Shown here: positions 1 through 42,665 of the stretch, piece after piece
Layout: each line of letters opens with the position of its first letter
How positions within the stretch are numbered: position 1 is the stretch's first letter
DNA from: Thermodesulfobacteriota bacterium
GTDB taxonomy: Bacteria; Desulfobacterota_D; UBA1144; Nemesobacterales; N074bin48
Length of the DNA: 42,665 nt
Reading direction: 5' to 3'
NCBI GenBank assembly: GCA_041572575.1
Contig: JBFFSH010000018.1
Coordinates: forward strand, 1 to 42,665
Made by a program: the position numbers and the translations under genes
The notes under the pieces: generated by a model
The model's input: only the letters and a program-made list of their open reading frames with translations
Databases searched by the model: none
Told to the model about the DNA's origin: nothing

Positions 1-60
1 AACTTCTGCGTGTCTTAAATATCTTATTATTTGCTCTGGCGTGTAACGCTTCCTGGGCAT
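1..60 (-). CDS. IS3-family transposase OrfA, N-terminal fragment (partial at window edge)
   Basis: Manual translation gives MPRKRYTPEQIIRYLRHAEV, a typical IS3 OrfA HTH N-terminus. RBS AGGAGG lies 8 nt upstream. Not in the ORF track. Confidence 0.88.
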   Translation of the reverse strand, partial: MPRKRYTPEQIIRYLRHAEV

Positions 61-139
61 TTCCCTTGCCTCCTATTCATAGGGTTTATTACCTAAAATT
101 CTAACTTGTAATCTGGTACTATTATAGGGGGGAAGGTCA
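1..139 (-). mobile_element. IS3-family insertion sequence (IS407-like), left end; continues beyond the window
   Basis: Minus strand from 139 reads TGACCTTCCCCCCTATAATAGTACCAG, a 5'-TG IS3/IS407-type terminal inverted repeat. It is followed by AGGAGG (74-69) and an orfA start at 60. Confidence 0.9.
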
Positions 140-924
140 CCTGAAAACCCAATTTGAATATTCTTGTTGGTAAAGGGCTTAACCTTTATTCCGGGAGAAA
201 TATTGAGTACAGATTCGCCATCCTCTTCTCCGTTTAGTGCAACCTCTCCGTCAAATTCCAAAAGCGCCTCAATACTTGGAGTTAGATGATATAGAAGTGA
301 AACGTTATAACCAAACTCATCACTCTCATCTTTACCGTCATCCTGGTTCACAGGAAAACCAAGTGATAGAAATGAGACAAGTTCAAAATCATGATACTTA
401 TAACCCATTGATAAAAACGGCTCTATTTCAATAATATGGTCGCTTCCTATTCCTCTTTCATCGTCGCCTGAGGGTATGCCAAATTCTAACCCTCCACCCA
501 GAAGCAATCCATACTCTTCAAATATATATGTGGCAAATTTAAGCCCCACTTCAATATTATTAAAGTGATCTTCAGTTTCGCCGTCATCAGGATCAACAAA
601 CGTATAAGGCACCCCTACTTCGATGCTGAAGTTTCTTGAAAAAGCATACTCTGCTTCAAGCTGCAAAGAGTGTTCATTAAGCCCTCCGCCTTCCCCATCT
701 TCTTCCTCATCTCCATGTCCTTCACCCTCAATATCTTTAAATATATAGTCAAGCCTTATCTTTGTATCAGGCGATGGTGACTCAGTTATCAATGGATGAG
801 CAAAATGCAGCCCCTGCTTGTGACTCCCTCTGTCATCTGCTAATAGCAAATTTGAGCCAGCAGCAATAAAAACAGCAAATAAAAACAAAGTAAATATAGT
901 TTTTGATTTTAATAAATTAAACAT
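73..924 (-). CDS. Outer-membrane beta-barrel transporter-like protein (MetA-pathway/phenol-degradation-like), His/acid-rich; C-terminus replaced by IS sequence, probably disrupted
   Basis: Signal peptide, HKQGLHFAH, an acidic loop and alternating amphipathic strands. The last 21 aa (DLPPYNST...KPYE) are read from the IS end, and the terminal aromatic strand is missing. Confidence 0.7.
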   Translation of the reverse strand: MFNLLKSKTIFTLFLFAVFIAAGSNLLLADDRGSHKQGLHFAHPLITESPSPDTKIRLDYIFKDIEGEGHGDEEEDGEGGGLNEHSLQLEAEYAFSRNFSIEVGVPYTFVDPDDGETEDHFNNIEVGLKFATYIFEEYGLLLGGGLEFGIPSGDDERGIGSDHIIEIEPFLSMGYKYHDFELVSFLSLGFPVNQDDGKDESDEFGYNVSLLYHLTPSIEALLEFDGEVALNGEEDGESVLNISPGIKVKPFTNKNIQIGFSGDLPPYNSTRLQVRILGNKPYE

Positions 925-928
925 AGTA

Positions 929-1001
929 CTCCTCCCCTTTAATTATTTATGAATTTTATAAAGCAAGAATTTTATATTTCAGGAAAGGACTGTTGGAGGA
1001 G
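929..1001 (-). promoter_or_regulatory. Putative SD/anti-SD mRNA stem coupling the leader ORF to the barrel gene
   Basis: mRNA CUCCUCC (1001-995, in the Ser-Pro-Pro codons) pairs with GGAGGAG (935-929, the RBS). CCUUU (988-984) pairs with AAAGG (940-936). Total 12 bp with a 6-nt bulge. Confidence 0.55.
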
Positions 1002-1386
1002 ATTTATTTCCGAAAGCACCTAATGTATTTTTGATTAATATTAAGTTTTCTGAAGTTCTAAAAAAAGCGGCTTTAAGGTCCGGGTTAATAAAAGTAGATT
1101 TAAATAAAACAAATTTAAGTATTCCTCTGATATTCTTACTACAGCAAAAACATATCTTTTCACAGCATTCTTCATCGTCTGATGATTGGAATGTATTGAG
1201 GATAAGTTCTTTAAGAATGGAATGATTTACCTGCTCATGACAGCCTTCAACAATGGCAGTTGTGTTATCCTGAGTTATTACGGGTATGTAGGACTTACTA
1301 AAACCTGATACAGTAAGAAGAAGTAAAAAAATAATCAGTGTTAGAGAGAAACACTTATATAGCAGTTTTTTTGAACCATACAGCAA
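979..1386 (-). CDS. Secreted Cys-rich leader protein, DUF2946/CruR/CutF-like architecture
   Basis: TTG start, N-terminal hydrophobic signal, CH and CCEKICFCC cluster, C-terminal KSPP. Ends 54 bp upstream of the barrel gene. Confidence 0.6.
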   Translation of the reverse strand: MLYGSKKLLYKCFSLTLIIFLLLLTVSGFSKSYIPVITQDNTTAIVEGCHEQVNHSILKELILNTFQSSDDEECCEKICFCCSKNIRGILKFVLFKSTFINPDLKAAFFRTSENLILIKNTLGAFGNKSPPTVLS

Positions 1387-1461
1387 TTAACAAGCCCCTT
1401 TATATAAAACAATATATAAAATATGACGTTTATAATGGTAAAAAGATTCTAAGATAGAGAA

Positions 1462-2187
1462 TCAATCCTCTAATTTCTTTTCCAGCTCATTTACAAGAGT
1501 GGTTGCAACTAAATAGTTTCTGTACCATTTCTGGTCGGCAGGTATCACATGCCATTTGGCTTTTTTATTAGTCTTACGGATAATTTCATCGTAGTGGTCA
1601 ATATATTCACTCCACTGTTTATTTACCTCAAAATCCTTTGGATTATATTTCCACCTTTTTTCCGGATCGTTTTTTCTTTCCATTAGTCTTTCAAGTTCTT
1701 CTTCCTGTGACACGTGCAAAAAGAATTTAAAAATTATGGTGTTATTTTCTTCGATTAAAAGCTCTTCAAATGTGTTTATAAATTTACACCTTCCGGCAAA
1801 CTGCTTGTCCGAAATCGAGTCATTAATCTTTGGCACTATGAGGTCTTCATAATGTGAGCGGTTAAATATATGGATCATTCCCTTTGGTGGTACATGCTCA
1901 TGAATTCGCCAGAGAAAATCATGAGCAAATTCTTCCGCTGTTGGCACCTTCCATGCTTTTACAAAACATCCCATGGGATTTACTCCTGTAAAAACACTCC
2001 TTATGGTGCTGTCTTTTCCAGCAGCATCAAGTCCCTGCAGGACTATAAGAACAGAGTGCTTTTTGTTTTTGTATAAACTGTGCTGGAAACTCTGAAGTCT
2101 CTTATAAAGGAGTTCAGTCTTATACTCAAGATCATCTCGGTCGGCTTTTTTAGGCGCTCTTGTATTTATATCTTTTAAGTGCGGCAT
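1462..2187 (-). CDS. ppk2: Polyphosphate kinase 2 family (class III-like polyphosphate:nucleotide phosphotransferase)
   Basis: LQGLDAAGKD Walker A, HDFLWR, FNRSHYED, PADQKWYRN. Confidence 0.93.
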   Translation of the reverse strand: MPHLKDINTRAPKKADRDDLEYKTELLYKRLQSFQHSLYKNKKHSVLIVLQGLDAAGKDSTIRSVFTGVNPMGCFVKAWKVPTAEEFAHDFLWRIHEHVPPKGMIHIFNRSHYEDLIVPKINDSISDKQFAGRCKFINTFEELLIEENNTIIFKFFLHVSQEEELERLMERKNDPEKRWKYNPKDFEVNKQWSEYIDHYDEIIRKTNKKAKWHVIPADQKWYRNYLVATTLVNELEKKLED

Positions 2188-2254
2188 TTTTCTATTTTAT
2201 ACATAATTTATTTTATTTGCCAGATAAATCTTTCTGTGTTTAATATAAGAAGTA

Positions 2255-3025
2255 ATGAAATGTCTAATAGTTTCCGATCTTCACTACAGACTTAACCACT
2301 TCGACTGGGTATTAAATGAATCCAAAAATTTTGACCTGTGCATAATCGCGGGTGATATGCTCGATGTAGCTTCTATTGCCAGCCCCAAAGCACAAATAAC
2401 CGTTGTAACGAAATATTTAAGTGCAATAAATGAAAATACGAATTTAATCGTATGCTCGGGTAATCATGATCTTGATGCCAGGAACACAGACGGTGAGAAA
2501 TATTCAAGGTGGGTCTTTAAATCAAACGAACTTGGTATTCCGGCAGATATAAGCAATGTAACTTTAAACGGCTGTATGTTCACAATCCTTCCCTGGTGGG
2601 ACGGCCCCGTTTTACTTAAAGATATAGAAGAAAAAATTGCAAAAGATTCCTCGCTAGATAAAAAGAAATGGGTCTGGATCTATCACACACCTACAGACAA
2701 TTCACAAACAAGCTGGGATGGAAAAAAATTTAACGGCGATGAAAATCTAAATACATGGATTGAAAAATATAGACCAGATATGGTTATATCCGGGCACTGC
2801 CATCTCTCACCTTTCAAAAATGACGGCTCATGGGTAGACCAGTTAAAGTCCACATGGGTTTTCAATCCCGGAATGCAGATAGGCCCATTTCCAACTCATA
2901 TTATTTTAGAAACGGAATTAAATAAGGCAGCATGGTTTTCCCTTGAAGGTGGAGAAGAAATCGACTTGTCCATTGAGTTAACAAGGCCTGTATCCGAACT
3001 TAGACAAATGCCTGACTGGATTTAA
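2255..3025 (+). CDS. Metallophosphoesterase (calcineurin-like, Icc/CpdA-type motifs)
   Basis: SDLH, AGD, SGNHD, YH and SGHCH metal motifs. Confidence 0.88.
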   Translation: MKCLIVSDLHYRLNHFDWVLNESKNFDLCIIAGDMLDVASIASPKAQITVVTKYLSAINENTNLIVCSGNHDLDARNTDGEKYSRWVFKSNELGIPADISNVTLNGCMFTILPWWDGPVLLKDIEEKIAKDSSLDKKKWVWIYHTPTDNSQTSWDGKKFNGDENLNTWIEKYRPDMVISGHCHLSPFKNDGSWVDQLKSTWVFNPGMQIGPFPTHIILETELNKAAWFSLEGGEEIDLSIELTRPVSELRQMPDWI

Positions 3026-3507
3026 TCAGCATCTTTACTCCTTTCTGAACCAAGTTCTATCTGGTAATCGTCCTGATCAGAAACCAGCGCCTGCAACACC
3101 TCATCAACCATTGAAAAATGGTCATCCCTTCCCTCAAACTGATTTTTTAGATCTACTAAATAGGACGTTACCCCATTCAATCTTTGTGCTAGAGTTTTCG
3201 CAAGATGATATGTGATATCCTTATTTGAGTGTAAAAAATCCGATGCATTATCTACTACATAAAATTCTGAATCTTTTGTGCACCTGACTGTAGCCATGTG
3301 TGGATTATCCAATAGTATAGACATTTCCCCGAGCATTGATCCGGGTTCAGATATTTTGTTAATCTGAAAATCACTCCGTAAAATTTCACACTCTCCGTGT
3401 TTAATTATATAAAACTTATCTGATTTGCTGCCTTGGGAAAGTAATATCTCTCCCTCATTCTTTGTAACTGTTTGTAAATCTTTACAGTATTGTAGTATTG
3501 ATAACAT
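3022..3507 (-). CDS. Stand-alone cyclic nucleotide-binding (Crp N-terminal) domain protein without HTH
   Basis: GEILLSQG, YIIKHGECEI, GEMSIL..PHMATV and a C-helix LAQRL. Confidence 0.88.
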   Translation of the reverse strand: MLSILQYCKDLQTVTKNEGEILLSQGSKSDKFYIIKHGECEILRSDFQINKISEPGSMLGEMSILLDNPHMATVRCTKDSEFYVVDNASDFLHSNKDITYHLAKTLAQRLNGVTSYLVDLKNQFEGRDDHFSMVDEVLQALVSDQDDYQIELGSERSKDAD

Positions 3508-3638
3508 ATTTACTTTTTTATTTTCCTTTTGCAGATACTACACAATTTATTAATTTTATAAACATAAATTCTAACAAATGTATTATTTAAACTTATATTT
3601 TAACCTGTGAACATTTTAATTATATTATTTACTAAAAA

Positions 3639-5645
3639 ATGATTGCAATAAAAAACTTAAGCCTTTCTTTTGGCTCCTATAAAATTTTAAACGGGCTAAA
3701 CTGGCACATAAAAGACTGCAAGAAAATTGGTCTTGTAGGGCCCAATGGTGCAGGCAAAACAACACTTTTAGAACTTATCACGGGCTCCCTAACAGCAGAT
3801 GAGGGCAGTGTATCACTCCCATCTAGTTCGGTTATTGGTTACCTGCCTCAGCAATTTGCTCTTAATAATGCTCAAACCTCACTACTTGAAGAGACTCTCA
3901 CTGTATTTAAAGATATTAAACAGCTTGAGCAGGATAATGAGCAACTATTACATGATCTTTCTAAATATAAAGACGAAACAACTCCAGAATACAAACTGCT
4001 TCTTAAAAAAATCGATTCTATACAAAATGAGTTAAAGATCCAAAATTCTGAAACCGTAAATAAAAGAGCAGAGAAGATGCTTATGGGGCTTGGCTTCACA
4101 GTTAATGATTTAAGCAGCCCTCTTTCTACATTTTCTGGTGGTTGGAGAATGAGAGTGGAGCTTGCAAAGCTTCTTTTACAAAATCCTGAATTCTTATTTT
4201 TGGATGAGCCTACAAATCACCTTGATATTGAGAGTATCAAATGGCTCGAAGACTACCTTAAATCATTTGAAGGGAGTGTGATTGTAGTCTCTCATGACAA
4301 ATATTTCCTGGACAGAATGACTGAAATCACAGCAGAGCTCTCAGGCGGAAAAATCACGGAGTATCAGGGCAACTATAGTAAATATCTTGAACTCAGAATG
4401 AGAAATGTGGAAATACAAAAGTCAGCATATGAAAATCAGCAAAGACAGATAAAACAGTATGAGAGGTTCATTGAAAGGTTCAGATATAAAAACACCAAGG
4501 CAAAGCAGGTGCAAAGCAGAATAAAGATGCTTGATAAGCTTGAAAGAATCGAAGAAACAGGCACAGACAAATCTGTAAATTTTAGATTTAACAATACCAA
4601 GCGCTCAGGGAAAAATGTTTTAGAGATATCTGCATTTTCAAAATCTTATGGCAGCAATGAAGTGTTTAAAGATTGTGATCCTCTCACAATTCTAAGAGGG
4701 GATAAAATTGCTCTTATTGGTAAAAACGGAATTGGTAAAAGTACCCTAGTTAGAATAATTAACGGTACCGAAAAGTTTGATGGGCAGAGAAAAACAGGTT
4801 ACGAAGTAGAGCTAACTTACTTTGCCCAAAATCAGGCAAAGACTCTTAAGCCCGAATACAATATATTTGAAGAACTTGCTCATTCTTCAGATTCAAAGGT
4901 AAGTAATGAAACTGATATTAGAACAATACTGGGTAATTTCTTGTTCTCTGGTGACGATGTATTTAAAAAGATCAAGGTTCTTTCCGGCGGAGAAAAAAGC
5001 AGAGTTGCCCTTGCAAAGACCCTGCTTAGTCCTAAAAACTTCTTAATTTTAGATGAGCCTACAAACCACCTTGATATACAGTCAAGAAATGTTCTTATAG
5101 AAGCACTACAAAGCTATGACGGCACTTTTATTGTAGTTAGTCACGATCGTCACTTTATAGATACAATATGTAATAAGGTTTGGTACATAGAAAATGGCAA
5201 GGTATACGAATACCCGGGCAACTATTCAGAGTTCCAATATCATATTGACCATAAAAGTCCGGCAAATGAACATAATCAGAAAAGTTCGGGATCAGATGAG
5301 CAGATAGATACTGAAGTCTATAAATCAGATAAATCAAAAAAAAGACTGGACGCAGAAAAAAGAAATAATGCATTTAAAGAACTAAAAGAAAAAGGCATAA
5401 TAAACTTTAACAGCTGGGACCTGCTTACAGAAAATCAGCTAAAAAACGTAATTAAAGAGTTAGAAACAGAAATAGAACAAAAAGAAAGCCGCAAGAAGGA
5501 ACTTGAAAAACTTTTAGAAAAAGAAGAAACATTTAAAGACCTGGAGTATTCGAATAAAATTACAATAGAACTTGGAAACCTGGATAAAGAGATTGAGATT
5601 TCATATAATAAGTGGTCAGATATTTCAAAATCGCAGGAAATATAA
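3639..5645 (+). CDS. ABC-F family ribosome-associated ATPase
   Basis: Two NBDs (GPNGAGKT/FSGGWRMR/LDEPTNHLD and GKNGIGKST/LSGGEK/LDEPTNHLD), no TM segments, coiled-coil C-terminal domain. Confidence 0.95.
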   Translation: MIAIKNLSLSFGSYKILNGLNWHIKDCKKIGLVGPNGAGKTTLLELITGSLTADEGSVSLPSSSVIGYLPQQFALNNAQTSLLEETLTVFKDIKQLEQDNEQLLHDLSKYKDETTPEYKLLLKKIDSIQNELKIQNSETVNKRAEKMLMGLGFTVNDLSSPLSTFSGGWRMRVELAKLLLQNPEFLFLDEPTNHLDIESIKWLEDYLKSFEGSVIVVSHDKYFLDRMTEITAELSGGKITEYQGNYSKYLELRMRNVEIQKSAYENQQRQIKQYERFIERFRYKNTKAKQVQSRIKMLDKLERIEETGTDKSVNFRFNNTKRSGKNVLEISAFSKSYGSNEVFKDCDPLTILRGDKIALIGKNGIGKSTLVRIINGTEKFDGQRKTGYEVELTYFAQNQAKTLKPEYNIFEELAHSSDSKVSNETDIRTILGNFLFSGDDVFKKIKVLSGGEKSRVALAKTLLSPKNFLILDEPTNHLDIQSRNVLIEALQSYDGTFIVVSHDRHFIDTICNKVWYIENGKVYEYPGNYSEFQYHIDHKSPANEHNQKSSGSDEQIDTEVYKSDKSKKRLDAEKRNNAFKELKEKGIINFNSWDLLTENQLKNVIKELETEIEQKESRKKELEKLLEKEETFKDLEYSNKITIELGNLDKEIEISYNKWSDISKSQEI

Positions 5646-5661
5646 ATAATAGGAGATTGAA

Positions 5662-6027
5662 ATGATTTCATATGAAACTTATAAAGTGCTTCATGTAGCA
5701 GCCGTATTTTTTCTTTTATTCTCACTGTCGACATATCTGATAGTAATTAACTCCAATATAGAGAAATTTAAAAAACTTGCGGGTATCATGCATGGAATTT
5801 CCATGTTCATAGTTTTACTTGGAGGATTTGGTCTTCTGGCAAGACTGGGAATAATTCATGGCATGGACTGGCCCCCTTGGGTTTGGGGAAAACTTGTTAT
5901 TTGGGTAATAATGGGAGGCATGACATTTTTTATAAAGAAGCTGCAGCCACAAGCAGCTATCCTCTGGTTTACAGTACCGATTTTAGCAATAATTGCAGTG
6001 TATTTCGCGGTGTATAAACCCATGTAG
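5662..6027 (+). CDS. Small 4-TM membrane protein (SirB2/CopD/HemJ-like clan)
   Basis: YKVLH, HG and WVWGKL motifs, four hydrophobic helices, AGGAG RBS. Confidence 0.7.
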   Translation: MISYETYKVLHVAAVFFLLFSLSTYLIVINSNIEKFKKLAGIMHGISMFIVLLGGFGLLARLGIIHGMDWPPWVWGKLVIWVIMGGMTFFIKKLQPQAAILWFTVPILAIIAVYFAVYKPM

Positions 6028-6055
6028 TACCATAGTCTGATTTTATTTTTCCCGA

Positions 6056-6084
6056 TTGACAATACTTTGGGATTGTACTAGAAT
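6056..6084 (+). promoter_or_regulatory. sigma70 promoter for the riboswitch leader
   Basis: TTGACA (6056-6061), 17-bp spacer, TAGAAT (6079-6084). Predicted TSS near 6091. Confidence 0.75.
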
Positions 6085-6104
6085 CAAACTTAAGAATAAA
6101 TAGT

Positions 6105-6215
6105 CCTAAACCGAAATGGCAAACCGTTTGAAAGGACGGGACGCAAAGCCTTGAGCCTACCGGTTATTAGTAGAGATTAATATTAATAACCTATGGTAGT
6201 CAGGTTGCCGAAGTG
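6105..6215 (+). ncRNA. Cyclic di-GMP-I (GEMM-I) riboswitch
   Basis: GGCAAA-CCGTTT-GAAA-GGACGG-GACGCAAAGCC...CCTAC...TATGGTAG...GGTTGCCGAA matches GEMM-I: P2 with GAAA tetraloop and P3 with a receptor-like CCUAC/UAUGG. The distal P3 stem is 11 bp (6162-6172/6181-6191). Confidence 0.95.
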
Positions 6216-6299
6216 AGTAGTTTATTCTAAAACCTTCCTTCACATATCCTTTTAGGCAATTGCTGTTTTAGTTTATGTCTAATAATTTGGGGTGATCTT

Positions 6300-6899
6300 A
6301 TGACATTTATACAAAGAATTGCAAGGAAGAGCCTGGACACTCTGGATAATGTGAGAACTAGTGCCACAACCTCCAGAAGATCAAGAAATTCTGAAAGTGA
6401 TCAACAAGAATACGATATGGAGCTGGATGTATGCTGTAATGGTCATACATTTAAATTTTTAAATTCTCAAACTGATTCAGAAAATAATTATACGAAAACT
6501 TCTTTTATAGTCGAAGGTTACATATACAAAGCCGGAACTTTTGAAAACTTTGGTTATGACAAGGGAGTAAAAACAAATGGCGACCCCGAGTTTGAAAATC
6601 TTTTGATTGGAAAATGGACGAATAAAGGTTGGTATTTAAATAAAGGAAGACAGACAAAAACTGGACCTTATGTGGATAGTACACATACCTATGATCTTAC
6701 TGAAGGCAATTCTCTTAAAAAAATATTAAGCAGTAACGGAAAAGAACTTATAGACATGAACACCCCTTTTAACCGCATCCTGTCTGCCGGACAGGGTGGT
6801 TATTCACGCATTAGGGGGGGTAATGTAATTCAGATTAATGTCGGGAAAAATGACACATTAAATTTTAATTACACATTCAGGTTTAATTTCCGCAATTAA
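6300..6899 (+). CDS. Uncharacterised beta-barrel protein, allene oxide cyclase/dirigent-like; riboswitch-controlled
   Basis: Beta-rich core. FNRILSAGQGGYSRIRG resembles the dirigent/AOC motif RAIxGGTGxYxxARG. GGGGTGA RBS. Confidence 0.6.
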   Translation: MTFIQRIARKSLDTLDNVRTSATTSRRSRNSESDQQEYDMELDVCCNGHTFKFLNSQTDSENNYTKTSFIVEGYIYKAGTFENFGYDKGVKTNGDPEFENLLIGKWTNKGWYLNKGRQTKTGPYVDSTHTYDLTEGNSLKKILSSNGKELIDMNTPFNRILSAGQGGYSRIRGGNVIQINVGKNDTLNFNYTFRFNFRN

Positions 6900-6902
6900 C
6901 AA

Positions 6903-6920
6903 AAGGATATATTAATCCTT
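6903..6920 (-). terminator. Short hairpin between convergent genes, possible terminator of htpX-hspQ
   Basis: AAGGAT/ATCCTT stem followed by TTGTT on the minus strand; weak. Confidence 0.3.
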
Positions 6921-6926
6921 AGCTTA

Positions 6927-7256
6927 CTAGTTAAACCCTTTATTTGTAATATAGGTACCGTCTTTAAATCCTGAGAAGAATGCTCCTACGGCTGGGTGTT
7001 CTATTGGCTTACCAGATTTATCATTTTCTATATTCCTTTCAGCAACATAAGTCTTATGTGCAGACCCATCTGGCAGAATATGATACCAGGGTTTCTCTTT
7101 TGGAGGTCTTGACTGTGCTACTGCTTCATACCATTCTTCTGATCCTTCAAATTTAGAGTCAACATCAACAATAACTCCCCTGTAATCAAAGAGCTTATGC
7201 TGTATTACCTGGCCTATATAAAATTTACCTTCTATTGTTTTATCAATTTCATTCAT
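6927..7256 (-). CDS. hspQ: Heat shock protein HspQ (YccV)
   Basis: KFYIGQVIQHKLFDYRGVIVDVD, PWYH, TYVAERN. Confidence 0.93.
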   Translation of the reverse strand: MNEIDKTIEGKFYIGQVIQHKLFDYRGVIVDVDSKFEGSEEWYEAVAQSRPPKEKPWYHILPDGSAHKTYVAERNIENDKSGKPIEHPAVGAFFSGFKDGTYITNKGFN

Positions 7257-7262
7257 AATTTA

Positions 7263-8117
7263 TTATCTCACTATTCCTGCCGCCATGTCTTCTAATTTTT
7301 CGATTCTCTGCTCCATAGGAGGATGTGTACTAAAAAGCGCTGCCAGGCCCTTTCCCAGAAGAGGGTTAACAATAAACATATGTGCCGTGCTGTCTGCTAC
7401 CTGCTCGCTTACCTGAAGCTGCGATCTTCCTGAATACTCCCCAAGTTTTCTTAGTGCACCTGCAAGGTGTAGCGGATTGCCGCAAATCTCCGCACCGCCT
7501 TTATCCGCTAGAAATTCTCTTGTTCTTGAAAGCGCCATCCTGATGATAGTTGCTGCCAAAGGAGCAAGTATCATCATAGCAATAAGCGCTATGGGATTTC
7601 CACCCCTGTTATCATCTCTTCCACCGCCAAAAAACATTGCCATATAAGACAGGTAAGTAATAGCCGTGGATATAGTAGCAGCTATAGAGCTTATCAGAAT
7701 ATCCCTGTGTTTAATATGAGCCAGCTCATGTGCTATTACTCCTTTTAGTTCATCCATGTTTAAAATTCTCATAATCCCTGATGTAACGGCAACTGCGGAA
7801 TGATTATGGTTTCTACCGGTTGCAAATGCATTTGGAGTATCTTCTGGAATGATATAGAGCTTTGGCATTGGAAGCCCTGCATTTTGAGCAAGCTCAAGAG
7901 TCGCATTATAAAGCTCAGGAGCCTGTTCAGGAGTAACTTCCTTGGCTTTATACATAGATAGCACAATCTTATCGCTCCACCAGTAGCTTGCAAAATTCAT
8001 TGCTAGAGCTATTACTACTGCAATAGTAGCACCCGTGCTGCCACCAATAGCGCCACCCATCCAGATTATTAATGCAGATAATGAAGCAAGTAGAATTAAT
8101 GTTTTTAAAGTATTCAT
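7263..8117 (-). CDS. htpX: Zinc metalloprotease HtpX
   Basis: PNAFATGR, HELAH, SRTREFLAD, FSTHPP. Confidence 0.96.
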   Translation of the reverse strand: MNTLKTLILLASLSALIIWMGGAIGGSTGATIAVVIALAMNFASYWWSDKIVLSMYKAKEVTPEQAPELYNATLELAQNAGLPMPKLYIIPEDTPNAFATGRNHNHSAVAVTSGIMRILNMDELKGVIAHELAHIKHRDILISSIAATISTAITYLSYMAMFFGGGRDDNRGGNPIALIAMMILAPLAATIIRMALSRTREFLADKGGAEICGNPLHLAGALRKLGEYSGRSQLQVSEQVADSTAHMFIVNPLLGKGLAALFSTHPPMEQRIEKLEDMAAGIVR

Positions 8118-8164
8118 TAAACCCCCTAAATAATATATAAATAAAATTACTGAATATTAATATA

Positions 8165-8194
8165 TAATGTATATCTTAAATTTGCCGTTTCAAG
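8165..8194 (-). promoter_or_regulatory. Possible sigma32-like promoter of htpX-hspQ
   Basis: Minus strand CTTGAAA (8194-8188), about 15 nt, then ATACATTA. The -35 fits RpoH consensus and the -10 is a partial match. Both downstream genes are heat-shock genes. Confidence 0.35.
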
Positions 8195-8210
8195 GTTAAA
8201 AATATAACTT

Positions 8211-8456
8211 ATGCCTCAAATACTGATTAAAATTAAAAATAAAAGTGATACTGTGATATTCCACAGTCTGCTGGGAACATATTCTCACCTCGCCTGGGTT
8301 AGAACTGAAATCCCCGATCAGGATATTATTAGTGTTACACCAACTGATGATATGTTGGAAGAAACCATGCAGGTCCTGGATAACCTAAAACAAGAAATAG
8401 AATTTGAGGTATTGGAAGTAAAACACCTGGACAAATACGGTTTACAAAATGACTGA
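8211..8456 (+). CDS. Small protein, DUF4911-like
   Basis: 81 aa with FHSLLGTYSHLAWVRT pattern; overlaps the murJ start by 8 nt. Confidence 0.6.
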   Translation: MPQILIKIKNKSDTVIFHSLLGTYSHLAWVRTEIPDQDIISVTPTDDMLEETMQVLDNLKQEIEFEVLEVKHLDKYGLQND

Positions 8457-10002
8457 TAAAAAGACTATAGCAAAATCAGCAAGCTCTGTAAGCTTTTTTA
8501 CATTCATCAGTAGAATTCTTGGGCTTGTTCGTGATATTGTTATAACTTCACTATTTGGCGCTGGTCAGGTGACCGATGCATTTTGGGTTGCATTTAGAAT
8601 ACCAAACCTTCTAAGAAGACTTTTTGCTGAAGGCACACTAACTGTTTCATTCATACCCGTGTTTACTGAAAGACTCGAATACGGTGGTAAAGAAAAAGCA
8701 AAAGTAATTTCTGATTCCATATTTACTATACTTGTTTGTCTTCTTGTGATTATATCGCTTCTTGGAATCATCTTTTCCCCCTATATAGTAAAAATATTTG
8801 CATCTGGATTTTCTGATGATGTATTTGATCTGGCTGTAAAGCTAAACAGAATAATGTTTCCTTATATTCTCTTTATATCTATTACAGCTCTATCAATGGG
8901 AATTCTAAACTCTTTAAAGCACTTCTTTGCACCTGCATTTTCACCAGTTCTATTTAATATCTGCATTATTCTCTTTGCCCTGTTGCTTCATGACCAATTT
9001 GATATCCCCATAATTACCTTGGCTATAGGTGTAATCGCAGGAGGGTTGTTACAACTGTTTTTCCAGATTCCTTTTTTAAAGAGCAGAAACTTCTTGTTCA
9101 ACCCTAAACTTGTCCTTAATAATCCCGATGTAAGAAAAATATTCTCCCTTATTATCCCTCAGGTGTTTGGACTAGCAGTATATAACCTGAACATCATAGT
9201 TAATACACAGTATGCTTCTTACCTTCCCGAAGGAACCGTATCTTATCTATTTCTTTCTGAAAGATTAATTGAATTTCCACTTGGTATTATTGCCGTATCT
9301 CTTGCAACCGTACTTTTACCAAATTTTTCCTCTTATATCGCCAAGGGAGACCTAAATAAATTCAGAGAAACATATTTGAGCTCAATCCGAATACTTTTTT
9401 ATATTCTGGTACCTGCATGCATAGGGCTTATTGCGCTTAGTAAACCCATCTGCAATATACTTTATCAAAGGGGAGAGTTTGGTTATGAGCAGATGGTTTT
9501 TACCTCTCAGTGTCTTTTTGGCTACGCACTGGGTATGTGGGCTGTGGGTCTTATCCGGATTACAGTGCCCGCATTTTTTGCTCAAAAAGATACCAAAACT
9601 CCAGTGTATATCGCATTCACTGCCTTTATTTTAAATGCTGTACTGGGATATGTTTTAAGTTTCAAACTTGAGCTAAATCATATTGGCCTTGCTCTTTCAA
9701 GCTCAGCATCATCGGTGCTAAATATTTCACTTCTTATATACTTAATAAATAAAAAAATCGTAAATATTGAAATCGCAAGTCTGGTGGGATATATGTCTAA
9801 AATAATTCTGATTGGGACAATTATGGGAATATCTGTGTATCAATTATCACTGTTTACAGACTGGACCGGGAGTAACTTTGATATTAATAAAGTTGGAGCA
9901 CTGGGCGTTTGTCTTATTGCGGGTATTGTTATCTATAGTGGATTATCAAAAATACTTAAAATTGAAGAGTTTGATAAGATTACCAGTATGATAAAAAAAT
10001 AA
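8449..10002 (+). CDS. murJ: Lipid II flippase MurJ (MviN)
   Basis: SRILGLVRD, AFRIPNLLRRLFAEG, ERLIEFPLG; multi-TM protein. Confidence 0.97.
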   Translation: MTDKKTIAKSASSVSFFTFISRILGLVRDIVITSLFGAGQVTDAFWVAFRIPNLLRRLFAEGTLTVSFIPVFTERLEYGGKEKAKVISDSIFTILVCLLVIISLLGIIFSPYIVKIFASGFSDDVFDLAVKLNRIMFPYILFISITALSMGILNSLKHFFAPAFSPVLFNICIILFALLLHDQFDIPIITLAIGVIAGGLLQLFFQIPFLKSRNFLFNPKLVLNNPDVRKIFSLIIPQVFGLAVYNLNIIVNTQYASYLPEGTVSYLFLSERLIEFPLGIIAVSLATVLLPNFSSYIAKGDLNKFRETYLSSIRILFYILVPACIGLIALSKPICNILYQRGEFGYEQMVFTSQCLFGYALGMWAVGLIRITVPAFFAQKDTKTPVYIAFTAFILNAVLGYVLSFKLELNHIGLALSSSASSVLNISLLIYLINKKIVNIEIASLVGYMSKIILIGTIMGISVYQLSLFTDWTGSNFDINKVGALGVCLIAGIVIYSGLSKILKIEEFDKITSMIKK

Positions 10003-10095
10003 AAAACACATAGATTGGGGTTGAATAACCTTATAGTATGGGTTAACTTTAGCGCTTCAGTATCTTTTGGATTAGTTAGGGAGGAAAGCTTTATA

Positions 10096-11397
10096 ATGAA
10101 TATTTGTATGATCGGAACTGGATATGTGGGCCTTGTAACAGGGGCATGCTTTGCAGGAAGCGGTAATAATGTTGCATGTGTTGATATTGATGAAGAAAAA
10201 GTAAAAAGCCTGTCAAAAGGTAAGGTTACTTTTTTTGAACCGGGTTTAGAAGAACTGGTAAAGGAAAACTTTGACGAAGGCAGACTTACATTTACGACCG
10301 ATCTTAAGTCTGCACTTGATAAATCAGAAATTGTATTTATTGCAGTTGGAACTCCACCAAAAGAAGACGGCTCTGCCGATCTTTCCTTTGTAAGAAACGT
10401 AGCCGAGTCTATCGGCAAAAACATGACGGACTACAAAATAATTGTAACCAAAAGTACAGTTCCTGTTGGAACAAGCGAAATGATAAGAGACATAGTGAAA
10501 AAACAAACAGATATTGATTTTGATGTTGCTTCAAACCCTGAGTTTTTAAAAGAAGGTGCAGCAGTTGAAGACTTCATGAAACCAGACAGAGTTGTGATTG
10601 GAGTCGACAATGAACAAGTTGGTGAAAAGCTTAAGCAGCTTTACGAGCCGTTTATGAGATCATCTGACAGAACGCAGATCGTAAGCATTAGATCATCGGA
10701 GCTTGCAAAATATGCATCAAACGCAATGCTTGCAACAAGGATTTCTTTTATGAACGAAGTAGCAAATCTGTGTGAGAGAATAGGGGCTGATGTTTCGGAC
10801 GTAAGAAAGGCAATGGGCTCTGACAAACGAATAGGTACTGCTTTTCTTTTTCCGGGAGTTGGATATGGAGGCTCCTGCTTTCCAAAGGATGTAAAAGCTC
10901 TTATACAAACCGCAGAAGAAAGTGGGTATAAATTAAAAGTATGCAGCGCCGTGGATGAAGCCAATCAGTATCAGCGTGAAATTTTCTGGCAAAAGATTAA
11001 CAACTATTTTAACGGCAATTTAAAAAACAAAAAAATAGCGGTATGGGGAATATCATTTAAACCCAACACCGATGACATAAGAGAAGCCCCTGCACTTTAT
11101 ATAATAGAAAAACTGCTTAAAAATGGAGCCAAAATTTCTGCCCACGACCCGGTAGCCACAGAAAACGCAGAAAAAGAGCTTGGAGGCTCTATAGAATTTG
11201 TAGAGCATAACTATGATGCCTGTGAAGGTGCCGATGCGCTTGTAATACATACAGAGTGGAATCAGTACAGACAGCCTGATTTTAATAAACTTAAAGAAAT
11301 TATGAATTCACCTGTGATCTTTGACGGCAGGAATCTATATAGTCCTTCAAAACTAAAAGAGGTGGGATTTGAGTATTTTCCTTTTGGAAGAACTTAG
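10096..11397 (+). CDS. ugd: UDP-glucose 6-dehydrogenase
   Basis: GTGYVG, KSTVPVG, NPEFLKEG, GYGGSCFPKD. Start moved to ATG 10096, which has a GGAGG RBS. Confidence 0.95.
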   Translation: MNICMIGTGYVGLVTGACFAGSGNNVACVDIDEEKVKSLSKGKVTFFEPGLEELVKENFDEGRLTFTTDLKSALDKSEIVFIAVGTPPKEDGSADLSFVRNVAESIGKNMTDYKIIVTKSTVPVGTSEMIRDIVKKQTDIDFDVASNPEFLKEGAAVEDFMKPDRVVIGVDNEQVGEKLKQLYEPFMRSSDRTQIVSIRSSELAKYASNAMLATRISFMNEVANLCERIGADVSDVRKAMGSDKRIGTAFLFPGVGYGGSCFPKDVKALIQTAEESGYKLKVCSAVDEANQYQREIFWQKINNYFNGNLKNKKIAVWGISFKPNTDDIREAPALYIIEKLLKNGAKISAHDPVATENAEKELGGSIEFVEHNYDACEGADALVIHTEWNQYRQPDFNKLKEIMNSPVIFDGRNLYSPSKLKEVGFEYFPFGRT

Positions 11398-11477
11398 AAA
11401 TATTCTGTGATGATTATTAAATTTACTTACATAATACCTATTGTATAATTAGTGTTTTATTAATTTTTACTACAAAT

Positions 11478-11747
11478 ATGGAAGAAATTTTAGACGATGT
11501 TGTAATAAAACTGCCTGTTCACAAACGCCTCTGGAAGTGGTGGGTGCCTCGTGCACACAGGATTGGCAACTTTCAGGCAAGGCTTATACTCACCATTTTT
11601 TATTTCACGATGTTTATGCCCTTTGCAATTTTAGTCAGACTTTTTACTGACCCACTTCGAATTAAGCCTAAAACTGAGAAAGGCTGGATAGATAGAAATA
11701 ATGAACCGGTGGACGATTTACTTGCAAGAGCCCGAAAACAGTTTTAA
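11478..11747 (+). CDS. SxtJ-like small membrane protein
   Basis: IGNFQARLILTIFYF...DPLRIK...W...RKQF pattern. Confidence 0.65.
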   Translation: MEEILDDVVIKLPVHKRLWKWWVPRAHRIGNFQARLILTIFYFTMFMPFAILVRLFTDPLRIKPKTEKGWIDRNNEPVDDLLARARKQF

Positions 11748-11787
11748 TCTATAAGTAGTATACTGAATAAATTTTATAACTCTCTGT

Positions 11788-12483
11788 ATGAATACAGAAA
11801 CCGATTCTCTAAACAATCTTCTAGAATCTTTAATAGAACGATATGCACAAGACCCTAATAGCGATCTTATACTGGCTGGGATAAGCAAATCACAGGGGGA
11901 TATAGATAAAGCCCTGTCAATTCTGTTTGCAGCTCTTAGAAAAAATCAAAATGACATTTCAGCAAAACTCATGATTGCTGAGATATATTATGAACGCTGG
12001 ATGATAGATGAAGCAAAAAAGTATCTGGAACAATTAATAGATCAAACACCGAACAATGAAAAAGCCCTTGATATGTTAAGCAAAATATATAACAGCGAAA
12101 ACGACTCATCAAAGGCTCTGGACATTTTATATAAAAAACTAATTTTTTGTGCTAATAAATCACAGACCCTTTATGAAATAGAGAGACTAAAAAATAAGAG
12201 TTTAACTCAAAGTTCTCATTTCGATATCACAAAGAATATTAAAAACAAGCTCAGTGATTCATCTCAAAATGTAAAACATACAACACGTGAGGTAAACTTA
12301 ATAACAGAGACCATGGCAGATCTGTATATAAATCAGGGATACTACGAAAAAGCTGCAGAAATATTAGAGCAGCTTGTAAAAAAATATCCGCATGATCCCC
12401 ATCTTAAAACTAAATTTTCTTTATCTATGGCATCAAAATCCATTAGTAAAAAAAGTTTTGATGCATCAGAGGAACTTGACTAA
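11788..12483 (+). CDS. Tetratricopeptide repeat protein
   Basis: TPR-like helices and C-terminal [18 protein letters not shown]; abuts aroQ. Confidence 0.8.
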
Positions 12484-12484
12484 A

Positions 12485-12925
12485 ATGAATATACTAATTA
12501 TACACGGCCCAAACCTGAATATGCTCGGCAAACGAGAACCCGATATATATGGAAGCACAACACTATCAGATATTAACAATCTGATAGAAATAGTAGCTAA
12601 ATCACTAAATGTTAAGACAGAATATTTTCAATCGAACAGTGAAAGTGAAATTGTTACAAAGATACAAAATTCTCTTGGGAATATTGATGGAATAGTCATT
12701 AATCCTGCAGCTTACACGCACACAAGTGTAGCAATAAGAGACGCTATTCTTTCAACCGACATACCAACGGTTGAAGTTCACATATCAAATATTTATAAAA
12801 GAGAGAAATTTAGACAAAACTCATATGTATCAGGGGTATCCTTGGGCGTAATATCCGGCTTTGGAACTTATAGCTATATTCTGGGATTAAAAGCTATAAC
12901 AAATCATTTAAAATCTAAAAAATAA
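12485..12925 (+). CDS. aroQ: Type II 3-dehydroquinate dehydratase
   Basis: [29 protein letters not shown]. Start moved to ATG 12485. Confidence 0.96.
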
Positions 12926-12935
12926 TCCAACCATA

Positions 12936-14639
12936 ATGAAAACAAGGTTGATCATACAAAAAGAAAATCAGAAGTTAAGTGAGAAAATCTCCAAAACATT
13001 GGAAATTTCCCCTATCACTGCCCAGCTGCTAATTAACAGGGGTATTAATACCGCAGAAGAAGCCCACCAGTTTTTAAACTCAAGCCTCTTTGACCTGCCA
13101 TCGCCGTTTCTTATGCACGGAATGGAAAAAGCAGTAAAGAGAATAATCCAGGCAATAGAGAACATGGAAATTATAGGTATATACGGTGACTATGATGTTG
13201 ATGGAGTTACATCCACAGCACTCTTATATAATTTTCTAAAAGAGATTGGCAGCAGAGTCACCTATTATAACCCGGACAGATTTACCGAAGGGTATGGGGT
13301 AAACATCGAAGCTATAAAAAAACTGGATAAACAGGGCGTAAAATTGATCATTTCAGGGGACTGCGGGATCACGGCAGTGCAGGAAGTGGAAAAAGCAAGA
13401 GAGCTTGGTATTGATTTTATTGTAACAGATCATCATAAACCCCCTGATCAAATCCCTGATGCTGTTGCAGTACTAAACCCTCAGCTTGGACAATGCAACT
13501 ACCCGGCAAAAGAAATTACCGGTGTGGGGGTTATATTTAATCTTGTGCTTGCACTTAGAAGAGAGCTTAGAGAATCAGGTTTTTTTGAGGGTAAGGAACC
13601 AAACCTGGGAGCTTACCTTGATCTTGTTGCCCTTGGTACTGTTGCCGACTGTGGTTCTATTACAAATGTAAACAGGATATTAGTTAAAGAGGGTCTTAAA
13701 AGAATGGGTTCTTCGAAAAGGCAAGGACTTATTGCACTAAAAGAAGCGAGCAGCATATCGGGCGAAGTAAGCTCTTTTGACATAGGCTACAGGCTTGGAC
13801 CCAGAATAAATGCATCGGGAAGATTAAATACTGCAAAAGAGGCAGTTGAATTATTTATCTCAAATAATCCGCAGACAGCAAAAGAGCTTGCTGGACTGCT
13901 CAACACTGAAAACACCAATAGACAGGGTATTGAAGCAAAAATACTAAAAGAAGCATTTTCGATGATAGACTCAGATCCCAAAATCAAAGATTCAAATTCT
14001 ATAGTTCTGGCATCAAGAAACTGGCATCAGGGGGTTATAGGAATTGTAGCATCCAGAATTGTAGATAAATATTTAAAACCCACCTTTCTTATCGCTATTG
14101 ATGATACTGGAATGGGCAAAGGCTCCGGCAGAAGTCTTGAGGGAGTAAATATATATACAGCACTTACAAAATGTGCAGGCTGCTTTGAAGAATTTGGTGG
14201 ACATGATCTAGCCGCCGGCATAGCTATAAAAGAGCAAAACATCGATCAATTTAAACTTCAGTTTGATAAAGCACTGAAAGGTTTTAAAGATAAATATGTA
14301 AAAAAAATAATAGTAGATGCCCAAATAGAGACTCATGATCTAAGCAAAGAACTAATAATGGAATTTGAAAACCTAGCACCTCATGGCATAGGAAATCCGG
14401 AACCATTATTTTTTACTAAGTCCCTAGAAGTTGTGGACAGAAAGATTTTTAAAGAAAAACATCTGAGCCTCAAACTGAAAAACACTACGAAATCCTATGA
14501 TGCTGTATGGTTTAATTGCAAACTGCAGCTTGAACCGGCAAATAAAATTGATATAGTCTATACACCGGAAATAAACAGATGGAATGGAAGTAATAATATA
14601 AGACTCAGAATCGTTGATGCAAGTAAACACGAATCATAA
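12936..14639 (+). CDS. recJ: ssDNA exonuclease RecJ
   Basis: GDYDVDG, TDHH, GTVAD, PRINASGR, GSGRS, FGGH. Confidence 0.96.
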   Translation: MKTRLIIQKENQKLSEKISKTLEISPITAQLLINRGINTAEEAHQFLNSSLFDLPSPFLMHGMEKAVKRIIQAIENMEIIGIYGDYDVDGVTSTALLYNFLKEIGSRVTYYNPDRFTEGYGVNIEAIKKLDKQGVKLIISGDCGITAVQEVEKARELGIDFIVTDHHKPPDQIPDAVAVLNPQLGQCNYPAKEITGVGVIFNLVLALRRELRESGFFEGKEPNLGAYLDLVALGTVADCGSITNVNRILVKEGLKRMGSSKRQGLIALKEASSISGEVSSFDIGYRLGPRINASGRLNTAKEAVELFISNNPQTAKELAGLLNTENTNRQGIEAKILKEAFSMIDSDPKIKDSNSIVLASRNWHQGVIGIVASRIVDKYLKPTFLIAIDDTGMGKGSGRSLEGVNIYTALTKCAGCFEEFGGHDLAAGIAIKEQNIDQFKLQFDKALKGFKDKYVKKIIVDAQIETHDLSKELIMEFENLAPHGIGNPEPLFFTKSLEVVDRKIFKEKHLSLKLKNTTKSYDAVWFNCKLQLEPANKIDIVYTPEINRWNGSNNIRLRIVDASKHES

Positions 14640-14762
14640 TTTTCAATCCACAACCAGAAATAATTTTTATTAAATACCCGAATTTAAAATTATTATTGAA
14701 TTTTTAATTATTCTGGTCATCTTTTTAACTAAAAATCAACCAAATAATTTATAAGAACAAAC

Positions 14763-15524
14763 ATGTACCCAACTCTTTTCCAAATAGGAAGTATCACGAT
14801 ATCATCATATTCTGTTATGGTAACCCTGGCCTACCTTGCAGCCTACATATTCTTAAGTCTGGAAATAAAGAGAAGAGGGCTTGATGATTCAATTGCCGAC
14901 TGGGTATTACTTGCTGCGTTATTCGGAGGACTGGGAGGAGCAAAGATACTGTTTTTATTCCAAAACGCTACATTTGCTGAGTTTATGAACGAACCCCTCA
15001 AATTTTTATCCTCAGGTCTTACTTTTCTTGGAGGTTTGATAGGAGCTTCTATTCTTATATTTGTTGTAGGAATATGGAAAAAAATTAGTTTTTGGACTCT
15101 AACAGACAGTACGGCCCCGGGACTTGTTTTAGCTTATGGCATTGGAAGGATCGGATGCCTGCTTGTGGGCGATGATTATGGTACCCCCACATCTGTGCCG
15201 TGGGCGCTGTCTTTTCCAAACGGCTCACCCCCTACTACTCAGTTAGTTCACCCTACTCAAATCTATGATACGATTTTAATGATATTCATATTTTTAATTC
15301 TCTGGGCAATCAGAAAGTCCGATTTCCCAACAGGCTGGATGTTTTCTTTAACACTTATCATTTTAGGAATACAAAGATTCTTTATAGAGTTTATCAGAAA
15401 CACCTCTCCAAGCTTCATCGATGGCCTCTCGCAAGCTCAGCTCATATCTATTGTAATATTTATATTTGGAGTACTAAACCTTCTAAGATTAAAATTTATG
15501 CTAAATAAACCTGCAATAACATAA
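14763..15524 (+). CDS. lgt: Prolipoprotein diacylglyceryl transferase
   Basis: GRIGCLLVGDDYG, HPTQIY, RFFIEFIR. Confidence 0.92.
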   Translation: MYPTLFQIGSITISSYSVMVTLAYLAAYIFLSLEIKRRGLDDSIADWVLLAALFGGLGGAKILFLFQNATFAEFMNEPLKFLSSGLTFLGGLIGASILIFVVGIWKKISFWTLTDSTAPGLVLAYGIGRIGCLLVGDDYGTPTSVPWALSFPNGSPPTTQLVHPTQIYDTILMIFIFLILWAIRKSDFPTGWMFSLTLIILGIQRFFIEFIRNTSPSFIDGLSQAQLISIVIFIFGVLNLLRLKFMLNKPAIT

Positions 15525-15539
15525 AAAAGAGCTTAACTT

Positions 15540-16862
15540 ATGCGTATAGTTATTATAGGATCGGGTGAAGTAGGAACTTTCTTAGCAAATAATCTCTCCG
15601 ATGAACACGATATTGTTATAATTGAAAAAAATAAACAACAGACAGAATATGCAAAAGAACACCTGGATGCCCTTATAATACATGGTGAGGGAGATAACCC
15701 CAATGTGCTTAAACAGGCAGAGATAGAAAAAGCAGATATAATGCTTGCTGTATCAGGAAACGACAGAACAAATATTTTAGCATCAATAATTTCACATTCT
15801 TTAGGAATAGAGAGAATAATTGCACGGATTAGAGACCCTGATTATTTTGAATATCCTCAGGTTATACAAATCCCTCAAATTACAGTTGTTAACTCAGGGT
15901 TGCTGGTTGCAGAAAAAATAGCAAACCTCATAAGCACACCTTTTGCCTGGAAAACAGAAACATTTGCATCAGGGAAAATCAGGATGCTTAAGCTTAGGAT
16001 TGAAGATAATTCTCTTATCGAAGGCAAAAAGCTTTCTGAAATGGACCCGCCTCAGGCTTGGATATTTGTAGCTATATCAAGAGATGGTGAGATTTCAATT
16101 CCAACGGGGGACACGAGACTTAAAAAAGGGGATTATGTATTTGCACTGGGGATTCCAAGTATTTCGGATAAGCTCGAAGCTCTTTTAGGGGTAAAGAGAG
16201 AAAAAGTAGATATGGCTATAATATCCGGCGGTGGCAGAGTAGGAAGGAGAGTTGCAAGGACCTTAATAGAAAATGGGATTGAAGTAAGAGTAATAGAATC
16301 AGATCACGAAAGAGCAGAACTTATAGCAGAAGAACTGCCCGAGGTAATGGTCTTTGATGGGGATGCAACAAATAAAGAGATTCTTAAGGAAGCCGGTGCC
16401 GCTCATGCTGATTACTATGTAGCACTTACCGGAGACGATGAGAAAAATGTACTAAGCGCTCTGCTTGCAAAAAACCTTGGCACAAAGAGATCAACGGTAT
16501 TATATACAAAACCAGACTATATAGATCTAATTGAATCCATAGGTGTAGACAGGGCTATAAGCGTAAGGCTCTCTACAGCAAATGAAATTTTAAGCATGCT
16601 TCACCTCAAGGGTGTGGCACATGTAGCACTTATAGAAGAAGGAAAGGCAGAAATACTTGAATTTATGATACACGAACATTCTAAAATACTTGGAGTACCA
16701 CTACACAAGGCTGGATTTCCCAAAGACTCTATTGTGGGAATCGTAGTGCGTGGAGAGGAAATAATAATTCCAAGAGGTGGCTATGTTTCCGAGATAGGTG
16801 ACATGCTTATCATCTTTTGTCTTCCAGGTGCCGTAAAAACGGTAGAAAAAATCTTATCATAG
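15540..16862 (+). CDS. trkA: Trk K+ uptake NAD-binding subunit
   Basis: Two RCK_N (GSGEVG, GGGRVG) plus RCK_C domains. Confidence 0.94.
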   Translation: MRIVIIGSGEVGTFLANNLSDEHDIVIIEKNKQQTEYAKEHLDALIIHGEGDNPNVLKQAEIEKADIMLAVSGNDRTNILASIISHSLGIERIIARIRDPDYFEYPQVIQIPQITVVNSGLLVAEKIANLISTPFAWKTETFASGKIRMLKLRIEDNSLIEGKKLSEMDPPQAWIFVAISRDGEISIPTGDTRLKKGDYVFALGIPSISDKLEALLGVKREKVDMAIISGGGRVGRRVARTLIENGIEVRVIESDHERAELIAEELPEVMVFDGDATNKEILKEAGAAHADYYVALTGDDEKNVLSALLAKNLGTKRSTVLYTKPDYIDLIESIGVDRAISVRLSTANEILSMLHLKGVAHVALIEEGKAEILEFMIHEHSKILGVPLHKAGFPKDSIVGIVVRGEEIIIPRGGYVSEIGDMLIIFCLPGAVKTVEKILS

Positions 16863-18313
16863 TGAACCTAAAACACTCTATATATATTCTTTGCAGGTTT
16901 TTAAAACTCCTTGGGCTATTAATGCTCATTCCGGCCTTCTGTTCCATTATTTATAAAGAAGATGATATATATTCATTCTTGATTTCCGGAGTAATTACAT
17001 TCTTAGTAGGTATTTCAGGTGAACAGCTTACAAAATCAGAAGCCGATATTGATGAGTTCAATAGAAAAGACGGATTCTTTATAGCAAGCTTCTGCTGGAT
17101 AAGCGCAATTGCTTTTGGCTCTATGCCGTATCTAATATACGGAGTTTTCTCAAATCCAATGGATGCATTTTTTGAATCAACAGCAGGCTTTACTACTACT
17201 GGAGCAAGCACTGTAGTAAACATAGAGATACTTCCCCACGGCATACTGTTTTGGAGAAGCTTTACTCAGTGGCTGGGTGGAATGGGAATTTTAATTTTAG
17301 CTATTGCCATCCTGCCAAAGCTTTCAGTGGGTGGTATGCAGCTTTTAAACATAGAAGCCCCGGGACCATCAGCAGAAAAGCTAACCCCGCGTATTGCTGA
17401 AACCGCTAAGCATCTATGGACGGTTTATCTCGTTTTATCTATTCTGTTATTTGTGATTTTAAATCTACTTGGACTTCCGATTTTTGATTCTATAATCCAT
17501 GTATTCAGTACAGTCTCAATAGGTGGTTTTTCCAATCAAAACTTAAGCGTGGGGGCGTATAACAGCGTTGCTGTTGAGTTTACTATAACAGCATTCATGT
17601 TTATTTCGGGGATAAACTTTGCACTACTTTTTTGGCTTTCCAGAGGTAAATTTAAAAAGCTGTATTCAAACCCGGAATTCAGGTTTTTCGTTATCATCAT
17701 TGTTGTAAGCATCACCCTGGTAACAATTGATCTGTACACATATCAGTTCTCTAATCTATTCGAATCATTCAGATACGCTGCATTTAACGTTACTTCAATT
17801 TCAACCACAACGGGATTTGTGAGCACTGACTACAACCTGTGGCCTGAGTTTTCTAAATGGTTGCTAATAATCTTGATGTTTGTGGGCGGGTGCAGCGGTT
17901 CTACATCGGGCTCTATAAAAGTAATGAGAATTATAATTCTTATAAAACATGCATTCAGAGAGATTAAGAAGAATATATATCCAAATGCCGTCCTTCCAAT
18001 AAGATTTGGTAAAAATGTGCTGGATGACAATGTAGTATCCAGCATAATAAATTTCTTCTTGATCTATATTTTTATCTTTATCTTATCCACTATAATACTA
18101 ACTCTGGATGAAGTTCCGATCATTACGGCATTTACAGCTTGCGCTGCTACTATAGGTAATGTGGGACCGGGCATGGATCTTGTAGGCCCTGCAAGTAATT
18201 ACGCAGGTCTTTCCAATTTGTCCAAGACCGTGCTTTCATTTCTTATGATAATCGGCAGACTAGAACTTTTTGCTATCCTTGTTATATTTACTCCCTCATT
18301 TTGGAAAAATTAG
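16862..18313 (+). CDS. trkH: Trk K+ uptake membrane subunit
   Basis: FTTTGAS, QWLGGMG, STTTGF, GNVGPG, GRLE. Likely GTG start at 16862 overlapping the trkA stop. Confidence 0.94.
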   Translation: MNLKHSIYILCRFLKLLGLLMLIPAFCSIIYKEDDIYSFLISGVITFLVGISGEQLTKSEADIDEFNRKDGFFIASFCWISAIAFGSMPYLIYGVFSNPMDAFFESTAGFTTTGASTVVNIEILPHGILFWRSFTQWLGGMGILILAIAILPKLSVGGMQLLNIEAPGPSAEKLTPRIAETAKHLWTVYLVLSILLFVILNLLGLPIFDSIIHVFSTVSIGGFSNQNLSVGAYNSVAVEFTITAFMFISGINFALLFWLSRGKFKKLYSNPEFRFFVIIIVVSITLVTIDLYTYQFSNLFESFRYAAFNVTSISTTTGFVSTDYNLWPEFSKWLLIILMFVGGCSGSTSGSIKVMRIIILIKHAFREIKKNIYPNAVLPIRFGKNVLDDNVVSSIINFFLIYIFIFILSTIILTLDEVPIITAFTACAATIGNVGPGMDLVGPASNYAGLSNLSKTVLSFLMIIGRLELFAILVIFTPSFWKN

Positions 18314-18315
18314 AT

Positions 18316-19242
18316 ATGCAGCTTTTAATAGATCCTAAAGAAAATATAGGTAAATCTGTCTGTGCTACTATTGGCATATTCGATGGAGTTCATCTTGGGC
18401 ATAAATCAATTATAGACCAGGTTAAAAAAGAGGCTCGTGCAAAGGGACTTTCTTCGTGTGTAATAACATTTGATCCTCACCCCCAGGAAGTTTTAACCGG
18501 GCAAAAACTTCCTTTCATCACTCCATTTGAAAAAAGAGTAAAACTTTTCGAAAAAGAAGATATAGACATAGCCGTCTGTTTTACGTTTGATAAGGAATTT
18601 TCAAAAATTACAGCAGAACAATTTATTAGAGATACACTCGTAAATGTTTTAAATCTAAAGGAAATATTCATTGGCCATGATTTTGTCTTTGGAAGCAAAA
18701 GGGGCGGCAATTATGAGCTGCTTAAAAAAATGGGAAATGAATTGGGGTTTAAAGCCACTATTATTGATCCTGTTACAAATGGAAGTAATGTTATAAGCAG
18801 CACAGCTATAAGAAATCTTATTCTCGAAGGTCACATAAGTAAAGCCAACAAATATCTTGGTAGAAACTTTAGTCTCGAAGGCACAGTAACAGAAGGTGAA
18901 AAGAGAGGCAGATTACTTGGTTTTCCCACAGCAAATCTAAAAACAGACTGGGAACTGCTACCAAAACCAGGGGTATATATTACACTCACTCACCTCGGTA
19001 AAAATACCCATAGGAGTATTACCAACATCGGCTTCCGCCCGACATTTGGAAAAAACAGCCTGCTTATAGAATCACACATTTTTAATTTCAGCTCAGAAAT
19101 TTATGGTGATGAAATCAGAATAGAATTTTTAAGCAGGCTAAGAGATGAAAAAAAATTTGGCGGATTAGAAGAACTAAAGCAAGCTATTTCACAGGATGTA
19201 AAAACAGCCAATCAATATTTTGATGATAATTTGGTAACCTGA
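18316..19242 (+). CDS. ribF: Bifunctional riboflavin kinase/FAD synthetase
   Basis: FDGVHLGH, ISSTAIR, GFPTAN, NIGFRPT. ATG at 18316. Confidence 0.96.
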   Translation: MQLLIDPKENIGKSVCATIGIFDGVHLGHKSIIDQVKKEARAKGLSSCVITFDPHPQEVLTGQKLPFITPFEKRVKLFEKEDIDIAVCFTFDKEFSKITAEQFIRDTLVNVLNLKEIFIGHDFVFGSKRGGNYELLKKMGNELGFKATIIDPVTNGSNVISSTAIRNLILEGHISKANKYLGRNFSLEGTVTEGEKRGRLLGFPTANLKTDWELLPKPGVYITLTHLGKNTHRSITNIGFRPTFGKNSLLIESHIFNFSSEIYGDEIRIEFLSRLRDEKKFGGLEELKQAISQDVKTANQYFDDNLVT

Positions 19243-19249
19243 TTCATTT

Positions 19250-20104
19250 ATGGATATTAACGCCACAACCAAGCTCTATGGAATCTTCGGCCACCCTGTA
19301 AGTCACAGCTTTTCTCCATCAATGCACAATGCAGCGTTTGAGCATCTTGGACTAAACTGCGTTTATCTTGCTTTTGATATACTGCCCGAAAACCTTTCCA
19401 CAGCTGTAGAATCTATAAGACAGTTAAATGTGCAGGGGGTTAACGTAACTATTCCTCACAAGCAGGAAATAATGAATTACCTTGACGATATATCAGATGC
19501 CGCAAAATACACTGGAGCTGTAAACACTGTTCACAACAAAAATGGTAAGCTTTTTGGCCACAACACCGATGTTGGCGGATTTTTAAAAGATCTTGAGATC
19601 GAATTAGGAATTACAGAATTTAGTGATGTTTCGGCATGTTTAATAGGAGCAGGTGGAGCAGCAAGAGCAGTACTTTCTGGTCTTTGCATGAAGGGGATAA
19701 AAAAAATTGTTATTGCTAATAGAACGATTAGTAAGGCATCAGACCTTGCCCAATATTTCTCAAAACAATTTTCAGATACCGTAATTAGTTCAGTTGATCT
19801 CGGTGATGAACAAGCTGTAAGCAAACACCTTAGTGAATCAAACCTGCTTATAAATTCATCTTCAGCCGGAATGACGGGACATGAAGAATTAAACATTGCC
19901 CTTGATTCATTACACAAAAACTCCTCGGTATATGACCTCGTTTATAACCCCAAGGAAACCAGGCTTGTAAAAGATGCTAGATCACTAGGTCATAATGCAT
20001 GCACAGGACTTGGAATGCTCCTCTATCAGGGTGCAGAGAGCTTTGAACTCTGGACTGGTAAAAAAGCCCCTATTGACATCATGAAGCAAGCCCTGGGTCT
20101 GTGA
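19250..20104 (+). CDS. aroE: Shikimate dehydrogenase
   Basis: HSFSPSMHN, NVTIPHK, AVNT, NTD, GAGGAAR, DLVYNP. Confidence 0.96.
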   Translation: MDINATTKLYGIFGHPVSHSFSPSMHNAAFEHLGLNCVYLAFDILPENLSTAVESIRQLNVQGVNVTIPHKQEIMNYLDDISDAAKYTGAVNTVHNKNGKLFGHNTDVGGFLKDLEIELGITEFSDVSACLIGAGGAARAVLSGLCMKGIKKIVIANRTISKASDLAQYFSKQFSDTVISSVDLGDEQAVSKHLSESNLLINSSSAGMTGHEELNIALDSLHKNSSVYDLVYNPKETRLVKDARSLGHNACTGLGMLLYQGAESFELWTGKKAPIDIMKQALGL

Positions 20105-20137
20105 CCCTGACATACCACTTTAAAGGGCTGGTCACAG
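20099..20137. terminator. Inverted repeat between convergent genes, possible bidirectional terminator
   Basis: CTGTGACC (20099-20106) / GGTCACAG (20130-20137), followed by TTTATTTGTTT. Confidence 0.45.
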
Positions 20138-20138
20138 T

Positions 20139-21449
20139 TTATTTGTTTGCAAACGGATCATCTATTTCTGGATGCCACCTGCCGAAATGATGTTTACAGT
20201 TTTCTGTATAAGCGCCCTCCGGATAGTACTTATCGTAAAAATCCAGATCGAGATGATGAGCCTGCACCATAAACCTTAAAAACATTGGGTCAGAGAATGC
20301 AGGGAATCTGCCGTAAGTATCATAAATATAATTGCAAATATCTTTTACGACCTGAATCTCTTCTTTGCTGGGCCTTTCTATTTCGCCAAGCACTCCCTCA
20401 GGGTCTTTGTAAGGCATCTTATGAGTTTCCCAGTTTGTCCATTTAAGGTCATTAAGCGCTTCAACTGCTTCCCCCATATCTTTATAATAAGGCGGGCAGA
20501 ACGCATGAAACATATCGTCCTTACCTACTGCCACAGGGTTGGGATTTCCTGTATCTCCTTTAATATCAGGAGTAATAAATCTAAACCCGAGACCTCTGTT
20601 AAATGGAGTACCTCCGAGCATAAACATGCTCGCAAAGCCGCTAAAAAGCCACCCGCCTAACCCCAGGGTCTGAAGCGCAAGCACCATGTTTTGACCCATA
20701 AATGCCTGCTCTGCTATATATCCATTTGCAAATCTTAGCTCTGCTTCAATGAGAGGCATTCTCTTGCTTTCATCCAAAAATCCTTTTTCCAGCCAGCCCT
20801 TTGTTCCTGGTGGTCTCATCCCATGGAGCTCATCAACAAAATTAAACCTGTGATCGGGGCGCATATAAAAGAACAGAAGGTTAATAATACATGCAGAAAG
20901 GTCTGTGACAGGCATAAATACACTAGTTCCCGGCTTATTTACATTCCATAGATTGTGTGCGGCAATCCCTGGGGGTTTGCTTGGAAGATCTGCCCTTCCG
21001 TCATGAATCTTTATTTTTGATTCTCTGAATAGTTCTACGATTCTATCGATTCTTTTGTCTCGTGTAAGCCCCTCAAGACCCTTAAAATCGTCCGGTCTCT
21101 TATCATGCATCTTAATCATGTATGTGCCTTCATCGTTTGTATAAAAAAGCTCAGTTCTGTGCACATCACCAAGTGCCGGGATAGTTTTACTTGTAAACTG
21201 CATCTCAAGATCAAGGCCCACATGCGGTGGGAAATCAGAAAGATTAATACCTTTTATTCCTAAACCCGTCCACACCAGTATTGCTTCTTCTACTTCGGAG
21301 AGAGATACAGGTTCATGTTTTGATTTATATGTAAGCGGCCCTCTGTCAATCTCCATTCCAAGACCGAATCTTCTGGATCTCCTCTGAAATACCGCGTCAT
21401 AAAAATTATAGTCAACAGCTACATCTAATCCCTCTGGATATTTTCCCAT
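20139..21449 (-). CDS. Uncharacterised long nitroreductase-superfamily flavoprotein
   Basis: N-terminal RRSRRF FMN-phosphate motif, TIP motif, and GQNMVLALQTLGLGG matching the nitroreductase QNxxLxAxxLGLG helix. Confidence 0.65.
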   Translation of the reverse strand: MGKYPEGLDVAVDYNFYDAVFQRRSRRFGLGMEIDRGPLTYKSKHEPVSLSEVEEAILVWTGLGIKGINLSDFPPHVGLDLEMQFTSKTIPALGDVHRTELFYTNDEGTYMIKMHDKRPDDFKGLEGLTRDKRIDRIVELFRESKIKIHDGRADLPSKPPGIAAHNLWNVNKPGTSVFMPVTDLSACIINLLFFYMRPDHRFNFVDELHGMRPPGTKGWLEKGFLDESKRMPLIEAELRFANGYIAEQAFMGQNMVLALQTLGLGGWLFSGFASMFMLGGTPFNRGLGFRFITPDIKGDTGNPNPVAVGKDDMFHAFCPPYYKDMGEAVEALNDLKWTNWETHKMPYKDPEGVLGEIERPSKEEIQVVKDICNYIYDTYGRFPAFSDPMFLRFMVQAHHLDLDFYDKYYPEGAYTENCKHHFGRWHPEIDDPFANK

Positions 21450-21588
21450 TGTAATAGTCCCTCGTAGTAATAGTTTTGAAAACTTAGTGTATCAAATTAG
21501 AAACTTTAAAACAATTAGTTTATTAAATGCTTTAAAAAATTATTGATCATGTAATATATATCAACATGTTTATAAGGTGGATTTATAT

Positions 21589-22311
21589 ATGAAAACAGAT
21601 CATGATGAACAGGAATTAGATTTATCTGAAAAAGGCAGGTCAAAGGATGGAACTGTAATATCTCTCGATAAGAGACTGTTTTTGCAGTTTTTAGCATTTG
21701 GTGACTGTGATGATGCAACAAGCATTGCTAGACATTTAAGCAGTTCCGGTACACAGGGAGCTCTCTATCTCGATATTAATGATCCTTTTGGAATTGGTCT
21801 ATTAACACTAAGCGAAGACCCCGATTACTTTGTAACAGGCTTAAGAGAGGTTTTAAATACCGACCCATTTATGAGTCTATATATAAAAGAAGAGTATACA
21901 ATGCTCGGAAGAACATACTCATTTGGTTATGAACCAGACTTAGAAGCAACTCTTCTCACAGGACCTAGAAAGAAAGTATTAGACCCTGAGTGGAAATGGG
22001 CTATTTGGTACCCGCTGCAAAGAAAGAAGGAATTTGAGAGGCTATCAGAAGACGAGCAAAGAGCTATACTTGGTGAACATGGAAAGCTGGGATTTAAATT
22101 TGGTAAAGCAGGCTATGCTAAGGATATACGCCTTGCGTGTCACGGTATAGACAAAAACGATAATGATTTTGTAATTGGAGTAATAGGTAAAGAACTCCAT
22201 CCTCTATCTGCATGCATAGAGGCTATGAGAAAAACAAAACAGACTTCTCAATACTTAGAAAGCCTGGGCCCGTTTTTTGTCGGTAAAGCTATCTGGCAAA
22301 GCGAGATTTAA
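21589..22311 (+). CDS. Chlorite dismutase/coproheme decarboxylase (ChdC/HemQ) family heme protein
   Basis: WYPL, EQRAILGEHGKLG (proximal His), DFVIG, GPFFVG. ATG at 21589. Confidence 0.85.
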   Translation: MKTDHDEQELDLSEKGRSKDGTVISLDKRLFLQFLAFGDCDDATSIARHLSSSGTQGALYLDINDPFGIGLLTLSEDPDYFVTGLREVLNTDPFMSLYIKEEYTMLGRTYSFGYEPDLEATLLTGPRKKVLDPEWKWAIWYPLQRKKEFERLSEDEQRAILGEHGKLGFKFGKAGYAKDIRLACHGIDKNDNDFVIGVIGKELHPLSACIEAMRKTKQTSQYLESLGPFFVGKAIWQSEI

Positions 22312-22328
22312 CTTTTTAGAACCCGTTC

Positions 22329-22634
22329 TTAAGAAAGCCCAAACATCTTATACTTTGATAAGATACTGTCTTTGCAGACTTTTGAGACCCTGAATTTTAC
22401 ATCCTTTTTTGCAGGGATATCAATTTCCTCACCTGTTGCAGGGTTTCTGCCTTTTCTTGCTTTCCTTTGAATTAACACCAGTTTACCCACCCCAGGTAAA
22501 GTGAAGGAATTTTCAGCTTCTCTATAAGCTATATCTGCCAGTTCATCTAATACAGCGGTTGCCGATTTTTTGGTGATTCCTGTTTTTTCTGACAGTTCAG
22601 ATGCGAGTTGGGATTTTGTAAGTGACTTAGCCAT
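22329..22634 (-). CDS. hup: HU family DNA-binding protein
   Basis: TKSQL, LPGVGKL, RKARKGRNPATGE, IPAK. ATG 22634 follows a GGAGG RBS. Confidence 0.93.
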   Translation of the reverse strand: MAKSLTKSQLASELSEKTGITKKSATAVLDELADIAYREAENSFTLPGVGKLVLIQRKARKGRNPATGEEIDIPAKKDVKFRVSKVCKDSILSKYKMFGLS

Positions 22635-22786
22635 GTTGTTTAACCCTCCATCCAATTCATAAATTTAGTATTACTCTACTACATTTTTAATAGAATTGTA
22701 ATCTCAAATTTAAGAAAGTTCCAGTGAGAATAGAAAATTTTATAAAATGTGTTTTGATATTCAATTAATCAGACAACCGCTAATTT

Positions 22787-23158
22787 CTATAAAATTTCCA
22801 AAACTTTTTCAGGTGGCCTGCCAATAATTGCTTTATTATTATAAATAACTATTGGTCTTTCTATAAGTTTAGGATTTTCTGAAAGTATTTTTAGCCATTC
22901 TTTTCTAGTTTTCTTATCTTTAGCTGTCAGTCCCAGCTCAGCAAACAGCTTTTCCTTGGTTCTTGTAATTTCAAGAGGCTCAACTCCAAGCTTATTACAA
23001 ATCTCATCAAGCTCTGAAACGGTTGGAGGAGTTTTAAGATACTCTATTATACTAAGATCCAAATTATTATCTTCTGTAAGCTTAAGTGTTTGTCTGCTCT
23101 TTGTACATCTTGGATTATGTAATATTATATTATTTAATTTGCTTACTTTTTTTGACAT
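22787..23158 (-). CDS. ArsC/Spx family reductase (glutaredoxin-type arsenate reductase-like)
   Basis: HNPRCTKSR, LIERPIV, IGRPPE. Confidence 0.88.
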   Translation of the reverse strand: MSKKVSKLNNIILHNPRCTKSRQTLKLTEDNNLDLSIIEYLKTPPTVSELDEICNKLGVEPLEITRTKEKLFAELGLTAKDKKTRKEWLKILSENPKLIERPIVIYNNKAIIGRPPEKVLEIL

Positions 23159-23236
23159 AAATATATTGTCCAATCAATTAAATTTTATTTTCAATACAAT
23201 ATCAATAAATCTTATTACTAGCAAAATATTTTACAT

Positions 23237-25303
23237 ATGAAATCCTATTTTAGCTTTATTATTTTATTGTTATTTTTGATTTCGTCTCAAGTTGCTGAGT
23301 GTGATGAGGCTGTAGATAAATCGCAAATATTACTTGATCCCATCGAAGTAACCTCAACCCGGATTAATAAAAATATCAACAAGGTTCCATTTTCTTTGAG
23401 CTTAATTGATAAAGATGAACTCCAGCTTGGTGAGCAGACTATCACGCTGGATGAGTCTCTAAACAAAATTCCCGGAGTTTATGTACAGAACAGATACAAC
23501 TTCGCCCAGGATCAGAGAATTTCTATAAGAGGCTTTGGCTCAAGGGCGGCTTTTGGGGTTAGAGGTATAAAAATCCTGTACGACGGTATTCCGCTTACGC
23601 TTGCAGATGGGCAGAGCCAGACAGACAGCATAGATTTGAGTTCAGCCGAGAGAATTGAGGTAATCCGAGGGCCCGTTTCTGCACTTTACGGAAATGCTTC
23701 AGGCGGAGTAATTAGTATATTCTCTGAAACAGGATTCGAGCAGCCATTTTTTGATGTCAAATCAGTATTCGGATCATTTGGGCTATACAGGCTAAATGCA
23801 AAAGCAGGTGGACAAGTAGAAAATTTAAGTTATCTGATAAATCTAAGCAGACTTAATTATGACGGGTTTAGAGATCACAGCAAGACAGAAAATGTTCAAT
23901 TAAACAGTAATTTCAATTATCTACTAGGAGTCAATTCGGATATCACAGTTGTTTTAAACTATATAGATGCTCCAAGGGCTGATGATCCCGGAGCTTTAAC
24001 TAAAGAACAGATTAATCAGGATAGGAATCAGGCATCAGCTGGCAATTTAGTCTCAAACTCAGGAGAATCAATAGAACAACTCAGGATTGGCTTAAAATTT
24101 AATTCATATTTAAATGACGAAAATAGTATAGAGACTCTAACCTATATTATCACCCGTGATTTTGAGCAGAGGCTGCCCTTTGGAATTGTTTCTTTTGACA
24201 GAATCTTTTTAGGAGGAGGCTTTAAATATATAAATACCAGTAAATTTCTAAACCATAACAACCGTCTTATATTGGGCACGGACATTAAATATCAGGATGA
24301 TGATAGGGTAAATTTCTCATTTACTGATGAATTTAGAAAAGATGCTTTAACCCTTGATCAGACAGAACAGGTTTTTAACATCGGGCTATATATGCAAAAC
24401 GAGTTTTCAATATTGGATAATCTCGAATTCTCATTAGGCTTTAGATATGACTACTACAATTTTTCTGTTGATGATTTTTTTATTAATGACAATAATCCTG
24501 ATCAGTCAGGCTCAAGATCGTTTAACCAGATAAATCCAAAAATAGGAATACTTTATTCTCCCTTAGAATATATAAATATATACGGGAATTTCTCAACTTC
24601 CTTTGAGACACCTACAACTACAGAGTTTATAAATAACCCCGAAGGCTCGGGCGGGCTTAATCCTGATCTCGATCCACAAAAAACAATTGGCTTTGAAATT
24701 GGTGTAAAGGGGGTTATTGAGAATAAGCTCAATTGTGAAATTGCGCTTTTTTATGCAGATATTGATGATCAGCTTATCCCATTCGAAGTAGAAGAGTTTC
24801 CAGGAAGGGATTTTTTCAGAAATGCAGGTAGTTCAAGACAATATGGGATTGAAATATTGTTAGGATATTCCCTAACAAAAAACATCCGTACCTCTTTTTC
24901 TTACACTTACTTAAATTTTGAATTTACAGACTTCGAAGCTGAAGATGAAATCTTCGATGGTAACGATGTACCGGGAATTCCTGATCATCAAATTCATGCA
25001 GATATATTATATAAATCGGATATGGGCTTGTATGCAGGAGCAGATTTTCTGTATGTTTCCGATTTTTTTGTTAATGATTCTAATTCAGAAGAAAATGAAA
25101 GCTATAAAGTCTTAAATCTAAAAACAGGGTTTGAAAGATCATTCTATAACAAACTCCTAATAAATGCCTTTTTGGGGTTGAATAATGTATTGGATGAAAA
25201 ATATAACTCATCTGTAAGGGTAAATGCATTTGGAGACAGATTTTTTGAACCGGCACCTGAGTTCAATTTATTTGGCGGATTATCACTTAAATACACAATT
25301 TAA
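23237..25303 (+). CDS. TonB-dependent receptor, YncD/PqqU-like
   Basis: Signal peptide, TonB box (DPIEVTS), plug QNRYNFAQD..SIRGFGSR..GVRGI..DGIP..DGQ, RGP.SALYGNASGG, C-terminal RFFEPAP. Confidence 0.9.
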   Translation: MKSYFSFIILLLFLISSQVAECDEAVDKSQILLDPIEVTSTRINKNINKVPFSLSLIDKDELQLGEQTITLDESLNKIPGVYVQNRYNFAQDQRISIRGFGSRAAFGVRGIKILYDGIPLTLADGQSQTDSIDLSSAERIEVIRGPVSALYGNASGGVISIFSETGFEQPFFDVKSVFGSFGLYRLNAKAGGQVENLSYLINLSRLNYDGFRDHSKTENVQLNSNFNYLLGVNSDITVVLNYIDAPRADDPGALTKEQINQDRNQASAGNLVSNSGESIEQLRIGLKFNSYLNDENSIETLTYIITRDFEQRLPFGIVSFDRIFLGGGFKYINTSKFLNHNNRLILGTDIKYQDDDRVNFSFTDEFRKDALTLDQTEQVFNIGLYMQNEFSILDNLEFSLGFRYDYYNFSVDDFFINDNNPDQSGSRSFNQINPKIGILYSPLEYINIYGNFSTSFETPTTTEFINNPEGSGGLNPDLDPQKTIGFEIGVKGVIENKLNCEIALFYADIDDQLIPFEVEEFPGRDFFRNAGSSRQYGIEILLGYSLTKNIRTSFSYTYLNFEFTDFEAEDEIFDGNDVPGIPDHQIHADILYKSDMGLYAGADFLYVSDFFVNDSNSEENESYKVLNLKTGFERSFYNKLLINAFLGLNNVLDEKYNSSVRVNAFGDRFFEPAPEFNLFGGLSLKYTI

Positions 25304-25387
25304 AAATAAAATAATGAGTTACATCTTGAACAACCGGGAGCAAGATGGATAATTACACTCCTATTCCACTTGTAAATTAGAGAAAAC

Positions 25388-25654
25388 ATGAAAGAGTATA
25401 AAGTAAAAGTCGAAGTAAAACTAAAACCGGTAGTTTTGGACCCTCAGGGCAAGGCAGTCCTATCCTCACTCCACAATCTGGGATTCAGTGAAGTGGAAGA
25501 CTGCAGGGTTGGCAAATTAATCGAGTTAAATATAAAAGACAGTGATTCTGAGAACATTAAAGACCGCGTAGACGATATGTGCAAAAAACTACTATCTAAC
25601 CCTGTAATTGAAGACTACAAAATCTCAATGGAAGAAATATTAAAAGATGGCTAA
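25388..25654 (+). CDS. purS: FGAM synthase subunit PurS
   Basis: [20 protein letters not shown]. Confidence 0.96.
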
Positions 25655-26345
25655 ATTTGCCGTAATCGTATTTCCCGGTTCTAACTGTGATCACGACTGC
25701 CATCACGCCCTTAAAAAAGTTCTTGATCAGCAATCTAAGTTGCTCTGGCACGAAGAGACTGATTTAGATGATTTTAATTGTGTGGTTATACCGGGTGGTT
25801 TTTCGTATGGAGATTATCTTAGGACAGGAGCAATAGCCAGATTTTCACCAGTAATAGAATCTGTTAAAAAATTTGCTAATGAAGGAAAACCGGTGATTGG
25901 TATCTGCAATGGTTTTCAGATTTTAGTTGAATCTGGCCTACTTCCCGGAGGATTTATAAGAAATTCCTCGCTAAAGTTCGTTTGTAAGTGGGTAAACTTA
26001 ACCGTCGAAAATACCGACACTCCATTTACAAACCTTTGTGAAAAGGGGGATGTACTAAAAATCCCGGTTGCAAATGGAGAAGGAAACTATTTTGCATCTG
26101 AAGCTGACCTGAAACAACTCCAAGATAATTCCCAGATAGTACTTCGATACTCCGATAAGAATGGAAAAGTAGATTCAAATTCCAACCCCAATGGTTCGAC
26201 ATACAACATTGCAGGCATTTGCAACAAACAAGGAAATGTACTGGGTATGATGCCCCACCCGGAAAGGTGCTGCGAGCAGGCGCTAGGTGGCGAGGATGGA
26301 AAAGTAATATTTGAATCAATTCTCAACTTCATAAACAACAACTAA
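25647..26345 (+). CDS. purQ: FGAM synthase glutaminase subunit PurQ
   Basis: [31 protein letters not shown]. Confidence 0.97.
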
Positions 26346-26439
26346 TCCTAAAATTTTGTAGTCACATTTATTTTTATAGCCGTATTTCCAAAATGAGCAT
26401 ATAATTTCAGGAATTAATAATTCTAAGGTAATTTGATAG

Positions 26440-26898
26440 ATGACCGACGATATACAAGGACTTAGAAGAATATTAAAAGAGTGTAAAACCATAGCAATGG
26501 TGGGTCTTTCACAGAAATGGAATAGGCCAAGCAATTATGCAGCAAAATATCTGCTTTTACACGGATATGAGGTCATACCCGTAACACCTACATACGAAGA
26601 GGTGCTTGGACAACAATGTTATGGTAGCATATTGGACATACCTAAAAAGGTTGACGTTGTGGACTGTTTTAGAAAAGAGGAAGAAATCCCTGCAATTGCA
26701 AGAGATGCAGTCAAAATCGGAGCCAAAGTGCTGTGGATGCAGCTTGGAATTGTAAATGAACAAGCAAGACAAATTGCAGAGGACGGCGGACTTGAAGTAG
26801 TAATGAACAGATGTATGAAAATAGAACATGGAAGGCTTTTTGGAGGTATAAGTTTTTTAGGTGTGAATACCTCAGTGATAACTTCGAAATTACAATAA
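26440..26898 (+). CDS. CoA-binding protein (YccU-like)
   Basis: IAMVGLS..RPS, VDVVDCFR, LWMQLG, VVMNRCMKIEH. Confidence 0.92.
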   Translation: MTDDIQGLRRILKECKTIAMVGLSQKWNRPSNYAAKYLLLHGYEVIPVTPTYEEVLGQQCYGSILDIPKKVDVVDCFRKEEEIPAIARDAVKIGAKVLWMQLGIVNEQARQIAEDGGLEVVMNRCMKIEHGRLFGGISFLGVNTSVITSKLQ

Positions 26899-26910
26899 AA
26901 ATACAAATAG

Positions 26911-29380
<2,470 letters not shown>

Positions 29381-29384
<4 letters not shown>

Positions 29385-30163
29385 GACTCGGAATAGCCCT
29401 TGGAGGCGGGGGTGCAAAGGGATATGCCCATATCGGTGTCTTAAAAGCATTTAGTGATATGGGAATAGAGTTTGATGTAATCTCGGGAACAAGTGTCGGG
29501 GCACTGGTAGGAGCTGTCTATGCTTCAGGCAACCTCGACAGGCTTGAAGAAATTGCAACCAAATTCAGTGTATTAGATATTCCATTACTGCTCTCTCCAA
29601 CAATTTCTAAACAGGGGTTTTTCAGCGGAAAAAAGATAGAGACTCTTTTGAATGAGTTAATCTCTGAAAAAAATATTGAGGATCTTCCAAAACCATTTTC
29701 TGCAGTATGTGTGGATTTGAATAAACCAGAGATAGTTACTCTTAGTAAAGGGAATTTGATAAATGCAGTGAGGGCGAGCATTTCAATACCAGCAATTTTT
29801 ACCCCAATAAAATCAGGAAAGCAGCTTCTAGTTGACGGAGGAGTATTAGAACCTGTTCCCGTTGAAGCAACAAGAAATATGGGTGCGGATATAGTAATTG
29901 CAGTTGATCTTCTTTCAAAATCTAAGAATTTCAAGGACTTACAGGATGGAACCATAGTTGATATTATTCAAAAGACTTCCATCGCCACTCAGCAGGGACT
30001 TACCAAGTTCAGAATGCAGCTTCATCCGCCTGATCTAATAATAGAGCCGGATGTGTCAGCACTTGGTATTCTGGATTTTAAAAATGGAAAGAAAGTGATT
30101 AAGATAGGCAAAGAGGAAACTAAAAAAATGATCCCTCATATTAATAAATTATTAGGCCGTTGA
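29381..30163 (+). CDS. Patatin-like phospholipase (RssA-like)
   Basis: GGGGAKG, GTSVG, ASISIP, VDGG. Confidence 0.92.
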
Positions 30164-31543
30164 TCTATTCATAAATTTTTTACTAATCAAATCATATCCA
30201 AGCCATACAAGTGCAGGCAGATATTCAAGCCAAACAATATACTGGTAATAAAAATCATATTCACCTCTTGGTTCATAATAATATCTCAGATAATAAAGTG
30301 GCATTAGCACTGTTAGCAGCAGAAGTGGTTTGTATGGGATAAAAGTTAAAAATGGCAGCATCCATATGTAATACCACGGAAACTGTGTTGGGCTTATAAA
30401 AAAAGTAATTGCTATAATAGCTAAACCAATTCTGAAATAATCAAGCTCGTTCTTTATTTTATTTCTGATTAGATAGAGAACTAAAATGATTGCCAAAATT
30501 CCAACTATTATTCTAGAAACGGACTGTCCATGACCCGGATGATATCCAATTAAGGGTAAAATAAATTCAGATATCGCCAGAACTATCCTAAAAAAAGACT
30601 CATTATTCTGCCAGCTTCTACTATAGGCTTCTATTCCCGAACCTGTGTCGAAGTATGATATAAAAAGGGGTAAAAGTATCAGGATGGATAATACTGAAAA
30701 TATTAAAAAGTATTGCAATAATTTCTTCCAGTCACTAATAAACTTTCTTATAAATACAGGGAATAGCAGAACAGGCCAGAGCTTAATACCTACAGCAGCC
30801 GTTAAAGTAGTAAATGAGAATAAGTACCTGTTCGATAAATACAGAAGCATTGAGCCAAGAAGAAAAGGAAAGACCAACACGTCCATGTGCCCCGAGTTAA
30901 ACACTTCTTTTATAAGTATTGGGTTCCACCAATAAATAATTAAATTTGATTCAGGGAGCTTTAATTTTTTGAGAAGAATATAGATCAGGATAAATATGAT
31001 TATATCTATGAAAAGCAATACAAATTTCCATGCGGATAGACTGAATGGTTTTATAAGATTAGTTATCGCAAATACAGCTTGAGTAACTAGGGGATAAGAT
31101 GTTTTGAGCTCAGGATGGTTTATTCGTTTTAATATATTTTCATTTTTAAGAGCTAATTCTTTTAATTCTTTAGAGGCATTATTGTTATCATTAAGTAGAT
31201 TTTTAGGTGAATATTTATAAGGATTACTTCCGCTTACTGTTACAGCTCCATCCCACATGTACCTGTAAAAATCAACCTCTAATATTGGTACAGATAGGAT
31301 CATCACAAGTCGTGCAATGATCCCAATAATAAAAATCCAGATAATCACATTTTTAATTTTGGGTCTAAAGTTCTTAATTCTGTAGATGTAAATAAAATAA
31401 ACAAGTCCGGTTACAATATATAAAGAAACAAATTCTATAACTGGCTGGTCTATAATATTTATTTGTTTGTCAAAGTCAGATGAAATTAGGTTTATACCAA
31501 CGACTGCACCTATTAATATCAATCCTGCAATAATAAAATACAT
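30152..31543 (-). CDS. GT-C membrane glycosyltransferase (family 87/DUF2029-like)
   Basis: DFYRYMWDG, NPY, YP, WNP, GHMD, PWY; multi-TM protein. Confidence 0.82.
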   Translation of the reverse strand: MYFIIAGLILIGAVVGINLISSDFDKQINIIDQPVIEFVSLYIVTGLVYFIYIYRIKNFRPKIKNVIIWIFIIGIIARLVMILSVPILEVDFYRYMWDGAVTVSGSNPYKYSPKNLLNDNNNASKELKELALKNENILKRINHPELKTSYPLVTQAVFAITNLIKPFSLSAWKFVLLFIDIIIFILIYILLKKLKLPESNLIIYWWNPILIKEVFNSGHMDVLVFPFLLGSMLLYLSNRYLFSFTTLTAAVGIKLWPVLLFPVFIRKFISDWKKLLQYFLIFSVLSILILLPLFISYFDTGSGIEAYSRSWQNNESFFRIVLAISEFILPLIGYHPGHGQSVSRIIVGILAIILVLYLIRNKIKNELDYFRIGLAIIAITFFISPTQFPWYYIWMLPFLTFIPYKPLLLLTVLMPLYYLRYYYEPRGEYDFYYQYIVWLEYLPALVWLGYDLISKKFMNRSTA

Positions 31544-31604
31544 ATATTATTTATACACAACTATGTGGATTCTAATATTAGATAGATTTTACAACAAAGT
31601 GGAA

Positions 31605-32117
31605 TTATATTTGTTGAATATAATTGTTAAATGAATTAAATGCATTATCGTCAAACAGAATAAAGTATATTTTTTCTATTTGTGTTTTATGTGACTTTAG
31701 ATACTCGTTTACAACTCCTAACATAACCTCTGCACATTTATCAAGCGGATATCCACCAACCCCTGTTCCTATTGCTGGAAATGCCAGTGTTTTTATTTTG
31801 AACTTATCTGCTAATTTAAGGCTGTTTAATGTACAACTTTTTAGCGCCTCAGTTTCAACCTGTCCTCCAAGATGCATACCTGCTGCATGTATAACATATT
31901 TTGTATTTAAATCACCTGCATGAGTGATTGCAGCCTCACCTAATAGAATTGAACCTGTTTTATTGCATTCAGCCTGTATAAGAAAGCCACCCTTTTCCCT
32001 TATAGCACCTGCAACACCGCTTCCAAGTATAAGCTCCGTATTTGCAGCATTTACTATCGCATCCCCCTCAAAATCTGTTATATCACCTTTCTCTATTATT
32101 ATTTTATCACCACTCAT
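31605..32117 (-). CDS. Macro domain protein (MacroD/YmdB-like ADP-ribose hydrolase)
   Basis: GDIT, IVNAAN, GSGVAGAI, VIHA, FPAIGTGVGG. Confidence 0.93.
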   Translation of the reverse strand: MSGDKIIIEKGDITDFEGDAIVNAANTELILGSGVAGAIREKGGFLIQAECNKTGSILLGEAAITHAGDLNTKYVIHAAGMHLGGQVETEALKSCTLNSLKLADKFKIKTLAFPAIGTGVGGYPLDKCAEVMLGVVNEYLKSHKTQIEKIYFILFDDNAFNSFNNYIQQI

Positions 32118-32541
32118 CTGTCTTCCCGTTTACCGTAACTATCAATTTTCGAGAACCACCCCTGTTTCTGTGTTCACAAATATAAATACCCTGCCATGTG
32201 CCCAGGTTAAACCTGCCGTTAGTGATAGGTAACGTTAGACTATTTCCCAGAAGAGATGATTTTATATGGGCCGGCATATCATCAGATCCTTCGATAGTAT
32301 GCGTGTAATAAGGCTCATTTTCTTTAACCAAATTATTAAAACTGCTTTCAAAATCTGTCAGCACATCAGGGGATACATTTTCATTGAGCGTAAGAGAAGC
32401 AGATGTATGACATATAAATATATGTGCTAGTCCAACCTTGATTTTGGAAAGTTCCGGTGTTTGTTCAAGGATTTCCTTTGTAACAATATGAAAACCTCTG
32501 GGCTTTGGAGATAGAGAAATTGATTTTTGAAACCAGCTCAT
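32107..32541 (-). CDS. yjbQ: YjbQ/UPF0047 family protein
   Basis: HTSASLTLNEN, HTIEGSDDMPAHIKS, LGTWQGIYICEHR. Confidence 0.93.
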   Translation of the reverse strand: MSWFQKSISLSPKPRGFHIVTKEILEQTPELSKIKVGLAHIFICHTSASLTLNENVSPDVLTDFESSFNNLVKENEPYYTHTIEGSDDMPAHIKSSLLGNSLTLPITNGRFNLGTWQGIYICEHRNRGGSRKLIVTVNGKTDEW

Positions 32542-32577
32542 AATTAGTCCTTTTTAAATTTTTAGGCTCTAGTATAA

Positions 32578-33183
32578 CTAGAATTGTTCTGGTTTATTAG
32601 ACTCCTCATTCTTAAATACACCGAACTTCCATAATATAAACATCAATAATATATGTAATATAATAGTTATTTGCGCATAAGGCTTTATTGAAAAATCATA
32701 AATCCTTACCCAGTCACCTCCGAAGCCTATAAAGGAAAAGACAGGGTAAAATATGAGTGAATATATTATTTCAATTTTAGCAAAAGTTATTAGAAATTCT
32801 TTTACAATAAGTCTTCGTACTTTACTTATATAAAAAAGTGGGATTATTCCAATAAGAATTGAGACAAGGTTACCACTAAATGAAATCCACCAGCGTTGAA
32901 CGTCTGTAAAACTGCCCTGATGACTTACATATCCCCAAAATACTCTCCATTCAAAATCAACAACAGTTCCCCCGTAGTACCATACAGCAATAGCATGGCC
33001 CAACTCATGCAGCAGTACTCCTATAGGTATTAGAATAAAAAAGGAAACCTCTGATATTAACCTTTTATCAAAAATATGAATATCATCATCTATTAGTGCT
33101 TTCCGCTTTTTTATTAAACGTCTAATTACACCTATAGCTATAAAGCAATAAAATATGGAAATTAGATCGAATGATGTGAACAT
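32578..33183 (-). CDS. M50-like membrane zinc metalloprotease
   Basis: LLHELGHA inside a hydrophobic segment, SGN, GDW. Confidence 0.7.
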   Translation of the reverse strand: MFTSFDLISIFYCFIAIGVIRRLIKKRKALIDDDIHIFDKRLISEVSFFILIPIGVLLHELGHAIAVWYYGGTVVDFEWRVFWGYVSHQGSFTDVQRWWISFSGNLVSILIGIIPLFYISKVRRLIVKEFLITFAKIEIIYSLIFYPVFSFIGFGGDWVRIYDFSIKPYAQITIILHILLMFILWKFGVFKNEESNKPEQF

Positions 33184-33224
33184 ATCTTAGAGATATTACC
33201 CTATTGATAAGGTAATTTATGTAT

Positions 33225-33266
33225 AAAATAAAAAACGGATTGATATTATTCAATAATATCAATCCG
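33225..33266 (-). terminator. Rho-independent terminator of the atp operon
   Basis: Perfect 15-bp inverted repeat CGGATTGATATTATT (33236-33250) / AATAATATCAATCCG (33252-33266), then TTTTTTATTTT on the minus strand. Confidence 0.85.
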
Positions 33267-33296
33267 CAAATTATTTTTATTTTAAGTAACTTCTAT

Positions 33297-33695
33297 TTAA
33301 GAAGCCTCTACCTTGGCTTCTGCAATCTTAAGTTTTTTGTTTAGTTCTGCAAGTTCTTTTTTGCTGCCTTGAAAATCCTCAATAAGTTTCTGAATGTCTT
33401 CGACCTGCTGGCTTGCTTCTGAGGAGTCAATATCTGATGGAAGTTCGGCACTTTCAGTAATAATTTTAGCGTTATCTCCATCTAGGTTAAATAAACCGCC
33501 GGAGATGAAAAGTGACTTTTCATCGCTGCCCTCAGTGTATTTAACCAACCCGGGGTTTAGAGTCGTGATAAAAGGCACATGCCCGGGAAGTACCCCAAAC
33601 TCTCCAAGGGTCCCCGGTGCTGCAACCTCTGCAACTTCTGTGTTTAATACCACCTTTACAGGTGTGATAATTTCTAAATTAATTTTATCTGCCAT
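33297..33695 (-). CDS. atpC: ATP synthase F1 epsilon
   Basis: LEIITP, GEFGVLPGH, ISGG. Confidence 0.95.
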   Translation of the reverse strand: MADKINLEIITPVKVVLNTEVAEVAAPGTLGEFGVLPGHVPFITTLNPGLVKYTEGSDEKSLFISGGLFNLDGDNAKIITESAELPSDIDSSEASQQVEDIQKLIEDFQGSKKELAELNKKLKIAEAKVEAS

Positions 33696-33707
33696 CTGTT
33701 AATATCC

Positions 33708-36028
<2,321 letters not shown>

Positions 36029-36051
36029 TTGTTATATGTTCTCAATATTTA

Positions 36052-37569
36052 TTATTTTAGCTCACCAAGTTTATCTTTTAGCGAGTCGAGTGCGCTTATC
36101 ACCTTGGTCTTAAGATCATCATCTATTACCTTTTTCTCTCTTATTTCTGTGAGAATTTCTGGATGGTTGGCTTCTAGGTGAATATAGAGTTCTTTTTCAT
36201 ATTGACCCATTGTCTCCACTGGATAGTCATCAACGTATCCGTTTGTTACTGCAAATATCATAAGTACCTGTTTTTCAACGGCTAGCGGCGCATACTGAAC
36301 CTGCTTTAGCGCTTCTACAAGACGGCTACCACGGGCAAGCTGAGCCTGGGTAACCTTATCAAGGTCTGATGCAAACTGAGCAAAAGCTTCCACTTCTCTA
36401 TACTGAGCAAGCTCAAGCCTCAGAGTTCCTGCTACGTTTTTCATAGCCTTGATCTGAGCTGATCCACCTACCCTTGATACCGATAGACCAACATTAATAG
36501 CAGGTCTGATACCGGCATAAAACAGGTCACTCTCAAGATAAATCTGACCATCTGTAATAGAAATTACGTTTGTAGGAATATAGGCAGATACGTCACCTGC
36601 CTGAGTTTCAATAATCGGAAGCGCTGTAAGTGAACCGCCGCCGTCTGCGTCTCTTAATTTAGCAGCCCTTTCAAGAAGCCTTGAGTGTAGATAAAAAACG
36701 TCTCCTGGATAAGCTTCTCGTCCAGGAGGTCTTCTGAGTAAAAGTGAAATCTGTCTGTATGACCATGCGTGTTTTGTTAGATCATCATAAATCACAAGTG
36801 CGTGTCTTCCTGAATCTCTAAAAAATTCACCAATAGCACATCCCGTATAAGGAGAGATGAACTGATAAGGTGCGGGGTCACTTGCAGTAGCAGCAACAAC
36901 TGTTGTGTATTCCATTGCACCGTGTTCTCTTAGCTTGTCAACAACCTGGGCAACTGTAGACTGCTTCTGTCCTACTGCTACATATATGCAATAAACGTCC
37001 TGCCCTTTCTGATTAATAATAGTATCAACTGCAACTGCTGTCTTTCCCGTTTGTCTGTCACCGAGAATAAGCTCTCTTTGTCCCCTACCTATTGGAATCA
37101 TGGAGTCAATTGCTTTAATACCTGTCTGAAGCGGCTCGTTCACTGACTGTCTGTAAACAACGCCTGGAGCCTTAACCTCAATTTGTCTGGTATCTGTTGT
37201 CTGAATTTCACCTTTACCATCAATTGGCTGACCAAGAGCATCTACTACCCTTCCTACTACATTATCACCAACTGGAATTTCGGCGATCTTTCCAGTTCTT
37301 TTTACTGTATCGCCTTCCTGAATCTGTGTGTCTTCACCAAATATTGCAATACCTACGTTATCTTCTTCAAGGTTTAGTACAAGACCCATAATGCCGTTTT
37401 GAAACTCTACGAGCTCTCCGGCCATTGTGTTGTCGAGTCCGTATGCACGCGAAATACCATCTCCTACTGAGATTACAGTTCCAACCTCAGCGGTCTCTAT
37501 TTTCTGATCGTAACCCTTGATTCGGTTTTTAAGTATTTCTCCAATCCCTTCGATTTTTATATCTTCCAT
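36052..37569 (-). CDS. atpA: ATP synthase F1 alpha
   Basis: [33 protein letters not shown]. Confidence 0.99.
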
Positions 37570-37599
37570 TTATCTGACTCCTTTTATCCTCCAAAACTG

Positions 37600-38142
37600 C
37601 TATGCAGCCGTAAGCATATTTTTAACTTTATTTAGTTTTGTTCTTATACTGTTATCAAATAGTTTGTTGGATACTTTCACGATCACCCCACCCAAAATTT
37701 CAGGATCAACCGTGACAGCAACCTCAATTTTATTTCCTATCTGAGCTTCAATAGCCTGTTGAACGCCGTGTACTTCTGTCTCTTCCGGCACTTTTGCAAA
37801 TATAAACTCAGCAAGCTCAATTCCTGCGGCTTTTCTGAGTCTTCTAAGAACAAGTTCTCTTGAATCAACAAGCCCCTTAACCTTATCCATTTCAATTACT
37901 GATTTAATAAAATTTACTGTATATGCATCCATACCAATTTGTGCGTTTACATCGTTTAGGATTGCTAACTTTTCATCAAGCTCATAAACAGTGCTTGCGA
38001 ATATATCTTTTAAGTCTTCATTTTGCTCAATAACTGAGAAAAATTTTTCAAGGTCAGATGTGGTAGTTGAGAGTTTGAATGACTGGACCGAGGTCTCAAT
38101 AAGCGCCGATATTAAATCTCTTAGGGTTGCTACTGTTGCCAT
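37600..38142 (-). CDS. atpH: ATP synthase F1 delta
   Basis: VDPEILGGVIVKV..FDNSIRTKL; position in the operon. Confidence 0.9.
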   Translation of the reverse strand: MATVATLRDLISALIETSVQSFKLSTTTSDLEKFFSVIEQNEDLKDIFASTVYELDEKLAILNDVNAQIGMDAYTVNFIKSVIEMDKVKGLVDSRELVLRRLRKAAGIELAEFIFAKVPEETEVHGVQQAIEAQIGNKIEVAVTVDPEILGGVIVKVSNKLFDNSIRTKLNKVKNMLTAA

Positions 38143-38681
38143 TTTGTTTCGTTTACCTCACTTACAAAGTCTTCAATAATTCTTTTACTGTCATTTTCAT
38201 TAAGGTTGCTTTTGATAAGGTTTTCTGCAAGCTGCATTGCAAGCTGCACCACTTCACCCTGAATTTGATGTTTTGCCTTAGCAGTTTCAGATTTAATGGT
38301 TTCCTTGGCATCTTCTCTTATTTTTTGTGCTGATACCTCGGCCTGCTTTATTATTTCCTGTCTCTCCAATTCGGCTTCATTTTTTATTGTATCTTTAAGG
38401 TCTTTAATTTCCTGCTCAAGATTGTTCATCTTTGCCATGTACTGATCGAAAAGTGCCTTTGCTTCAGTAATCTCTTTTTCAGAGCTTTCTATTTTGCTTG
38501 CAATCTGCCCTCTTCTTTCCATAAGAAAGTTTTTTACAGGCGTTTTAAGAAAATAAACGAGAACACCCACTAAAATGGCGAGGTTAGCCGCATGCTTGCC
38601 AACGTACTGCCAGTTAAATGCATCTGCACCACCGCCTGCCATTGTTACTGCAAGACTTATTAAACTTTCAATCTCAACCAA
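38130..38681 (-). CDS. atpF: ATP synthase Fo subunit b
   Basis: TTG start with GGAGA RBS, TM helix plus long charged coiled coil (ERRGQI). Confidence 0.88.
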   Translation of the reverse strand: MVEIESLISLAVTMAGGGADAFNWQYVGKHAANLAILVGVLVYFLKTPVKNFLMERRGQIASKIESSEKEITEAKALFDQYMAKMNNLEQEIKDLKDTIKNEAELERQEIIKQAEVSAQKIREDAKETIKSETAKAKHQIQGEVVQLAMQLAENLIKSNLNENDSKRIIEDFVSEVNETKWQQ

Positions 38682-38683
38682 CT

Positions 38684-39193
38684 CTATATCTCCTTATTAA
38701 TAAGCTTTGAGGCCACATCTTTTGCTATAAGCTCAATCTCAGGTTTTATTTTTTCTCTAATTTCTTTTGCTTCGTTATCTATTTTGGTTTTTGCTTCATC
38801 AAGCAGTGAGTTTGCTTCGCCTCTTGCTCTTTCCATCATCTCCGCTGCACTGCTTTGGGCTTCTTTTCTTATTAGGTTTCTCTGTTCCTGCGTTTCCAAT
38901 CTGGCTTCATTTATCTTTTCAGTATATTCATTAATAGTGTCCTGAGCTTTTTTCTTAAGGTCTTTAGCCTCAGAGCTTGTTCCGCTTGTAAGCTGCTCCC
39001 TTTTTTCATCAAGGTCTAAAAGGGGCTGAAAAAGTATTTTGTTTAGAAGAACTATGCTTGCAACAAAAAGAACGATTAAAATTCCCAGATGCTTTGGATC
39101 AACACTCAGAATGTCATCACTGGCAGCAAATACATTTGCTGTAGTGCTGAGTATAATTAGCAATATATATAATGTAGCTATCATTCTATTCAT
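38684..39193 (-). CDS. ATP synthase Fo subunit b' with N-terminal signal-like extension
   Basis: LNKILFQPL..LDEKRE followed by coiled coil; lies immediately upstream of b. Confidence 0.85.
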   Translation of the reverse strand: MNRMIATLYILLIILSTTANVFAASDDILSVDPKHLGILIVLFVASIVLLNKILFQPLLDLDEKREQLTSGTSSEAKDLKKKAQDTINEYTEKINEARLETQEQRNLIRKEAQSSAAEMMERARGEANSLLDEAKTKIDNEAKEIREKIKPEIELIAKDVASKLINKEI

Positions 39194-39221
39194 TTTTACT
39201 CCATACTATAAATACAAATAA

Positions 39222-40490
39222 TCAACTTTTATTCTCACTTTCATCGCTTCCAAATGACTTTTTAAGAAGCGGTGGTGCTACAAAAGTTGTTAACATTACC
39301 ATAGCTGTCACGGCTGAAAAGAGTTTTATATCGAAAACTCCAAAAGCAAGTCCAACCTGAGCAAATATTAATCCTACTTCTCCTCTTGGAATCATACCGA
39401 TACCTATAACTTTTTTCTTTATATCCTTAGCAAAAACTACAAAGCCGCTTACAAACTTACCAGCAACTGCGACAGCAAACAATACCATTGCAATAATAAG
39501 GATAGGGATATTACCTGAATTAAACGGATTGAAAACGGTTACGTCTACTGCAGCACCTACCATCACAAAGAATATCGGCGTTACAAGGTCTGAAACCGGT
39601 TTTAATCTTTCTTCTATTACCTTTACCTGAGCTGTTTTAGCGACTACAAGTCCTGCGGCAAAAGCTCCAACAATGGCAGCAAGCCCCGCTTTATGTGCCA
39701 GGTATGAATAAAGCAGAGCAAATCCTACAGCACTTAATAGAAGTATTCCTCTAACCTTCAATTTATGAAAGAAATTAAATATTTTTCCAGATACAAGAAT
39801 TCCTGCTATTATGGATACAATAAGAAAACCAAAAGCTTTTGCCGATATTGTCAATACGCTTACAGCTGATATCCCGGTATCTAATCCCTGCTTCGACGCT
39901 TCAATAAGACCCGTAACAACTGCAAGTATTACTAGCCCCAAGATATCGTCTATTACAGCAGCACCAAGGACTATCTTTGACTCAGGGCTATGAATCTTGT
40001 TCATATCCGATAAAACTCTTGCTGTTATACCAACACTGGTAGCGGTTAGGGTGGCACCTACTGTAATTGCAACCAGAGTACCTGTTGCAGGACTGTCAAA
40101 AGTTAGAAGGCCATATTGCTGAAAACCCATTATACTAATAAACCCAAGCACAAATGGCGCTACAATTCCCACAATGGCTACAATTGCTGAAGTATCACCC
40201 ACTTTTAACAATTCATCAAGATCAGTTTCAAGACCTATCTCAAACAGGAGTATACAAACACCAAGTTCTGCTAAAAGATGAAAAGTCTGATAACCGGCAT
40301 CACCGGCAACCGAGGGTACAAGCGCAAGTACGCTACCCCCAAGAATCACCCCTGCTATTAGCTCTCCTAGAACCGGAGGCTGTTTGATTCTTTCGGTAAG
40401 CTCGCCAATAAGCTTGGAACCGATAAGAATTATCGCTAAAACTAAAAGAAACTTATCTGCAGGAAAATTGCCTGCATGCTCAACACTCAT
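39222..40490 (-). CDS. Cation:proton antiporter (CPA2, NapA-like)
   Basis: VLGELIAG, LLFEIGLETD, ATSVGIT, AAVIDDI, MIPRGEVG. Confidence 0.93.
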   Translation of the reverse strand: MSVEHAGNFPADKFLLVLAIILIGSKLIGELTERIKQPPVLGELIAGVILGGSVLALVPSVAGDAGYQTFHLLAELGVCILLFEIGLETDLDELLKVGDTSAIVAIVGIVAPFVLGFISIMGFQQYGLLTFDSPATGTLVAITVGATLTATSVGITARVLSDMNKIHSPESKIVLGAAVIDDILGLVILAVVTGLIEASKQGLDTGISAVSVLTISAKAFGFLIVSIIAGILVSGKIFNFFHKLKVRGILLLSAVGFALLYSYLAHKAGLAAIVGAFAAGLVVAKTAQVKVIEERLKPVSDLVTPIFFVMVGAAVDVTVFNPFNSGNIPILIIAMVLFAVAVAGKFVSGFVVFAKDIKKKVIGIGMIPRGEVGLIFAQVGLAFGVFDIKLFSAVTAMVMLTTFVAPPLLKKSFGSDESENKS

Positions 40491-40547
40491 AAATTTTTAA
40501 TATTAAATTTTTTAGGAAATACCCAGAAGTTTTAAAAAAACCAGAAG

Positions 40548-40576
40548 GTTCTAACATGTAAGGAGTTAAGTGTCAA
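40548..40576 (-). promoter_or_regulatory. Putative sigma70 promoter for the antiporter-atp operon
   Basis: Minus strand TTGACA (40576-40571), 17 bp, then TAGAAC with an extended -10 TG. Confidence 0.5.
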
Positions 40577-40671
40577 TGATATGAAATGAACAAAATTTAA
40601 AGAGTTTTAGGGAAAAACTGATATAAAATAGCGTTTAATGATGACAAGGGTAATGATAATTAGAAAAATGT

Positions 40672-41448
40672 CTATTTTTCTATTACTACAGTACCTGCTA
40701 TTTTGTCATGCCAGGCTTGTGAGTTTGAATCTATGTAAGACCATATAAACCCTAAAAACACAGGAACTGCCGAAATGAAGTAACCGATAAACCTAATAAA
40801 TGAATCTATAAAACCTATTTCTATGCCGTCTTTTTTTATTACTTTAAGGCTCAGCAACAATTTACCTATAGTCCTGCCTCCAAATCCCTGCATTAGCACA
40901 AAATAAGATGTACTTAAGAACAGCAATACAAGATAAATAAGAATTACATGCTCTTTTATCAGCAGTAAACTTTTATCAATCTTGTATCCTAAAATCAATA
41001 AGGCACAGCAGATACAAACTAGTGTCAAAATATTTAATATAATAAAATCTATAAATGAAGCGGCAATCCTCGATTCTGTAGATGCCTGTACATAAATATT
41101 GCTACTATCATATTTAAAGTCAGGCTCAAATATATCCTCTTTCTCATTACCCTGTAGCCCGGATTTAGATGGCTGAGCATGTAAATTTAAGTTATCGGAT
41201 ACTTTTACAGATGGAGTGTATTTAGAATCATCCGGAATAATTATTTTATGACGGTTCAAATTGATGTTTGTCTTATTTATCCCAGCCGGGTCCAAACCAT
41301 CAGATTTGTTATTTCTCTTTAATTTTCTTGGCTCAGAGTACTTCGCATAAAGCTTTTTAAACTGGAAATTTGACTCAAAAACATTTCCACATTTATTACA
41401 ACTTTCCAGATAATCAAATGTATTGAACCCACAACCTGTACATTTCAT
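40672..41448 (-). CDS. RDD family membrane protein with N-terminal zinc ribbon
   Basis: CTGC..CNKC, RIAASFID, TIGK..LKV, AWHDKIAGT. Confidence 0.9.
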   Translation of the reverse strand: MKCTGCGFNTFDYLESCNKCGNVFESNFQFKKLYAKYSEPRKLKRNNKSDGLDPAGINKTNINLNRHKIIIPDDSKYTPSVKVSDNLNLHAQPSKSGLQGNEKEDIFEPDFKYDSSNIYVQASTESRIAASFIDFIILNILTLVCICCALLILGYKIDKSLLLIKEHVILIYLVLLFLSTSYFVLMQGFGGRTIGKLLLSLKVIKKDGIEIGFIDSFIRFIGYFISAVPVFLGFIWSYIDSNSQAWHDKIAGTVVIEK

Positions 41449-41580
41449 AATTCAATTGCACCCCACACTTAAAGCAACACATTAATGATACAACGTAAGT
41501 GCCATAAATCAATATCAGTAATAAACTTAAGGCGTTTTTATTGGTAAAAAACTAATATTTTAAAGCAGTTACAAAACATA

Positions 41581-41609
41581 TTGCATTCTCAAAACGTATA
41601 CGTTATAGT
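41581..41609 (+). promoter_or_regulatory. Putative sodA promoter with a palindrome in the spacer
   Basis: TTGCAT, 17 bp, TATAGT; perfect palindrome AACGTATACGTT at 41593-41604. Confidence 0.5.
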
Positions 41610-41683
41610 GGAAATATAGGCTATCTTAGCCATGACTAAATTGAAATAATATTTAATTCTATTACAGGAGGATTCATATTTAA

Positions 41684-42292
41684 ATGCCACACACATTACC
41701 GGAATTATCTTACGATTATAATGCGCTTGAGCCTCATATTGACGCTAAAACAATGGAGATTCATCATACCAAACACCATCAGACATATATCAATAACCTG
41801 AACGCAGCTTTAGAAAGCCACCCCGATCTACAGGATAAACCTGTTGAAGATTTAATTAGAGATCTTGGCAGTGTTCCAGAAGCTATAAGGGTTGCTGTAA
41901 GAAACAACGGTGGAGGTCATTTAAACCACAGTATGTTCTGGACTGTCATGGGCCCAGGTGCAGGCGGGCAGCCATCTGGTGATTTAGCATCAGCCATAGA
42001 CTCTGCTTTTGGCAGTTTCTCTGATTTTCAGGATGCTTTTGCCAAGGCTGGTGCTACCAGGTTTGGAAGCGGGTGGGCATGGCTTTGTGTTGATGGCGGC
42101 AAATTAGTTGTTACATCAACTCCAAACCAGGATAACCCCGTGACAGATGGACTAACTCCGATTTTAGGTTTGGATGTTTGGGAACATGCATATTATTTAA
42201 ATTATCAGAACAGAAGACCAGACTACATCAAGGCATGGTGGAATGTAGTAAACTGGGATCAGGTTTCTGCAAACTTAAGTGCAGCAAAATAG
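41684..42292 (+). CDS. sodA: Superoxide dismutase, Mn-type
   Basis: [15 protein letters not shown] and NQD (Mn signatures), DVWEHAYY. Confidence 0.95.
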
Positions 42293-42459
42293 TATAGATT
42301 TATTTTGCAAGACTTTAAGTTACTGATCATCCTAAACTATTGAGAGTATCATTTTTACCATACTACCCGATCAGTAATTTGTTTAATATTGCAGCCCTTA
42401 AAACACTCAAAACATAATAAGTTGAGTTATAATTATATATTATTAATCAGGAAGTAATC

Positions 42460-42665
42460 ATGGAAATAAAATATCAGGAATATGAAGAGCAGCAGCCAAA
42501 GCAAGAACAGTCTGAATCCTATGCTGACAGCGACAAAGACAATTTAAAGCAGCTGGGCATAGCAGGCAGTGCGGTAGCCGAGATGGACGAAGATGAATTT
42601 GAGTTCGAACAACAACCAACAACAAAAGAACTGCAGAAAATAGAAGAGGAAGAAGAGAAGAACAA
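42460..42665 (+). CDS. Partial ORF with acidic N-terminus, function unknown
   Basis: AGGAAG RBS, then MEIKYQEYEEQQPKQ...EMDEDEFEFE..., open to the window end. Not in the ORF track. Confidence 0.6.
   Translation, partial: MEIKYQEYEEQQPKQEQSESYADSDKDNLKQLGIAGSAVAEMDEDEFEFEQQPTTKELQKIEEEEEKN

Follow-up and report, generated by a model that had tools for sequence, protein, structure and literature searches.

The mechanism class of metal-sensing leader, stalled ribosome and hidden Shine–Dalgarno sequence (SD) has already been published for CutF of Rhodobacter capsulatus (cutFOG; PMC9973294, bioRxiv 10.1101/2025.02.05.636593) and CruR of Bordetella pertussis (Bp2923; PMC9426467), and the locus presented here adds no new principle to it. 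In these reports, CutF is described as a small exported leader with a CxxxC motif and C-proximal prolines (PPP) that do not belong to a RAPP motif. A short spacer separates it from a copper-induced multicopper oxidase gene, whose SD is hidden by a stem described as intergenic, and transient stalling at the PPP is argued to suffice (bioRxiv 2025.02.05.636593). CruR heads an outer-membrane transporter and carries an N-terminal export signal, an upstream semi-conserved Cys and a CxxC motif that lies 45 residues before RAPP; lengthening by five residues is reported to impair regulation (PMC9426467). Arrest of CruR has been shown (PMC12992588), as has Rho termination, and its spacer spans 162 nt. 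ApdA, ApdP and ApcA (PMC10951233, PMC10987492, PMC12992588), like the leader considered here by prediction, are small exported upstream ORFs with an xxPP motif near the C-terminus and an SD-hiding stem, but they precede sec or yidC genes and monitor secretion. The Arg of RAPP stacks in a 23S pocket (PMC10951233), and in all three of these leaders it is irreplaceable: all 19 Arg substitutions abolish arrest, and Ser at the second motif position is only partly permissive (PMC12992588). Other first residues do occur in the RQH family, as Lys does here, and HAPP, QAPP and TGPP are known among its candidates (PMC10987492); KAPP does not appear in the main text of PMC10987492 or PMC12992588. In E. 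coli, hydrophobic or aromatic residues after Pro-Pro are reported to have given no EF-P pause (PMC4140641).

Anatomy and conservation of the leader

The window, meaning the whole 42,665-nt stretch that was analysed, lies at the beginning of contig C18; the genome spans 2.6 Mb at 37% GC, and its named relatives assign it to Candidatus Dadabacteria. The 135-residue ORF with a CH pair and a CCxxxCxCC cluster that the sequence-only reading had described was recovered as such, with C49-H50 and C74, C75, C79, C81 and C82 at the expected places (Table 1). Two of its descriptions required adjustment: the "signal peptide" comprises a hydrophobic stretch (Kyte–Doolittle ~3.0 in windows starting at residues 13–17) behind a positively charged N-terminus, and the KSPP motif is present (K128–P131) but not terminal, because the tail continues with TVLS before the stop. 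The TTG start is unchanged in all seven aligned loci.

Table 1 Features of the leader–barrel locus in window coordinates
Feature	Position	Strand	Remark
End of multicopy insertion-sequence-like element in barrel 3' end	1..139	.	Same 139 nt at many contig ends
Outer-membrane barrel gene, native part, ~codons 1–261	140..924	-	Predicted FapF/COG4313 fold
Intergenic spacer, 54 nt, A/U-rich	925..978	-	53–59 nt in six close relatives
Extended SD of barrel gene, AAAGGGGAGGAG	929..940	-	AGGAGAGGAG core in six close relatives
Leader ORF, 135 aa, TTG start	979..1386 (1386->979)	-	K-type, unannotated Dadabacteria CutF/CruR-like family
Anti-SD element B, post-Pro codons including CCUUU	982..990	-	Predicted main SD partner in two relatives with weakened element A
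K128-S-P-P131 (AAA TCT CCT CCA)	994..1005	-	Putative pause site, four codons 5' of stop
Anti-SD element A, CUCCUCC in Ser-Pro-Pro codons	995..1001	-	Exact complement of GGAGGAG at 935–929
45-residue linker (ruler)	1006..1140	-	Length-fixed, sequence mostly variable
Cys cluster C74-C75-x3-C79-x-C81-C82 (CCxxxCxCC)	1141..1167	-	Putative metal or disulfide sensor
Cys49-His50	1237..1242	-	Aligns with CP[ST]H motif of R-type sister family
Hydrophobic segment, ~residues 12–27	1306..1353	-	Predicted Sec signal or signal anchor, from hydropathy
Weak RBS AAAGGGG	1395..1401	-	8 nt 5' of leader TTG, by sequence

A profile search returned 28 homologues of the leader, most of them 135 aa long and one 99% identical to the query. 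NKSPP is present in 28 of the 29 alignment rows, that is, in every complete row, the 29th being truncated, and R[SA]PP is absent from all 29. In the same alignment C49, C75, C79 and C81 are invariant and H50, C74 and C82 are at least 90% conserved, and the linker from the last cluster position to the Lys measures 45 residues in 27 of 28 rows and 46 in the other. Estimated from five DNA sequences, pN/pS was 0.26 over residues 31–92, 0.90 over residues 93–126 and 0.31 over the tail. An exhaustive search of 1.84 billion representatives yielded only six clusters, of which three were new and end in KAPP or KSPP. Judged from this pattern of substitution, the leader is a real gene under selection, with the anatomy of a ruler. 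The homologues therefore bear out the conserved leader, Cys cluster, xSPP motif and SD-hiding codons of the sequence-only reading, with the reservation that some orthologues have no Cys cluster.

Neither Pfam nor NCBIfam assigned the leader to a meaningful family. Its AlphaFold model is unstructured (pLDDT 37.8) and too poor for use, apart from a low-confidence helix at residues 3–26. Structure matches in the ESM Atlas all fell below a TM of 0.45 and are not usable, and a feature search there scored clusters of CzcI (PF28244) and of DUF6769 at 0.93, but the shared features numbered only 103 and 90 out of 256. A known riboswitch was rejected, since Rfam gave no match in 850–1500 at E≤1. The promoter scan was uninformative (four sites against 3.6 expected), and no terminator was found. 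A PPK2-family polyphosphate kinase gene lies directly upstream of the leader (1462–2187, minus strand), and ORFs that match it in size and distance are found upstream of the leader in L071–L074 and L076; a link to polyphosphate–metal handling would be a guess.

In architecture, the locus shares with CutF a small Cys-bearing leader (exported, by prediction, here), C-proximal prolines without RAPP, a predicted stem that hides the next gene's SD, a short spacer and the presence of EF-P in the genome. The leader agrees with the testable CutF-like filters (Ozturk et al. 2023) in its length of 135 aa, Pro-Pro at 130–131 and the 54-nt spacer; the SD-shielding stem is present by prediction, with no covariation within the clade. 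The two differ in that KSPP replaces PPP, the CH pair and CCxxxCxCC replace CxxxC, the anti-SD is formed by the Ser-Pro-Pro and following codons rather than by an intergenic stem, and the target is a predicted 12-stranded barrel, probably for uptake, rather than an oxidase. With CruR the leader shares a predicted N-terminal export signal, an upstream semi-conserved Cys, a position ahead of the gene for a (here predicted) outer-membrane protein and a Cys motif (C79-F-C-C82) exactly 45 residues before the C-proximal xxPP, counted to K128. In contrast to CruR, Lys-Ser stands in place of Arg-Ala, with the Lys invariant and neither RAPP nor the Arg of RAPP arrest present, the spacer is 54 nt rather than 162 nt, and SD sequestration before a non-TonB barrel is predicted where CruR has Rho termination. 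The profile PF11162 (DUF2946/CruR; gathering cut-off 23.7 bits) did not match the leader at E≤1, any of 16 aligned leaders, or any protein of this genome at E≤10. The likeness to CutF and CruR drawn in the sequence-only reading is retained for architecture, spacing and xSPP, and does not extend to PF11162 membership or RAPP. In the accessible portions of the literature on CutF/CruR leaders and arrest peptides, this family, the KSPP motif and a leader-controlled COG4313 barrel were not found, and the supplement text covered from PMC9426467 (accession and taxonomy rows) and PMC9973294 contains no Dadabacteria or Phenol_MetA entry; relatives may be present in the 5,334-protein list of Ozturk et al. 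or in the source data of PMC12992588.

Predicted pairing between leader codons and the barrel SD

In agreement with the sequence-only reading, CUCCUCC (1001–995) is the exact complement of the ribosome-binding site GGAGGAG (935–929), which lies 4 nt 5' of the barrel ATG (924). The 12-bp stem of that reading is only partly retained: the 7-bp CUCCUCC–GGAGGAG helix has a pairing probability of 0.64–0.99 across five folding windows, whereas the remaining 5 bp (CCUUU/AAAGG) are split from it by a 6-nt bulge and have a pairing probability of ~0.2–0.35. Pairing of the SD with the Ser-Pro-Pro codons is likewise predicted on folding, but the 131-nt region is not more stable than its shuffles (z −0.44), and one minimum-free-energy fold pairs the SD with the post-Pro-Pro codons instead. 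By chance, a perfect 7-nt complement occurs within 150 nt upstream of 8 of the 114 GGAGG-led genes of this genome, and the SD opening energy is at least as high in 16 of the 114. Since the 7-nt match alone is not far beyond chance, the case for an anti-SD rests on conservation across loci.

To this end, each leader tail was compared with 300 synonymous recodings. The native tail–SD pairing falls in the best 10% for 39 of 52 distinct pairs (median percentile 0.04; 0.09 for the window), a count that includes L103 and L144, which are probably wrong-frame ORFs; in the R family 16 of 29 pairs do so, eight loci being shared with the larger set, and as the loci are kin these counts are not independent samples. 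The paired register follows the SD, with UCUCCUCC over Ser-Pro in family f7, CCUCCUU over Pro-Pro-x in family f2 and CGUCUCC three codons later in Gemmatimonadota. The SD core is predicted to be hidden in all seven K-clade loci, and compensatory substitutions are absent from helix A. Two of these loci, L071 and L072, use CCC for the first proline, and there the predicted SD partner is instead the stretch of codons after Pro-Pro (P 0.63 and 0.97). The predicted anti-SD is thus conserved in function across clades, not by covariation.

Placing a 28-nt ribosome footprint at Pro-Pro lowers the computed SD opening energy from 13.3–17.1 to 3.3–7.3 kcal/mol in five relatives (L072–L076; drop of 6–12) and by 3.5 kcal/mol in L071. 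The corresponding change in the window is from 8.8 to 7.1 kcal/mol (1.7), and a footprint at the stop codon gives 6.5 kcal/mol; the stop-codon footprint is predicted to free the SD about as well as the Pro-Pro footprint.

The barrel gene and the distribution of related leaders

An intact relative of the barrel (L071) was modelled as a 12-stranded barrel (pLDDT 90.7), and the best Foldseek matches of the predicted fold are Pput2725 (4RL8) and FapF (5O65–5O68), with E values of 3e-10 to 3e-9 and TM scores of 0.62–0.67. This FapF/COG4313 fold upholds, as a prediction, the small non-TonB barrel that the sequence-only reading had named as the target. Identity to the COG4313/SphA-type Pput2725 and FapF (Pfam PF13557) is only 11–13%, and relative to them the barrel family adds invariant polar and His residues and a metal-gene neighbourhood. 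Weak PF13557 matches were obtained for six of eight close homologues, the window protein falls below the PF13557 cut-off, and the PDB holds no sequence relative. Invariant His, Glu, Asp, Lys and Arg residues are seen across the family; polar and His positions fall within an N-terminal HFxHP segment and close to the C-terminus, and many of the homologues begin with a His-rich stretch. A GTDB scan with the single barrel sequence gave no match and an alignment-based scan found homologues; they occur in records named Gemmatimonadota, Acidobacteriota, Planctomycetota, Alphaproteobacteria and others. Metal-transport-related genes, mostly for copper, account for 16 of 69 selected neighbours of the family (PCuAC 2, CopC/CopD 3, cupredoxin 2, CusB-like 1, AcrB-type 2, CbtB 1, CDF 2, ArsR 2 and TonB receptor 1), and in f2 PCuAC lies directly behind the barrel. 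None of these neighbours is found in the K clade, where ppk2 and small unannotated ORFs give no metal clue. The barrel is probably an uptake channel.

In this assembly the barrel ORF (73–924) is interrupted, its last ~21 codons being supplied by the multicopy repeat end at 1–139, which has ~20–30 times the single-copy depth in runs X10, X15 and X16. The true last codons of the gene are found on contig C126 (L191) behind the end of a different multicopy element (1–137), and the two insertion-sequence-like ends break the gene 35 nt apart. Run X10 crosses both insertion junctions and run X1 crosses that of C126; in run X16 a single 331-nt contig carries both gene parts, 35 nt apart, and X15 likewise has the ends uninterrupted. 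Because interrupted and uninterrupted forms are both seen across runs, the interruption is a strain-level state. It deletes roughly the final strand and a half, together with the terminal aromatic residue; the channel is probably inactive in this strain and the output of the leader probably lost. Introns removed from RNA were considered, since the uninterrupted end was seen only in RNA-labelled runs. This explanation was set aside because similar element ends lie on both sides of the contig breaks, interrupted junctions occur in the same runs and the runs are DNA-like: two RNA-labelled runs have flat depth across intergenic DNA and records up to 103 kb. Several repeats of this kind occur in the genome, and contig C137 carries an IS1595 transposase. 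On L191 (410–1160), the barrel gene is followed by genes for small proteins, predicted to be exported, in which a Cys/Asp-rich CTDGxDNDGD motif recurs; the one scanned has no Pfam match.

The leader is not confined to the K-type family. Leaders located before distant barrel paralogues align with it over the full length (hhalign 90.7%, E 1.3e-6), and the profile of this R-type family matches 37 of 120 genomes of the class, this locus included. The R-type tail is RSPP or RAPP in all 30 loci inspected. Of 13 genes scanned 3' of R-type leaders, four are TonB receptors, as is CruR's outer-membrane transporter, five match PF13557 weakly and four have no match. A tree was drawn from 23 R loci out of 30 and 12 K proteins out of 31. 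In this set the spacing between CxC and the motif is 46 for 33 of 35 leaders (R-type 22/23, K-type 11/12), and the tree separates the two subfamilies (100/99); it is unrooted and the subfamilies were gathered with different profiles, so it does not show the ancestral state. NCBIfam names none of seven leaders scanned, and neither subfamily matches Pfam DUF2946.

Viewed from the barrel, an ORF with a PP tail (RSPP 9, TGPP 8, RAPP 5, KSPP 5 and others) precedes the gene at 40 of the 89 distinct loci that have enough upstream DNA, compared with 3 of 1348 long ORFs in this genome, a control that was not GC-matched; by the rule used, the leader is absent from the other 49. Among 23 leaders scanned, four match DUF2946 weakly and a fifth, L044, exceeds its cut-off, so that in one alphaproteobacterial genome the barrel family follows a true DUF2946 leader. 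The closest barrel orthologues in another family, f2, have RSPP leaders with a single conserved Cys; in L011–L015, L032 and L035 these form leader–barrel–PCuAC operons in which RSPP and the predicted anti-SD are kept and the lone Cys lies 78 residues upstream. Gemmatimonadota leaders (L054, L059, L061, L063, L137 and L148) carry CPMH...CxCxGxC and, at a spacing of 44, a PxTGPP tail without Arg; the anti-SD three codons after Pro-Pro fits a GGAGACG SD, and CopC-CopD lies upstream in L059 and L137. A profile comparison of the present leader with the Gemmatimonadota/DUF2946 leader set gave no match. Cys-rich leaders of ~190 aa that end in RGPP or RAPP precede the same barrel family in L050 (Pyrinomonadaceae), L115, L116, L121, L123 and L138, and the four scanned have no Pfam match. 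In the L170 region (G018:C3:9951-11391), two leader-family matches ~1.2 kb apart suggest tandem leader-controlled genes.

Proposed mechanism and alternatives

On sequence grounds the locus is a conserved leader–barrel cassette built like CutF and CruR: coding conservation, fixed spacing, invariance of the motif and predicted SD pairing across clades together point to a leader of this type. We consider it fairly probable that the leader hides the barrel SD, that a ribosome dwelling near KSPP frees it, and that metal, probably copper, or oxidation at the Cys cluster sets the dwell. In such a mechanism, the hydrophobic N-terminus would bring the nascent leader into Sec, and once Pro130-Pro131 reach the catalytic centre the linker of fixed length would hold the Cys cluster just past the exit tunnel or translocon, as follows from general tunnel length. 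The dwelling ribosome would cover both anti-SD elements and so free the barrel SD in the 54-nt spacer downstream, and metal binding, with copper as the presumed ligand, or disulfide formation would alter the pull on the chain and hence the dwell. Since the barrel is importer-like and the spacing equals that of CruR, metal would most likely shorten the dwell and turn the barrel off; CutF shows that the opposite sign of metal response is possible (bioRxiv 2025.02.05.636593). A universal sensor role is disfavoured by the single-Cys f2 leaders and by the 49 of 89 loci without a leader.

With Lys at the Arg position, a robust RAPP-type arrest is not expected. KSPP is most likely a weakened, transient pause like that proposed for the CutF PPP, and the pause would probably be modest and sensitive to force and EF-P, not a locked RAPP arrest. 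An altered peptidyl-transferase centre was rejected at the level of motifs, as the 23S peptidyl-transferase motifs of this genome match the canonical ones. The genome encodes EF-P and Rho, and a second leader in it (L151) keeps RAPP; given canonical 23S motifs and a RAPP leader in the same genome, no ribosome change explains the Lys. It is doubtful that KSPP is instead a Lys-based arrest on a canonical ribosome, aided by the invariant preceding Asn, its codons doubling as an anti-SD arm, and that this widespread FapF/COG4313-fold barrel family comprises the first TonB-independent, leader-controlled copper uptake channels. If this were true, such an arrest would break the rule of an irreplaceable Arg in RAPP-type motifs.

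The same leader and anti-SD switch could also work without metal sensing, the dwell being set by Sec pulling or disulfides, as in a monitor of secretion or periplasmic redox state, or by plain coupling to passage or termination on the leader. Such a switch would account for the opening of the SD by a termination footprint as well as by a Pro-Pro stall, for the location of element B in the last codons, for f2 leaders that keep RSPP and the anti-SD with one Cys, and for the weak stalling expected of KSPP; CutF's own model involves disulfides (bioRxiv 2025.02.05.636593). It is nonetheless considered unlikely, as the Cys spacing is fixed at a CruR-like distance in two divergent subfamilies, copper genes recur near the barrel family, including PCuAC behind the f2 barrel, and plain coupling needs no invariant Pro-Pro. 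That the spacing equals CruR's is also what would be seen if the main output of a metal-sensing leader were Rho-dependent termination before the barrel, as in CruR, with SD pairing secondary. Rho is encoded in the genome, and in the window and five relatives C outnumbers G over the final ~130 nt of the leader. However, most of this C excess is due to the anti-SD codons, the spacer is 54 nt against 162 in CruR, and SD pairing, which termination does not need, is kept in shifting registers, which leaves this output improbable.

A very unlikely alternative is an ordinary small exported Cys-rich protein, a chaperone or partner of the barrel, that acts in trans, with the SD complement a by-product of CCN codons in an AT-rich genome and the Lys the result of AT drift in a decayed motif. 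In its favour, residues 31–92 are under purifying selection, chance alone gives 7% of SD-led genes a complement of this kind, and Arg AGA to Lys AAA is a single transition. In contrast, the linker is fixed in length yet near-neutral and is followed by a conserved tail (pN/pS 0.31), the leader model lacks structure (pLDDT 38), the native codons outdo synonymous recodings, the architecture recurs before unrelated transporters, and the Lys never reverts in 28 K-family sequences.

For the preferred metal- or oxidation-responsive switch, the KSPP and RSPP sister clades with the same Cys ruler offer a natural comparison of the need for Arg with weak, force-sensitive pauses. The locus would be a clear case of a peptide motif and an RNA switch that share the same codons, with a backup arm. 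By guilt of regulation, it also provides a lead that an uncharacterised barrel family may carry metal across the outer membrane without TonB. CutF/CruR-like leaders are extended to Dadabacteria, in which none of those scanned had been caught by Pfam or NCBIfam.

The second unannotated leader of this genome (L151, G000:C6, 10930–11283, minus strand) encodes 117 aa with HTH...CSAC...RAPPVFS, has no Pfam or NCBIfam match, and has Pro codons complementary to the next SD. The next gene, 61 nt downstream, encodes a predicted outer-membrane protein of 461 aa, and behind it come ZnuA, an ABC ATPase and an ABC-3 permease; three ORFs upstream of the leader resemble, by eye, a CbiM/Q/O-type transporter. 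L151 is a candidate Zn/Ni/Co-sensing leader.
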